Shown here: piece after piece, positions 1-61,914 of the stretch
Position numbering within the stretch: position 1 is the stretch's first letter
Layout: each line of letters opens with the position of its first letter
DNA from: Planctomycetota bacterium
GTDB taxonomy: Bacteria > Planctomycetota > Phycisphaerae > SM23-33
Assembly (NCBI GenBank): GCA_024275995.1
Contig: JAJRYB010000022.1
Coordinates: 1 to 61,914, forward strand
Direction of reading: 5' to 3'
Length of the DNA stretch: 61,914 nucleotides
Notes under the pieces: model-generated
The model's database searches: none
The model's input: only the letters and a program-made list of their open reading frames with translations
Told to the model about the DNA's origin: nothing
Made by a program: the position numbers and the translations under genes

Positions 1-2
1 AC

Positions 3-785
3 CTGTCCCTGGGGATCGATCCCGACCGCAGCGTATTTTTCCTGCAATCGGACGTCCCGCAGGTAACGGAGCTATGCTGGATCCTCAACACGGTCTGCCC
101 GGTGAGCCTGATGCTCAAAGGCACCAGCTACAAGGACAAGGTCGCCCGCGGGCTTCCGGCGAACATGGGGCTTCTGGATTACCCGGTTCTCCAGGCGTCC
201 GATATCGTAATCTACGACGCCGAGGTGGTGCCCGTCGGGCAGGACCAGAAGCAGCACATCGAGATGACGCGCGATATCGCGGGAAAGCTCAACCGCGTCT
301 GCGGCAAGGACGTCCTGGTGCTGCCGGAGGCGTACATCGTTCCGGAGGTCGCCGTAGTTCCGGGGATCGACGGGCAGAAGATGTCCAAGAGCTACGATAA
401 CACCATTGAGATATTCCAGACGCCAAAGCAGACGAAAAAACGCTGCGCACGGATCGTGACCGACTCGACGCCGCTGGAAGAGTCCAAGAACCCCGCCCGG
501 TGCAACGTACTGGCGATGCTGAAGCTCTTTGCGTCCGAAACGGAGATGGAAGAAATCGCCGGGAAATATCGCGCGGGCGGTTTCGGCTACGGGCACGCGA
601 AAAACCGGCTGGCCGAGCTTATCAACGAGACATTCTCCGACGCGCGGGATCGGTACGCCGAGTTGGAAAAGTCGCCGGACACGGTTCGCGACATACTTCG
701 CGCCGGCGGGCGCAAGGCGCGCGAGACGGCCGAGGCCACCATGCACCGCGTTCGCGAGGCGACGGGGATCGTCAAGACTTTCTGA
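3..785 (+). CDS. trpS: Tryptophan--tRNA ligase (5'-truncated by window edge)
   Basis: Frame is open from position 3 (LSLGIDPDRSVFFLQSDVPQVTELCWIL...); contains YPVLQASDI, VPVGQDQKQHIE and the class I KMSKS motif. Confidence 0.95.
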   Translation: MSLGIDPDRSVFFLQSDVPQVTELCWILNTVCPVSLMLKGTSYKDKVARGLPANMGLLDYPVLQASDIVIYDAEVVPVGQDQKQHIEMTRDIAGKLNRVCGKDVLVLPEAYIVPEVAVVPGIDGQKMSKSYDNTIEIFQTPKQTKKRCARIVTDSTPLEESKNPARCNVLAMLKLFASETEMEEIAGKYRAGGFGYGHAKNRLAELINETFSDARDRYAELEKSPDTVRDILRAGGRKARETAEATMHRVREATGIVKTF

Positions 786-809
786 CACCCCTTTTTCGAC
801 AGGTCCCAC

Positions 810-1649
810 ATGAACGATCAATACCGCGTCAACCTGGACATCTATAACGGACCGCTCGATCTGCTGCTGTACCTGATCCGTCGGGACGAGGTGGAGATCT
901 ACGACATCCCCATCGCCGGGATCACGGAACAGTACCTCAAGTACGTCGAGCTGCTGAAAGGCATGGATCCGAACCTCGCCGGCGAATTCATGGTGCTGGC
1001 CGCGACGCTGCTGGAAATCAAGACGCGAATGCTCCTGCCCAGGACCGCTCCGGAAGAACAGGGCGCCGAGGACCTCGAGATCGATCCCCGCGCCGATCTC
1101 GTCCGCCAGCTTCTGGAATACAAGGCGTTCAAGGACGCCGCCGGCGACCTGCGCAGCGCCGCGGACCAGCGCGCCATGCGATTCGGACGCCGACCCGCCC
1201 AGGCCGAGCCGCAGGAAAAGCAGCTCGACCTGGAAGACGTGCAGATATGGGACCTGTTCGACGCCTTCAGCGGGATCATGGAGGCGGTAGGACGGCAGGT
1301 AACCGAGCACGAGGTCATCTACGACGACACGCCGATCGAACTGTACGCCACGGACCTGCTCGACCGCCTTCGTCGCGACGGTGCGCTGACGTTCCGGCAG
1401 GTCTTCCAAGGCAGAGCCAGTCGCGGCGAGCTGGTCGGACTGTTCCTGGCGATGCTGGAACTGATCAAGCAAAGTCTCGTCCTGGTTTCGCAGGAACGGA
1501 ATTTCGACGAGATACTTCTTCGCCTCAACCCATCCCCTCCGGAAACGCCGGAGACAAAAAATACCGAGGCTGAATCCGGCGCGTACGTATCCGATTCCTC
1601 GACGGACGCGGAAGGTAATGGAGACGACGCCGAGACGGCGGGAGCCTGA
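810..1649 (+). CDS. scpA: Segregation and condensation protein A (kleisin)
   Basis: YNGPLDLLLYLIRRDEVEIYDIPI N-terminal motif; FLAMLELIK C-terminal winged-helix motif. Confidence 0.93.
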   Translation: MNDQYRVNLDIYNGPLDLLLYLIRRDEVEIYDIPIAGITEQYLKYVELLKGMDPNLAGEFMVLAATLLEIKTRMLLPRTAPEEQGAEDLEIDPRADLVRQLLEYKAFKDAAGDLRSAADQRAMRFGRRPAQAEPQEKQLDLEDVQIWDLFDAFSGIMEAVGRQVTEHEVIYDDTPIELYATDLLDRLRRDGALTFRQVFQGRASRGELVGLFLAMLELIKQSLVLVSQERNFDEILLRLNPSPPETPETKNTEAESGAYVSDSSTDAEGNGDDAETAGA

Positions 1650-1659
1650 GATTTCCCCG

Positions 1660-2538
1660 TTACGGAACCGCGGTCGCACCCGGCTGCGCCGGAGCGGAGG
1701 AGGGTTGTCTGATATCCAGCCCCAGGACGTGAGTGTCGCTCTTGAGCTTCGGTTCGGTCCCCGCGGGGCGCCCGCGGGAAGCGTCGGGGGTCGCGGGAAT
1801 GGTAAACTTCACCGGGCGCGCGTATCCGCTGGACGTAACGCGAACGCTCAATTCGGGATAGTACTCGACGCCGATCTTTCGCCATCCATCAGGCGTGGTC
1901 CGCTCCCGCCGGAGAACCTTCTCCTGGTTGGCGAGCTTCTCCCACCCGCCGAACTTGTGCTCGAAGTACCACAGTTCGACGCGCCAGATGATCGTCCCCT
2001 GCGAGGAATGGAACCCGCGCGTTCGCATGAGTTCGATCAGCATCGTCGCCCTTCGCCCGTGCCCGTGGATGTAGAGCACGCGCTTTTCCTCCATGAAGTC
2101 CTTCATGTCCCGCACGAATTTCTGAAGCTCCCTGACGTCGTCGTCGCCGAACTTGTGCGACCGCTCCGGGGGGAGTTTCAACTCCCTGCGGCGTTTGACG
2201 GCCAATCGCAGCAATCGCGCGTCCGGCGGGGAGAGGTCTATCCCTTCGATCGTCCTGCCGTCCGACGTCCAGACGCCCAGATCATAGACGGCGTCACCCG
2301 GCAACGATTTGAAGACGAACTTCCCCGTTTTCTTATCGAAGCTCGTCGGCGAGTATGCTTTTCCGGTTTCCCGCGAAACGGCGAACATGCGGCTGATGCT
2401 TTTCGCGGGCAGAATGGTCCCCGTAACCTCGCCGCTTCGAGGCGTCGAAGCGGCCGGTACATCCTCTTTCAAATCGACCGCGCCGCCCGGTCCACCCGTC
2501 AGCAGGACCGCGCACAGGATTCGAGCAAAGAACGACAT
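1660..2538 (-). CDS. Hypothetical exported protein
   Basis: Fills the gap between scpA and the divergent operon; ATG at 2538 begins a signal-peptide-like MSFFARILCAVLLTGG. The ORF track starts at 2619. Confidence 0.65.
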   Translation of the reverse strand: MSFFARILCAVLLTGGPGGAVDLKEDVPAASTPRSGEVTGTILPAKSISRMFAVSRETGKAYSPTSFDKKTGKFVFKSLPGDAVYDLGVWTSDGRTIEGIDLSPPDARLLRLAVKRRRELKLPPERSHKFGDDDVRELQKFVRDMKDFMEEKRVLYIHGHGRRATMLIELMRTRGFHSSQGTIIWRVELWYFEHKFGGWEKLANQEKVLRRERTTPDGWRKIGVEYYPELSVRVTSSGYARPVKFTIPATPDASRGRPAGTEPKLKSDTHVLGLDIRQPSSAPAQPGATAVP

Positions 2539-2659
2539 AGGCGTTTCTCCGAACCAGCCAGCCGGTTTTGAGACGATTGAACACTTGCTACCGCAAGTAG
2601 CATCATTATACTTGTCCACTCCGGTTTATGTCTACATACCCAACACCATGGATTCAGGC

Positions 2660-5272
2660 ATGACTTTACGATCATCTTACATGGCGTGTGCGACGGCGCT
2701 GATCGGGGCCGTACTTTTCGGGGGAACTCAATCAAGCGCACAAGCCCAACAAAAGGACGTGCGATTCCGCGGTGCGATCGGCGGAGCGTTTACGGCGTTC
2801 GACGCTCCCGGAAAGTGGAAGCAGTGGTCGATTTTCATCACCAACACGTCCGACAGGACGCGCACGGTCCGACCGACCTACATCGCCAGGGACGCATCCG
2901 GCGCACGAATGGAGTTCTACCGCACGATCGTCGTTCCACCGGGCAGCGTCCGGCAGGCCACCATCGCCAGCAAGGTTGGCATGATGGACCTGACCGGCAG
3001 GAAAATAGCCGGCATGGAGCAGATCGAGCGGACGATCGTACTGTGGGATGTGGAAAGTAATAAACAGATCGAGAAAAATTACGGGTTTTCCACAAGACTT
3101 AATCCACGGCAGACAACCGTCGCAATGCTGGATAACCGAAACTTCCAGGAACCAAATGACACCTCGCAATATTTAGGGAAAATGCTTTCGGCGCCGCTGG
3201 GCGATGTGCGACCGCTCGGGAGGGCGGGGAAAAATATCATACCCGGCAGGTGGTACGCCTATTCCGCCGTCAGCGTCCTTATTCTCAATGGGATCAGCCC
3301 GGACACTATCCGTCCGGATCAGATGGAAGCGGTTCTCAACTGGGTCCGTCGCGGCGGTCTGCTGGTCGTCGCCGGATCGATAAACCTGCCGGACATGCTC
3401 GACGGAGAGCTTGGAAGGGCCTGCGGCGTGGTGGCTACGGGCGTGCATCGCGTCTCGTCGCTGCGCGTGAACAAACCCGGCAAAAAAAGTGGCGCCGCCG
3501 TAGAGTTGAAGCACCCGTTTTCGATGGCGGAGTTGTACCCCACCACGGCAAGCGTGCTTTACGAGGCGAACGGGCTGCCGCTGCTGACATTCCAGCCGTT
3601 CGGGCATGGGCGAATTTTCACGCTGGCAGTGCCTGTGGGCGCTTTGCAGGACAAGTCGCTCCACGCGCTGTGGGGGGACATCCGCTCGATGCGAACGGAG
3701 CCGCCCGCAATTGACGACGACGCTTTCGCGGTATACAGCAAAAATACGCTGGACAATATCGCCGGGCGCAGGGCGCCGTCGCGAGCGGTCCCGTTGACGA
3801 TCCTCGGCATCCTTGCCGGCGCGGTCGTCCTGGGCGGATTACTGCTGCGCCTGCGACGCGAATCGGCGGGGGAAGACAATATCGCCCCGAAGTTTTCCAG
3901 AATCGGCGGCAGGGGCGAGCTGCTGTGGGTGATGCTCGTACCGGCGTGCCTGCTGCTTTCGCTGGGAATCTACGTCTACGCCCGCTCGCAGACCGCGGCC
4001 GAGCGGCTCAGCTACGTCGGCCTTTTGACCAGCCTCGACGGTAAATGGACGCGCGTCCAGCAGGCTTTCGCGTATTCCGCGGGGCCTTCACCACGGGAAA
4101 TAACGTTTACCGCCGGGGACCCGCGCGGCGTCATTCAGGATATCGGAGAGCAAAGCTCCGGCGTGCTTTCGACGAGAATCCTGGAAACCGCAAAGAGCCT
4201 GCAGGTGCCGAACCAGCTCGTCGAGAGCGACGGTTCGCGCGCGTTCTACACGGATACCGTCATGGAGACCCAGGGAATCTCCGGATACCTGAGCTTCGGA
4301 CCCGATGGTGCCCTGAACCGTCTGCGCAACGACCTGCCCGTGGATCTCAGGGACGCCGTGCTCTACCTCAACGGACGGACGTACAGTGTCGGAACGCTCC
4401 ACGCCGGACGCGTCGCGGATACTTTCATCGCCGCGAAGGACCTGCTGGGCAAGGTAGAGTTCGTGGACGTCGAAAGCCCCCGCAAACGGCGTACGGCACA
4501 ACAGACAAAGACAGCCCGGAAGCGCAGTACCTCTGCGCAACGGCGAACCGGGCTGCGAAGGATGCGAAGAAAGACCGTCCGGGGCGAGTTCACCGCTTCG
4601 TTCGTGCATACCACTACGGACACGATCCGAAACCGCCTGCTACGCGACATTCTCAACCGTCCCGGCCTGAATGCCCCGGCTAGATCGCAACCCGTTCTGA
4701 TCGGTTACGCTCAATACACGCCGATCAGTCCCATCGACGATCGGAACGTCAAGGGCAAAGGATGGTCCGTGGTGGTCTGGCCGGTGCGCATGATTCCCCC
4801 CGCCAAAGGGTCCGAGGTATCCATACCGTCCGGTTTCGTTACGCTGGATTTCCGGCACCGTGGCGCAGTGATATGGGACGTCATCAACAGGCAGTTCAAT
4901 ATCGCCGCTCGCCCCGGAAGCGTGGTGGTCCTCGCCAGACCGCCGAAGGTCATCTCCTCGTTGGAGAAGGTGACGGCGAAGATCGAGATCAGGATGCAGG
5001 CGAGCGGGTATCGGCTCACGGTTCTCGGCGGCGGAACGGTGGGACGCGACGGTGGAACGCGGGTACCGGAAGTAGTATTGACCGAAACGACCAACCCCTC
5101 CAGCGTATCGGTTGAAGTTCCCGACGCCGATCGATTCCGCACGCCAGACGGGGCCTACGTGTTCACGCTGAAGGTGGAGAAATCCGACACATACGCCTCC
5201 GACGCCCCGGGCAGCGCCATGTGGAAAATCGATACCATAGACGTTGCGCTGAAAGGGGTTTTTGACCGGTGA
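2660..5272 (+). CDS. Large membrane-anchored hypothetical protein with class I glutamine-amidotransferase-like domain; first gene of an ABC operon
   Basis: Signal peptide (ACATALIGAVLFGGTQSSAQA), the GATase-like segment QMEAVLNWVRRGGLLVVAG, and two central TM helices. Start chosen at 2660 (alternative 2648). Confidence 0.7.
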   Translation: MTLRSSYMACATALIGAVLFGGTQSSAQAQQKDVRFRGAIGGAFTAFDAPGKWKQWSIFITNTSDRTRTVRPTYIARDASGARMEFYRTIVVPPGSVRQATIASKVGMMDLTGRKIAGMEQIERTIVLWDVESNKQIEKNYGFSTRLNPRQTTVAMLDNRNFQEPNDTSQYLGKMLSAPLGDVRPLGRAGKNIIPGRWYAYSAVSVLILNGISPDTIRPDQMEAVLNWVRRGGLLVVAGSINLPDMLDGELGRACGVVATGVHRVSSLRVNKPGKKSGAAVELKHPFSMAELYPTTASVLYEANGLPLLTFQPFGHGRIFTLAVPVGALQDKSLHALWGDIRSMRTEPPAIDDDAFAVYSKNTLDNIAGRRAPSRAVPLTILGILAGAVVLGGLLLRLRRESAGEDNIAPKFSRIGGRGELLWVMLVPACLLLSLGIYVYARSQTAAERLSYVGLLTSLDGKWTRVQQAFAYSAGPSPREITFTAGDPRGVIQDIGEQSSGVLSTRILETAKSLQVPNQLVESDGSRAFYTDTVMETQGISGYLSFGPDGALNRLRNDLPVDLRDAVLYLNGRTYSVGTLHAGRVADTFIAAKDLLGKVEFVDVESPRKRRTAQQTKTARKRSTSAQRRTGLRRMRRKTVRGEFTASFVHTTTDTIRNRLLRDILNRPGLNAPARSQPVLIGYAQYTPISPIDDRNVKGKGWSVVVWPVRMIPPAKGSEVSIPSGFVTLDFRHRGAVIWDVINRQFNIAARPGSVVVLARPPKVISSLEKVTAKIEIRMQASGYRLTVLGGGTVGRDGGTRVPEVVLTETTNPSSVSVEVPDADRFRTPDGAYVFTLKVEKSDTYASDAPGSAMWKIDTIDVALKGVFDR

Positions 5273-5342
5273 GAGGCAAGGCACAGAACGGCGCCATGCG
5301 GAAGTTCGAGGCCATGGGCATCGCAGTGAAAGGGTTTAAGCG

Positions 5343-6356
5343 GTGAGAGATAACGGTGAGATTCTTGTTCGATGCGAAGGCTTGACCAAGGCTTACGACG
5401 AGATAACCGCCCTGGAGGACCTGAACCTTCAAATCCCGCGCGGACATATTTTCGGGTACATCGGTCACAACGGGGCAGGGAAAACGACGACGATCCGGAT
5501 TCTCGCCGGCCTGCTCACCGCGACGCGCGGGCGTGCGAGCATCGCGGGAATCGACGTTTCCTCCGGCGCACGGAAGATCAAGGCGCTCGTCGGATATCTC
5601 CCGGACAGCTTCGGCGTGTACGATCAGATGCGCGTGTGGGAGTACCTGGACTTTTTCGGGGCGGCATTCAAGATACCGAGGAAAAAACGCCGGGACCGGA
5701 TCGACTTCGTCCTGGACGTCACCAACGGCCAATACATGCGCGACCGGTTCGTGGACACGCTTTCCCGCGGAATGAAACAGCGCGTGGGTATCGCACGAAC
5801 GCTCATGCACGATCCGGAAGTGCTGCTGCTGGACGAACCGGCCAGCGGGCTTGACCCTCGCGCTCGAGTGCAGATGCGAAAACTGCTGCGACGATTGGCG
5901 GACGCCGGAAAAACTCTCCTGGTCAGCTCGCACATCCTTCCGGAGCTTGCAGCGGTCTGCGATTCCATCGGGATCATCGATCACGGACACCTCAAGGCCA
6001 GCGGGCCGATCCACACCGTTCTCAATGAAATCCAGCGCGACCGCCTGATGGAACTCAAGGTAAAAGACGGCCTGGACATCGCCGCAGAGACCATCCGCGA
6101 CGACGCGCACTGCGACAAACTGGACGATTCAGAAGCGGATACGGGTATCCTGAGATTCCGCTTCAGCGGCGACGACGAACGACTGGCGAAGCTGGTCGAA
6201 CTGCTGGCAGGACGAAACGTGAGAATCGTAACGATAAGGGAAATTCCGCTCAGCCTGGAAGACGCGTACATGTCCGTCAGCAGTATCGGTTCAGAGGATC
6301 CGGACGAAGAAATTTTAGAAGTCGACAGCGCCCCGGGCGATTCAAAGGTAGATTAA
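5343..6356 (+). CDS. ABC-2-type transporter ATP-binding protein
   Basis: Walker A GHNGAGKTT, signature LSRGMKQR, Walker B LLLDEP, H-loop SSHIL. Confidence 0.95.
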   Translation: MRDNGEILVRCEGLTKAYDEITALEDLNLQIPRGHIFGYIGHNGAGKTTTIRILAGLLTATRGRASIAGIDVSSGARKIKALVGYLPDSFGVYDQMRVWEYLDFFGAAFKIPRKKRRDRIDFVLDVTNGQYMRDRFVDTLSRGMKQRVGIARTLMHDPEVLLLDEPASGLDPRARVQMRKLLRRLADAGKTLLVSSHILPELAAVCDSIGIIDHGHLKASGPIHTVLNEIQRDRLMELKVKDGLDIAAETIRDDAHCDKLDDSEADTGILRFRFSGDDERLAKLVELLAGRNVRIVTIREIPLSLEDAYMSVSSIGSEDPDEEILEVDSAPGDSKVD

Positions 6357-8038
6357 TGATCCGCAACCCGATCATACACAGGGAGATCATATCGAGCCTC
6401 CGCACGCGAAAGGCGATCATCTTCCAGGTGATGTTCCTGGCGATGTCCGCGGGACTTCTCTGGCTGCTCTGGCCCGTCGGAGGTCTCCAGGCGATCGGAG
6501 GACAACAGGCAAAGCTCATCCTGAGCGTGCTTGCGATGGGAGAGGTGGTCCTCGTGGCGCTGTTCGCGCCGGCGTTCACGGCGGCGTCGCTTACTCTGGA
6601 ACGCGAACGCAATACGATGGAGACACTCTTCACCACGTTGATGCGCCCGTGGGAAATCGCCACGGGTAAAATGGTCGGATCGCTTACGTTCCTTCTGCTG
6701 CTGGTGCTCTGCGGAATCCCGGCGCTTTCGATGACGTTTCTGCTGGGCGGGGTCAGCGCTTCCCAGGTGCTCGCCATCGTCGGCGTTCTGCTGCTGACGG
6801 CGGTCTACCTGGGCATGATCGGGCTTCTGGTCAGCTCGTTCATGCACCGCAGCTACCGCGCCATAATCGTGACCTACGCGATACTCCTGTTTATCTGCCT
6901 GATCACCGCCCTGCCGGCCTGGCCGATCAGCGGAAACCTGATGTTCCGCGGAGATCTGGCGTGGCAGTGGATATTCCGCATCCTCGCGTCGCTCAGCCCG
7001 TTGCAGGCGATGCTGTCGATAGTCTTTCGCGACACCGTTTACTCCGGTCGGTCCGAAGTTTTCCCCGATATCTGGAAGTTGTACATCCCGATCAGTTCCG
7101 CTGTCATTGTGGTGACGGCAGCGGCTTGCATCTATCGCCTTCGGCGTCCGATCGCACCGCCGAGACCGCGCGAGAAACTCCGTGTTGTGGAACGCGGGCA
7201 ATTTTCCGCAAGGTCGGTCATGTTCATCGTCGATCCGCGAAAAAGAAAGCACATGATCCGATGGTGGCAGAACCCCGTCCTTCTGAAGGAGTTCCGCACG
7301 CGACCCATGCTCCAGGCGCAGTGGCTGCTCCGGTCCGTCTCGGTATGCCTGATCGTTTCGGTGCTGCTGATGTTCCTGGTGAGCTTCAGCATCCAGGCCT
7401 ACGCCGGCGAATCTCGCGACATGTTTACTCCGTTGGCGTCCGCGGTCGGCGCCCTGATGGTGGCGATGATCATCCTTGTCGGACCGGCGATAACCTCCGG
7501 AACGATCTGCTCCGATCGCGAAACCGACGTCTGGGACCTGCTCCGCATGACCAGGCTGTCGAGCTGGCGAATCGTGACGGGCAAGTTTCAGGCGTCGGTG
7601 ATCCCCCTGCTGCTGCTCGTGGTGGCGATGCTTCCCGCCCTGGGTATTCTTCTGTACTTCAACATGGGCCTGTTGCCCAATGTGTTGTGGGTGCTGGCCG
7701 TGGTCGGTATCACCGTGCTGTTCGTGGCGACGGTGGGAATGTTCTTCTCCGCGGTTTTCTCCAAAACGTCAACCGCCACGGCGTGGACGTATTCCGTCAT
7801 GCTTCTGCTGGGCCTGCTTACGCTGCTGGTGTTACTGGGCGAACAACTCTTCGCGGCGCGGTTCGTACGGGCGGTGTTCGTGGTCAACCCGATCGCCGCC
7901 GTTCTCGCAGCCGCGGGAAATCCGGACATGCAGCGAATGGAGATTGTCGTACCGTACGTCAAGATTATGAGTCTCGCCACGGCCGGAATGTTGTGCGTTA
8001 CGGTCGCAAGAGTATTTCAACTCCGCCGGGCGGGTTAG
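6356..8038 (+). CDS. ABC-2-type permease with two tandem permease domains
   Basis: About 12 TM helices; two homologous halves beginning NPIIHREI and NPVLLKEF; TAATG overlap with the ATPase gene. Confidence 0.88.
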   Translation: MIRNPIIHREIISSLRTRKAIIFQVMFLAMSAGLLWLLWPVGGLQAIGGQQAKLILSVLAMGEVVLVALFAPAFTAASLTLERERNTMETLFTTLMRPWEIATGKMVGSLTFLLLLVLCGIPALSMTFLLGGVSASQVLAIVGVLLLTAVYLGMIGLLVSSFMHRSYRAIIVTYAILLFICLITALPAWPISGNLMFRGDLAWQWIFRILASLSPLQAMLSIVFRDTVYSGRSEVFPDIWKLYIPISSAVIVVTAAACIYRLRRPIAPPRPREKLRVVERGQFSARSVMFIVDPRKRKHMIRWWQNPVLLKEFRTRPMLQAQWLLRSVSVCLIVSVLLMFLVSFSIQAYAGESRDMFTPLASAVGALMVAMIILVGPAITSGTICSDRETDVWDLLRMTRLSSWRIVTGKFQASVIPLLLLVVAMLPALGILLYFNMGLLPNVLWVLAVVGITVLFVATVGMFFSAVFSKTSTATAWTYSVMLLLGLLTLLVLLGEQLFAARFVRAVFVVNPIAAVLAAAGNPDMQRMEIVVPYVKIMSLATAGMLCVTVARVFQLRRAG

Positions 8039-8048
8039 GGAGCGACGA

Positions 8049-9842
8049 GTGAGAGCGGTATTTTCGATATTGTCACTGGTTCTGATCGCCGGCGTCGCCG
8101 GCGCCCAGGTTCGGCTGGAAGGCTGGCGATACACATCCGACGGACGTCTTAAGGAACCACGCCTTTCCGAACCCGTCCTGAAAAAGTCGACCTTCGGGGA
8201 CGCCGAAAACATTCGCCTGCTCGCCGCACTGGGCAAAGACGACGATCCCGCCGTGCGATCGCAGGCGGCCTGGAACCTTGGCGAAACTCATAATCCCGGC
8301 GCGCTGCCCTACATTCGCTCCGCGTCGAAAGACCCCAGCGCGATGGTCCGCGGATCGGCTGTGGGTGCGGCAGAAGCCATCGGAACCGTCCCCGCCGCGA
8401 AAATCGTTATCGACGCGCTGGGCGATTCCGACCGGACGGTTCTTCTGCGGGCGATTCGCTCTGCCGGCAGGATGCGACTTGCCGCAGCGCGGAAACAACT
8501 GTCGGCGCTTCTTGCCCGCGACGATGCGGTTCTCCGGGCGACGGCGCTGAGGACTCTTACGGACATGGGCGCCCCCGCCGGCGCGGATGTGCTTGCAACG
8601 CTGCTGGTGAACGATTCTCCGGTTGTTCGTCTCCGGGCAATCGAAAACGCCGCCCTGCTCGACCGGCCCGGCGCTCTCGGGAAGCCGCTTGTCGAACTCG
8701 CGGAAAAAGGACCTCCGTCGCAGCGGGCGGCCGCCATCGTTACCCTCGGAAAACTCGCGTTTGAATCGGCTTCCGATCTGATCCGAGCGGCGGAGAAGGA
8801 TAAAAACCCTCTGCTGCGCAGCGCGGCGGTTCTCGCTTACGCCCACGGTGGAAAAGGCGAAAAACTCCTGGCGCTCCTGTCGGACGAATCGCCGATGGTT
8901 CGCCTGGCGGCGATTCGTGCGGCCGGACAACTCAAACAGGCCGATTGCGCCGCACGACTGTTCGAGATCATGCTCGCGACCCCGCTGGACGACGAAACCG
9001 CGCGATTCATTCTTCCGTTCCGTGTGGATATCGCCGCTCGCGACAGCCTCGCGAAGATCGGAACGAAGGAAGTGGAGAAGCGCTCAGCCGGCCTGCTCAA
9101 GGCTTTCGTCGGCGAAGCCAATTCCCCAGCCGTCACTATCAACTCGCGAAACGCGCGGATGTGCGCGTGGATACTCGGCGAATTGAAAAGCTCCGAGGGA
9201 TACGACACGTTGGTCTCGCTGGCGGGAACCCTGAAGCTGGACTCCGACGCGCTTCCGGAGATAGTGCGGGCCATCGGAAAAATCGGACGCGGCGACGAGA
9301 AGACCCTCGGCGTCCTGAATGCCAGGCTCGAACGGTCGCGCGTACAAGGCATACGGTATCTTGTGAGTCTGCAAAACCCCTTTTCGCCTTACGTCGAGTT
9401 CAGCGAAAAGACGACGGTGGAATTGATTACCGCCCTGGGCCGATTGAAATACACCCGCGCCGTTCCGCTGATCCAAAAGATCGTCCTGATCGACGTGAGG
9501 AAAACGCACCTTAACAGCGCCGTCGCGGCGGCGGGCGAAGCGCTTGCGTCCCTCGCCACGGTAGAGAACCGCGCCGCCATCGAAGCTACGATTAACAAGG
9601 TGCTTTCGACCAAGAGCTATGCCCTGATCGCCGTCTTCGAGATGTCCAGGGCGGCGGGGAAACTGAAAGCTCGCGGCACGCTGGACGCACTGAGGGACAT
9701 TCTCACCGTTCGCCGGCCTGAGAAACGCGTGATCGTCGCGGCGGCGTGGGCAATCCAGGAAATCCTGGGCGAAACGCCGACACTGACGGACCCCCGCCCG
9801 CACGAGGGGAAACACTGGATCATCCGCACCACGCGGCGATAG
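8049..9842 (+). CDS. Exported HEAT/PBS-lyase repeat protein
   Basis: Signal peptide ending AGA-Q; repeated D..P.VR..AA..LG units. Confidence 0.85.
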   Translation: MRAVFSILSLVLIAGVAGAQVRLEGWRYTSDGRLKEPRLSEPVLKKSTFGDAENIRLLAALGKDDDPAVRSQAAWNLGETHNPGALPYIRSASKDPSAMVRGSAVGAAEAIGTVPAAKIVIDALGDSDRTVLLRAIRSAGRMRLAAARKQLSALLARDDAVLRATALRTLTDMGAPAGADVLATLLVNDSPVVRLRAIENAALLDRPGALGKPLVELAEKGPPSQRAAAIVTLGKLAFESASDLIRAAEKDKNPLLRSAAVLAYAHGGKGEKLLALLSDESPMVRLAAIRAAGQLKQADCAARLFEIMLATPLDDETARFILPFRVDIAARDSLAKIGTKEVEKRSAGLLKAFVGEANSPAVTINSRNARMCAWILGELKSSEGYDTLVSLAGTLKLDSDALPEIVRAIGKIGRGDEKTLGVLNARLERSRVQGIRYLVSLQNPFSPYVEFSEKTTVELITALGRLKYTRAVPLIQKIVLIDVRKTHLNSAVAAAGEALASLATVENRAAIEATINKVLSTKSYALIAVFEMSRAAGKLKARGTLDALRDILTVRRPEKRVIVAAAWAIQEILGETPTLTDPRPHEGKHWIIRTTRR

Positions 9843-9866
9843 GAACCACACAGAACCACACGAAAA

Positions 9867-10409
9867 CTACCTGCCGCGAATCCGCTCGCGAGCGTCCGCC
9901 TCGGCATATGCACCGAGGATTTTACCCCAGTACACGCGATGGTAGTCGCCGTCCACGTATGCCCCGGAAAGTATTTCGTCGGCCAGGCGATCCGGAAGCA
10001 CCTCGGAGCTGTGGACCACCTGGCATTCGTATACGATCGGACACTCGGCGACGATGGGAGCAAGTACCGAGGGCGCACGCTCGGCCGTCAGGTTGCACTC
10101 GGCGAACTTGTCCACGTCGCGCCCGCTTCTGCTGCCGCACGTCGTTGCGCAGTACCCGGCTATATCCTCCGACGGAACGTTCACCGTGAAGCACGCGCTG
10201 TGCTCGATGCATCGGTAGGTATACCGGCTGGGACGAACCAGCACCGTCCAGACCGGTATTCCCCAGATCGTCCCTATCGAGCCCCACCCTATCGTCATGA
10301 TATTCGCTTTTCCGGCTGCGTCGTAGCTCCCCAGAAGTAACCCGGGAGAGTTCAACGTCTCCATGACGATATCGAAGTTAGCGTTGAAGTTCATTTTCCG
10401 CCTTGCCAT
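9867..10409 (-). CDS. Flavin reductase-like (flavoredoxin) family protein
   Basis: ANIMTIGWG, VRPSRYT, CGSRSGRDVDKF, APIVAECP and DYHRVYWG motifs. Confidence 0.85.
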   Translation of the reverse strand: MARRKMNFNANFDIVMETLNSPGLLLGSYDAAGKANIMTIGWGSIGTIWGIPVWTVLVRPSRYTYRCIEHSACFTVNVPSEDIAGYCATTCGSRSGRDVDKFAECNLTAERAPSVLAPIVAECPIVYECQVVHSSEVLPDRLADEILSGAYVDGDYHRVYWGKILGAYAEADARERIRGR

Positions 10410-10420
10410 CGTCAGGTCTC

Positions 10421-12076
10421 CTACTGCTCGTAAGTCCTTCCGGCGCGCCCAGCCTTGAAGTTGCGCTTGGCGCAGCCCATGTGCTTCCGGCCCCACGTCG
10501 ATGGATACGATCCGGTGACGCATCCGACGCACAGGCTTTCTCCTTCGACGTTAAGGCACGGCTCGAGATCAGCAACGGGCAGGTATCGCAGGCTGTCCAC
10601 GTGAAGCACCCTGGCCATTGCGGCGAGCGTATCAGGATCGGGCTCGCCCTTGTATCCCGGAGGAATGAACTTCGGCGCGAACAGCTCGCCGAGGGTTGAC
10701 ATGTCTATTCCGTAGAAGCATGGCGCAACTATCGGCGGGCACGCCACGCGAACGTGTATTTACCTGGCGCCCCCGCGAGAGCGTATCTTCTCCGCCAAAG
10801 TCACCAGCGTCGTCGACCGCACGATGGAATCCTCGATCAGGAAAACCCGCTTGCCCGCCAGCACACCCGGAAGCGGGGTGTACTTGCCTTTGGCGCTTCG
10901 CCCGCGGCTGGAGGTCGGCTGGATGAACGTCCGCCCGATGTAGCGGTTGCGGATAAGGCCTTCCACGCACGGAACTTTCATCGCGTAGGCGAAGGCGTCC
11001 GCCGCCCCCTTTGCCGTGTCCGGGACCGGGACCACGATGCAATCGTCGTCCATTTCCTCGTCTTCCATCTCCGCCAGCTTCTGCCCGCTCCGGCTGCGCG
11101 CCAGGTAAACCGACGAGCCGTCGATCTCGCTGGCGACGTTGGAAAAGTAAACCCACTCGAAGAAACACCTCGCCTTGCGAGGGGACGGCGCGAATCGACG
11201 GATCCGCACGCCGCCATTTTCGATGATCGCCATTTCGCCTGGTTTCAGCGATTGTATGTCCGCAAAACCGATGTTGCTCAGGGCGACCGATTCGCTCGCA
11301 GCCCCGAACAGCTTGCCCTGCACCGACCAGTTCAACGGGCGCAACCCCAGCGGGTCCCGCGCGACGAACATCCGCCCCATCGCGTCGAGATAGACGATGT
11401 TGTACGCCCCGTCGAAGCTCCGCGACAGCGATCCCATTACCTTATCCAACGGGGGCGGACTGTCCCCGCGCAGACGATACGCCAGCGAGTGCATGACAAT
11501 CTCGGTGTCAGTGTTCATCGAGAAATGATAATTGCGCTTCGCCAGCAGGCGGTCGCGCAGTTCGGCGTAGTTGGCGAGCTGCCCGTTGAACGCGAAGCTG
11601 AACCACTTCCAAAGCCTGCCGTGATGCCTCTCGAACGGCTGGGCGTATCGCACGTCGTCCAGCCCGCAGGTGGCGTAGCGGGTATGCCCGATAACCGCCT
11701 TTCCGGCGTATTCCTCCATAATCGCGCGGTACTTGAGCGGATGTGACATCCGGAACGACTCGGTTACCGTTCCGATATCCCTGTAGGTGTCGAGCAGTTG
11801 CGCCCGCCCCGGGTGGTAGCTGCTCAACCCGCTGGCGAGCTGGCCGCGGTTCTGGAGGTCCAGCAGCATCGAAGGCATGAGCGACGCCACGTCGCCGAGG
11901 TGGACGGACCGGCTGGCGGGTCCGGATTTACCGGCGGCACGATCCAGCCAATACAAAGCCGCCACACCACACTCGTGATGAAGCACTTCACTCAAGGTTC
12001 CACTCCCATCTTGTCGAAACCGCTTCCTGAACGGACGGAAATCCGTGAGAGCTTCATCATAGCGTTCGGAAGGCAT
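10421..12076 (-). pseudogene. purF: Amidophosphoribosyltransferase interrupted by one in-frame TAA at 10760-10762
   Basis: HHE-CGV Ntn cleavage site, GHTRYAT, FNGQL, RDPLGLRPL, CFFEWVYF, IEDSIVRSTT; the same frame continues after the TAA with [22 protein letters not shown]. May be a sequencing error. Confidence 0.85.
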
Positions 12077-12170
12077 TCAAGCGAAACCAATATGACAAAA
12101 CCTTCCATAAGCAAATGTAATAACCGAAAGGTTGCCGCCGTTCGCGGCGGGTTCCGGCGAATCGTGCCGG

Positions 12171-12524
12171 CTACCGGTCTTTGTAGACTCTCGCCTCGCC
12201 GTATCGGCCGACGTAAACGGCGAAGTGTCTCGGATAACCGGGCCGCATGCCCTTGCGATCGAACAGGACCCAGCGGGCGCCATCGTCCACTTTCTTGTCG
12301 TTTACCTTGTACCCGCCGAGATCCATGCCTTCGCTTCTCGCCAGGTTCCGCGCGATGCTAATCGCCTCGCCCTTGTCCACCTTTTTGCGCGATTGCTCCC
12401 TGTCGCCTTTTTTGCCTTCGTCGCCCAGCCGGACGTCTATCTTGGCGCACCCAGCCAACATGAAAAATGCCGACAGGCTGAGAATCGCCGGTAAAATCCG
12501 CCATCGAAAGTTTCCGTTCCGCAT
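12171..12524 (-). CDS. Small lipoprotein, hypothetical
   Basis: RBS AAAGGAG; lipobox LAGC after a hydrophobic stretch. Confidence 0.7.
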   Translation of the reverse strand: MRNGNFRWRILPAILSLSAFFMLAGCAKIDVRLGDEGKKGDREQSRKKVDKGEAISIARNLARSEGMDLGGYKVNDKKVDDGARWVLFDRKGMRPGYPRHFAVYVGRYGEARVYKDR

Positions 12525-12559
12525 CTCGATACTCTCCTTTCGCAATGGATCGGCAATCG

Positions 12560-14077
12560 CTACGAAATCCGTTCCTGCACGAAGCTGACGACATCCCCTG
12601 CCGCTATCCGCTGCTGGAGAAGCGAATCGCGATCGCGGATCGTCACGGTATCGTCCTCGATAGTCTGGCCGTCAACGGTAACGCACAGCGGCGTGCCGGC
12701 TTCGTCCTGGCGGCGGTATCGTCTGCCGATCGCGCCCTTCTCGTCGTAGAAACTCGCCAGTCCAGCATCCCGGCAGGCGGCGTGTATCTTCCGGGCGACT
12801 TCCGGCATGCCTTCCTTCTTGACCAGCGGGAAGACTGCTACCTTTATCGGCGCGATCCGCGGGTGGAACTTCATCACGACGCGCGACTGCATCTTGCCCT
12901 TATCGTCAGGCTGCTCGTCCTCGGTGTACGCCTCGCAGAGGAACGCCAGGACCGCCCGGTCAACGCCGCCTGACGGCTCGATTACGTAGGGGATGAACCG
13001 CTCCCTCGTCTCGTCGTCGAAGTAGGTCATGTCCCTGCCGGAAGCTTCCTGGTGGGCCTTGAGATCGTAATCCGTCCGGTTGGCGATGCCCTCCAACTCG
13101 CTGACGCCGAAGGGGAACTCGTATTCCACGTCCGCGCACGCGCGGGCGTAGTGGGCAAGCTCGTCGGTCTCGTGGTTCCGCAGGCGGAGTTTTTCGCTCT
13201 TGAGGCCATGATCTATATACCATTGAAACCGCGCGTCGCGCCAGTACTCGTACCACTTGTCGGCCTCGTCAGCCCGGCAGAAGAACTCGATTTCCATCTG
13301 CTCGAACTCGCGCGAGCGGAACGTGTAATTGCGCGGGTTGATCTCGTTGCGGAACGCCTTTCCGATCTGCGCGATACCGAACGGAAGCTTCAGCCGTGAC
13401 GTGTCCAGCACGTTCTTGAAATTGGCGAAAATCCCCTGGGCCGTCTCAGGACGGAGATACACGACGGAGGCGGAATCTTCCGACGCACCGGCATGGCTCT
13501 TGAACATTAGATTGAACTGTCGCGGCTCGGTAAGCTCCCCACCACATTTTGGACATGGGCAAACTTCATCTTTGGAGAGTTCGTCCGTCCGAAGGACCGT
13601 TTCCGACAAATCGTCTTTGGTATTTGCAAATTTACGGCGAGTTTTGCTGTTCGCGCTGCGACGGGCTTCCTGCAAGGCTGATTGTTCATCGTCTGCTTCC
13701 ACGACCGCCGTAAGAATTATTCCGTCGTTCTTGTCTCGAATAACTACGGTGAAAACCTTATCTACACGGAAGCGGGCCTTACATTCTTTGCAATCAACCA
13801 TCGGGTCGTTGAATCCTCCGACGTGGCCGGAGGCTTCCCAGACCTTCGGGTTCATTATGATGGAGCAGTCCAGGCCCACGATATCGTCGCGCCGGCGGAC
13901 GACGTCTTCCCACCAGGCGTTCTTGACGTTTCGTTTGAGTTCGACGCCGAGCGGCCCGTAGTCCCAGAACCCGTTGATCCCGCCGTAGATTTCCGACGAT
14001 TGGAAGATGAACCCTCGCCGTTTGCACAGGGCTGAGAGTTTTTCCATCAGGGTGTTGTCTTTGTTTTCCGCTGCCAT
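12560..14077 (-). CDS. glyQS: Glycine--tRNA ligase, alpha2 (homodimeric) type
   Basis: KRRGFIFQSSEIYGG, LRPETAQG, GKAFRNEI, FRSREFEQME, VIEPSGG, and anticodon domain IGRRYRRQDEAG. Confidence 0.96.
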   Translation of the reverse strand: MAAENKDNTLMEKLSALCKRRGFIFQSSEIYGGINGFWDYGPLGVELKRNVKNAWWEDVVRRRDDIVGLDCSIIMNPKVWEASGHVGGFNDPMVDCKECKARFRVDKVFTVVIRDKNDGIILTAVVEADDEQSALQEARRSANSKTRRKFANTKDDLSETVLRTDELSKDEVCPCPKCGGELTEPRQFNLMFKSHAGASEDSASVVYLRPETAQGIFANFKNVLDTSRLKLPFGIAQIGKAFRNEINPRNYTFRSREFEQMEIEFFCRADEADKWYEYWRDARFQWYIDHGLKSEKLRLRNHETDELAHYARACADVEYEFPFGVSELEGIANRTDYDLKAHQEASGRDMTYFDDETRERFIPYVIEPSGGVDRAVLAFLCEAYTEDEQPDDKGKMQSRVVMKFHPRIAPIKVAVFPLVKKEGMPEVARKIHAACRDAGLASFYDEKGAIGRRYRRQDEAGTPLCVTVDGQTIEDDTVTIRDRDSLLQQRIAAGDVVSFVQERIS

Positions 14078-14313
14078 GTCCTGCTCTTGTGTTATCGGGG
14101 GAAAAACGCGGCCTCGCTCCGGACCGCCGACAAGTCAGGGATAATAGACTCCGCGGGAGCAAATTACAACCTGCCTGCCCCGACGAAACGGGAAGTTACG
14201 CCCGCGAAAGGTTTCTTTGAGCGCGGCTGCGCACTTGTATTTTGCGCCGGAAGTTGGAGAATTTCTGCAACACGGAATAGAACGAAATAGGAAGGTCTTG
14301 CGAGGAATCGAAC

Positions 14314-15366
14314 ATGACGAAAAGCGACGCGGCAAACCTGCCCGCGGCAATCGAAAGTGAAGACCAGTTGGCCGAGCTCCTAAGCCGTCCGACACCTCAG
14401 GTCGTCGATGCCTTTGGAGCCATGAAAGGCGACCTGGCGATAATAGGCGGCGGCGGAAAAATCGGACCGTCGCTTGTAGGCATGGCCTGCAGGGCTCGCG
14501 ATGAGGCAGGCGCGGAAACACGGATCACCGTGGTAGACCGCTTCCCCGAGCAGGGCGTGCGCGACTCGCTGGAGAAACTCGGCGCCGAGACTGTCGCGTG
14601 CGACCTTCTGGACCCCCAGGCTGCGAAATCTCTCCCTCCGGCGGAGAACGTCCTCTACATGATCGGCATGAAGTTCGGAACCATGGACAACCCGTCGCTG
14701 ACCTGGGCGGTGAACGGACTGATACCCGCATACGTAATGCCTCGCTACCGCGACGCGCGAATCGTAGCGTTCTCCACGGGATGCGTGTACAGCCTGGTCC
14801 CTCTCGATTCCGGCGGGTCCGTCGAGACGGATCCGACCGAACCGATGGGCGAATACTCCAATTCGTGCGTCGCCAGGGAGCGTATTTTCGAGCATTGCGC
14901 GATCGCCGGAAAAACCAGGCTCCTGCTGCTGCGTCTCAACTACGCGGTGGAAATGCGATACGGCGTGCTGGTGGATATCGCCTCGGCAATCGCCCGTTCC
15001 GAACCGGTGGACGTCGAAATGGGGCACCTGAACTGCATCTGGCAGGGCGACGTGAACGCAGCCGTGCTGCGCCTGCTCGAACACGCCTCCTATCCGCCGG
15101 TTCCGCTGAACCTCAGCGGAGCCGAGACGCTGAGCGTGCGCGACCTTGCCGGGCAAATGGCGAAGGTCATGGGCAAGCCCGTCACGTTCACCGGCAGCGA
15201 GGCTGAGACCGCCCTTCTGAGCAACTCGTCGAAAGCGCGCGAGATTCTCGGCGATCCTCCGACCCCGATAGGCCGCGTGGTCGAATGGACAGGCAAATGG
15301 GTCGCCGCGGGCGGAAAAGACATCGGAAAACCGACGCACTTCCAGACGCGCGACGGGAAGTATTAG
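14314..15366 (+). CDS. NAD-dependent epimerase/dehydratase (extended SDR)
   Basis: GGGGKIG Rossmann motif, GMKFG, FSTGCVY, EYSNSCVARE, C-terminal KPTHFQTRDGKY. Confidence 0.82.
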   Translation: MTKSDAANLPAAIESEDQLAELLSRPTPQVVDAFGAMKGDLAIIGGGGKIGPSLVGMACRARDEAGAETRITVVDRFPEQGVRDSLEKLGAETVACDLLDPQAAKSLPPAENVLYMIGMKFGTMDNPSLTWAVNGLIPAYVMPRYRDARIVAFSTGCVYSLVPLDSGGSVETDPTEPMGEYSNSCVARERIFEHCAIAGKTRLLLLRLNYAVEMRYGVLVDIASAIARSEPVDVEMGHLNCIWQGDVNAAVLRLLEHASYPPVPLNLSGAETLSVRDLAGQMAKVMGKPVTFTGSEAETALLSNSSKAREILGDPPTPIGRVVEWTGKWVAAGGKDIGKPTHFQTRDGKY

Positions 15367-15385
15367 GAGTAATAGGAGTAAACAG

Positions 15386-16456
15386 ATGGACCCTGCACCG
15401 ATAGACCCGTGGGCGATGGAGAAACTCGCCTCGGGATGCGTAATTCCAGCCCACCCGCTGGCGCTGAACGACGAGGGGCAATTCGACGTTCGCCACCAGC
15501 GCAGCCTGACCCGCTACTACGCAGCCGCCGGCGCCGGCGGCGTAGCCGTCGGGGTGCACACCACGCAGTTCGAGATACGCCGGCCTGAGATTTCCCTGCT
15601 GGAGACGGTGCTGAAATGCGCATCTGAGACACTCGACGAGATCGAACGGTCCGGCGGGGCGAAGCTGCTTCGCATCGCCGGCGTGTGCGGGCGAACGCCC
15701 CAGGCGCTCGCCGAGGCGAGGCTCGCACGCGAGATGGGTTATCACATCGCCCTGCTGAGCCTCGCGGCGCTTAACGACGCCGACGACGAAACGCTGATAC
15801 GCCATTGCGAAGCGCTCTCGGCAGAGATTCCACTGCTGGGGTTCTACCTCCAGCCCGCCGTCGGAGGACGCCGGTTGGGGTATGACTTCTGGCGACGCTT
15901 CGCAGCCATCCCGAACGTCGTCGGCGTGAAGGCAGCGCCGTTCAACCGGTACATGACTCTGGACGTAATTCGCGGCGTGGCTGCGAGCGGACGCGCCGGG
16001 GAGGTGTGCCTCTACACCGGAAACGACGATAATATCGTCGTCGATCTTATGACGCGCTTCAACGTGGCGACGGACGAGGGAGAGGTTTCCATGGAATTCG
16101 TCGGCGGACTGCTGGGCCACTGGGCGGTCTGGACGAAGGGCGCCGTTGAGATACTGCATCGCGCCCGCGCCGCAGCGGGGCGAGCTTCCGTACCCGCGGA
16201 GATGCTTTCGCTCGCAGCCGAGGTTACGGACATGAACGCGGCGCTGTTCGACGTGGCGAACGACTTCGCCGGGTGCATCGCCGGCGTACAGCACGTTCTG
16301 TGCAAACAGGGATTGCTGGCCTCTACGCGATGCCTGAATCCGCGGGAGGCGCTCTCGGAAGGGCAGGCCGAACAGATCGACCGCGTCCGGCGCGAGTATC
16401 CGCTCCTGGTGGACGACGATTTCGTCGCCGGGCATCTGAACGAATGGCTGGATTAG
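15386..16456 (+). CDS. Dihydrodipicolinate-synthase/NAL-superfamily class I aldolase-like protein
   Basis: VIPAHPLAL, GVHTTQF, GFYLQ, Schiff-base Lys in VVGVKAAPF, LYTGNDD. Confidence 0.82.
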   Translation: MDPAPIDPWAMEKLASGCVIPAHPLALNDEGQFDVRHQRSLTRYYAAAGAGGVAVGVHTTQFEIRRPEISLLETVLKCASETLDEIERSGGAKLLRIAGVCGRTPQALAEARLAREMGYHIALLSLAALNDADDETLIRHCEALSAEIPLLGFYLQPAVGGRRLGYDFWRRFAAIPNVVGVKAAPFNRYMTLDVIRGVAASGRAGEVCLYTGNDDNIVVDLMTRFNVATDEGEVSMEFVGGLLGHWAVWTKGAVEILHRARAAAGRASVPAEMLSLAAEVTDMNAALFDVANDFAGCIAGVQHVLCKQGLLASTRCLNPREALSEGQAEQIDRVRREYPLLVDDDFVAGHLNEWLD

Positions 16457-16616
16457 AGCAACGAAAGAATGAGATGTCGTATGGTTTCGTCGGTGAGGAC
16501 AAGGCCGGCAAGGAAGGAAAATAAGGCATATTCGCCAATATTCCGAATTTTTCCTGACGCCGCCGGCCGACGCCGCAAACAGAAAACATGCGGCAGGTCA
16601 ATCTTGAATTGCTCTA
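16454..16616 (+). mobile_element. MITE-like structured repeat, copy 1 (163 bp, TA-flanked, ~35 bp imperfect TIR)
   Basis: Begins TAGAGCAACGAAAGAATGAGATG and ends CAGGTCAATCTTGAATTGCTCTA; homologous copies at 17005 and 24121. Confidence 0.8.
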
Positions 16617-16817
16617 GACATCTCCTCCGCGACGGCGACGGCTTCGCCAAAGCTCGACCTTCAGGTCCATCACGAACCCCCAGACAAGGAAGGCGAACCC
16701 TATTACGCCCAGCGCAATGGCGTACCATTCAAACCACGGTTTCATGTCGCCGATTTTGTACACCGCCAGCAGTATCGTGTGCGCGAGTATCAGAAGTGCC
16801 CCGGTCATCATTCGCAT
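16614..16817 (-). CDS. Small (67 aa) two-TM membrane protein with basic C-terminal tail
   Basis: RBS TAAGGAG upstream of ATG 16817; two hydrophobic segments; ends RSRRRRGGDV. Confidence 0.65.
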   Translation of the reverse strand: MRMMTGALLILAHTILLAVYKIGDMKPWFEWYAIALGVIGFAFLVWGFVMDLKVELWRSRRRRGGDV

Positions 16818-17004
16818 AAGTCGCTCCTTATCGGCGGTGGCAGGAAGTGAACCATCATAATACCGCCCGCCGCTTATCGTCGCAACCCGGGGAATCCCCC
16901 AGGCAGTGCGGCGCGCGTTTCGATCTTGCAATATCAAGCCGGATCGATACCATTGCCTTTTTCGGACGGTTCTCTTTGAAACTACAAGACGCTGCCTGGG
17001 CTTT

Positions 17005-17168
17005 TAGAGCACCGAAAGTTTGAGATGTCGTATGGCTTCGTCGGTGAGGACAAGGTCGGCAAGGAACGAAAATGCAGGCATATCCTGACGATATGTCGAA
17101 TTTTCGTGACGCCGCCGACTGCAGCCGCAAACAGAAGACGTGCGGCAGATCAAACTTGAGTTGCTCTG
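17005..17168 (+). mobile_element. MITE-like structured repeat, copy 2 (more diverged)
   Basis: TAGAGCACCGAAAGTTTGAGATGTCGTATGG...CAGATCAAACTTGAGTTGCTCTG; collinear with copy 1. Confidence 0.78.
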
Positions 17169-17194
17169 GCCCCTCGTAAAAGGAGCTCGAAACA

Positions 17195-18658
17195 ATGCAG
17201 CAAGCTGCCGCGGACCTTGGCCTGATCGGCCTGGCTGTAATGGGACAAAACCTGGTCCTCAACATGAACGACAAGGGTTTCACCGTGGGCGTATTCAACC
17301 GCACGGTGAGCAAGGTGGACGATTTCCTCAACGGACCGGCAGCCGGTCGTGAAACGATCCTCGGCGCCCATAGCATCGAGGAATTCGTATCCCTGCTGAA
17401 ACGTCCGCGCCGCGTGATGCTGCTGGTAAAGGCGGGTTCGGCTGTGGACGCCTTCATCGAGAAGCTCCTGCCGCATCTTGAGGAAGGCGATATCATTATC
17501 GACGGTGGAAACAGCAACTTTCACGACACGATCCGCCGCTACGAATACGTCGAGAGCAAGGGCATGCTATATATCGGGACGGGTGTCTCCGGAGGCGAAG
17601 AAGGCGCGCGTCACGGGCCCAGCATAATGCCCGGTGGAAGCCCTGCCGCGTGGGAACACGTAAAACCGATCTTCCAGGCGGTCTCCGCGAAAGTGGATGA
17701 CGGCGAGCCTTGCTGCGACTGGGTGGGCGAGAACGGCGCGGGGCATTTCGTGAAGATGGTCCACAACGGTATCGAGTACGGCGATATGCAGCTTATCTGC
17801 GAAGCGTACCACCTGATGCAGACCATCGGAATGACCCCGGCTGAGATGTCCGAGGTATTCGCGCGTTGGAACCAAGGCGAGCTGGACAGCTACCTGATCG
17901 AGATCACGCGCGATATCCTCGCCAGGACGGACGACGAAACGGGCAAGGCGATGGTAGACGTGATCATGGACCGCGCCGGGCAGAAGGGGACCGGAAAGTG
18001 GACCGTGATAACCGCCTGTCAGCTCGGCATGCCGGTTACGCTGATCGGCGAGGCGGTCTTCGCGCGGTGCCTCTCGGCTATCAAGGAAGAGCGAGTCGCG
18101 GCGGCGCAGGTTCTTCGTGGCCCGAAACGCGCGTTCAAGGGCGACCGGGAAAAGTTCGTCGAGGATATCCGGCAGGCGCTCTACGCCAGCAAGATATGCT
18201 CGTACGCCCAGGGCTTCCAGATGATGCGCGCGGCGGCTGCGGAATACGACTGGAACCTGAACTTCGGAGGGATCGCACTTATGTGGCGAGGAGGGTGCAT
18301 TATCCGCAGCCAGTTCCTCGGTAAAATCAAGGACGCCTTCAGCCGAAAGAGGAAGAAAGTGGTGAACCTGCTGCTGGTGCCCTACTTCAAATCCGCCGTA
18401 CGCAAGGCGCAAGGCTCCTGGCGGCGCGTTATCACCCAGGCGGTCAAGCTGGGCGTTCCGGTTCCGGCCTTCTCCACGGCGCTTGCGTACTACGACGGGT
18501 ATCGCAACGCACGCCTGCCGCAGAATCTGCTCCAGGCGCAACGGGATTATTTCGGCGCGCATACCTACGAGCGCGTGGACAAACCCGTCGGCGAATTCTT
18601 CCACACCAACTGGACCGGTTCCGGCGGCGATACCACGGCAAGCACCTACACGGCGTAA
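17195..18658 (+). CDS. gnd: NADP-dependent 6-phosphogluconate dehydrogenase (decarboxylating)
   Basis: [54 protein letters not shown]. Confidence 0.97.
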
Positions 18659-18671
18659 CGATTGCGGATTG

Positions 18672-20159
18672 ATGAAAAACATTATCGAGAAACTGAAACA
18701 GGCGATCGCCCTGGACGTGTATGAACCGAGCGTTCACCGCGTCGGGGAGGTTACGTATTTCCTGGCGCGTCACGGACACCAGAAGGTCGTAGGCGCAATC
18801 GGCGACGACGAGATATCGGGCCGGCGCACAGGAAGCGTGGACGGACTGGCCGTAACCCTCGGCGAGTGCAACCACGAAAACGCACACACGATCCGTAACG
18901 AGCTGCCGTGGACGCGACCACGCTGCATCGGGCTGGCGACCAGCGCGGGCCTGGGCGACAGGCTGGGACTGGCGACGCCGGGACACGTCCGCGCGATACG
19001 AACCTGCGGAGCGGGCGTAACGCCGATTTTCGCCCAGCAGTCCATACGCGAGATGACACGCACGCAGCGCACGGCCCGGCAGGTAATAGACGCCGCTACC
19101 TGGGGAGTGCTCCAGGAAGGTTTTGGTAGTGACGGTGAAGTGTTCGGCTCCGATGCGGACCACCTCCAGCAGCCGGGCGATATCGACGTGACCGTCGCGG
19201 CTGGGTTCACGATGTTCACTATCGACCCCGGACTGCACGTGGAAAACCAGGCCGACGAGATGCACACCGACATGCTGGCGGACTACTTCGCCAAGCTGGA
19301 CTTCGAAGGCCTGGAAATATCCGAAGCGGACCTGACGAGCGCATACGTCGGAAAGACTTTCTCACTGGCCGGGGGAGGAGAAATCTCTTTCGACGAGATA
19401 TCGTTCCTCAGGGCGGCCGCTAAATATGGAAACGCCGTCGCGCACACAGCGAGCATGCACCGCCATCTCGCCGGAGTCGCCAGGGACGATTTCGAGTTGG
19501 AGGTTTCCGTCGACGAGACGGAGAGTCCGACAAGTCCGGCTGAGCACTATTTCTTCGCCTCCGAGCTGAAACGGCTGGGCGTGCAGTGGGTCTCGATGGC
19601 GCCGCGGCTGGTCGGACGAATGGAAAAAGGCGTGGACTACATCGGCGATCCGGAAAAGTTCCGATCGAGCTTCGCCGCTCACGCAGCCGTCATGAGAACG
19701 CTCGGCCCTTACAAAATTTCGATCCACTCCGGAAGCGACAAGTTCAGCATCTATCCCGTAATCGCGGAACTGACCGACGGGCTGGTTCACCTCAAGACGG
19801 CAGGGACCAGCTACCTGGAGGCGATCCGCGCGATAGCGTCGATAGACCCCGACCTGTTCCGGGAAATATACGACTTCGCCCGCGAGCACTACGATCAGGA
19901 CAAGGCCACCTACCACGTCTCGGCGGACATGGACAAGGTTCCCCCGGCAGGCGATTTCACCAACGACGATCTTGCCGCCCGCATCGACGATTTCGATACC
20001 CGCCAGGCGATGCACTGCACGTTCGGGTCCGTCCTTACCGCCGACGGCGGCGATCTGTTCCGCAAGCGAATCTACGAAGCGCTCGAGCGCGACGAAGATG
20101 TCTACTACGCCGCACTGGAAAAACACCTGGGCCGGCACGTGCAGCCGTTCGCGAGGTAA
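18672..20159 (+). CDS. uxaE: Tagaturonate/fructuronate epimerase
   Basis: GLGDRLGLATPGH, FAQQSIREM, GSDADHL, ELEVSVDE, EKGVDY, KISIHSGSDKF, HLKTAGTSYLEA. Confidence 0.9.
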   Translation: MKNIIEKLKQAIALDVYEPSVHRVGEVTYFLARHGHQKVVGAIGDDEISGRRTGSVDGLAVTLGECNHENAHTIRNELPWTRPRCIGLATSAGLGDRLGLATPGHVRAIRTCGAGVTPIFAQQSIREMTRTQRTARQVIDAATWGVLQEGFGSDGEVFGSDADHLQQPGDIDVTVAAGFTMFTIDPGLHVENQADEMHTDMLADYFAKLDFEGLEISEADLTSAYVGKTFSLAGGGEISFDEISFLRAAAKYGNAVAHTASMHRHLAGVARDDFELEVSVDETESPTSPAEHYFFASELKRLGVQWVSMAPRLVGRMEKGVDYIGDPEKFRSSFAAHAAVMRTLGPYKISIHSGSDKFSIYPVIAELTDGLVHLKTAGTSYLEAIRAIASIDPDLFREIYDFAREHYDQDKATYHVSADMDKVPPAGDFTNDDLAARIDDFDTRQAMHCTFGSVLTADGGDLFRKRIYEALERDEDVYYAALEKHLGRHVQPFAR

Positions 20160-20172
20160 AACAACGTAGCAA

Positions 20173-20262
20173 GTCCCAAAGGGACGTAATAAGACAGCCC
20201 AAGAAAGCGAAGCCCTGGGAAAAAGGCCGAAAAATATCACAAGCCCTGTAAGGGCGAAATAG
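20173..20262. repeat. REP-like cluster of short hairpins
   Basis: GTCCC-AAA-GGGAC (20173-20185), a degenerate GCCCAAG..GCCCTGGG, and GCCCT-GTA-AGGGC (20243-20255) in an A-rich spacer. Confidence 0.55.
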
Positions 20263-20304
20263 CAAAACCAACACCGATAAAAAACAAGGCCCGGAGAAAA
20301 ATCG

Positions 20305-21126
20305 ATGAGCGATAAACTGTTCGACGTATCCGGCAAGTGCATCGCAATTACCGGCGGCGCCGGCGTACTCGGCGGAGAGATGGCAAGGCAACTCGCAGCC
20401 CGCGGGGCGAAAGTGTGCGTCGTGGATTACGACGCCCTCCGCGCCGAGAAGGTCTGCAAGGAAATCGAGAAGGCGGGCGGGTTCGCGATTCCTGTCCAGT
20501 GCGACGTGCTCGAAAAGGACCTCATCCAGGAAGCTTTCGCCTGCGCCGTCGGGAGCATGGGACAAATCGACGTGTTGATAAACGCAGCCGGGGGAAACAG
20601 GAAGGAAGCCACCTGCGTGCCGCCCGAGAGCCTGTTCTTCGACCTGCCGGCCGAGGCGATACAGTGGGTGATGAACCTGAACTGCCTGGGCACCATCCTT
20701 CCCTCGCAGGTCTTCGGACGTCACATGGCCGAGCGAGGCGAGGGCGTTATCATCAACGTTTCGTCGATGAACGCATTCCGCCCGTTGACGCGGATCGCGG
20801 CGTATTCTGCCGCCAAGGCCGCCGTGAGCAACTTCACGCAATGGCTGAGCACGTACATGTGCCAGAACCACTCGACGAACATCCGCGTGAACGCGATAGC
20901 GCCGGGGTTTTTCCTGACCGACCAGAACCGCTTCCTGCTGACCAACGAAGATGGAACTCCGACCGCACGGGGAAAGCAGATTATCGACCACACGCCGATG
21001 GGACGATACGGATCGCCCGAAGAACTCATCGGCACGCTCGTCTGGCTGATATCGGACGCCTCGAAATTCGTCACCGGTATCGTCGTCCCCGTCGACGGCG
21101 GATTCAGCGCGTATTCCGGCGTATAG
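20305..21126 (+). CDS. SDR oxidoreductase, probable D-mannonate oxidoreductase / fructuronate reductase (UxuB-like)
   Basis: TGGAGVLG, NAAGGN, NVSSM, YSAAKAA, NAIAPGFF; lies directly after uxaE. Confidence 0.85.
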   Translation: MSDKLFDVSGKCIAITGGAGVLGGEMARQLAARGAKVCVVDYDALRAEKVCKEIEKAGGFAIPVQCDVLEKDLIQEAFACAVGSMGQIDVLINAAGGNRKEATCVPPESLFFDLPAEAIQWVMNLNCLGTILPSQVFGRHMAERGEGVIINVSSMNAFRPLTRIAAYSAAKAAVSNFTQWLSTYMCQNHSTNIRVNAIAPGFFLTDQNRFLLTNEDGTPTARGKQIIDHTPMGRYGSPEELIGTLVWLISDASKFVTGIVVPVDGGFSAYSGV

Positions 21127-21152
21127 TAATTGTCAATCAAAGGAGTTTTCGC

Positions 21153-22040
21153 GTGGCAGATCATATTGAGCAGTTGAAGGCTTTTCCCAAGTCGAAGGAT
21201 TTCTTCATCGGGATAGATTCGGACGGGTGCGCGTTCGATACGATGGAAGTGAAGCACAAGGCATGTTTCTACCCCATGACGGTGCAGCACTGGAACCTCG
21301 CCGGCATCGCGAAATACGTCCGCGACGTGTGGGACTTCGTGAACCTTTACGGCCAGAACCGCGGCTGCAACCGCTTCCTGGCGCTGCTTGCGACGTTCGA
21401 TTACCTGGACAACTGGCAGGAAGTCGGCGAGTGCGGATACACCGGCCCGGACGTCTCGTCGCTTCGCGAGTGGACCCGGGAGGAAACCAAGCTCGGTAAC
21501 CCCGCCCTGGAGGCGAAGGTCGCCGAAAGCGGCGATGAAGTCCTGGCGCAGACGCTCAGATGGTCCACAGCCATCAACGAACAGGTAGCCAACATCGTCC
21601 ACGACGTGCCGCCTTACCCGCACGTCCGCGAAAGCCTGGAGAAAATCAGGGACGCCGCCGACGTGATGGTCGTCTCCGCGACGCCCAACGAGGCGCTCCG
21701 GAGAGAATGGGAGGAGCACGATATTGCACAATACGCGCAGATGATCTGCGGGCAGGAGATGGGCAAAAAGGCGGAGCACCTGGAGCACGCCGCCGCGGGC
21801 AGATACGACGCCGAGAAGATACTGATGATCGGCGACGCGCCGGGCGACATGAAGGCGGCCAAGGCAAATAGCGCCCTGTTCTACCCGATCAATCCGGGCG
21901 ACGAAGCGGCTTCGTGGAAGCGGTTCCACGACGAGGCGGTGGACAAGTTCTTCGCAGGCCGGTACGCAGGCGAATATGAACAAAAACTTATCGACGAATT
22001 CCTCGCCCACCTGCCCGAAATCCCGCCGTGGAAAAAGTAG
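21153..22040 (+). CDS. HAD-superfamily hydrolase
   Basis: RBS AAAGGAG with GTG start; motif I DSDGC, motif II VVSAT, K motif, motif IV MIGDAPGD. Confidence 0.88.
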   Translation: MADHIEQLKAFPKSKDFFIGIDSDGCAFDTMEVKHKACFYPMTVQHWNLAGIAKYVRDVWDFVNLYGQNRGCNRFLALLATFDYLDNWQEVGECGYTGPDVSSLREWTREETKLGNPALEAKVAESGDEVLAQTLRWSTAINEQVANIVHDVPPYPHVRESLEKIRDAADVMVVSATPNEALRREWEEHDIAQYAQMICGQEMGKKAEHLEHAAAGRYDAEKILMIGDAPGDMKAAKANSALFYPINPGDEAASWKRFHDEAVDKFFAGRYAGEYEQKLIDEFLAHLPEIPPWKK

Positions 22041-22139
22041 ACGACAGGCCGATGTTACGATTCGCGGGCCGTCGCCTCCGGTCGTTCGTCGAGGGCATGG
22101 CACGTCAGGCAACGGTAATTGCGAATAATGAGGTAAAAC

Positions 22140-23120
22140 ATGAGCACAACAGTCCGCTGGGGCATCATTGGCGCTGGAAACATCGCCCGGAAGTTCGCTG
22201 CCGGGATCAGGCACGCCGTGGGCGCGGAGCTTCTGGGCGTCGGGTCGCGCGCGCGGGAAAAGGCTGAAGCGTTCGGCGAGGAGCTGTCCATTCCCCGCCG
22301 GTACGGCAGTTACGAGGACCTCGCAGCCGACGGGGACGTGGACGCCGTTTACGTCGCGACGCCCCATCCGATGCACAAGGCCTGCGCCGTCCTCTGCCTC
22401 TCGGCCGGCAAGGCGGTCCTGTGCGAAAAGCCGCTCACGACAAACGCCGCCGAGGCGCGAGAGGTCGTTGACGCGGCCCGTCGTGCCGGCGTGTTCTGCA
22501 TGGAGGGGATGTGGACGCGCTTCCTCCCTGCGATCGTGAGAATGCGCGAGCTTCTCGCCGAGGGTGCCGTCGGGGAGGTGCGGATGATAACGGCCGACTT
22601 CGGCTTCCACACGGAATGGAATCCCGAGGGGCGGTTGTTGAATCCTCATTTGGCCGGTGGAGGTCTGCTGGACGTCGGCGTCTACCCCATCTCGCTCGCG
22701 TCCATGCTGTTCGGGACGCCGAGGCGGGTGACGGGCCTGGCCCATCTGGGCGCGACGGGCGTAGACGAACAGGCGGGCATCATCCTTGCGTACGACGGTG
22801 GGCGGATCGCCGTCATCGCCACGGCCATTCGCACCACGACGCCGCAGGATGCCTGGATTCTCGGAACCGAGGGGCGCATCCGTCTCCACGCCCCCTGGTG
22901 GAGCAGCACGAAGATAACGCTCCATCGTCGTGGCGAGGAAGAGAAGATCGAGCTGCCCCTGGTCGGTAACGGCTACAACTACGAGGTCGAAGAGGTCGGC
23001 CGATGCCTCGCCGAGGGCCTCATCGAAAGCCCGACCATGCCACTTGACGAGAGTATCTCGATCATGGAGACAACGGACCGGCTTCGGGCCCAGTGGGGCC
23101 TGAAATATCCCATGGAGTAA
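22140..23120 (+). CDS. Gfo/Idh/MocA family oxidoreductase
   Basis: WGIIGAGNIA, YVATPH, LCEKP, GGGLLDVGVY. Confidence 0.92.
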   Translation: MSTTVRWGIIGAGNIARKFAAGIRHAVGAELLGVGSRAREKAEAFGEELSIPRRYGSYEDLAADGDVDAVYVATPHPMHKACAVLCLSAGKAVLCEKPLTTNAAEAREVVDAARRAGVFCMEGMWTRFLPAIVRMRELLAEGAVGEVRMITADFGFHTEWNPEGRLLNPHLAGGGLLDVGVYPISLASMLFGTPRRVTGLAHLGATGVDEQAGIILAYDGGRIAVIATAIRTTTPQDAWILGTEGRIRLHAPWWSSTKITLHRRGEEEKIELPLVGNGYNYEVEEVGRCLAEGLIESPTMPLDESISIMETTDRLRAQWGLKYPME

Positions 23121-23151
23121 TGGACACAAACCGCCGCTCAAGGAGAATGAC

Positions 23152-24123
23152 ATGCAGTACGGAACCATTCCGGACGTTGACAAGCGCGTTTCCCGCGTAG
23201 CCCAGGGGCTGATAATGCTCGAAGAGGATGACCTCGAAGGGGGTATCGCCCTGCTCGATGCGGTCTATGCCACCGGCATCAACGCGTTCGACTCAGCAAA
23301 CAGATACAGCGGTGGGCAGTGCGACCGCGTGTTCGGAAAGTGGGTTCGAAGCCGAGGCCTTCGGGACAAGATCGTCCTGATGGACAAGTGCTGCCACCAC
23401 AACCAGGACCGCAAGCGCGTCACGACGTTCGACATCTCCGCCGATCTGCACGACTGCCTCGCCCGGCTGGAATTCGATTACATCGATATCTTCAGCTTTC
23501 ACCGCGACGATCCGAGCGCTCCGGTCGGACCGCTTGTCGAACGGATGAACGAGCATATCGCCGAAGGCAAGATCCGCGCCTACGGGGCATCGAACTGGAC
23601 CCACGAACGTATCCGGGAGGCGAACGAGTACGCCGAGGCCCGCGGGTTGAAGGGCCTGGTCGTCTCGAGTCCGCAGTATTCCCTCGCCGAGTGCGTTGAA
23701 GACCCATGGGGCGGCGGCAGCGTGACGATCACCGGCGAGGCCAACATCCCGGCCAGGCAATGGTACCAGGCGAACCAGATGGCCCTGCTTCCCTGGTCGA
23801 GCCTGTGCGGCGGATTCTTCTCCGGGCGTTTTCGGCGAGACAACCTTCAGGAATTTACCGACGATGCGGACACGCGCTGCGTTCGCTGCTATTGCACCGA
23901 GGATAACTTCCGACGCCTCGATCGTACCGAAAAGCTGGCCGCCGAGAAGGGCCTCACGCTCGCCCAGATCGCCTTGGCGTACGTGATCCACGGGCCGTTG
24001 AACTGCTTCCCGCTCATGGCTGCCTGGACGGCTGAGCAGGCGGTGGAGAATGCCAAGGCGGCTGACGTCGAACTGACATCCGACGAAATCGCATGGCTCG
24101 ATCTGCAACGCGACGCGCGATAG
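23152..24123 (+). CDS. Aldo/keto reductase
   Basis: FDSANRY, K (DKCC), FHRDD, GKIRAYGASNW, AQIALAY. Confidence 0.9.
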   Translation: MQYGTIPDVDKRVSRVAQGLIMLEEDDLEGGIALLDAVYATGINAFDSANRYSGGQCDRVFGKWVRSRGLRDKIVLMDKCCHHNQDRKRVTTFDISADLHDCLARLEFDYIDIFSFHRDDPSAPVGPLVERMNEHIAEGKIRAYGASNWTHERIREANEYAEARGLKGLVVSSPQYSLAECVEDPWGGGSVTITGEANIPARQWYQANQMALLPWSSLCGGFFSGRFRRDNLQEFTDDADTRCVRCYCTEDNFRRLDRTEKLAAEKGLTLAQIALAYVIHGPLNCFPLMAAWTAEQAVENAKAADVELTSDEIAWLDLQRDAR

Positions 24124-24284
24124 AGCAACGAAAGAATGAGATGCCGTATGGTTTCGTCGGTGAGGACAAGACCGGCGAGAAAGGAAAATAAGGCATATTC
24201 GCCAATATCCCGAATTTTGCCTGACCACGCCAGACGACGCCGCAAACTTCAAAACATGCTGCTGGCCAATCTTGAATTGCCCTG
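24121..24284 (+). mobile_element. MITE-like structured repeat, copy 3
   Basis: TAGAGCAACGAAAGAATGAGATGCCGTATGG...CAATCTTGAATTGCCCTG; the initial TAG is the AKR stop codon. Confidence 0.78.
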
Positions 24285-24324
24285 GACGACCGTAACGGCC
24301 GCCGGAATGCGTCGGGGAAAAATC

Positions 24325-24354
24325 GACGCCCGCGGGAAGCTTCCCGTGGGCGTT
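24325..24354. terminator. GC-rich palindrome between convergent genes (terminator or REP)
   Basis: GACGCCCGCGGGAA-GC-TTCCCGTGGGCGTT followed by TCTT, with an A-tract upstream. Confidence 0.5.
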
Positions 24355-24392
24355 TCTTCCAAAAGCACCGCTCGCTCGCGGTTCGCAAAGCA

Positions 24393-25511
24393 TTACTCCA
24401 TCCCGAACATCCGCTCTTTCAGGTCGAGGTAGTACAGGTAGTCCTCCTGCTTGACGTTCGGCGGGCATCGGTGATCGCAGAACGGTATGTACCCGCCGCG
24501 CTCGACGTAGGGGACCAGCGATTCGAGGTATTTCCTGATCGCTTCGGGGCCCTTGCCCAATTCCATCTTGTCCACGCCGCCCATTATCCGCAGGTCCTTG
24601 CCGTATTCGTCCAGCAGCTCGCCCGGGTGCGCGCAGGAGTTCACCTCGTAGGGGAACAGGCAGTTGATTCCGCCTTCCATCAGCAGCCCAAGGATCGGGC
24701 GAACGTCGCCGTCGCAGTCGGTGAGCCATATGTCGATCCCGTGCGCGTGAAGCCGCCTGCTGATCCTCTTGTACCGCGGGACCACCACGTTTTTGAAGAA
24801 ATCGTGCGTTACGATAGGCCCGTGATTGAAACAGATGTCCTCCCACCCGCTGGCGAAGTCGAAATCGATGACGCCCAGCACCTGGTCCAGAAAGTCCTCC
24901 ACCAGCACGCAGCTGGTTTCGACCATGTCTTCGACCATGGCTGGGTAATCGAAGCAGGCATAGGCCAGCCCCTCGAACGTCAGCAGGTCGCGGACCTTTC
25001 CGATCATCGATCCGCAGTCCACAGCCACCGGAAAGTCGCGATCGGGTGGGTAAAGCCTCTTGAGTTCATCGAGGTCCACCTTTCGCGCGGGATCGTCACG
25101 GCGGAAACGCTCTTCCTTCATTCGCTTCCAGTCGTCGGGCGTTTCGATGGGGCTTTTGGTGAAGTGCGGGATCGTGGAGTGCCCGTCCTTCGCCACCTCG
25201 CCGATCAGGCCCTCTGCGTTCCGGATGATCTTCTTGTCCGCCGTCTCCTCGATAACCTTGTACTCGAACTGCGGATGCATCCACGCACTACCGTGCTGCG
25301 CGTATCTATCGAAGTTGAAGAAGACATCCGCTTCGGCATTGTTCGTGATCCCGTTATCGCGGAAGATCGGCCATTCCGAAAAATTCTCCTGCCAGTATCC
25401 GAACTCCATGTTGAAGCAGCGGTCAACCGGCCTGTAGTGCATCTGGTTGTTGAACCGCTCGCGATCGGTCATTGCGCTTTTCCACTTGGGACGGCATGGC
25501 GTTACGGACAT
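24393..25511 (-). CDS. Uroporphyrinogen decarboxylase/MtaA-CmuA (URO-D-like) family protein
   Basis: MTDRERF N-terminus, WEDIC, DCDGD, IMGGVDK, GGYIPFCDHRCPPNV. Confidence 0.82.
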   Translation of the reverse strand: MSVTPCRPKWKSAMTDRERFNNQMHYRPVDRCFNMEFGYWQENFSEWPIFRDNGITNNAEADVFFNFDRYAQHGSAWMHPQFEYKVIEETADKKIIRNAEGLIGEVAKDGHSTIPHFTKSPIETPDDWKRMKEERFRRDDPARKVDLDELKRLYPPDRDFPVAVDCGSMIGKVRDLLTFEGLAYACFDYPAMVEDMVETSCVLVEDFLDQVLGVIDFDFASGWEDICFNHGPIVTHDFFKNVVVPRYKRISRRLHAHGIDIWLTDCDGDVRPILGLLMEGGINCLFPYEVNSCAHPGELLDEYGKDLRIMGGVDKMELGKGPEAIRKYLESLVPYVERGGYIPFCDHRCPPNVKQEDYLYYLDLKERMFGME

Positions 25512-25588
25512 TTACTTTTCTCCCTGGGCTTTGCACTTCTGCAACGTTGCGGGCGTGCGAAGCTTCCGATTTTCGATTCAGGCCGCGC

Positions 25589-25616
25589 AGTCTATCCCGC
25601 CAGTCCACTCCGTCAA
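25589..25616 (-). promoter_or_regulatory. Putative sigma70 promoter for the URO-D-like gene
   Basis: Minus strand TTGACG-N16-TAGACT. Confidence 0.4.
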
Positions 25617-25947
25617 GCAAAATTCAATCCACATTTAAAGAGGGAGATTAAAGGGGGCAGTGAGCAGGCAGGTTCGCGGCTCGTAAATGTTGAACACGCA
25701 TCCAACTGCTTATGCAGGTGATGGATAGGTATGGAAAGTTCCCCTTTTGTGCGCCCGGATGGACCAGCGACCATCCGATTCGTCCGAAAAAAATACAAAA
25801 AAATATTCCACGCCTGAATAAAGACTTGCGCACCGCACTTTTCCAAAAGTTCCCCTTTCGGGTAGCACGAACGTGGGTATTGGCCCAAGTATGGAGGCGC
25901 GTGCTATGCGCGCTGAAGTTGCTTGACAATTAAAGAACGAAAAACCG

Positions 25948-26030
25948 ACACAGAGAAACAGAGGAAAATGAGGTTTAAAAACAAAGCAAAGCGTTTTTTA
26001 ATTTCTCTGCGTCTCTGTATCCCTGTGTGT
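25948..26030. repeat. ACACAGAG-type imperfect inverted repeat (long hairpin)
   Basis: ACACAGAGAAACAGAG (25948-25963) versus CTCTGTATCCCTGTGT (26013-26028), plus an extra CTCTGCGT unit. Confidence 0.6.
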
Positions 26031-26100
26031 AATAAGACGTTACGTATTTTCGCCCCTCGAAAAACCCTTTCCAGCCTGTTCCCGGTTGTCCCAGGATTTG

Positions 26101-26162
26101 CGGAGCTGTGCGGACTTGTACGAAACGGTACGCTTTGGTACGGACGGGTACGTTTCGGTTCG
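26101..26162. repeat. Degenerate 10-bp-period tandem repeat (consensus CG-N5-GTA)
   Basis: cggagctgtg|cggacttgta|cgaaacggta|cgctttggta|cggacgggta|cgtttcggtt|cg. Confidence 0.7.
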
Positions 26163-26165
26163 CTG

Positions 26166-26307
26166 CGGCGCAGCCCGGTACGGGCGAAGACGGGTACGGA
26201 CTTGTACGCTTTGGCTCGCCACGGCGCAGCCCGGTACGGGCGAAGACGGGTACGTTCTCCTGCGCAACGGCCTGCTGCGGCGCAGCTCTTGAGCGAAGAC
26301 GGGTACG
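26166..26307. repeat. Regularly interspaced array of three hairpin repeats (33, 33, 30 bp) with two 23-bp spacers
   Basis: CGGCGCAGCCCGGTACGGGCGAAGACGGGTACG at 26166-26198 and 26222-26254; variant CGGCGCAGCTCTTGAGCGAAGACGGGTACG at 26278-26307. Confidence 0.85.
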
Positions 26308-26328
26308 GAGCGCGTAGCCCTGGCGCGC

Positions 26329-26370
26329 ATAAAGACAGGGCTGCACCGGCCGAAGCGGTACAGCCCTGTC
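26329..26370 (-). terminator. Rho-independent terminator of the PAS-GGDEF gene
   Basis: Minus strand GACAGGGCTGTACCG-loop-CGGTGCAGCCCTGTC-TTTAT, 30 bp after the stop. Confidence 0.65.
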
Positions 26371-26400
26371 AGAGGAGATATCAATCCCCACGAATTCCAG

Positions 26401-27324
26401 CTAGAACGAAACCTTGTTTCCCCCGCCTTCCTTGCTGGCCTGCATCCATCGATGCGCCCGCTCGACGACGTCCTCGACCGCATCTTCCACGTCGGCGGCT
26501 GCGGCGCCTACGGAAACCGTGACTCCCAGTACACGGTCTCCCGCCTGGGTGTAGGTCTGGTCGACGAGACGGCGAACCCGGTCGCCGATCGCGTACAGGT
26601 CGCTGTACTGGAGGATCGGAACAATCGCCAGGAACTCGCAGTCTTCCCAGCGTCCTACGGTATCGTAAGATCGCAGCGAATTGGCGAACGTCCTGCCTGC
26701 CAATCTCATCAACTCGTCGGACGTCTGGCGGCCATGGGCTTCTTCGATGTCCTCGAAGTTGTCGATAGTGGCCATGATCACACCGAAGTTCCATTCGTAG
26801 CGACGCATTTCATCGAAGCGCGCTTCGAGTCGCATCTCGACGTATCGACGATTGGCGAGCCTCGTTACCGGGTCGATGAATCCCGCCTCCTTGACAAGCT
26901 CGGCCGCGGCGAGCGCCTGGCTGGCGGAGGAGTTATCGGTGAAGACCTCCATGACGCCTTCGATCCGGCCGGAGGCATCGCGGATAGGCGCGACGCGCAT
27001 GGATATGGGGATAAGGTGCCCGGCCTTGTGACGTATGTACGCGTCCTGCGTGCGGATTTGCCCGTCTTCGAGCGTCTGGGCGGCGGGGAACGATCCGCTG
27101 CATACGTGCGTCACTTCGTTGTCGAAGTGCAGCAGGATATCCTCGCAGCAGGATTTGCCGACGATCTCGTCGAGACGATATCCGGTGAGCTGCTCGGCGC
27201 CGGGATTCCAATAAGTCACTTGACGATTGTGGTTTACAAACACGACCGCATCGAAGGTGTTTTCGACGAGACCGCGATAGAACGCCTGCGGGGTCTGCTG
27301 TTCGATAGCGACTTGATCAGCCAT
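26401..27324 (-). CDS. PAS + degenerate GGDEF domain protein
   Basis: PAS (YWNPGAEQLTGY); DPVTRLANRR; the active-site loop reads GRWEDCEF; RSYD I-site; VTVSVG. Confidence 0.88.
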   Translation of the reverse strand: MADQVAIEQQTPQAFYRGLVENTFDAVVFVNHNRQVTYWNPGAEQLTGYRLDEIVGKSCCEDILLHFDNEVTHVCSGSFPAAQTLEDGQIRTQDAYIRHKAGHLIPISMRVAPIRDASGRIEGVMEVFTDNSSASQALAAAELVKEAGFIDPVTRLANRRYVEMRLEARFDEMRRYEWNFGVIMATIDNFEDIEEAHGRQTSDELMRLAGRTFANSLRSYDTVGRWEDCEFLAIVPILQYSDLYAIGDRVRRLVDQTYTQAGDRVLGVTVSVGAAAADVEDAVEDVVERAHRWMQASKEGGGNKVSF

Positions 27325-27434
27325 GCCTCTTTCCTTTGCTGCACATGGAAGGTCGTCTTGGAAAGCGTGGAACGATTCCAGCGCCTATACAGGAAGTTAT
27401 CGTTTCGAGAGAGGAGGCTCTTTAGTAAGGAAAA

Positions 27435-27518
27435 CAGACTGCAGGCTACAGACTTCAGGCCTCAGACTGCAGGAAAAACACAAACCCGTTTGTCCCTGAA
27501 GCCTGAGGTCTGAGGTCT
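27435..27518. repeat. Heptamer tandem repeats followed by their inverted copies
   Basis: CAGACTG CAGGCTA CAGACTT CAGGCCT CAGACTG CAGG ... CCTGAAG CCTGAGG TCTGAGG TCT. Confidence 0.7.
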
Positions 27519-28805
27519 TCACTCCAAAGGCTTGATCACCATTCCGGTTGCGAGCTTCGGGTAGAAGTAGGTGCTCTTGTGAGGCATGGACCCGCCGGAG
27601 GATGCGATATCCTGAACAACCGTCAGCGGCGTCGACTGCATGCACACGCCCAATTGCGCCCTGCCCGAACTGCACGCGCGGCGAACCGCCAGGGCGTCCG
27701 GGGTGTACTCGATGGAAAGGTCGTCCGTTCGCCACGGCGTCAGCGCACCGTCGATAATGAGCTTGTGCAGCACGGCGACGTCAAGGCGGCGCCACTGGTC
27801 GGACTCATCGGAGGCGACCTCCTGCATGGCTGCGGGGTTCACCAGGCGAGCGATCCACAACTCCGCAAGCGAGGCGTCCATGAACGCGATTGCCCCTTCG
27901 CCGTATCGTCGCAGAAAGGCGCCGGCGTCGGAGAGGTCCGCGTCGTCCAGGCTGCAGCGCTGCCACTCGAAGTCCGTCGCCGACCTGGCGAGGCGCTCGA
28001 CCGTGAACTCGTCCCTCAACCCGGAGATTATACGATGCGTAGGAAGAACCAGAAGCCCCGGATCGTCGCGCGGAACCAGGGCGAACATAACGAAGTTCGC
28101 CTCGTGGTCGGCGTTGATGCTTCCGGCTGCGAGCAACTCGTCGCGGTAGGCCAGCGCGGTGGTGTAGCGATGATGCCCATCGGCGATGTATGCGGGCGTG
28201 AGCTTCAGAGATGCCTGGATCGTCGCGATCGCTCCGGGATCGTCGAGAACCCAGAGACGCTCGGTCACGCCGTTCAGCTCGCCCCAGATATCCGGCAAGG
28301 TTCGCACGGACGACCAGAGCGTCTCGGCTGCCTCACCGTTGGAATCCTCGTAGAAGGCGAAGATCGGCGACAGTTGGGCGGACGTGTGGCGGGTCAGCTC
28401 GAGACGATCCGCACGAGGTCCGGGAAAAGTGTGCTCATGGGGAATCACGTCCTCACCCAACGGCGTGGCGCGAACGCCGCAGATCATCGCGCGGCGATTG
28501 TAGATCTTGCCCGACCAGCGATACTCCTGCTCATAGGCGTACAGCGCGGGTTTTTCGTCCTGGCGGAGCGTTCCGTCGGACTTCCATTCGCCCAGCACCC
28601 ACGCGGAGTGCTGATAGCCCTTGAGAGGACCGGCCTGGTCCGGTGGAAAGTGAGGCAGGTCGATCGCGACGATGTTTTTGGGATCGCGAGCGAGAAGCGC
28701 GTTGCGATCTTCGGCGTTGATCACGTCGTAAGGCGGGGCGATGTTCAAACTGACGTCGCTCGCCTTACCCGGAAACCGCCAGCCACGGAACGGCCTGATG
28801 TCCAT
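27519..28805 (-). CDS. DUF1015 family protein
   Basis: IRPFRG, APPYDVI, PHEHT, YIADGHHRY, MPHKSTYFYPKL. Confidence 0.9.
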   Translation of the reverse strand: MDIRPFRGWRFPGKASDVSLNIAPPYDVINAEDRNALLARDPKNIVAIDLPHFPPDQAGPLKGYQHSAWVLGEWKSDGTLRQDEKPALYAYEQEYRWSGKIYNRRAMICGVRATPLGEDVIPHEHTFPGPRADRLELTRHTSAQLSPIFAFYEDSNGEAAETLWSSVRTLPDIWGELNGVTERLWVLDDPGAIATIQASLKLTPAYIADGHHRYTTALAYRDELLAAGSINADHEANFVMFALVPRDDPGLLVLPTHRIISGLRDEFTVERLARSATDFEWQRCSLDDADLSDAGAFLRRYGEGAIAFMDASLAELWIARLVNPAAMQEVASDESDQWRRLDVAVLHKLIIDGALTPWRTDDLSIEYTPDALAVRRACSSGRAQLGVCMQSTPLTVVQDIASSGGSMPHKSTYFYPKLATGMVIKPLE

Positions 28806-28946
28806 GTGAGTCTCCTAAGGTCAGGCGGATACATTACCGTCGTCGCGTGGATGAAAAAACCGGAAAACGTGGAAAATTTCACAATACCGCTGGGGTATTT
28901 CACAGCGATTGTCCGATGTAACTCGAATACTCGAAGGAGCGAATGA

Positions 28947-30353
28947 ATGAAGCAACGGAAGCACACCGCAGTATTGGTATTGACGCTACTGGCTGGTATC
29001 GGTTCCCAGGTCGCGCTGGCCGGGACGCCTGAGGCGAGCGCGAAGTCCGAGAATGGAAAGCTGCGCCATCGCGTGGCGAAGCTGGAAAGCACCGTCGCGG
29101 AGTTGAAGGACCTCGTTCTCCGGCAAGCCGATATGCTCAAGCAGGCCAATACCCGTAGCGACAAGCTCGCGGGCGTCCAGCAGCGCTACGAGATGCGCAA
29201 GATCATGCTCAAGGACGCCGAGAAGCACCAGGCCAACAACCCGGGCGCCTTTGCCGTATGGTCGAACCTCGGCATCCAGCTCTACGGAAAGGTCAAGTTG
29301 GACGCCTCGTTCGACACGTCACGCACGTCCACGGGCGATTTCGCCAGGTGGGTCAATTCCGAGGACACCAACCACGACGACGGCCAGTTCAACATGACCG
29401 CCAACGAGACTCGCCTCGGTATGAAGATCACCGGACCCTCGTCCGATATCGTCAAGACCAGCGGACTCATCGAGGTGGATTTCTACGGCGGCAGCGCCGA
29501 AAACTCCCCTCACCCCCGGATGCGCCATGCGTACATGAAAATAGAATGGCCCAGGGAACGGTTCAGTATACTCGCCGGGCAGACGTGGGACGTAATCGCG
29601 CCATTGTGGCCCACCACGTTGAACTACTCCGTCCAGTGGTGGGCGGGCAACATTGGCTTCCGTCGCCCGCAAATCCGCCTGACCAAGAGCATCCGCCTGG
29701 GTGACAGCGTGGACATGAAACTTGAGGGCGCGCTTACGCGAACGCTGGGCGATACGACGGGCTTCGATCCGGGCGACACGGGCGAGGACGCAGGCTATCC
29801 CGGCGTACAGGGTCGCGCGAGCTTCACGTTCCCGCTTTTCGGCGGTCGCAAAACCACCGTCGGAGCGTCGGGACATTTCGCCGGTGAGGAGTACGACAGG
29901 GACGCTGCCGGCGGACATAGCGAAACGTACACGTGGTCGGCGAACCTCGATATCACCTGCCCCGTCACCGATTGGCTCACGATCAAGGGCGAGATATTCA
30001 CCGGGCAGAACCTCGACACGTACGTCGGAGGCATCGGGCAGGGAGTCGACGTGGACGGCGGCGTAACCGAACTGCGAAGCAGCGGCGGATGGATAGCTGC
30101 AAGCCTCGGGCCGTGGGACAAGTGGCGGTTCAACCTCGGCATCTCCGGCGAGATGATCGCCGATAGCGACTTCGACAGCGTCGCCGGACAAAGCGCCAGA
30201 ACGTGCAACAGCACGATCTTCGGAAACGTGCTCTACCAGGTGAACAAGAACACCACCGTCGGGCTGGAAGTCTCCCGATGGTATACCGAGTACAAGAACC
30301 TTTCCGCCGGCGACAGCATCCGCGTGCAGGGTTCACTCATTTACAGTTGGTGA
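28947..30353 (+). CDS. DcaP-like outer-membrane porin with N-terminal coiled coil
   Basis: Signal peptide, coiled coil, QLYGKVKLD, ETRLG, IEVDF, RMRHAY, LAGQTW, RRPQIR, C-terminal aromatic YSW. Confidence 0.75.
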   Translation: MKQRKHTAVLVLTLLAGIGSQVALAGTPEASAKSENGKLRHRVAKLESTVAELKDLVLRQADMLKQANTRSDKLAGVQQRYEMRKIMLKDAEKHQANNPGAFAVWSNLGIQLYGKVKLDASFDTSRTSTGDFARWVNSEDTNHDDGQFNMTANETRLGMKITGPSSDIVKTSGLIEVDFYGGSAENSPHPRMRHAYMKIEWPRERFSILAGQTWDVIAPLWPTTLNYSVQWWAGNIGFRRPQIRLTKSIRLGDSVDMKLEGALTRTLGDTTGFDPGDTGEDAGYPGVQGRASFTFPLFGGRKTTVGASGHFAGEEYDRDAAGGHSETYTWSANLDITCPVTDWLTIKGEIFTGQNLDTYVGGIGQGVDVDGGVTELRSSGGWIAASLGPWDKWRFNLGISGEMIADSDFDSVAGQSARTCNSTIFGNVLYQVNKNTTVGLEVSRWYTEYKNLSAGDSIRVQGSLIYSW

Positions 30354-31314
30354 CACCGGCGTTCGGCGGCGAAAGTTTTCTTCCATCGTCGTCGTCGCGT
30401 GGATGTCTGCGGAAATCCTCGCAGAGGTCTTTCATGATCTCCTCGACCATCCGGCGTAATTCCCGGCGGAGTTCCATCTGCTCACGCAGAGGCTCGTGGA
30501 GCCTGCCGAACTCACGCGGCGGCAACGACCAGAATCCGCCTTCTCGCATCGACAGGTTGAATCGGCGATACACCTTCCACGCCGCGGGGTCTTTCTCGCG
30601 AAGTTGCTTTTCGCTTTCGTAGCTACGGGTCTCGGTCTTTGCGCCGTCGTCGGTCTCGCGCGTTTTGCGGACGGTGATCTTCCCGTCCTTATCGCGGTCG
30701 ATTTCCGTGGTTGTGCCGTCCTCGCGAACCCGGATCTTCACGGATGTTTCGGCACGCTGCCGCCGGCCTTCGCCAAAACTCCGCAGCTCGTCGGACAGTC
30801 CGTCGCCGTCGCCGAACGGTCGCACCGTCCATCCGGGTCCCATCCTGCCACCGTCGCGAAGGTGAAACCGGCCGAACGGCGAATCGCCCGCGTCGTCATA
30901 TTTCAAGACGATCTTCTCGCGCGGCATGGGTTTTGCCAGGCGGAGCTTAACGGTCTTCTCGCTCGCCTTGCGAACGATCCTCAGCTTCACCGTTTCGCCC
31001 GGACCCCGGCTGCTTATTTTCTTCACCAGCGCCGATATGTCACCGGAGACCTTCTCCTTGTCCACGGCGACGATCACGTCGTAACGGTCCAGACCGGCTT
31101 TATCGGCGGGGCTGTCCTTGGCGACGTTACGAACCATCACGCCCGACTTTTCCAGTTTCAGGTGATGCGCCAATGCCGGTGGTACCTCGCTCAGCATTAC
31201 GCCCATCCAGCCGCGTTCGTGCCGCCGGGTCCCGTCTGCCTTTTGGTCATCGCCCATCAACACGACGGCCGGTAACGCAGCCGCCATCGCAAGAATCAGC
31301 ATCTTCTTCCACAT
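30337..31314 (-). CDS. Exported PDZ-domain protein
   Basis: Signal peptide MWKKMLILAMAAA; GWMGV...GVMVRNVAKDSPADKAGLDRYDVI PDZ domain. Confidence 0.82.
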   Translation of the reverse strand: MWKKMLILAMAAALPAVVLMGDDQKADGTRRHERGWMGVMLSEVPPALAHHLKLEKSGVMVRNVAKDSPADKAGLDRYDVIVAVDKEKVSGDISALVKKISSRGPGETVKLRIVRKASEKTVKLRLAKPMPREKIVLKYDDAGDSPFGRFHLRDGGRMGPGWTVRPFGDGDGLSDELRSFGEGRRQRAETSVKIRVREDGTTTEIDRDKDGKITVRKTRETDDGAKTETRSYESEKQLREKDPAAWKVYRRFNLSMREGGFWSLPPREFGRLHEPLREQMELRRELRRMVEEIMKDLCEDFRRHPRDDDDGRKLSPPNAGVTNCK

Positions 31315-31437
31315 GACGGAGTCTCCCATTTGCAATGTCCGCGATCCGGCGCACGGCCTTCCATGCGCCACCTTCCACTGCTACGTCTCTCGCCGAATCG
31401 GGGTTCGCAAAAACTCCGCGCCCATGCCTCGGTCCGC

Positions 31438-32667
31438 TTATTTTTTCATCGCTTCCTGGAGTGCGAGAACGGCGTAGCCGGTAACCAGCACTTTGGAACC
31501 TTCGTACCACCGATCGGCGCTGTTTACCCACGAACCGTCGTCGCCGACGCGCTTGGCGAGCGTGTTAACCAGTTCCTCCCGCCAGTTATGTTCCTTACCC
31601 TTGAAGTCTCGAATGACCGGCTCGCCCCACGCGCGCAGCGCCTTGGCGTAGACCTGGTAGTAGTAGTAAAGCCCCTGGAGCGATTTTTCCTGCGGCATGT
31701 TGGGGTTGCTGTCCAGCCGCCAGTGTCGGCGTATCCAGTCGAAGGCGGCGCGCACGCGCGGATCGGCGCGATCGACGTTGGCGTGCAGCATGCTCTTGAA
31801 GCCCATGTAGGTCATCGACCCATAGCTGCGAAGCCCCCTGCCACCCGGAACCGCTGCTCCCGCCTTGGATTCGCCCATCTTCAGGTTGTCGCGCAGGGCG
31901 GGAGCATAGACGAACCCGCCGTCGTTAGGACCGGCGACCGCCCACGCGGAGGCGTTCTTCTCGGTGGAGTTCTGCGTTCGCGTGACGAAGGTGAGCACTT
32001 CCTGCATGTCGGGATCGTCGCCCTTTATGCCCGCCTCGTGCATCGCCTGGACCCACATCCCGACGTTGCTGAGGTCAGGTCGCCCATGTTTACCGTAGCT
32101 CACGCCGCCGCGCATCGGGTGATCGGCCCCTATCTCCGCGCCGCGCGGCCCCTTCGATCCGGGTCGGATAATCAAACCGCGCAGGTATCCGATCGCCCTG
32201 CGCTTCGCCTCGTTGAATCGCGGATCGCCCGAAGCGGATATCGCCATCAGGGCGATGGAGGTCGTGTAGTTCTCCAACCCTTCCTTCGGGTCGTATATCC
32301 CCCCATCGGGGCGCTGGTAGCTCAATAGCACATCGAAGCCCCTCTTCACAGCGGGGTGACTGGTATCGTAAGAGGGATGTTGCACGAGCACCTTGAGCAC
32401 TATCCCCGTAGCTGCGGGCCTTGCGCCGGGACCGATCCGCCACCCACCGTCCGCTTCCTGCTCGCTCAGCAGGTACGCCAGGCCGGAGTTGATGAGCCTC
32501 TGGGCGGTCTCGACGTGCGCCGCGTCCATATCGCTCGTCAGCGCCGGCTGGGACGCCACGGGCTTATCGTCGCGGCGCGGCGTCTCGCGGTCGGGCGAAG
32601 TCTTCTTCGGGCAGCCAACGATTGCCGCCAGCGAAACAATCAGTACGAATGAAAATATCCTGTGCAT
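31438..32667 (-). CDS. Prenyltransferase/squalene-oxidase (QW) repeat lipoprotein
   Basis: RBS CAGGAG; lipobox IVGC; YLLSEQEADGGW, LLSYQRPDGG, DGGFVY, DDGSW repeats. Confidence 0.8.
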   Translation of the reverse strand: MHRIFSFVLIVSLAAIVGCPKKTSPDRETPRRDDKPVASQPALTSDMDAAHVETAQRLINSGLAYLLSEQEADGGWRIGPGARPAATGIVLKVLVQHPSYDTSHPAVKRGFDVLLSYQRPDGGIYDPKEGLENYTTSIALMAISASGDPRFNEAKRRAIGYLRGLIIRPGSKGPRGAEIGADHPMRGGVSYGKHGRPDLSNVGMWVQAMHEAGIKGDDPDMQEVLTFVTRTQNSTEKNASAWAVAGPNDGGFVYAPALRDNLKMGESKAGAAVPGGRGLRSYGSMTYMGFKSMLHANVDRADPRVRAAFDWIRRHWRLDSNPNMPQEKSLQGLYYYYQVYAKALRAWGEPVIRDFKGKEHNWREELVNTLAKRVGDDGSWVNSADRWYEGSKVLVTGYAVLALQEAMKK

Positions 32668-32766
32668 GATTTTCTCCTGAAATAGATTGCCAATTAAACC
32701 AGTGAAGTAAACGCACGTCCGACACGAAAGTTGCATGTTTTTTCGTCGGAATCATCGAGCACGTTC

Positions 32767-33666
32767 TCAATCGCGGCGCCAGGCGACGAACAACGTCAGC
32801 GTCATTATCTGCATCGTAGCGGATACTATCGCCCAGACGATCGCGCCGCGCATGTTCCCATAATACATCTGCACGAACGTTATCAGCACGCCCAGCAGCG
32901 TCAGCACCTGCGTCAGCGCGCCGAGCATCCGCGGGAGGCTGAACGTCTCCGTTTTTTTGCCGGGGGCGGTGAGCTTCCGAACGCGATCGAGGATCTCCTG
33001 TTGCACGGGGGAAGCTTCATCCGGCGCTTCGGTCGCCTGCGCCTGAGGCTGGGGGTGCTCGATAGCCTCGTGCAGTCCCGACGAAACCACCGGCTGGCGC
33101 GTCGGCTCGCGAAGGATGACCCTTGCGGCATCGACAAGGTTCCGCACCGTGAAGTCGGCCTGGGCGGATTCTTCGTCCACCTGCCCAGGCGCGTCGGAGA
33201 CCCGCACGCGAACACGGATCGTCCTGCATCCGGCACGCTGGCCTGCCTCGATGTCGCGCGGACTGTCCCCCACCATCCAGCTCTGCGAAAGGTCGATGTC
33301 CAGTTCCCTGGACCCCTGGAGCAGCATGCCCGGCTGGGGCTTGCGAAGATCGGACTCGCCGGCGTACCGCTCGATCGTGCCTTCCGGATGATACGGGCAG
33401 TAATAGATCGCGTCCAGGTGGGCGCCTTTTTCGGAGAGCTGGCGGCGCATCTCCGCGTGAATCTTCTCCAGAGTTTCTTCCGTAAGAAGCCCACGCGCAA
33501 TGCCGGACTGGTTCGTCACGACGACGATCTTATACCCTGCCTGGGAGAGCGACTTGAGCGCCAGTTCAACGCCGGGAAGAAGTTTCACCGCCTCCGGGGC
33601 GCTTATGTATCCGGGATCCTCTATGAGTGTGTGATCCCGATCGATGAAAACGGCCTTGTTCGACAT
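32767..33666 (-). CDS. gmhB: D,D-heptose 1,7-bisphosphate phosphatase-like HAD-IIIA protein with C-terminal TM extension
   Basis: FIDRDHTL, VTNQSGIARG, YYCPYHP, RKPQPGM, WMVGDSPRD; next to hldE. Confidence 0.82.
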   Translation of the reverse strand: MSNKAVFIDRDHTLIEDPGYISAPEAVKLLPGVELALKSLSQAGYKIVVVTNQSGIARGLLTEETLEKIHAEMRRQLSEKGAHLDAIYYCPYHPEGTIERYAGESDLRKPQPGMLLQGSRELDIDLSQSWMVGDSPRDIEAGQRAGCRTIRVRVRVSDAPGQVDEESAQADFTVRNLVDAARVILREPTRQPVVSSGLHEAIEHPQPQAQATEAPDEASPVQQEILDRVRKLTAPGKKTETFSLPRMLGALTQVLTLLGVLITFVQMYYGNMRGAIVWAIVSATMQIMTLTLFVAWRRD

Positions 33667-33673
33667 ATGCCCG

Positions 33674-35152
33674 TCAATCCTTATCTCGCGTCTCGACAAT
33701 GCGATCTATGATCTGCGTGGTGCTCATTCCCTCCACCGCCTCCAACGTGAGCACTTTCCCGCCGTAACCTTCGACCACCTCGCGCCCGACGACCTGCGGC
33801 GTGGTCCCGCCTTTTACGAGCAGGTCGGGCTGAAGTATCTCGATGAGCGGTATCGGCGTATCTTCCTCGAAGACCGTTACGAAGTCCACGCATTCCAGCG
33901 CGCCGAGCATTTCCGCCCGCTCCTCGGCGCCGATCACCGGGCGGCCGGGGCCTTTCAGGCGGGCTACGGAATCGTCGGAATTGATCGCGACGATAAGGCA
34001 TGTGCCCATCTCTCGCGCGCGTTTGAGGTATCGAACGTGCCCCATGTGCAGCAGGTCAAAACACCCGTTCGTGAACACCACCGTCTCGCCGCGAGACTTG
34101 CGGAGTTTTATTTCCTCGGCGAGCTTGCCTTGGGAAAGCACCTTGTGCCCGCGAAGCCCGATCATCCGACGAAGCTCGTCCAGCACTTCCTTTCGCTTGA
34201 TCGCCACCACGCCGAACCGCTCGACCTCCAGCGCGCCTGCGACGTTCGCCAGGGCGACCGCCTTTTCGAAATCGCAACCCTCCGCCGTCGCCACCGAAAG
34301 CATCGCCAGCACCTCGTCGCCCGCGCCGGTAACGTCGTAGACCGATCGTGGGCGCGTGGGAATCCGCCGTCCCTCGCCGGATCGTTCCATCAGGAATGCG
34401 CCCTCCCTGTCCAGCGTGATGACCACAGCCTGGGCGTCGGCGCATTCGATGATCGTCGCGGCGGCTTCGGCAAGCGACCTGTCGTCCGTTATGTGGACGC
34501 CGGAGGCGATTTCCGCCTCCATGCGATTGGGCGTAAGCAGCGTTGCGCCGACGTATCGGGAGTAGTCCACATCCCGCGCCGGATCCACGATCACCGGAAC
34601 GTTCGCGTTCCGCGCGTCGGAGATAATCTGCCGGCACAAATCGTCCACCAGCAGCCCCTTGTCGTAATCTTCGATCGCCAGCACATCGCAGCCGGCCAGG
34701 TGGTCTCGCGCCGCACCGCGAATCGTAACGGCGACCTTCTTTGTGATCGCGCCGGACCGCTCGTCGTCGACTCGGAGCATCTGCTGGGGATGCCTCTGCT
34801 GGGCAAGTCCTACGTACCGGGTTTTGACCGTCGTGAAATGATTCTTCAGGCGCAGCAGCGAGGCCGTTTCCGTGCCTGCCGAAACGAGCAGGCGGTTGAT
34901 CTGCTCGCCGGCGTCGTCCATGCCGGTCACGCCGACACAAACGACACTTCCGCCCAAAGCGAGGATCGCCGAGGCAACGTTACCGGCGCCTCCGGCGCGG
35001 GACTCCTCCCGCACGGTCTGCAGGACGGGAACCGGAGCTTCCGGGCTGACGCGCCGGGCGTCGCCGAACACGTAGCGGTCGAGCATGAAATCACCCACCA
35101 GGACCACGCGCGGCGCTCCGAAACCCTCAACGAGTTGGATCAGCTCGTCCAT
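33674..35152 (-). CDS. hldE: Bifunctional heptose-7-phosphate kinase / heptose-1-phosphate adenylyltransferase
   Basis: VGDFMLDRY, SPEAPVP, DVTGAGD (PfkB), FTNGCFDLLHMGH, NSDDSV, VKGG. Confidence 0.94.
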   Translation of the reverse strand: MDELIQLVEGFGAPRVVLVGDFMLDRYVFGDARRVSPEAPVPVLQTVREESRAGGAGNVASAILALGGSVVCVGVTGMDDAGEQINRLLVSAGTETASLLRLKNHFTTVKTRYVGLAQQRHPQQMLRVDDERSGAITKKVAVTIRGAARDHLAGCDVLAIEDYDKGLLVDDLCRQIISDARNANVPVIVDPARDVDYSRYVGATLLTPNRMEAEIASGVHITDDRSLAEAAATIIECADAQAVVITLDREGAFLMERSGEGRRIPTRPRSVYDVTGAGDEVLAMLSVATAEGCDFEKAVALANVAGALEVERFGVVAIKRKEVLDELRRMIGLRGHKVLSQGKLAEEIKLRKSRGETVVFTNGCFDLLHMGHVRYLKRAREMGTCLIVAINSDDSVARLKGPGRPVIGAEERAEMLGALECVDFVTVFEEDTPIPLIEILQPDLLVKGGTTPQVVGREVVEGYGGKVLTLEAVEGMSTTQIIDRIVETRDKD

Positions 35153-35195
35153 ACAGGTCGGAATTCTACTTCCCCGGTCCCACCAAAGCAATCCT

Positions 35196-36251
35196 TCAGG
35201 AAGGCGGGGAAACACCCGCGGCGGCGAGGATATCCCCCAGAAGTTCCGCCTCGCCCTCGACGATGCGCATCTCGACGACGACCTGGTAGATTGGAAGTGC
35301 AGCTAACAGGCCGCCCAGTTTCACAAAATCCTTCTGCGTGGTGACGAGCAGCTCCGCACCATGTTCGCCCGCCAGGCAAGATATCTTATCCAGCAGGGAT
35401 TGGGTGTATTTCGCGTGATCGGCTAGAACCAGTTTTCCCTTCGCAATGGGGTTCAGGTTATATACCGTTTCCGCGAAGGCGTCGGGATTCCCGATTCCGC
35501 AGAACAGGAAGACCTTCCTTCCCGCAAGGGCGTCGGGGGGCAGGTCGGCGCCGTTTTCGTCGATGAGCTTTACGGGCGCATGGGCTGCAAGGTGAATTGA
35601 AGCCTGGGGCGCATATTTCTCGATGCATTCCCTCACCCGGCCTATCGTTGCGGGCGATACGAGTTCCGTGCGCGTTATGACGATCGCATCGGCGTCTTTC
35701 AGGGCGAAGAGCGGTTCGCGCAGCCGGCCGATCGGAATGCAGCATGACCATCGGTTACCGAAGGGGTTCATCGCGTCGATCAGGACGATGTCCAGATCGC
35801 GTCCGATGCGCAGGTGCTGGAATCCGTCGTCCATTACCAGCACGTCCGCACCGTCGGCGACGGCGTGCGATGCGCCCGCAACGCGATCGGCATTTACGAC
35901 GATCGGAGCGCCGGTGAGTTTTTCCAAAAGCTCAGCTTCATCGCTCCTGCCGGCGACGGACTTGTATCCTCGCGTGAGAATGGCCGGCTTTCTACCCGCT
36001 GCTGCGAGCTGGTGGACCACCCAGGCGACCATCGGCGTCTTGCCCGTCCCACCGGTGGTTATGTTGCCCACACAGATAACCGGCGCACCGGCGCGATGGG
36101 ATTTCCGCAGCCCCTTTCGGTACAACCGGCGACGGATGCTCATGATGGCTGAATACGGAAGCACGGCCAGTTTCGCCGCCAGGCGGGCTGCCGCATTGAC
36201 TGGACATTGCCGATGAGAGCTCGTGTTTTTCGTCGGCTTACCGGCATTCAT
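35196..36251 (-). CDS. lpxK: Tetraacyldisaccharide 4'-kinase
   Basis: VGNITTGGTGKTP, LTRGY, MDDGFQH, GRLRE, CGIGNP, DH, TTQKD. Confidence 0.94.
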   Translation of the reverse strand: MNAGKPTKNTSSHRQCPVNAAARLAAKLAVLPYSAIMSIRRRLYRKGLRKSHRAGAPVICVGNITTGGTGKTPMVAWVVHQLAAAGRKPAILTRGYKSVAGRSDEAELLEKLTGAPIVVNADRVAGASHAVADGADVLVMDDGFQHLRIGRDLDIVLIDAMNPFGNRWSCCIPIGRLREPLFALKDADAIVITRTELVSPATIGRVRECIEKYAPQASIHLAAHAPVKLIDENGADLPPDALAGRKVFLFCGIGNPDAFAETVYNLNPIAKGKLVLADHAKYTQSLLDKISCLAGEHGAELLVTTQKDFVKLGGLLAALPIYQVVVEMRIVEGEAELLGDILAAAGVSPPS

Positions 36252-36306
36252 GGGAGTAAAGGATATCGTATCGCCAGACAGGTGCGAAGGAAAGACCGCC
36301 GATCAT

Positions 36307-37230
36307 TCAGCCTGCGGACCTGCCTGCTGCGAGTTCTTCCGCATACGGCAGGCGAAGGCGATGCAGCATGATCGAGGACATGAGAATACACCCCGCGGCA
36401 ACGACTTCCAGGGGTTCTTCCACCATGCATTGGCCCAGGTTGTACGTGTCTCGCAGGCGGACAAAAGCCTTGCTCTCCAACAGCTTCCTGGCGAGGGCGC
36501 CGCTCGTGAGCGCCACTCCAAAAGTAATCACGCCTATCATGAAATACCACGCATAGCTATACCGCAGACACTCGCGCAGATCCCGGGCAAGCGATTTTCT
36601 GCGACGGACCAGGTAGACGGTCACAACTGCCGCCATCACAAGAAGGGTGCACGAAATAATCATGTGCACAAGGTATGGGTTCAACGATCGCTCGTAGGGC
36701 GTCATGTGCCGCGTAAACCGTTCCCAGTAATGCCTGTTGAAGTATGCCTCCGCGCGAAAGAAGCTGCGGGAAAACCATATCTTCCCTCCGAAGAACGGCG
36801 ACATCCATTCCATTTCCCGCATGGCGGCAACGAAACTCAACCCCGCTATTATCACCGCAACGGGACCATGACGCCGCCTCGCCTCCATCCTCACTGCCGT
36901 TATCACCGCCATGATGCACGCGACAAACAACACCGCCGCGGTCGCCCATTCGAGTATCTCGTTTTCCGAGCTGATGCGTCGCAGCGTGCGAATGTCAAGC
37001 CACCAGAAGCTGAGCATTCCGGCAAGATACACCCCTGTCAGAATGCCGAAGAAGATATGCAGCGAGCGATCGGAGGCGAGCAGGCGAACAGCGAGCATCG
37101 CCGCCAGCAGCACTGTAAGAAACAGCAGCAGGACGTAGAACTCCGGGACGCGCGTCAAACGAAGGATGATGCCGGAAAACTCGGCGAGCATACCCCCGGA
37201 GCTGATGACAGAGACAGTTGCGTTTTCCAT
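36307..37230 (-). CDS. Multi-pass membrane hypothetical protein
   Basis: About 7 hydrophobic helices with acidic motifs ENEILEW, REMEW and EEPLE. Confidence 0.65.
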   Translation of the reverse strand: MENATVSVISSGGMLAEFSGIILRLTRVPEFYVLLLFLTVLLAAMLAVRLLASDRSLHIFFGILTGVYLAGMLSFWWLDIRTLRRISSENEILEWATAAVLFVACIMAVITAVRMEARRRHGPVAVIIAGLSFVAAMREMEWMSPFFGGKIWFSRSFFRAEAYFNRHYWERFTRHMTPYERSLNPYLVHMIISCTLLVMAAVVTVYLVRRRKSLARDLRECLRYSYAWYFMIGVITFGVALTSGALARKLLESKAFVRLRDTYNLGQCMVEEPLEVVAAGCILMSSIMLHRLRLPYAEELAAGRSAG

Positions 37231-37362
37231 GGGTGCTCCGATACCAAATGATAAAAAACGCTTGCCGGAAACAGATATGCAGAACCCGCGAACCGCCGGA
37301 CGATACCACAGCCCCCACCCGCAATGCCAGCGCCGAATATGCGATACTTTCCGCGCGTGGTC

Positions 37363-37390
37363 TTGACAGAACCTCCAAACACGATAGAGT
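37363..37390 (+). promoter_or_regulatory. Putative sigma70 promoter for the DMT transporter
   Basis: TTGACA-N16-TAGAGT, 38 bp before the ATG. Confidence 0.4.
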
Positions 37391-37428
37391 CGCCCGGCTG
37401 GGAAGACCCGCGGCCTTTTACCTGACCG

Positions 37429-38316
37429 ATGAAACCGAAAACAGCCAACCTGATCCAGCTTAACGCCGCCGTTCTGATTTGGGGGGGCACCGCGATGTTC
37501 GCCAAGGGCACCGCCGCGATTCCCGTTTCGCACATCATAAGCTTAAGATCGCTCATCGCCGCCGCCGCACTCCTGGGGTTTCTGATTATCCGCGGCGATC
37601 GCATAAGAGTAAAGGCGGGACACTACTGGATTATGTTGTTGCTGGGGGTACTTCTGTGCTTCCACTGGCTGACATATTTCCAGGCGCTTCGCGTTTCGAC
37701 CGCAGCCGTGGCGATACTGGCATTGCACACATACCCCGTATTTACGGCGATAATCGAACCGTTCATTTTCGGTGAGAAGCTCAGGAAAATCGACATCGGC
37801 CTTGCCGTTGCCGTCCTGGCAGGAGTCCTGATCATGACGCCGGAAGTCAGCCTGTCGAACACTACGACCCAGGGGATCCTGCTCGGAGTAGTATCAGGCC
37901 TGTTTTTTATGGCGCGGAACCTCCTGACCCGCAAATATGTGCAGGAGTATTCCAGTTCCACGCTCATGTTCTGGCAGGTGCTGGTAACCGGCGTGGTGCT
38001 GCTGCCGGTGTTTCTCGTGGGAAGCGAAACGCCGGAGTACACTCCGCAGACCTTCGGGCTACTGGCGCTGCTCGGCGTGGTATTCACCGCCCTTCCTCAC
38101 ACGCTCTATTCCGCGAGCTTCAAGAACCTCAGCGCAAAGACCGTAGGCATACTGGCTACCCTGTTACCATTCTACGGGGCAGTTATGGGATATCTCATCT
38201 ATGACGAGACGGTGACGCTGCGAACCGTGATCGGCGGATTGCTGATATTCGCCTGTATTATCTTTGAGACGGTAAGACACATGAATGTAGCCCCATCGCT
38301 CAGTCCAACTCGGTAA
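37429..38316 (+). CDS. DMT/EamA family transporter
   Basis: About 10 TM helices in two EamA repeats (IWGGT, EPFIFGE, LIYDE). Confidence 0.9.
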   Translation: MKPKTANLIQLNAAVLIWGGTAMFAKGTAAIPVSHIISLRSLIAAAALLGFLIIRGDRIRVKAGHYWIMLLLGVLLCFHWLTYFQALRVSTAAVAILALHTYPVFTAIIEPFIFGEKLRKIDIGLAVAVLAGVLIMTPEVSLSNTTTQGILLGVVSGLFFMARNLLTRKYVQEYSSSTLMFWQVLVTGVVLLPVFLVGSETPEYTPQTFGLLALLGVVFTALPHTLYSASFKNLSAKTVGILATLLPFYGAVMGYLIYDETVTLRTVIGGLLIFACIIFETVRHMNVAPSLSPTR

Positions 38317-39391
38317 TCGCGTCCCGCACGGCAGGGTTGACGATTTTCCCGTCTTTCATATTGATAGCCGCGGCATGTCCGTAGTCGATGGCGGCGAAGC
38401 CTTCGGCGCCCAGCCGTGCGAGCTGCCGCGCGTAAGGAAGCGTCGCGTTGCACAGCGCCTTGGTGCTGGTCCTGCTGACCGCGCCGGGTATATTCGCCAC
38501 GCAGTAGTGCACCACGTCGTCCACGATGTAGGTCGGCTCGCGGTGCGTCGTGGGACGCGACGTCTCGAAGCATCCGCCCTGGTCGATGGCTACGTCCACG
38601 ATAACCGAGCCTTTTTTCATGCGTCGGATATGCTCTTTCGTCAGCAGTTTCGGCGCGCGTCCGCCCGGTATGAGCACGGCCCCTATAACGAGGTCGGCCC
38701 AGTGGGAATACTCGTCTATCGCGTGCGGATCGCTGTAAAGCGTAATGACGTTAGCGGGCAGGACCTGGTCGAGATATCTCAGACGATCGAGATTGATGTC
38801 CATGAGAATGACCTGTGCTCCAAGACCAGCCGCCACGGTAGCCGCGCAGGTTCCCACCACGCCCCCGCCGAGTATCAGCACGCTTGCGGGTGCTACGCCC
38901 GGAACGCCGCCCAGAAGTATCCCGCGTCCCATCATCGGACGTTCGAGGTACTTCGCGCCTTCCTGGATCGACATCTTTCCCGCTACCTCGCTCATCGGCG
39001 TCAGTAACGGCAGCGTACCATTGCCATCTTCCAGCGTTTCGTACGCCACGGCAGTAATACCGGCCTCGAGGCAGCCTTCAGTCAATTCGCGCGAGGCTGC
39101 GAAGTGAAAGTATGTGAATACCGTCTGCCTCTCGTGGAACATGGCGATTTCGTCGGGCTGGGGTTCCTTGACCTTCACGATCATCTCCGAAAGCTCGAAG
39201 ATTTCCCCTGCCGTCTCGACGATCTTCGCGCCGGCGGATACGTAGGCGTCGTCCTCGAACCCGCTGGCGGCGCCGGCGCCGCTTTGCACGAGCACGGAAT
39301 GACCGTCACGCTTGAGAAGCTCGGCGCCTACCGGGAGAAGGCCCACACGATATTCGTCCGGCTTGATTTCCGCTGGAACGCCTACGATCAT
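38300..39391 (-). CDS. ald: Alanine dehydrogenase
   Basis: GVPAEIKPDEYRV, VKVKEP, PLLTPMSEVAG, GGGVVG, DVAIDQGG, HYCVANIPG. Confidence 0.96.
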   Translation of the reverse strand: MIVGVPAEIKPDEYRVGLLPVGAELLKRDGHSVLVQSGAGAASGFEDDAYVSAGAKIVETAGEIFELSEMIVKVKEPQPDEIAMFHERQTVFTYFHFAASRELTEGCLEAGITAVAYETLEDGNGTLPLLTPMSEVAGKMSIQEGAKYLERPMMGRGILLGGVPGVAPASVLILGGGVVGTCAATVAAGLGAQVILMDINLDRLRYLDQVLPANVITLYSDPHAIDEYSHWADLVIGAVLIPGGRAPKLLTKEHIRRMKKGSVIVDVAIDQGGCFETSRPTTHREPTYIVDDVVHYCVANIPGAVSRTSTKALCNATLPYARQLARLGAEGFAAIDYGHAAAINMKDGKIVNPAVRDAITELD

Positions 39392-39412
39392 TTCACAATT
39401 CCTTCGATTGAT

Positions 39413-40522
39413 TTACATTGCCGCGATGATTGCGTCGGCCATTTCGCTCGTTCCGACGGCGGATGGATCGTCGCGGTCGGGTTTCATATCATACGTTACG
39501 CTTTCACCGGCGGCGATCACACCGGCGACGGCTTTTTCCAGCGCCGCCGCCGCGGCCCGCTCGTGGAGGTAGTCCAGCATCAGCTTGCCCGATAGTATCA
39601 GCGCCGTCGGGTTGACCTTGTTTTGCCCCTTGTACTTCGGGGCGCTGCCGTGGGTCGCCTCGAAGATGGCGCCGTTATCGCCGATATTGGCGCCGGGCGC
39701 CACGCCGAGTCCGCCCACCAGCCCGGCGCAGAGGTCGCTCAGTATGTCCCCGTAGAGGTTCGGAAGCACGATCACGTCGTACAGTTCGGGCTTCTGGACG
39801 AGCTGCATGCACATATTGTCGACCAGCCGCTCCTCGCCTTCGATGTCCGGATAGTCCGCGGCTACCTTCTCGGCGACGGATTTGAAAAGACCGTCCGTGT
39901 ACTTCATGATGTTCGCCTTGTGGACGTAGGTAACCTTCTTTCGCCCGTTCTCCCGTGCGTAATCGAAGGCAAACCGCACGATCCGCTCGGTGTTCTGAAC
40001 GCTGATCGGCTTGATCGATATCCCCGTCGTCTCGGCAGGGGTATTGACCTTCTTGTCCGTCGAAAGGCGGTTGACCGTTTCGATCAGCTCGGACACCTGG
40101 TCCGTACCCTTCTCGAACTCGACGCCGGCGTAGAGGTCTTCGACGTTTTCGCGGACCACCACAAGGTCAACGTCCTCGTACCGGGTGCGAACGCCCTTGT
40201 AATGCTTGCACGGGCGAAGGCACGCATAGAGATCCAGCGTCTGGCGAAGCAGCACGTTCACGCTGCGAAAACCCTTGCCGATGGGAGTGGTGATCGGCGC
40301 CTTGAGCGTGGCGTCGGTTTCGCGGACGGACTTGATCGTCTCGTCGGGCATGGGGGTCCCGGCCGACTCCATCACGTCCACGCCCGCGTCGCATAGCTTC
40401 CATTCGATATCGCCCGCCCCTTCGGTCTTTTCCAAAGCTGCGTCAACGCATCGCCTGGCAGCGGCGGCCAGTTCCGGACCTACTCCGTCGCCCATAATCA
40501 ACGTTACCGTGTGAGTCGCCAT
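39413..40522 (-). CDS. icd: Isocitrate dehydrogenase, probably NADP-specific
   Basis: [40 protein letters not shown]; THGSAPKY and VTYD match NADP-type specificity residues. Confidence 0.85.
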
Positions 40523-40573
40523 TTCCGCTTTTTTCCTTTCACGCGAACATTTGGAACAGACCTTGGGCCGGGA

Positions 40574-40602
40574 AGATTAGCGTGTCGGACCCGAACCGTC
40601 AA
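40574..40602 (-). promoter_or_regulatory. Putative sigma70 promoter for icd-ald
   Basis: Minus strand TTGACG-N17-TAATCT. Confidence 0.5.
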
Positions 40603-40637
40603 GACGTCAGGACAAATCCGTCCACCGGTGTGCGCAT

Positions 40638-42824
40638 TTACTTCGCCACGGTCACGGTAACGGCGCCGTATCCGACGTTACCGTACAGGTCCACCGCGCG
40701 GAGAGCTATGCGATGATCGCCACTTTTGAGATCTTCCACGCGGAACGAAAACTTCTCGGCGTCGGAGTCGGCGATACCGTCACTCGGCAGTACGGCCCGC
40801 CAATCGGCCTGACTGTCGACGGTGTACTGAATGCTCACGATCCGGCTGCCGGCATCGACGACTTGACCGGAGACGATTGCAACTTTTTTTCCGGACTTCG
40901 CGCCCAGCGCCTTGAAGAGAGGCGACGTGTTATCAACGACGATCGGATCGGAAATGCGCATCGCCTGTCGCGCCGAAGCGCCGGGATTGGACGGAGAATC
41001 CGAAGCTCTCACGCGGAGTTCGTACTTCCCGTCGCCGACGGTCCGCGTGTTCCAGACGTACTTTGGAGCGGTGAGTTTGTCGGCTATTTCGATCCAGTTC
41101 GTAGCGCCGAGATCCCGAAACTCCAGCCGGAACAGCAGCTTGTCTCCGTTGGGATCCTTCGCGGCGATGGTGATCGCCCGATATGCTCTCGGGCCCTTTC
41201 CACCTTCGCTCCCGTCCGGTTTGGCGCTCGGCTTGAACAGAACTCCGGAAACCGTCGGAGAAAGGTTGCCGATCTGGTAGATCAACTGGACGCTTTCGAC
41301 GGCAGAGGTCGCGACGCCGTCGCCGGTGATCTTCAGCCGGTACTGTATGAACCTCCCGGCGGGGCTTGCGATCGGCAGGAACCCGTCGGTAGCGGGCGAG
41401 AAGGCCGACCAGTCGCTCCATGTATCGTCGTCCGGATCGGCGAGGTTTCCGCTACGGGTCGAAACAAGCAGGCCCGCTCCTTTCCGGATCGACGCGCGAA
41501 TCTTCAGTGTGCCCCACCGGGCAATCTGACCGGCGTCCAGCGCGGGCGAGGTGAACGTGCCGGCTTCGACGAAACCCTTATCCAGCACGGCGATGGAACC
41601 CTTGTTGGCGGTCGTAAAGTACACCTTCCCGTCGCGCGTCGCAGCGAGACTCGTCACCTGGGAGGCGTCCGTGTCGACGATGCGGGCGACTTCGTCACCG
41701 TCCAGCGTTACCGTATAGACGTCTCCGGTGCTGCCCGTGCCGAGGATCAGCAACTCGCCCTGGCGAATCATCGAGAGAATCGCCACCGGCCTGCGGAAGA
41801 TCGTCTCGATAAGTCCGTCCGGACGAATGTAATACACGGCGTTGCCTTGCCCGCCCGGTGCGGCAGCGGGAGAAGGTCCAGGCAACGGAGAACGTCCGTT
41901 TTTCTGATCTTCGTGAACATCCGGCCCATCTTCTTCGTCAACCGGCACAGCGTCCCTGGCAGGATGGCTGGCGGGCGTTTTCGACAGCAGTTTGGGCTTG
42001 GCGGACTTTACGGATCTCGCCGCCTTACCCATCTTGGCGCCGTTGGGGGTGGCGGGTGCGGAAACCCTGGCGACATCGGCAGTCGAAACGTACACGCCGC
42101 CGGATTCGTCCACCAGAAGCGACGAAATCTCCTTCTCTACGGCGTCCAGAAGAACACGGCTGGTCTTTTTCGCCGGGTCTATCTCCACCACCAATCCGTT
42201 ACGGTCGGTGCCGGCGAGCACTTTTCCATCGTCACCCATCGCAAGACACAAAATATTCCCCGATGTCTTATCCGTGCCGTAGATGACCTCCGCCTTTCCC
42301 TGCGGGGAAACGGCGTAGACCTTGCCCTTCGGCCCGGTGGCGGCGTACAGCACGCCCTTGACGCCGGGAAGGAGCGCCCAGACGTATGTTACCTTCGGAT
42401 CGGTCCAGACGGCCGAGACCTTGCCCGCCGGAGAAATGCGATATATGCCCGCCCCCTTGCCGGCGGTTCCCGCAAGCAGGCCCCTGGGCGTATGGACCAG
42501 TGAAACCGTCATCGTAGCCGGTACGGTGGCGAATCGGGTCGCTTTCCCGCCGCGCACGCGGAAGATGCGGCCGTCGGCGCCGCTGGCGGCATAGATACCG
42601 TTAGGACCGGTCGAGATAACCGAGACGATCTGCGGTGCGTCCTTGGGGGCAAGGATAACCTTGATCGCACGGGCGAGTTTCACCTGGCCGAGTGAGTTGA
42701 CCACCGTCGAGACAAACTCGCCTTTGGAGAAGTCGGCCTCGGACTTGTGAACCCATGTGCCGGGCGTAACGGCATGGGACAACCCCGCCGTCGCCAACAC
42801 TACCAATAAAACGTATCGCTTCAT
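40638..42824 (-). CDS. Exported beta-propeller protein with C-terminal Ig/FN3-like domains
   Basis: Signal peptide; repeated blades (IYAASG..GRIF, LYAATG..GKVY, VLAGT..GLVV); C-terminal DGKYELRVRASD and HRIALRAVD.YGN. Confidence 0.75.
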   Translation of the reverse strand: MKRYVLLVVLATAGLSHAVTPGTWVHKSEADFSKGEFVSTVVNSLGQVKLARAIKVILAPKDAPQIVSVISTGPNGIYAASGADGRIFRVRGGKATRFATVPATMTVSLVHTPRGLLAGTAGKGAGIYRISPAGKVSAVWTDPKVTYVWALLPGVKGVLYAATGPKGKVYAVSPQGKAEVIYGTDKTSGNILCLAMGDDGKVLAGTDRNGLVVEIDPAKKTSRVLLDAVEKEISSLLVDESGGVYVSTADVARVSAPATPNGAKMGKAARSVKSAKPKLLSKTPASHPARDAVPVDEEDGPDVHEDQKNGRSPLPGPSPAAAPGGQGNAVYYIRPDGLIETIFRRPVAILSMIRQGELLILGTGSTGDVYTVTLDGDEVARIVDTDASQVTSLAATRDGKVYFTTANKGSIAVLDKGFVEAGTFTSPALDAGQIARWGTLKIRASIRKGAGLLVSTRSGNLADPDDDTWSDWSAFSPATDGFLPIASPAGRFIQYRLKITGDGVATSAVESVQLIYQIGNLSPTVSGVLFKPSAKPDGSEGGKGPRAYRAITIAAKDPNGDKLLFRLEFRDLGATNWIEIADKLTAPKYVWNTRTVGDGKYELRVRASDSPSNPGASARQAMRISDPIVVDNTSPLFKALGAKSGKKVAIVSGQVVDAGSRIVSIQYTVDSQADWRAVLPSDGIADSDAEKFSFRVEDLKSGDHRIALRAVDLYGNVGYGAVTVTVAK

Positions 42825-42846
42825 CTGGCCGGACTCCTTCTACTTG

Positions 42847-44799
42847 CTACTTGCGGAGTAGAATCTCACGCGGTTTTTTGCGGACCTTGAAATTCGCCGT
42901 CGCACTGCCGAACAGGACATTTTTCATAGGCAGCGTTCGGACAATCGAACGCTGAAAAGTTTTCGTTCGCGGGAGTTTCGCCTCAGTGAGGATTTTCGAC
43001 CTGCTGGGCGGCAGGTATGGAAGTTCCATCTCGCCGAGCGCCAGGTGCGGCTTGCGCAGTGGCATACGAAGGTACAACACGTCCTGGCGCGGCGCCACGA
43101 CGCGCTTTACCGCGGCGAAAAGCTCCTCCTCGTTTCGCGGGTCGAACTTGTGCGGGTTTTCGCTCTGCTCGCGGGAAAGCGACCGATAGGCGTCGCACGC
43201 CTCCAGAGTGTAATCGCCTTCGGGCAGATCGTCCGGAAGGTCGAACGTCACGGGAATCGACCGGCGGGGCTTTCGTGTCGGGCGGATGACCAGCTTGCCC
43301 GTGACTCTTTCGCCCGGTCTCCAGATGGCTGCGTCCAGGCGAAGGGCCATGATGCTCGCGTTGATCTGCCCTTTCTCGATGGTGATATCCACGTCGATCC
43401 GCTCGGGGAAACGGGCCGGGGCGAAGATGTTCGACCCCATTGCCGCAAGCGGTCGGGAAACGTCGGATAAAACGTCGTAGACGTCGCCGCCGGTCGATAC
43501 GTTCGCAGCCCGGTAGACGCCGAACTTGCCGTAGTCCACCTTCACGTCATATCGCACCGTGTGCCGCTCCGGAAGCTCCCGCATCGCCCAGACGGATTCC
43601 ATGACAAGATACCGGGGAAATACCGCGCCATATACGCGGTGCCGGCAAACTTCATAGCGGAACTTCTGCTTCTGCCCGATCGACTTCCAGTTTACGCTGA
43701 CATGCAGCGGGATCATGGTCGCTTTATTTCCGATAACGCCGCTGACGGCGGTGTACTCGTCGTGATCGGTAGCGCCGGTGATGCGAAGGGTAGCGCCGAG
43801 TTTGAAGCTTGTGTACTGGCTGGACATTATGGTGTGGATGCTCGCCGGTCCCATCGGAAGCGCCAACTCGCCGGTGGCCTCGAAGGAATGTCCGAACATG
43901 AGCACCTTCTTGCCGATCACGTCGGTGACGGTCCCTACCGCGTTCCAGTCCGCGTCGCCGCGCACGAGAACTATCGAGACGGCGGCGCCCGGTTCGAGCT
44001 TCGCCGCGGCGGCGTTTTTTCCAGCCGCCCCCACCCCGCCGGACCGCACGGGCTTCAGACCGGTGCCCTTGAGGCGCCTGCGAAGCTGCTCAAGCCCGCG
44101 GCCTGTTATTCCGGAGACCATCAGCGGCGTCTTCAGCGCTCGAAACTCGCCTGCCGTCGACCCGTCTCCGTTACGACGTGTGGGAATGAGAAGCTCCGTA
44201 AAATCCGCCTTGCGCGGGTCCAGGACGGCGGCAAGAAGCCTGCCGCCATCTCCTCCGGTAACGGCGTTTTTCGCCGGACGCGACGCGACGACTTTCTTCT
44301 TCGTCGATTTTTTACCAGGCTCGAAGGCGCGTCCCACCGCGAGCATCTGCGTTATCGGCTGGATGCCGCAAAGCGGAGGGGAGTTCTGGAACGACCAGCC
44401 GTACGCAACCGCGCCGATCATCTTGAACTTCCCGTCGCGGGGGTCCTTCATGTAGACGGGCGAACCGCTCATCCCGGAGACGATTCCGCTCTTGTCCAGG
44501 CCAAGACCCTTCAGACGGGCGAGTATCACGTCCTGCTTCGGGGACCAGTTCGTTGCGACCGAGACGATCTCGACGTCGAATCTTTCGAGCTTTGTCCCGG
44601 CCATCACGGTCAGCCCATACCCTTTATCACCTCGGCGAAGGCGGGAATGGTGCAGGTACTTATCGGATTTTTCGACGAATTTCCGGGCCTCGGCGAGTAT
44701 GTCGTCCTGCGGCGCCGGTTTGGACGAGGGCTTCGCAAGGGCGGAACCGACGGCAGCGAGCAAGAGATACAATGCAGCGGAAAATACGCGACGCTTCAT
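42847..44799 (-). CDS. SpoIVB peptidase S55 domain protein
   Basis: Signal peptide; GYGLTV..GT, GIVSGMSGSPVY (catalytic Ser), IGAVAYGW, GTVT..G..VLMFGH. Confidence 0.85.
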   Translation of the reverse strand: MKRRVFSAALYLLLAAVGSALAKPSSKPAPQDDILAEARKFVEKSDKYLHHSRLRRGDKGYGLTVMAGTKLERFDVEIVSVATNWSPKQDVILARLKGLGLDKSGIVSGMSGSPVYMKDPRDGKFKMIGAVAYGWSFQNSPPLCGIQPITQMLAVGRAFEPGKKSTKKKVVASRPAKNAVTGGDGGRLLAAVLDPRKADFTELLIPTRRNGDGSTAGEFRALKTPLMVSGITGRGLEQLRRRLKGTGLKPVRSGGVGAAGKNAAAAKLEPGAAVSIVLVRGDADWNAVGTVTDVIGKKVLMFGHSFEATGELALPMGPASIHTIMSSQYTSFKLGATLRITGATDHDEYTAVSGVIGNKATMIPLHVSVNWKSIGQKQKFRYEVCRHRVYGAVFPRYLVMESVWAMRELPERHTVRYDVKVDYGKFGVYRAANVSTGGDVYDVLSDVSRPLAAMGSNIFAPARFPERIDVDITIEKGQINASIMALRLDAAIWRPGERVTGKLVIRPTRKPRRSIPVTFDLPDDLPEGDYTLEACDAYRSLSREQSENPHKFDPRNEEELFAAVKRVVAPRQDVLYLRMPLRKPHLALGEMELPYLPPSRSKILTEAKLPRTKTFQRSIVRTLPMKNVLFGSATANFKVRKKPREILLRK

Positions 44800-44905
44800 A
44801 GGGGCTTCTCCAATGCACTTCCGGCAAGGGGCGTATCGTAGCCCTCGCGCCAGGAGCGCACAAGCGAAAAGGCGGCGTGGTCGAGGCAATACCCGGCAGA
44901 ATGGG

Positions 44906-44934
44906 TTGACAAGTGGCGTTGTCGGCTCTAAACA
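44906..44934 (+). promoter_or_regulatory. Putative sigma70 promoter for the Gld-like ABC operon
   Basis: TTGACA-N17-TAAACA. Confidence 0.35.
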
Positions 44935-45061
44935 TGTTTCCCCACAGACAGGCCTCACAGGGACAACGGCGAACCGGCTTTGCAATCCGGACGTACAAGC
45001 AATAAGCCGTCCGGGGCGCTACGGAAAACCCGGTTGCGGAAAACCCAGGCAGGAACATCCC

Positions 45062-46039
45062 ATGATAGACGTGAAGAACCTCACGAAGTGGTACGGCAGC
45101 GTTCCGGCGGTGGACGATATATCTTTCCACGTCGAGAAGGGTCAGATCGTAGGCTTCCTCGGTCCCAACGGCGCGGGCAAGAGCACGACGCTGAAGGTCC
45201 TGACCTGCTTCCACCCCCCCACCAGCGGAACGGCGACGGTCGCGGGACACGACGTTCTCGACGAATCGCTCCAGGTTCGCCGAAAAATCGGATACATGCC
45301 CGAAGCGGTTCCGTTCTACCCCGAAATGCGCGTCGGGGAGTTCCTGAAGTTCCGCGCGTCCCTTAGGGATCTGCGAGGCAAGCAGCGTAAAATCGCCATC
45401 GAACACGTCGCAAAGCGATGCTGGCTGAGCGAGCCGGAAAACATGATGCGGCGTCCCATAGGCCAGCTCTCCCGCGGGTACAAGCAGCGCGTGGGACTGG
45501 CGGAAGTAATGCTGCACAATCCGGAAGTGCTCGTGCTGGACGAGCCGACGATCGGGCTTGATCCGGCGCAGATTCGCGCGATGCGCGACCTCATCCGCGG
45601 GCTTGGTGACGATCACACGGTGATCCTGTCCAGCCACATCCTCGCCGAGGTTGAGCAGACATGCAGCCGGCTGATCATAATCGCCGCCGGTAAGATCGCC
45701 GCGGAGGGCACCGCCGACGAATTGAGGCGGCGTGTGCTTGGCCCGTCTCGCCTTATCGTCGAGCTGAAGGGCGCCGACGACGGTGAGTTCATCTCGTCCA
45801 TCAAGGCGATCAGCAACGTTCGCAGCGTCGAGGCAACGGCTGCGGGCAACTGGACCCGCCTGACGGTCCAGGCGGACACCAACGCCGACCCGCGCAGCGA
45901 GGTATTCGCCCTGGCGTCGCAGAAAGGCTGGCAGATGCGCGAGCTTCGACGCGAGATCGGATCGCTGGAAGACTTCTTCGTCCAGATTACCTACGAGCAG
46001 AACGTACTCGCCGGGGAACGCGCAGTCGCTTCCGCGTGA
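45062..46039 (+). CDS. ABC-2 transporter ATP-binding protein (GldA-like)
   Basis: GPNGAGKST, LSRGYKQR, VLDEPTIGLDP, SSHIL. Confidence 0.93.
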   Translation: MIDVKNLTKWYGSVPAVDDISFHVEKGQIVGFLGPNGAGKSTTLKVLTCFHPPTSGTATVAGHDVLDESLQVRRKIGYMPEAVPFYPEMRVGEFLKFRASLRDLRGKQRKIAIEHVAKRCWLSEPENMMRRPIGQLSRGYKQRVGLAEVMLHNPEVLVLDEPTIGLDPAQIRAMRDLIRGLGDDHTVILSSHILAEVEQTCSRLIIIAAGKIAAEGTADELRRRVLGPSRLIVELKGADDGEFISSIKAISNVRSVEATAAGNWTRLTVQADTNADPRSEVFALASQKGWQMRELRREIGSLEDFFVQITYEQNVLAGERAVASA

Positions 46040-46086
46040 GAACACCGTCCGAAAGAATAATTGCGAACGTCCAGGAGAGCTTTGCG

Positions 46087-46803
46087 ATGAGAAAAACACT
46101 TATCCTTGCCCGAAAGGAGCTGGCGGGGTACTTCATCTCGCCGGTGGCGTACGTCATCGGCGCCCTGTTCCTCCTGGTGAGCGGGGTGTGGTTCTTCCAC
46201 AAAATCTTCATACCGGGCAACGAAGCGTCGCTTCGTCCACTGTTCGAGGCGATGGCGTACATGATGGTCTTCGCCGTTCCGCTGATAACGATGCGACTTC
46301 TCAGCGAAGAACTTCGCAGCGGAACGGTCGAGACGCTCATGACTGCTCCGATTACCGATACTGAAGTGATAATGGGCAAGTTCATCGGAGTGATGGGCTT
46401 CTACGCGGTCCTGCTTGCCGGGACGATCGTGTTCCTGGCGTTGATGTACGCATACGGCCAGCCCGATTCAGGTGTCGCCGTCATGGGGTACCTGGGCATG
46501 GTGCTGCTGGGTTCTTCGTTCGTCTCCGTAGGGCTGTTCACCTCGGCGCTCACGAAGCACCAGCTCGTTGCGGCGATGATCTCGGTAACCATTCTGGCGA
46601 TTTTCGCGATTGGAATGCAGGAAATGGTCGCATACGCCCCATCGCCGTGGAACGAACTCGCCAGCCACGTCAACGCGATGACCTACTTCAAGGACTTCGC
46701 ACGAGGAATGTTCGACACGCGAGGGCTTGTCTTCTTCCTCAGCACCACGGGGCTGTTCCTCTTTCTTAGTGTCAAAACGCTGGAATCCAGGAGATGGCGA
46801 TGA
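46087..46803 (+). CDS. ABC-2 permease (GldF-like)
   Basis: KELAGYFISPVAY, ITMRLLSEELRSGTVETLMTAP, six TM helices, ESRRWR end. Confidence 0.9.
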   Translation: MRKTLILARKELAGYFISPVAYVIGALFLLVSGVWFFHKIFIPGNEASLRPLFEAMAYMMVFAVPLITMRLLSEELRSGTVETLMTAPITDTEVIMGKFIGVMGFYAVLLAGTIVFLALMYAYGQPDSGVAVMGYLGMVLLGSSFVSVGLFTSALTKHQLVAAMISVTILAIFAIGMQEMVAYAPSPWNELASHVNAMTYFKDFARGMFDTRGLVFFLSTTGLFLFLSVKTLESRRWR

Positions 46804-49800
46804 AATCGGCAAGCGACAACCGGCAGCTTGACAGGAAGGCTGCGATAATCGCCGCGGCAGCATCGGTGCTGGGCGTGCTTATCATGGGCGCGGCGATGAT
46901 CGTTCTCCGGCAGCACGTCCGGGACGAATCGCTCGTAACGCCGCTGTTGATTTCATGCGCCGCGGCGCTGGTCCTGGTGCTCGGCGCCGGTTTCCAACTC
47001 GTCACCGGACAAACCATCGGACAGCGGGCACTGCTTGCATTCTGGCTGTGCCTGGTGATCCCGGCAGTATCGCTTATACTCGTCGTGCTGCTCTGGGGGC
47101 TTCCGCAATGGCTGATGTTCGGCGAAACGGATATGCAGTACGCCGGAACATACAAAACCGTCACGCTCATCTCCGTCGCGATAGTGGCTGTGTTCGCGAC
47201 CGGTTTGTCCGTCCTGTTGATCCGTGCGTCGAAGACGAAATCGCGATTGCGATATTCCTCGCTCGTGATCGCGTCGATCGCCGCAGTCGTCGCGCTGGTC
47301 ATAGCGGTGAACGTCACCGCCCAGAAGGAACAGTACCGCGCGAGCGTTGAGACGCTGGGCAGGTATCGCGCGAGCGAACGGACGCGCAAGATCCTCAGCG
47401 GCGTGGACGTTCCGCTACGAATGACGTGCGTTTATACCGCCACGGCGGACAAGAAAACCGGGCGAAAAAGCGGCGCCCAGTATCGACAGCAGGTGCTGGA
47501 GCTGCTGCGGGACATGGCGTATCTCAACGATCGGATCGAGGTTGTGAACGTCACCAGCGACGAGGAAAAGGCGCGGATCACCGAGCGCCTCCGCGAAAAG
47601 CGGAATCGTCGCGCCTCAAAGCACATGAAACTGCTCGAAAACTTCCGCGATGGAAGCAAAACCATCATTACCGAGCTGCGGAATGAATCGAAGATATGGA
47701 CGTCGCTGGCGGACGATTCCTACATCGCACAGTGGAACCTGCCCGCCACCGTCGTGCACATGCTTACGAACATGTCCAAGCGCATGGAGGAACTGCAGAA
47801 GAAGATCATCACGGAAACAAACAAGCCCATGATCGACTTCAAGTCGATCGTAAAGATCATCAAGGATCCGATCGAGAAACACAAACAGACGCTCGATGGG
47901 TTTTCCGGGACGCTCGCGGCGATGAGTGAGCTTCCGGCCGCCGTTACGAAGAACAAGTCCGCTGCGCTGGCGAGCCTGGATGACTGCCTTCGTGCCATCG
48001 AAGACATGGTCGGATCGGCCGGTAAAGAAAGCGACGGCGAGCCATCCGATCCAACAGTTGTTCTCAAGGCGTACGCCGCCGCCTCGGACAAGGCGGTCAA
48101 GGCTATTCGCCTCGCAAGGAAGGTCCTGGACGGCGTCGGAGGACCGAAGTTCACGCAGGTCCTCCAGAGCAGCAAATACTGGGTCGTGCATCGCAATTAC
48201 CTGACCAAATGGTATCAGGCGATCGGAGGAGTTCTCGCGACACAGCGTTTGAATGTCCAGACAGTCATCGAGAGAATGACGGGAAAGACCCAGGCGGAGC
48301 TGGTGGCGAATCTCCGACGGAAGATGCCGAAACTGCTGCAGGCCTTCAAGGACGCCGACGCGGCTGCAAGAAAGGCGCTGGGCGCCCTTGCGACGGCGGA
48401 TAAGGCTTCCGGCGACCTGATGGAGCAGGCCAAAAAGGGCGATCTGTTCGCCGGTCCGAAAAAAATACTCTCGAAACTGCTGGAGCAGATCGAAAAACTT
48501 CCAAAGCTCGGGACGGACGAGTTGCCCTCCGAGATCACCGGTGAAAACATCGTGATCATCGAGACACCCGACAGGGCCGAGGCGGTGAGCTTCGAGTCGG
48601 TCTGGCCGCTGAAGGTCAAACCGCGCGGGCCCGAGAACGTCGGAGGCGAGCAGAAACGCGAGTTCAACGGAGACTCGGCTATCGCTTCGGCGATTCTCCA
48701 CATGACGCAGAAGAGCTTCGGAACGGTGTACCTGACGTACTTCCGGCCCAGGGTTCCACCCCAGATGGCGCGAACCCTTCCGCGAGCGGACATAGAACCG
48801 GGCAACCTGAGCGTGCTGCGCCGTCGTCTGGAAGCAGCCAATTTCAACGTAGAGGACTGGAACCTCGCCGTAGAGGATTCGCCGGGCGCTTCCAATGAGG
48901 ACAAGAACGGAGACAAGGACGACTCGCCCAAGGTGCTGCTGATCCTTCCCCCACCACCGCCGCAGATGCCCAACCCCTACGCACGGCAGACACCGACGCC
49001 GTCCTTCGGACCCGAACACATCGACAAAATACGCAGGGAGATCGACTCGGGAACGCCGGCGATTTTTCCGGCCTATTTCGTCTGGCCGAGGCAGATGAGT
49101 TTCTTCGGCCCGCTAACCCAGCCACCATACGCGATGAACGGGTACCTGCGATCCGACTGGGGTATCGAAGTCAAGAGCGACTTTCGCGCGATCCAGGCGG
49201 TCCCGGACAAGACCTCGCCGGGGCTTTTTCGCATAGATATCCAGGCGTTTCGTTACCTGCCGCTCAGCACGTTTTCCGATCATCCGATCACCCTTGAGCT
49301 TCAGGGTCAGCGCGTGCTCTGGACGGACCTGTGCCCCGTTGGCACGACAAAAAAACTCCCGGCGGGCGTCACGGTCAGCCCACTGCTGAGCGTTCCTTCG
49401 GGCAGGCGGAACCTGTGGGCGACCAGACGGATCGCCGAACTGATCCGGCAGGTCCAGTCCGGGGAGGGAAGCTACGTGTCGCCGGATTTCAATGCGGGAG
49501 ATATTGCCCCACCGTTCGACCTTGCCGTAGCTGCGGTCAGCACCGCTACCCGGCGAAAAGTCATGAACGAAAAGGGAAAGACCGAAACGCGCCGGATCAA
49601 GCCGTCACGGATCGTGGTGCTCGGTGTTGGCATGTCCCTGGTCGACGGATACCTGAACAGCGGCGTCTCGGTGATAGGCCCGGACGGGTCCATAACCATG
49701 ACGGACAAACCAGCCGCCAACGCGGACCTCGTCATCAACAGCGCCTACTGGCTGATCGGACGTGAAAAGTACATCGCCGCAGGACCCGCTTCCGGAAAGC

Positions 49801-49919
49801 CGATTGCGATGATCCCGCCCACAACGGCGATCGTACTGAAAATCGCATACTGGATTGTCCTTCCGGGATTGATCGTGGGCCTGGGTGTGCTGGTGGCGCT
49901 GTTCCGCAGACGACAATAA
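46800..49919 (+). CDS. GldG-like ABC auxiliary component with extra TM helices and a long helical insertion
   Basis: ATGA overlap; about 5 N-terminal TM helices; GldG-like RYRASERTRKIL; RIVVLG...NADLVINSAYWL; C-terminal TM + RRRQ. Confidence 0.72.
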   Translation: MKSASDNRQLDRKAAIIAAAASVLGVLIMGAAMIVLRQHVRDESLVTPLLISCAAALVLVLGAGFQLVTGQTIGQRALLAFWLCLVIPAVSLILVVLLWGLPQWLMFGETDMQYAGTYKTVTLISVAIVAVFATGLSVLLIRASKTKSRLRYSSLVIASIAAVVALVIAVNVTAQKEQYRASVETLGRYRASERTRKILSGVDVPLRMTCVYTATADKKTGRKSGAQYRQQVLELLRDMAYLNDRIEVVNVTSDEEKARITERLREKRNRRASKHMKLLENFRDGSKTIITELRNESKIWTSLADDSYIAQWNLPATVVHMLTNMSKRMEELQKKIITETNKPMIDFKSIVKIIKDPIEKHKQTLDGFSGTLAAMSELPAAVTKNKSAALASLDDCLRAIEDMVGSAGKESDGEPSDPTVVLKAYAAASDKAVKAIRLARKVLDGVGGPKFTQVLQSSKYWVVHRNYLTKWYQAIGGVLATQRLNVQTVIERMTGKTQAELVANLRRKMPKLLQAFKDADAAARKALGALATADKASGDLMEQAKKGDLFAGPKKILSKLLEQIEKLPKLGTDELPSEITGENIVIIETPDRAEAVSFESVWPLKVKPRGPENVGGEQKREFNGDSAIASAILHMTQKSFGTVYLTYFRPRVPPQMARTLPRADIEPGNLSVLRRRLEAANFNVEDWNLAVEDSPGASNEDKNGDKDDSPKVLLILPPPPPQMPNPYARQTPTPSFGPEHIDKIRREIDSGTPAIFPAYFVWPRQMSFFGPLTQPPYAMNGYLRSDWGIEVKSDFRAIQAVPDKTSPGLFRIDIQAFRYLPLSTFSDHPITLELQGQRVLWTDLCPVGTTKKLPAGVTVSPLLSVPSGRRNLWATRRIAELIRQVQSGEGSYVSPDFNAGDIAPPFDLAVAAVSTATRRKVMNEKGKTETRRIKPSRIVVLGVGMSLVDGYLNSGVSVIGPDGSITMTDKPAANADLVINSAYWLIGREKYIAAGPASGKPIAMIPPTTAIVLKIAYWIVLPGLIVGLGVLVALFRRRQ

Positions 49920-49979
49920 TCGAAAAAAACAAGTTGGCAAAAAACACCGGAAAACACAAAAAAAACGTCGAGAGAGAAA

Positions 49980-52259
49980 ATGAAACCGACCACCGTCATA
50001 TTCCTGGGTGTCCTGCTGCTCGCGTGCATCGCGCTGGTCGTGGTGCGCAACGTGGACTGGAACAAATCCGAGGATACGAAAATCGTCGTGGGCAGGAAGC
50101 TCGTGTTCTCCGCCGCTCCCGCCAATCCGGTTAGCCTGGACGTTATCGCTGTCGACGGCGATACGCTGTCATTCGTGAAGGAAGGCGATTCGTGGCGGAT
50201 CATCGAACCGATCCGCGCCAAGGCGGTCGGATACAAGGTCGAGGAGGTAACCGGGGCACTGAAAGACCTGAAGTACGAGCGGGTATTCAGCCGGGACGAG
50301 GAGGACGCCCCCGCCGCCGGGCAGACCGGGCTGGATAAACCGCTTTGGACGCTGGTGCTGATCGACGGGGAAAACAAACGCTTCACGCTGCTGGTGGGCA
50401 AGTCCGTGCCGCTGAGCGGGGGCGAAAAAACTTACGTCAGGCCGGCCGGCAGCCCCCTGACCTATGTCGTCGCGAAGGATTTCGCCGCACACCTGTCCAG
50501 GCCGATGCGGGAATACCGCGAGAAGAAACTGCTGGATATCGACGCGAACAAAGTCATCCGCGTAAAGATCGATGGATACGAAAAAATCGAGCTGCTCAAG
50601 GGCATGAACGACAAGTGGGGCCTGATCTCTCCGAACGCCCGCGCCGACGGGAAGAAAGTCGACAAGCTGCTGCGAAGTGTTCTCGACCTGAAGGCTGAGG
50701 AGTTCATAACGGACAAGCCAGGAAAACTCAGCCTGTACGGTTTGGACAAGCCGCTGCTTACGATTGACCTCTGGCTGCAACCTGCGCCCGCGCCCTCGGC
50801 CGCGGCGTCCATGCCGATAAAAGAGGAGCGCACGAACTTTTCGCTGCTGCTCGGCGGACGTGCGAGCGGGACAGACAGTGTTTTCGCGAAGATTGCCCAC
50901 CAGCCAACCGTTTTCACGGTCAAGCGGTCCGTCATGGACAGGTTGCAGCCAAGGACTATCGACCTTCGCGACAGGCACGTCGTGAGGTTCGAACAGAGCA
51001 ACGTTAACCGGATCGAAATCGAGATCGGAGATCGACGGGCAAACCTCGTGAAGAAAGACGGCCGGTGGCGCATGCTCTCGCCACAAAAAGGTGCGGCTAA
51101 CGAACCTGCCGTCCTGTCCCTGCTGCGGAAGATCTCGAACCTCAAGGCTGCCAACTTCCGCGACGATGCGCTTGCGGCGAAGGTCTACCGGCTGGATGAG
51201 CCGCGGGGAAAGATCACGCTGCATGAACTCGGAAGGAACAGACCTCTCACGCTGCTGATAGGTGCGTCGAGTCTCAAGGGCGAGATGGTCGGCCTGCGGA
51301 CCACGACGGATAAAGCGGTCGCCGTCGCGGCGGTATCGGATGTCAAGGACCTGCTGGCCGATCCGGTCACCTATTGGGACGCGACGATCCTCAAGCTCGA
51401 CGCGGACGCGAAGATCGCCGCCATGACGCTCAGTCGCCCGGACAACACGTTCTCGCTGGCAAGGAAGGACGATAAGTGGACGCTGAGTTCGCCGCTGGTT
51501 GCAGCGGCGGATTCCGAAGCGGCCGACAGAATCGCCGATATGCTTCGCGGTCTTCTGGCGAATAAAATCGTCTACCTCGGTCCGAAGGTTCCGGACAAGT
51601 ACGCCAGGTCGCCCGCCCTGATCGAGATAGCGATGACGGTACAGACCCCCCGGCAGAGGCCGCAGACGACTCCGGCGACCACATCCGCACCAAGGGCGAA
51701 GATCGACACCTATAAAATCCTGATCGCGAAATTCGGCGATAAGTCGTATTGTTGGATTCCCGGCGGCAGGACCGTCGCCGTCGGCGAGTTTTCATCGGAC
51801 CTCTACCAGACGCTGATCGCGGAACTGCGGAACCGGAAAGTGCTGTCGTTCGACCCGGAAAATATCGAGAGTTTCCGCATCGTCTCAGGCAAAGATACGT
51901 TCGAAATTCGCCGCCGGGAGCAGGGCGAGTGGCGATGCGCTGGTGAGCCTGACGTAGCCATCGATCCGGAGAAGGTCGCCGATTATCTGAAAGGCCTGAC
52001 CAGGACGACCGCCCGCAGGTTCGTCAGCCACGACGACGACGACGCGAAAGCGAAAAAGTACGCCTTCGACAAGCCGATGTTCCTGATCGAGCTGACGTCG
52101 AAATCCGGCGAGACGCTTCGCCTTGTCGTTTCGCACGAGCCTGCGAAGGAGATGGAAAACCGCTACGCCGTCTCCAGCGGCGCAGCCGGGGTGTTCATGC
52201 TTCCCGCCTCGGCGATTCCGGAGCTTTCCCGCACGTTGGGCGACTTCAAGGTCCGCTGA
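49980..52259 (+). CDS. DUF4340 multi-repeat protein
   Basis: N-terminal anchor; five repeats of W....P......GLDKP/RLDEP/FDKP...L.L.G. Confidence 0.78.
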   Translation: MKPTTVIFLGVLLLACIALVVVRNVDWNKSEDTKIVVGRKLVFSAAPANPVSLDVIAVDGDTLSFVKEGDSWRIIEPIRAKAVGYKVEEVTGALKDLKYERVFSRDEEDAPAAGQTGLDKPLWTLVLIDGENKRFTLLVGKSVPLSGGEKTYVRPAGSPLTYVVAKDFAAHLSRPMREYREKKLLDIDANKVIRVKIDGYEKIELLKGMNDKWGLISPNARADGKKVDKLLRSVLDLKAEEFITDKPGKLSLYGLDKPLLTIDLWLQPAPAPSAAASMPIKEERTNFSLLLGGRASGTDSVFAKIAHQPTVFTVKRSVMDRLQPRTIDLRDRHVVRFEQSNVNRIEIEIGDRRANLVKKDGRWRMLSPQKGAANEPAVLSLLRKISNLKAANFRDDALAAKVYRLDEPRGKITLHELGRNRPLTLLIGASSLKGEMVGLRTTTDKAVAVAAVSDVKDLLADPVTYWDATILKLDADAKIAAMTLSRPDNTFSLARKDDKWTLSSPLVAAADSEAADRIADMLRGLLANKIVYLGPKVPDKYARSPALIEIAMTVQTPRQRPQTTPATTSAPRAKIDTYKILIAKFGDKSYCWIPGGRTVAVGEFSSDLYQTLIAELRNRKVLSFDPENIESFRIVSGKDTFEIRRREQGEWRCAGEPDVAIDPEKVADYLKGLTRTTARRFVSHDDDDAKAKKYAFDKPMFLIELTSKSGETLRLVVSHEPAKEMENRYAVSSGAAGVFMLPASAIPELSRTLGDFKVR

Positions 52260-52377
52260 CGAAATATCGCGTTGCTGCTCGAACGCGACGAAAAAGCTTT
52301 CCTGCGCGATCGCCTGTGGTATCATGAGTACGTGGGCGGTTTTTCCGCCTGGGCATGAAATTCGCAGGAGAAATCAC

Positions 52378-53466
52378 ATGAACAAACGTGCCTCGACTGC
52401 AGTAATAATCCTGGGGGTCGCCTTGGCGATCCTGCCGAAGAGCGTCCCAGCGGCACCGCTGACGGAGGAAAAGGTCGCCACCCTCGCCAGGCAGATGGAA
52501 ACGGACGCGAAGGCATGGTTTCGCGAAAAGAAGGTGGAAAGCTCCGTCCATGCCGAGCTGAAATCCGCCAGGTACGACGACGCCACGGTCCAGGCCATCG
52601 AGAAAGAGTTGGCAAAACCGCGAAAGTCGGATATTTCGCTCTACATAGCGGTGCAATTTTTTCGCCCGTTCCTGATGGCGAAAACCGAGATAATTCGCAA
52701 GGCCCTTCCGCTCGTCAAGAATACTCATTCAAAATACAATCGCTACCGCACGCTCAGGCGGCTATCAAAATCCGCAGGAGCGAGATTAAAAATTCCTCCG
52801 CTGCGACCGGGGCTTTCCGCCGAGGCGCGTCTGAGACAGGTTGCCACTATCCAGTCGCTGCGCGAGAAGAAACGGGCGAGGGAGTTCCCCGTCAAGCAGT
52901 ACAACGCGCTGGTCTACCACATCGAGAAAATCTATCGTCAACTCCAGGTGCTTGCGGATACACCCGAGCAGGACGAAGAAATCGTAGCCGCACTCTCCAA
53001 GGCGTTATCGGCCCGTAGATTAATCTTCAAGGACATCCTCGCGTCGCTGCGTGCGGCGTCACCGAAAATGAATGTGAAACGCGCGTCGAAACTCTATGAA
53101 CAAATCCTCCCGGCCGCCAACAAGCTTCGCTACGAGAGACTGCTGCTCGAAAATCGAGGGGACGTGCGGATCACTCCAACTGGAACCAGCCGGCACAAAA
53201 GTGCAACAACCTACGTCGGTATCGAACTGCTCGAGTTGGTGAACCTTCTCGCGCCGCCCGCGCGACAGCCGGCGATGAAAGTTCCAAGCTTTTCGGAAGT
53301 CTGGGGGTGGGGTACTCTGCAAAGCGCCAAAAAACATCTTCGTGCCGGAAGGAAAAGTGCTGCGGCCAGGCTGATCAACGACGTTCTAAGGAGGGGAAGT
53401 TCGCAAATACCTTCCGGTTCTCCCGTTCGCGCGGAGGCCCGGAAACTGCTGAAGATGGCCCAGTGA
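52378..53466 (+). CDS. Hypothetical exported, basic, alpha-helical protein
   Basis: RBS CAGGAG; signal peptide MNKRASTAVIILGVALAIL. Confidence 0.7.
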   Translation: MNKRASTAVIILGVALAILPKSVPAAPLTEEKVATLARQMETDAKAWFREKKVESSVHAELKSARYDDATVQAIEKELAKPRKSDISLYIAVQFFRPFLMAKTEIIRKALPLVKNTHSKYNRYRTLRRLSKSAGARLKIPPLRPGLSAEARLRQVATIQSLREKKRAREFPVKQYNALVYHIEKIYRQLQVLADTPEQDEEIVAALSKALSARRLIFKDILASLRAASPKMNVKRASKLYEQILPAANKLRYERLLLENRGDVRITPTGTSRHKSATTYVGIELLELVNLLAPPARQPAMKVPSFSEVWGWGTLQSAKKHLRAGRKSAAARLINDVLRRGSSQIPSGSPVRAEARKLLKMAQ

Positions 53467-53524
53467 CGCCCAAACCGGCGTGCCCTTCGTTCATTACGTT
53501 ACCTGCAAGGGGCTTATTATCTAA

Positions 53525-55063
53525 ATGGGTCCACGACGTCACGCAACAAAACTGATATGCCCGTTGACCTCGGCGAGCCCCTCGGAGATGCTCGCCGAGA
53601 TGCGCCGCGCCAACGACGCCGGGTCCGATACCGTCGAGTGCCGCCTGGACTTTCTGCGCGACCTCCCAAGCGAAAAGGACCTGCAAACCATCTTCGGCGG
53701 CTCGCAGGGGGAACTCATCGCCACGCTTCGCCCCGTTCGCCAAGGAGGGCGCTACGACGGCGACGAAGGGCAACGACTCGACATCCTCCGCAAGTGCGCA
53801 CAGATGGGCGCGCGGTACGTTGACATCGAGATCGACGTCCCCCGCCAAGACTGGCCGGACGCTGAGATCATTCTTTCGCACCATGATTTCGAGCGTTGCC
53901 CGGTTGACCTGGATGATATCCTGCAACGGATGGAGGCTTCGGACGCCGCGGTCAACAAGGTGGCATTCGCCGCCAACGGACCGGAAGACGCCTTTCGCGC
54001 CCTGGATTTCATTCGCGCTTCGCAAAAACCGGCGATGGCGATGGCGATGGGCGAAGCGGGCGTCCCCAGCCGGATTCTCGCCGGAAAGTTCGGCGCGTTC
54101 GGAACGTTCGCGTCGCTGGACGAGAAATCCTCTTCCGCACCGGGGCAATTGACGATCGACGAAATGAAGAATCTTTATCGCTGGGACGAAATCGGCCCGG
54201 AAACGTTTGTCTGCGGCGTTGTGGGCTGCCCCGTCGCACACTCGATGAGCCCGGCGATTCACAACGCAGCCTTCGCTACGACGAATATCGACGGCGTTTA
54301 CGTGCCTCTTCTCGCCCACGGCGGCGAGGACGGCGAGAAAAACTTCCGCCGATTCATGGACGCCCTTCTCGCCCGGAAGTGGATGAACTGGCGAGGTCTG
54401 AGCGTTACGCTGCCGCACAAGGAACACGCCCTGGCATACCTCGATAAACGCAATTGCGACGCGCTGGCGATAAAGATCGGCGCTATCAACACGATTACAT
54501 TCGAGACGGACGCCGCACCGCGCGGAGACAATACGGATTACGCCGCGGCGATAGAGTGCCTCTGCCGGTCCATGTCGATTGATCGAGCCAACCTCGCCGG
54601 CAGTCGCGTTGCCGTTCTCGGCGCCGGAGGGGTCGCACGCTCCATCGTCGCTGGGCTGGCGCACTGCGGCGCGGAAGTTACGATCTACAATCGCACCGTT
54701 TCCCGCTCCGAAACGCTCGCGACGGAATTCGCCTGCGGCTGGGGACCGCTCGACGAGGCGGTGCGCTTCGACGGCGAAATTATCGTCAACTGCACCTCCG
54801 TCGGGATGTCGCCAAACGTGGACGCCTCGCCGCTGGAGAGCATACCCCACTCGGTGAAGGTGGTGTTCGATACGATCTACAACCCCCTCGATACCCGTTT
54901 ACTGCAGGCAGCGCGCGACGCGGGATGCGCTATCGTCACGGGCCTGGATATGTTCGTCAACCAGGCGGCGGCGCAATTTGAGTTATGGACCGGAATCGAC
55001 GCGCCCATCGACGTCATGCGAAATGTCGTCATGGAGAAACTCTCCGAAAAGGACGAATGTTAA
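53525..55063 (+). CDS. aroE: Fused type I 3-dehydroquinate dehydratase / shikimate dehydrogenase (AroD-AroE)
   Basis: VECRLD, LSHHDF, NKVA, AMGEAG, APGQ (DHQase I); HSMSP..HN, SVTLPHK, AINT, NTD, GAGGVAR, NRT, GLDMFVNQA (SDH). Confidence 0.92.
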   Translation: MGPRRHATKLICPLTSASPSEMLAEMRRANDAGSDTVECRLDFLRDLPSEKDLQTIFGGSQGELIATLRPVRQGGRYDGDEGQRLDILRKCAQMGARYVDIEIDVPRQDWPDAEIILSHHDFERCPVDLDDILQRMEASDAAVNKVAFAANGPEDAFRALDFIRASQKPAMAMAMGEAGVPSRILAGKFGAFGTFASLDEKSSSAPGQLTIDEMKNLYRWDEIGPETFVCGVVGCPVAHSMSPAIHNAAFATTNIDGVYVPLLAHGGEDGEKNFRRFMDALLARKWMNWRGLSVTLPHKEHALAYLDKRNCDALAIKIGAINTITFETDAAPRGDNTDYAAAIECLCRSMSIDRANLAGSRVAVLGAGGVARSIVAGLAHCGAEVTIYNRTVSRSETLATEFACGWGPLDEAVRFDGEIIVNCTSVGMSPNVDASPLESIPHSVKVVFDTIYNPLDTRLLQAARDAGCAIVTGLDMFVNQAAAQFELWTGIDAPIDVMRNVVMEKLSEKDEC

Positions 55064-55906
55064 GTGCCCAAACACAGTTTGCGAATTGCGACATGCCAGT
55101 TTTCCGAGAGCTTCCAACCCAGGCGCAACGCCGCGATAATCCGGAGGTACATCGCCGAGGCGAAACGACGGCGCGCCGAGGTCGTGCATTTCCACGAATG
55201 CTCCCTGAGCGGATACGGCGGGAAGGTCGGTGAGAACGATTACGATTGGCCTGCGCTGCGCGAGGCGACCGAGAGCGTCCTCGACGAGGCGGGGCGCAGG
55301 CGGATATGGGTGATTCTCGGAAGTTCGCATCCGTTGAGGAAACCCCACAAGCCACACAACAGCCTGTACCTGATCAATCCGCAGGGTAAAATCGTCGACC
55401 GTTACGACAAGAGGTTCTGCACCGACGGCGACCTGCAAATTTACACGCCGGGCGACCACTTCGTAACGTTCCGGATCAACGGGATAAAGTGCGGCCTGCT
55501 GATCTGCTTCGACGTGCGATTCCCGGAACTCTACCGAGAGCTGTACAAGCTGGGCGTGAAGGTGATCTTCCAGAGCTTCCACAACGGCCGCATGGACGGA
55601 CCGGGCATCCACGAGCACATCATGCGCCAGACCATCCAGGCGCACGCCGGCATTAACGCGATGTGGATCTCGGCGAACAACAGTTCGGCGTACTACTCCC
55701 GCTGGCCTAGCGTGTTCGTTACGCCCGATGGCAAAATCGTCGGCCAATTGTCCCGCAACCGTGCCGGGCTCATGGTGAACACCGTCGATCCACAAAAACC
55801 CTACTACGATGCCGGCGCGAAGTATCGCGATCTGGCCATCCGCGGAAAACTGCACAACGGAACGCTCGTAAGCGACCGGCGCAGTAAAGACCGCAAAAAA
55901 CTGTAA
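55064..55906 (+). CDS. Carbon-nitrogen hydrolase (nitrilase superfamily)
   Basis: Catalytic triad E (FHECSLSGY), K (RYDK), C ([10 protein letters not shown]). Confidence 0.9.
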
Positions 55907-55942
55907 TCGGTCCCCCGCCTGCTTCACCGCCCGTCTTGCTCC

Positions 55943-55970
55943 TTGCTCCAAGCGTGTAAAGTCTTACAAT
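55943..55970 (+). promoter_or_regulatory. Putative sigma70 promoter for argG
   Basis: TTGCTC-N16-TACAAT. Confidence 0.35.
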
Positions 55971-56000
55971 GTCTTTTTCGCGGGGTATCAGGAGCGATTC

Positions 56001-57206
56001 ATGGCGAAGAAGATGAAAAAGATCGTGCTGGCGTATTCTGGCGGGCTTGACACATCGGTGATCCTTCCATGGCTGAAGGAAAAGTATAATTGCGAGGTGA
56101 TCGCCTACGCCGCGGACGTCGGGCAGGGCGCCGGCGAGCTGGACGGTATCAAGGAAAAGGCTATCGCCAGCGGCGCGTCACGTTGTGTCGTCGACGATCT
56201 GCGCAAGGAGTTCGCCGAGCAGTATTGTTTCCGGATGCTCAAGGCGTCGGCCATCTACGAACAACTCTACCTGCTGGGCACATCTATCGCCCGCCCTCTC
56301 ATCGCCAGGGGACAGGTAGACTGCGCCCGGAAATATAAAGCCGACGCCGTGGCACACGGCGCGACGGGAAAGGGCAACGACCAGGTCCGTTTCGAGCTTA
56401 CGTTCATGGCCCTTGCGCCGAAACTCAAGATCATCGCGCCGTGGAAAGACGCTTCCTTTGAGCTGAGAAGCCGAGAGGCTGCTATCGAATACGCCAAGGC
56501 GCGAAAAATTCCGATCCCCGTCAGCAGGAAGAAGATATATTCGCGTGATCGCAACCTGTGGCACATTTCCCACGAGGGCGCGGACCTCGAGGACCCCTCC
56601 AACGAGCCGCGGGACGAGTTGTGGGTGATGAGCCGGCCTGTCTCGAAGGCGCCGGACAAGCCCGCATACGTTCAAATCGACTTCAAAAAAGGCGTTCCGG
56701 TAGCGATGGACGGCGTGAGGCTCGCAGGGCACGAGCTGATCGCCCGCCTGAACGCCGTAGGAGGAAAGCACGCCGTCGGGCAGGTGGACCTGGTCGAGAA
56801 TCGCCTGGTTGGTATCAAGTCGCGCGGCGCGTACGAAACACCCGGCGGGACGATACTTTTCGAGGCGCACCGCGCGTTGGAGAGCATCACACTCGACCGC
56901 GACACGATGCACTACAAGCAACAGATCGCGCTGAAGTACGCGGAAATGGTCTACAACGGCCTGTGGTTCTGCCCGCTGCGGAAAGCGCTGGACGCCTTCG
57001 TCGACGAAACGCAGAAGAATGTTACCGGATCGGTCCGAGTCAAATGTTTCAAGGGCCGGGCGACGACTGCATCCGTAACGAGCCCCAAGAGCCTGTACTC
57101 GGACGCCCTGGCGAGTTTCACCATGGGCGAAGAATACACTCCCTCCGACGCGACGGGCTTCATCAAGCTGTTCGGGCTTCAGATGAAAGGCCGGGGCAAG
57201 GAATAG
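56001..57206 (+). CDS. argG: Argininosuccinate synthase
   Basis: [51 protein letters not shown]. Confidence 0.97.
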
Positions 57207-57227
57207 GCCGCCGGAAAGGAAGACGAC

Positions 57228-58613
57228 ATGAAACACGTTTCGATTTCCCTCACAGCAATTCTCATCCTCTCCGCGGTGGCTTTCGGCGGGAAGGGCTACC
57301 TCCTGTCGAAGAGGCCCGTGTTCCATGCGGGCGACGTTGCCGTCGTCGAATCGTTCGACAGGAGCGTTATGGAAGGCGTGACGCCGGACAGTAAGACGGT
57401 CCAGTCCAAAACGGACGTCAAGAAACTCCGCGCCGTCTGCGAGGTGCTCAAGACCGACGCCGACGGAACAATCCTGGAGTTTCGCACGAAGATAACGTCT
57501 CTCTTGCGAAAGATCACCGCCGCCTCAAGCGGACGCAAGCCCATCATCAGGAAGATGGAACTTGCTGACATTTACGTGACTTTCCGCAGGAAAGAGGGCA
57601 AATACCGCGCCGATACGACGAGTGTTCGCGCCGCCGGAGGGCTTACGGCGTCACAGGTCTACACACTCAAGGATTTCCTCGATAATTACGAGTCGTTCCC
57701 GACGTATCCCGAGAAAGACGCCCCGCTTCTGCCGACAGGCCCCATCGCCGTCGGGCAGACATGGAAACCCACGCAGGCGAAGATGGACGCGTGGGGTAAA
57801 TTGAACCCCAGCGTCAAGGAGATGAACGGACAAGCCGCCGCTGCCGAGTTCCGCCTGGAATCCGTAGAGAACGACCTGGCGACGATCGCCGGAAAGCTCG
57901 AGCTGACGGCAACACTGGGCGATCAGAACGTAAAAATGACGCCCGATCTCAGCGCAAAAATCGACCTCGGGTCAGGCCATTGGAAGCGGCGCGCCATGAA
58001 ACTGCGATTCTCGGTCAAGACGCCGGAAATAACCATGACGTTCGATTTTCAGAAGAAACTGGAAGCCGTTTTTCGAAAAGGCAAGGGCAAGGTATCCGTA
58101 TTACCGGAAAAACTCCACGATATCGGATGGAAGTCGCCCGGCGAGGATCGCAACAGCTACAAGGATCCCGCCAACGGTTTCAGCCTCGACATACCCAAAG
58201 GCTCCCAGGCCGGGCCGGTCCAGCCCAACAACCCGACGGTTGCAAAATTCCGCACACCCGACGGTGTGAGCGTCGCCGTTACACGGGTCAAGCTTCCGGT
58301 CCCGATGGACGTTGAAGATTTTATTCCAAGCATTCTCAAGGGTATGAAAAAGAACATGCCCACCTATGCGCTCTCAAAGCGGACTTCCCTGTCGCTTTCG
58401 GGCAACGTCCCGGCGATGCTGCTGGACGCCCTGAGCAAGAAAGCCGCCGTAAGGATGTTCACGGTCTTAGCGGTTGCCGGGGAGAACCTGCTGAGTGTCA
58501 CGTCCGGAAGCCCGGCGGGCAATGATAAGCTCGTGGAGCAGGCTCGCAAAATCGCCCTGACACTCCGCGTGTTCAAGCCCGTTCGCAAGGCTCTCCCGGC
58601 AGGCGAAAAGTGA
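57228..58613 (+). CDS. Hypothetical exported protein (possible PsbP/DcrB-like C-terminal domain)
   Basis: Signal peptide; YKDPANGFSLDIPKG opens a PsbP-like module (inference). Confidence 0.7.
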   Translation: MKHVSISLTAILILSAVAFGGKGYLLSKRPVFHAGDVAVVESFDRSVMEGVTPDSKTVQSKTDVKKLRAVCEVLKTDADGTILEFRTKITSLLRKITAASSGRKPIIRKMELADIYVTFRRKEGKYRADTTSVRAAGGLTASQVYTLKDFLDNYESFPTYPEKDAPLLPTGPIAVGQTWKPTQAKMDAWGKLNPSVKEMNGQAAAAEFRLESVENDLATIAGKLELTATLGDQNVKMTPDLSAKIDLGSGHWKRRAMKLRFSVKTPEITMTFDFQKKLEAVFRKGKGKVSVLPEKLHDIGWKSPGEDRNSYKDPANGFSLDIPKGSQAGPVQPNNPTVAKFRTPDGVSVAVTRVKLPVPMDVEDFIPSILKGMKKNMPTYALSKRTSLSLSGNVPAMLLDALSKKAAVRMFTVLAVAGENLLSVTSGSPAGNDKLVEQARKIALTLRVFKPVRKALPAGEK

Positions 58614-58628
58614 CCGTTTCAGCGTGCC

Positions 58629-58657
58629 TTGCATTTATTCCGGGCCCGTGATAGGGT
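58629..58657 (+). promoter_or_regulatory. Putative sigma70 promoter for pilD
   Basis: TTGCAT-N17-TAGGGT with an extended -10 TG. Confidence 0.35.
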
Positions 58658-58693
58658 CCGCCGCATAGCCACTTTACGAAAGCAAGGGCACTA

Positions 58694-59905
58694 ATGCAGA
58701 TGGACGTGATGTGGGTAATTTTCCTGTTCGCGCTCGGCGCGTGCATCGGCAGCTTCCTGAATGTCGTAATCTACCGCATGCCGCGTGGTCAGAGCATCGT
58801 CTTCCCAGCCAGCCATTGCCCGACCTGCGGGCGGGCGATTCAATGGTACGATAACATCCCCCTGCTGAGTTGGATGCGTCTGAAAGGCAAGTGCCGCTTC
58901 TGCAAGGCGTCGATCAGCCCGCGATATCTGCTCGTCGAGGCGACGACGGCGATCCTCGTAGGCGGCCTGTTCGTGTGCTACTACCTGCTCGACATCCGCG
59001 ACGGCGCAGGAACGTTAAGCCAATCCTGGCCGATGTTCGCCGCGCACGCCGTACTCCTCTGCGCGTTGTTTGCGTGCGCCATCATCGACATCGAACACTG
59101 GATCGTCCCGCTGGAAGTCTGCTGGTTCGCCTCCCTGGTCGGTATCGCCTCGGCCACGGCGGCGCCGCATGGGTGGATGCCACCGGTTTCACCATCTATC
59201 GGCGCTATGAGCCTGGGCGCCGTCGCCGGGCTTGGCATCTCGCTGCTGCTTATGCGATATGGGCTGATCCAGCAGAGTTTCCTCGATGCCGATGAGACGG
59301 CTGTGAACGCCGACAATGAGAAACACGGCAAAAAAAGCAAAAAAGGTAAAAACAGAAAATCCGTCGCCATAACGAAAGACCACGGCGTGAACCCGCGCAC
59401 CGAGGTGCTGCGCGAGCTGATCTTCCTTGCGCCGCCGATCGCGGGGGCGCTGACGGCGTATCTGCTCGTGACCCGCGTCGAGGCCATCGAGAAGGCGTGG
59501 TCTTTTCTGACGGCTTCCGCCATGCACGAAAAATGGTCTTACGCCTCTTACCTCAACGGGTTGCTGTCAGGACTGTTCGGATACCTCCTCGGAGGGGCGC
59601 TGGTCTGGGGCATGCGAATACTCGGCACGCTGGGCTTCGGAAAAGAAGCTATGGGCATGGGCGACGTGCACATCCTTGCCGCCGTCGGGGCGGTGTGCGG
59701 GTGGATCGTACCATCCATCGCCTTCTTCGTAGCGCCTTTTTTCGGCCTGATCTGGGCGATATACCTGCTGCTGGGACGCAACCAGCGGGAGCTGCCTTAC
59801 GGTCCCTGGCTGGCGGCTGCTTCGCTGGCGGTTATGCTGTTTTACGATGGTTTCCGCGAACTGCTCCGACCCTACGGCGTAGCGTTGGGTCTGTTCGCCA
59901 GATAG
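58694..59905 (+). CDS. pilD: Prepilin peptidase (A24)
   Basis: GSFLNVVIYRMP, SHCPTC, DNIP, KCRFC, IDIEH, MGMGD, LPYGPWL. Confidence 0.93.
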   Translation: MQMDVMWVIFLFALGACIGSFLNVVIYRMPRGQSIVFPASHCPTCGRAIQWYDNIPLLSWMRLKGKCRFCKASISPRYLLVEATTAILVGGLFVCYYLLDIRDGAGTLSQSWPMFAAHAVLLCALFACAIIDIEHWIVPLEVCWFASLVGIASATAAPHGWMPPVSPSIGAMSLGAVAGLGISLLLMRYGLIQQSFLDADETAVNADNEKHGKKSKKGKNRKSVAITKDHGVNPRTEVLRELIFLAPPIAGALTAYLLVTRVEAIEKAWSFLTASAMHEKWSYASYLNGLLSGLFGYLLGGALVWGMRILGTLGFGKEAMGMGDVHILAAVGAVCGWIVPSIAFFVAPFFGLIWAIYLLLGRNQRELPYGPWLAAASLAVMLFYDGFRELLRPYGVALGLFAR

Positions 59906-59917
59906 AAAGGTGGAAAC

Positions 59918-60244
59918 ATGAGATTCAAGGGATACCTCTATACGGTCTTCAGCGGACTTGTGCTGTTGGCGGCGGGATTGCTGATCGTCCTGCAATGGGC
60001 GCGGATCGCCCAGTTTTCACTGTTCGGATATCCTTACGATATCGTGAGCGTGGGCGATCAAGGCGTGAAGGGCGGCGTCAACACGGCGGTGCTTATTCTG
60101 GCGTCAATTGCGTTCGGAATAGTGTCGCCCTGGCTGGTGAAGCTGCTGTTCCGCGGGATCGGGCTCCTTCGCAAAGCAGGCAAGGCGGAGAAACTCGCCG
60201 TCAAGGCAGCCCAAAAGATAACCCCTCGCCAAGAACAGGCCTGA
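59918..60244 (+). CDS. Small two-TM membrane protein (LapA-like topology)
   Basis: RBS AAAGGTGG; two TM helices and a basic tail. Confidence 0.65.
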   Translation: MRFKGYLYTVFSGLVLLAAGLLIVLQWARIAQFSLFGYPYDIVSVGDQGVKGGVNTAVLILASIAFGIVSPWLVKLLFRGIGLLRKAGKAEKLAVKAAQKITPRQEQA

Positions 60245-60371
60245 GAGTAAATTGTAAATTGTTCGCAGGTAACGGAAAAATTCGGTAACAGGCGCTGTCA
60301 TGCCTGCCCCGATGAATCTATAATCCAGTGATCTTGGGAGTGTGGGGCAACATATGAAGGGAGTTTCGAAA

Positions 60372-61061
60372 ATGACACAATGCAGGCTGATGGGCTTGGT
60401 CGTGCTGGTGATCGTCAGTCTCTCCGCGATCGGATGCGGCGACAAGGAAAAGCAGATGATCCTCCAACTGGAGGGGCAGAACAACCAACTGACCAAGAAG
60501 AACCAGGACCTGGAGAGCCAGTTATCTCTCTCCAAGGGGAACGAAGCGCTTCTGATGGCGCAGATAGATCGTCAGAAGATGGACCTGACAAGCAAGGACA
60601 GCGAGATCACCCAGCTTAAGATGAAGCTCGCCTCCCCGCCGAAGGGCACAGGCACGTCCACCGCCGCCGGCTGGAAGACAACGACGTTCGGCGACCAGGT
60701 CACCGTCGGAAGCGACGTGCTGTTCAGCTCCGGACGGGCAACGCTGACGAGGGCAGGAAAACGGGCCCTGGACGCAATCGCAGCGACCATCACGGGCAGG
60801 TACGCCGGGCTGCCCGTGCGAGTCTACGGATATACCGACAGCGACCCGATCAAACGCACGAGAAAACTCTGGAAAGATAACCTGGATCTCTCGGCCAACC
60901 GCGCGATGGCGGTCACACGCTATCTCATCAGCAAGGGCGTGGACTCCGGACGGATCGAAACCATCGGGATGGGCGCAACGCATTTCGTCACAGACAACAG
61001 GGCGAAGGCGAGCAAGGCGAAGAACCGGCGCGTGGAGATCTTCGTCGTCAGGAAGCAGTGA
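60372..61061 (+). CDS. OmpA/MotB-family lipoprotein
   Basis: RBS AAGGGAG; lipobox AIGC; coiled coil; VLFSSG, VYGYTD, NLDLSANRA, NRRVEI. Confidence 0.9.
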   Translation: MTQCRLMGLVVLVIVSLSAIGCGDKEKQMILQLEGQNNQLTKKNQDLESQLSLSKGNEALLMAQIDRQKMDLTSKDSEITQLKMKLASPPKGTGTSTAAGWKTTTFGDQVTVGSDVLFSSGRATLTRAGKRALDAIAATITGRYAGLPVRVYGYTDSDPIKRTRKLWKDNLDLSANRAMAVTRYLISKGVDSGRIETIGMGATHFVTDNRAKASKAKNRRVEIFVVRKQ

Positions 61062-61104
61062 TTTTCCGTCGCGACTATATTTCCCGCGTTTTCACGGAAT
61101 CGAT

Positions 61105-61136
61105 CACAGCCTGCAGAGGGATCTCTGTGGGCTGTC
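61105..61136. terminator. Hairpin downstream of the OmpA/MotB gene
   Basis: ACAGCCTGCAGAG-GGAT-CTCTGTGGGCTGT stem with G-U pairs; no clear U-tract. Confidence 0.35.
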
Positions 61137-61241
61137 ACTCCGTGGATGATGCTGAGAAATATTCTCCCAACGTTTTACGATCTTTGTGATTATCGTAGTT
61201 ATGAAATATCCGCGACGCCCTCTCGGCAGACAGGCTTTCTC

Positions 61242-61862
61242 ATGATCGCCATCGTTGATTACGGCATGGGTAACCTTCGTAGCGTGCAGAAAGCGCTGCA
61301 ACTGGTTGGCGGTGATGCGCGCATCGTCAACGCGCCCGGCCAACTCGAAGGCGCGTCCAAGATCGTGCTTCCCGGAGTCGGAGCGTTCAGGGACGCGATC
61401 ACCCGCCTTCGTGATCAAGGACTCGACGAGCCAATTGTCCAGGCGGTCGAAGACGGCGTCACGCTGCTCGGAATATGCCTGGGATTGCAGCTGCTCTTCG
61501 ACGTTTCGTACGAAGACGGCGAGCACACAGGCCTGGGCGTGCTTCCGGGCAAGGTCGTCCGTTTCACCGTAGACAGGGACGCTTCCCCGCGAAAACTTTG
61601 CGTGCCGCACATAGGATGGAACCAGATCAATTGGTCACGTCCATGCCCGTTGTTGAACGGCATCGACCAGGGCGATTATGTGTACTTCGTCCACAGCTAC
61701 TACGTCGCACCGTTGGATGACGAGGCGGTTCTCACCACAACGGAGTACGGCTGCGCGTTCACTTCGTCGGTCTGGCGGGATAACGTGTACGCCACGCAGT
61801 TCCACCCGGAAAAGAGCCAGTCCGTCGGACTGCGAATGCTGGAGAACTTTGTGAGGCTCTAA
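61242..61862 (+). CDS. hisH: Imidazole glycerol phosphate synthase glutaminase subunit
   Basis: IVDYGMGNLRSV, LPGVGAF, GICLGLQ, PHIGWN, YFVHSY, QFHPEKS. Confidence 0.96.
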   Translation: MIAIVDYGMGNLRSVQKALQLVGGDARIVNAPGQLEGASKIVLPGVGAFRDAITRLRDQGLDEPIVQAVEDGVTLLGICLGLQLLFDVSYEDGEHTGLGVLPGKVVRFTVDRDASPRKLCVPHIGWNQINWSRPCPLLNGIDQGDYVYFVHSYYVAPLDDEAVLTTTEYGCAFTSSVWRDNVYATQFHPEKSQSVGLRMLENFVRL

Positions 61863-61914
61863 GAGTCCCTAACAGAATACCCCGTGGCCGCGACGCGAGG
61901 AATTTTGTTCGCAG
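61860..61914 (+). repeat. Possible left end of another MITE/IS-like element, truncated by the window end
   Basis: Starts at the hisH TAA (TAA|GAGTCCCTAACAGAA); the internal GGCCGCGACGCGAGGAATTTT..GCAG loosely echoes the 163-bp element. Confidence 0.35.

Follow-up and report, generated by a model that had tools for sequence, protein, structure and literature searches.

Short repeats that pair with themselves are known from the intergenic regions of several bacterial groups, and a number of them offer close comparisons for the repeat family examined here. RUP is a small non-coding repeat, a 107-bp MITE attributed to IS630-Spn1, which has IS630-like terminal repeats, inserts at TA and is predicted to yield a tightly folded transcript in which the terminal repeats pair (PMC2229807, PMC3049150). 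The Correia or NEMIS elements of Neisseria are described as TA-flanked MITEs of 100-155 bp with terminal repeats of about 24-26 bp; they are co-transcribed with neighbouring genes, their RNA hairpins have been proposed as targets of RNase III, and one class carries an internal IHF site (PMC2229807). The same source presents the ERIC or IRU repeats of enterobacteria as imperfect palindromes of about 127 bp with TA termini and terminal repeats of 7 bp, which are co-transcribed and have an orientation-dependent effect on the stability of the upstream mRNA. SPRITE, a terminator-like pneumococcal repeat, is enriched near the 3′ ends of convergent genes (PMC3049150). REP units are palindromes of 20-40 nt tagged with GTAG or CGTC at one end, and ‘TIR-associated’ Y1 transposases with MITE-like repeats have also been described (both PMC3733652). 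The likenesses drawn below are by description, as given in the sections of these papers that deal with each repeat. Literature searches covering planctomycete MITEs, REPIN/RAYT systems and IS630 MITEs turned up no description of the present family.

We analysed a stretch of 61,914 nt (hereafter the window), contig JAJRYB010000022.1 of a Planctomycetota genome (assembly GCA_024275995.1) that comprises 134 contigs and 2.64 Mb, with 60% G+C and 97% completeness. A repeat of about 165 nt is present three times in the window, always on the plus strand (Table 1). Each copy is an imperfect palindrome over its full length and, as a single strand, would form a rod-like hairpin. The initial annotation had drawn attention to positions 16503-17120, which run from the core of copy 1 through the core of copy 2 and do not cover the full units. 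In folding predictions, copies 1 and 2 each form one end-to-end hairpin (−69.5 and −78 kcal/mol, with z-scores of −7.6 and −7.9), and none of 200 shuffled sequences folded equally well. Copy 2 ends about 26 nt before the start codon of gnd and lies in sense with it, and the small ORF of about 68 aa that converges on copy 1 had no Pfam match. The best hits of gnd are to MAGs labelled Planctomycetaceae, at 83% and 77% identity. A scan of positions 16300-17300 for promoter and terminator consensus sequences returned nothing above the shuffled expectation inside the elements, except for the small apical stem of copy 2.

Table 1. Copies of the repeat in the window, their apical core modules and the adjacent genes.
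Feature	Position	Strand	Remarks
Gene upstream of copy 1, DHDPS-family (weak Pfam match)	15386..16456	+	
MITE copy 1	about 16454..16616	+	TA to TA; covariance model R1 176.5 bits
Copy 1 apical core module	16501..16570	+	outer, middle and inner stems with AAGGA / GACGCC internal loop; R2 81 bits
Small hydrophobic ORF of ~68 aa, convergent with the DHDPS-family gene	16614..16819	-	uncertain as a gene
MITE copy 2	about 17005..17168	+	R1 155.2 bits; TA at 3′ end mutated to TG
Copy 2 apical core module	17052..17122	+	R2 60.5 bits
gnd, 6-phosphogluconate dehydrogenase, 3′ of copy 2	17195..18658	+	
Aldo/keto reductase gene upstream of copy 3	23152..24123	+	
MITE copy 3	about 24121..24285	+	decaying; R1 125.6 bits, R2 55.4 bits
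URO-D-like gene, convergent, beyond copy 3	24393..25511	-	

The three stems of the core differ between copies 1 and 2 in the way that had been noticed at first sight of the sequence. The outer stem, GGCCGGC/GCCGGCC in copy 1, reads GGTCGGC/GCCGACT in copy 2, a swap of C-G for U-A together with a change from G-C to G·U. The middle stem goes from GGAAAAT/ATTTT(T)CC to CGAAAAT/ATTTTCG (G-C to C-G) and the inner stem from ATATT/AATAT to ATATC/GATAT (U-A to C-G), and the loop sequences AAGGAA, TGACGCC and AGGC are identical in the two copies. Copy 3 does have the weaker outer stem ascribed to it, with two mismatches, and its loops are mutated. The observation of a compensated nested stem-loop made in the initial annotation is confirmed, and it is a strong one.

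Two alignments were used to assess the fold beyond the window. The first, made with MAFFT from sequence alone, contains 45 copies, for which RNAalifold predicted 32 pairs; 95.6% of the cells were paired, compared with 37-52% when the partners were slid, 25 of the 32 pairs showed double changes, and none of 500 shuffles reached the observed values. The second was fitted to a covariance model and contains 56 copies from about 35 genomes: 90.3% of the cells were paired (34-42% in the slid controls), 39 of the 46 pairs showed double changes, and the covariation score was 0.564 against 0.09-0.11, again reached by none of 500 shuffles, figures that lean towards the structure of the model and include related, non-independent copies, yet agree with the MAFFT alignment. 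Compensatory changes therefore maintain the fold, as had been claimed from two copies. Over the 56 copies, pairing in helix 1 amounts to 96.4%, and helices 4-6, the outer, middle and inner stems of the core, have double changes in 7 of 7, 7 of 8 and 6 of 7 pairs. Covariation of this kind, in core stems for which no DNA-level constraint seems to account, is what a functional structured RNA would be expected to show. Two additions to the fold were considered and set aside. Three A-U pairs that extend the middle stem of copy 1 are specific to one subfamily and unpaired in 38-40 of the 56 copies, which leaves them unsupported as a general feature, and an alternative pairing that would bridge the large internal loop between CGTCGG and CCGACG was dropped by eye, its 3′ partner varying without compensation.

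The ends of the element read TAGAGCA.../...TGCTCTA and form terminal inverted repeats of about 27 nt. The sister genome G027 contains two elements, each about 1 kb long (L285:1022-2027 and L289:1032-2024), with matches to Pfam HTH_Tnp_IS630 and DDE_3 in two overlapping frames. Their 27-nt terminal repeats begin like those of the repeat family, agreeing with a copy from G097 at 25 and 22 of the 27 positions and with a copy from G014 at 23 of 27, and one of the two elements is adjoined by a 105-nt MITE with the same ends and a different interior. A further IS630 element resides in G042 in seven copies; its terminal repeats differ from those of the main family, and the arms they do resemble are those of a minor subfamily with the core, at about 23 of 33 bases as judged by eye. 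The 97%-complete, 134-contig assembly of the window’s genome gave no match to DDE_3 or DDE_Tnp_1, so that the IS630 partner transposase is seen in relatives only. A flank parser could read 75 of 99 copies, skipping 24, and of these 75, 57 had TA at the 5′ end and 58 had it at the 3′ end, although TA is self-complementary and thus also extends the palindrome. A pyrimidine before the first TA and a purine after the last one were present in 55 of the 75. The target of IS630 elements is TA within CTAG, a target that this context fits.

The initial annotation had suggested that the element may be more than an inert MITE: a structured ncRNA, an mRNA-end processing or stability signal, or a recombinase substrate. 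By its IS630-type terminal repeats and TA flanks it is a MITE and not an alternative to one, and we infer that it is mobilised by an IS630 transposase. Our preferred reading, to which we assign a probability of about 0.6 as a whole, is that the repeat is a short, non-coding, dispersed MITE of the IS630/Tc1-mariner type whose core acts as a sense-strand RNA. An IS630-family transposase supplied in trans would bind the terminal inverted repeats of about 27 nt, and the element would insert at TA in a pyrimidine-TA-purine context. The core module would then work on the sense strand as RNA wherever the element is read through within an intercistronic spacer or a 3′ UTR; by binding a protein, protecting an RNA end or directing processing, the hairpin could make insertions harmless or useful, and the MITE lineages that keep the core would be those that go on spreading. 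RUP is similar in its IS630-type terminal repeats, its TA target and its predicted folded transcript. The repeat described here is longer and belongs to another phylum, and it has an internal module common to MITEs with unrelated arms and covariation across the phylum, neither of which we found stated for RUP in the passages of the two sources that describe it.

We retrieved 13 full-length copies, together with partial ones, from the window’s genome with nhmmer, and 17-21 with the covariance model. The unit length is 163-167 nt and all copies are intergenic. Being mutually 70-91% alike, they look like older insertions; otherwise the partner element is missing from the assembly. A subfamily of 14 copies in G027, by comparison, has a mean pairwise identity of 96%, which indicates a recent burst. 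Between the congeners G081 and G082, none of the 10 copies of the former shares its flanks with any of the four copies of the latter. In G081, one copy begins at a gene’s stop codon; the G082 orthologue of that gene ends in TGA and lacks the element. The convergent downstream gene is conserved between the filled and the empty locus, and the right flank is unalignable. A nucleotide-exact empty site with a single TA was not found, the empty site of G082 having the TGA stop. A second G081 locus (L325) was uninformative, as its flanks map to separate contigs in G083 and adjoin the end of a contig in G082. A metagenome scan with the upstream protein gave a best relative with 72% identity and no close comparator for empty sites. 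The element was not found in 80 loci of gnd relatives in a scan of gnd contigs, and the genes upstream of gnd were not conserved in the loci of 29 relatives, among which there was no readable empty site.

Stop codons are recurrent neighbours of the element. The stop of the upstream gene is the element’s own TAG in 12 of 38 cases, and a convergent downstream gene ends in the element’s CTA in 5 of 25. Both overlaps are present at copy 1, where the upstream DHDPS-family gene terminates in the first TAG and the small convergent ORF, on the opposite strand, in the last CTA; at copy 3, the aldo/keto reductase gene terminates in the first TAG. Since the element starts with G after the TA, a TAA or TAG stop whose TA it enters is rebuilt as TAG, and copies can thus settle exactly at gene ends. 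This offers a mechanistic account of repeats that sit precisely on stop codons.

To map the family, we used a covariance model of the whole element (R1), built from 45 copies. Within the order, it detected the element in 58 of 99 genomes and 46 of 67 genera, both counts including the window’s genome. Copies per genome ranged from 0 to 53 or more, with 53 in G042, an assembly of six contigs. Elsewhere in the phylum, 6 of 150 sampled genomes gave weaker full-length matches in which the same loop sequences are kept; the constancy of the internal loops, first remarked on between neighbouring copies, thus holds well beyond the window’s genome. The genes next to the copies are unrelated from one copy to another. 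Viral contigs yielded at least 119 loose matches to the core pattern, but among 100 of them rescored with a model of the core only (R2), just 2 reached scores of 21.7-23.8 bits. Matches this weak are attributable to chance and provide no evidence of phage carriage.

The apical portion of the hairpin, about 70 nt long, is a conserved module in which three covarying stems are arranged around purine-rich internal loops. Its 5′ side carries GGCAAGGA and its 3′ side GAC-G/A-N-N-GCC; across copies, both vary little or not at all, and the same holds for an AGGCA that precedes the apical stem and lies near the second loop. The core stems between these fixed loops turn over completely. In RNA, tandem G·A/A·G pairs could follow a G-C pair within the first core loop, a reading that draws on the invariant G, G-A and G-A-C positions. 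With R2 we found 28 core copies in the window’s genome, of which 17 belong to the main family; the others lie in at least four other long hairpins with unrelated arms, most of which have TA-flanked ends. Within G042, the same core is present inside elements with three other arm types. Across the 150 genomes sampled elsewhere in the phylum, R2 detected the core in 13, compared with the 6 found by R1, and in 11 folded loci from other orders it was always contained in a longer hairpin. No stand-alone core occurred among the cores examined in the window’s genome, in G042 and in the phylum sample.

The core is therefore a cargo common to several MITE vehicles, and it is separable from them, since it is kept while the arms are unrelated. 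The MITE type itself is known; what is new is that MITEs whose arms are unrelated contain an apical module of about 70 nt with invariant loops. Bacterial MITEs are commonly regarded as junk, and their hairpins as a mere consequence of being palindromic; here a structured module persists across a phylum. The fixed fold and loops over this range suggest a function for the fold itself, probably at the RNA level, and the separation of cargo from vehicle makes the family a clean means of studying the role of an RNA hairpin carried by a MITE.

The main rival to an RNA role of the core is that the element is an inert MITE whose hairpin is a by-product of its palindromic construction. The pairing of the arms would then stem from their fit to the transposase, from hairpin- or cruciform-templated repair or from gene conversion between the arms, and the conserved boxes would be recognised as DNA, for instance by a bending protein of the host that aids synapsis of so short an element. 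The clear MITE identity agrees with this, as does the location of about half of the pairs within the terminal repeats: both ends must bind one transposase, so that pairing of the outer 27 nt or so needs no fold. The core stems, however, lie outside the terminal repeats and covary in nearly every pair, and the loops of the core are kept while the arms are wholly replaced. Moreover, DDE transposases of the IS630 type act by cut-and-paste without a single-strand stage. The Correia or NEMIS elements are likewise TA-flanked MITEs with terminal repeats of similar length. As described, their internal site is one in duplex DNA, in another host phylum, whereas the conserved sequences here are the internal loops of a covarying single-strand fold.

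Strand polarity bears on the same choice. Covariance-model scores were 99-176 bits on the forward strand and 36-49 bits on the reverse strand of the same loci. Among mispairs in the stems, G·U outnumbered A·C by 142 to 29 (66 to 17 after dereplication at 80%), with 85:16 in the arms and 57:13 in the core; counted by alignment columns, the ratios were 17:1 and 9:4, respectively. A G·T mispair on one strand is an A·C mispair on the other, and a duplex or cruciform would consequently give no such asymmetry. The fivefold excess of G·U over A·C and the orientation of the copies are thus unexpected for an inert MITE. Between genes that point in the same direction, 33 copies were in sense and 10 in antisense (14:1 in the multi-genome set and 19:9 in G042, a modest bias in that genome alone), according to simple codon-score gene calls. 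By the same calls, 34 copies lay between convergent genes and 8 between divergent genes (21:6 in the multi-genome set and 13:2 in G042). A chromosome has equal numbers of convergent and divergent spacers. Replication strand was rejected as the cause of the orientation, as the two orientations are interleaved along the 2.4-Mb contig of G042.

The excess of G·U, the orientation and the preference for convergent spacers together point to selection on one strand, probably on RNA in 3′ UTRs or intercistronic spacers. In its orientation bias the element parallels ERIC or IRU, whose effect on the upstream mRNA is described as dependent on orientation; those repeats are presented as having no known partner transposase, whereas an IS630 partner family can be named here and the terminal repeats are about 27 nt long. 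The preference for convergent spacers recalls SPRITE. That repeat is described as resembling a Rho-independent terminator, whereas the present element is a long rod without a U-tract: a run of U (at least 5 T in the 10 nt after the element) follows only 7 of 98 copies, so it is not a classical intrinsic terminator.

Within young subfamilies, by contrast with the family as a whole, the fold seems little protected. Changes in pairs gave G·U and A·C in similar numbers in three of them (10 vs 9, 8 vs 7 and 16 vs 13), substitutions broke pairs, and only 1, 1 and 8 pairs were compensated. Paired and unpaired positions had changed by 2.1% vs 3.4%, 3.2% vs 2.0% and 4.5% vs 10.8%, so that pairing spared a site slightly or inconsistently. 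Individual young copies thus seem to decay nearly neutrally, and the compensated differences, including those between copies 1 and 2, must lie between subfamilies. The proposal of selection on a single-strand fold is accordingly upheld in one part: the model scores, the excess of G·U and the orientation indicate a constraint on one strand. The other part is not supported, for purifying selection on the fold is not seen in young copies, and selection seems to act on the lineages that propagate or become fixed, not demonstrably on each resident copy. The decay of young copies without compensation or a preference for G·U is what an inert MITE would show. Taken with the evidence from the core and from strand polarity, we regard that explanation as the leading alternative, though a rather unlikely one.

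Polarity would also be explained if the element were moved as single-stranded DNA. In this scenario, the repeat would be a REPIN-like element mobilised by a Y1 (HUH) transposase of the RAYT/IS200 kind, an enzyme that reads one-strand hairpins and would therefore account for both the polarity and the tolerance of G·T. REPINs are likewise long hairpins with compensatory changes, and the window’s genome has five Y1_Tnp matches above the Pfam cut-off. The ‘TIR-associated’ Y1 transposases mentioned above show that MITE-like repeats can accompany such enzymes, at least in the account given of them (PMC3733652). Yet the present element flanks none of the five Y1 genes, four of which lie between different inverted repeats of their own; the element’s flanks are TA and its terminal repeats match IS630 elements; and the orientation along the 2.4-Mb contig of G042 is mixed, with no single switch. 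The family shares with REP and REPIN sequences its position as extragenic palindromes at gene ends, its long hairpins and its long persistence in a lineage. It differs from them in being a single hairpin of about 165 nt with TAGAGC ends, in which the CGTCGG box is internal and there is no terminal tag, and in having TA flanks and IS630-type repeats where flanking of a RAYT gene would be expected, which is absent at the five Y1 loci. We consider movement by a Y1 enzyme highly improbable. The initial suggestion that the fold is a recombinase substrate fared no better, since nothing points to it and the five Y1 transposase genes are accompanied by other palindromes.

If the core acts as RNA, its primary role might instead be the control of host genes at each locus. 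It would then be a host-encoded structured RNA, such as a leader, a trailer, an sRNA or an atypical terminator, whose repetition would be only apparent or which MITEs would have captured secondarily. The conservation of the loops across the phylum and the position of copies at the 3′ ends of genes are in keeping with this. CsrA-type proteins bind purine-rich GGA loops, and the GGA loop of the core is of that kind; csrA is present in the window’s genome and in 90 of the 99 genomes of the order. The distribution of csrA does not track that of the element, however, and with csrA so widespread its presence was discarded as a carrier marker, carriers and non-carriers not being told apart by it. Rfam 15 covariance models gave no match at E ≤ 1 in positions 15000-19000 of the window. 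In addition, every core examined lies within a longer hairpin, most of them TA-flanked, and none stands alone; the neighbouring genes are unrelated between copies; sites are not common to congeners; the U-run of a terminator is rare after the element; and copies decay after insertion, as seen in the young subfamilies and in copy 3. These observations make a host-encoded RNA improbable as the origin of the family, and the IS630-type MITE with an RNA-active core remains our preferred explanation.

A bolder version of the preferred explanation would assign the core a regulatory role. The module of about 70 nt may be a protein-binding RNA motif, with an invariant GGA in a tandem G·A-type loop of the kind bound by CsrA-like or kink-turn-binding proteins, which is carried on several IS630-type MITEs. 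Landing directly after stop codons, it would link the 3′ UTRs of dozens of genes in each genome, across Planctomycetota, in a single post-transcriptional circuit. We consider this unlikely. If it were true, the retention of the core by unrelated MITE lineages would be explained by its benefit to the host.

R1 and R2 can serve as markers for annotating the intergenic regions of planctomycete MAGs. Such repeats break the assemblies of these MAGs and create spurious ORF ends.

The apical core of the window element, its structured module of ~70 nt, was also found on other arms in the same genome (G000). A second MITE-like family located outside the window is ~170 nt long, flanked by TA, and has ends that start with TAGAAGTCATCCC; its apical core is that of the window element, and its arms are unrelated to those of that element. 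A weak match to R2, the core-only covariance model (23.8 bits, E 0.003), lies outside the window within yet another hairpin family, in the spacer ~245 nt upstream of csrA, a position that may be a coincidence.

In one member of the window element's family, 201 nt long, the apical loop is longer by ~36 bases. A MITE of 105 nt, inserted into an apparent other transposase or integrase gene, carries the same IS630-type terminal repeats around a different, terminator-like interior. Copies of the family also occur back to back, two of them in opposite orientation and separated by 31 nt, and one starting right at the terminal GCTCTA of an apparent other copy.

Coordinates of the features (C, contig; L, extracted locus; G, genome)
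Feature	Location	Strand
Second MITE-like family	G000 C114:27076-27266	
Second MITE-like family	G000 C125:18160-18350	
Second MITE-like family	G000 C101:26024-26214	
Weak core match	G000 C99:21329-21395	
csrA	G000 C99:21641-21796	
201-nt member	L145:1501-1701 (G020:C41:3862-4062)	
105-nt MITE	L285:408-512 (G027)	
Back-to-back copies	G042:C4:1204903-1205262	
Back-to-back copies	L281:2490-2664	
Y1 matches (L169-L173)	G000 C9:4613-4954	
	G000 C42:26172-26510	
	G000 C49:10109-10441	
	G000 C67:11612-11836	
	G000 C14:52930-53292	
Small ORF	window 16614-16819	-

Five Y1 (IS200/RAYT-like) transposase matches were retrieved from G000; the four on C9, C42, C49 and C14 each lie between inverted repeats of their own. 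The C14 pair forms a REP-like hairpin of the classical GTAG-tagged kind, and the C9 pair is a 91-nt arm made up of ~68-nt tandem units.

Between copies 1 and 2 of the window element lies a small hydrophobic ORF of ~68 aa, for which no Pfam match was found. The ORF takes its stop codon from the right end of copy 1, and its C-terminus may therefore have been reshaped by the insertion of that copy.
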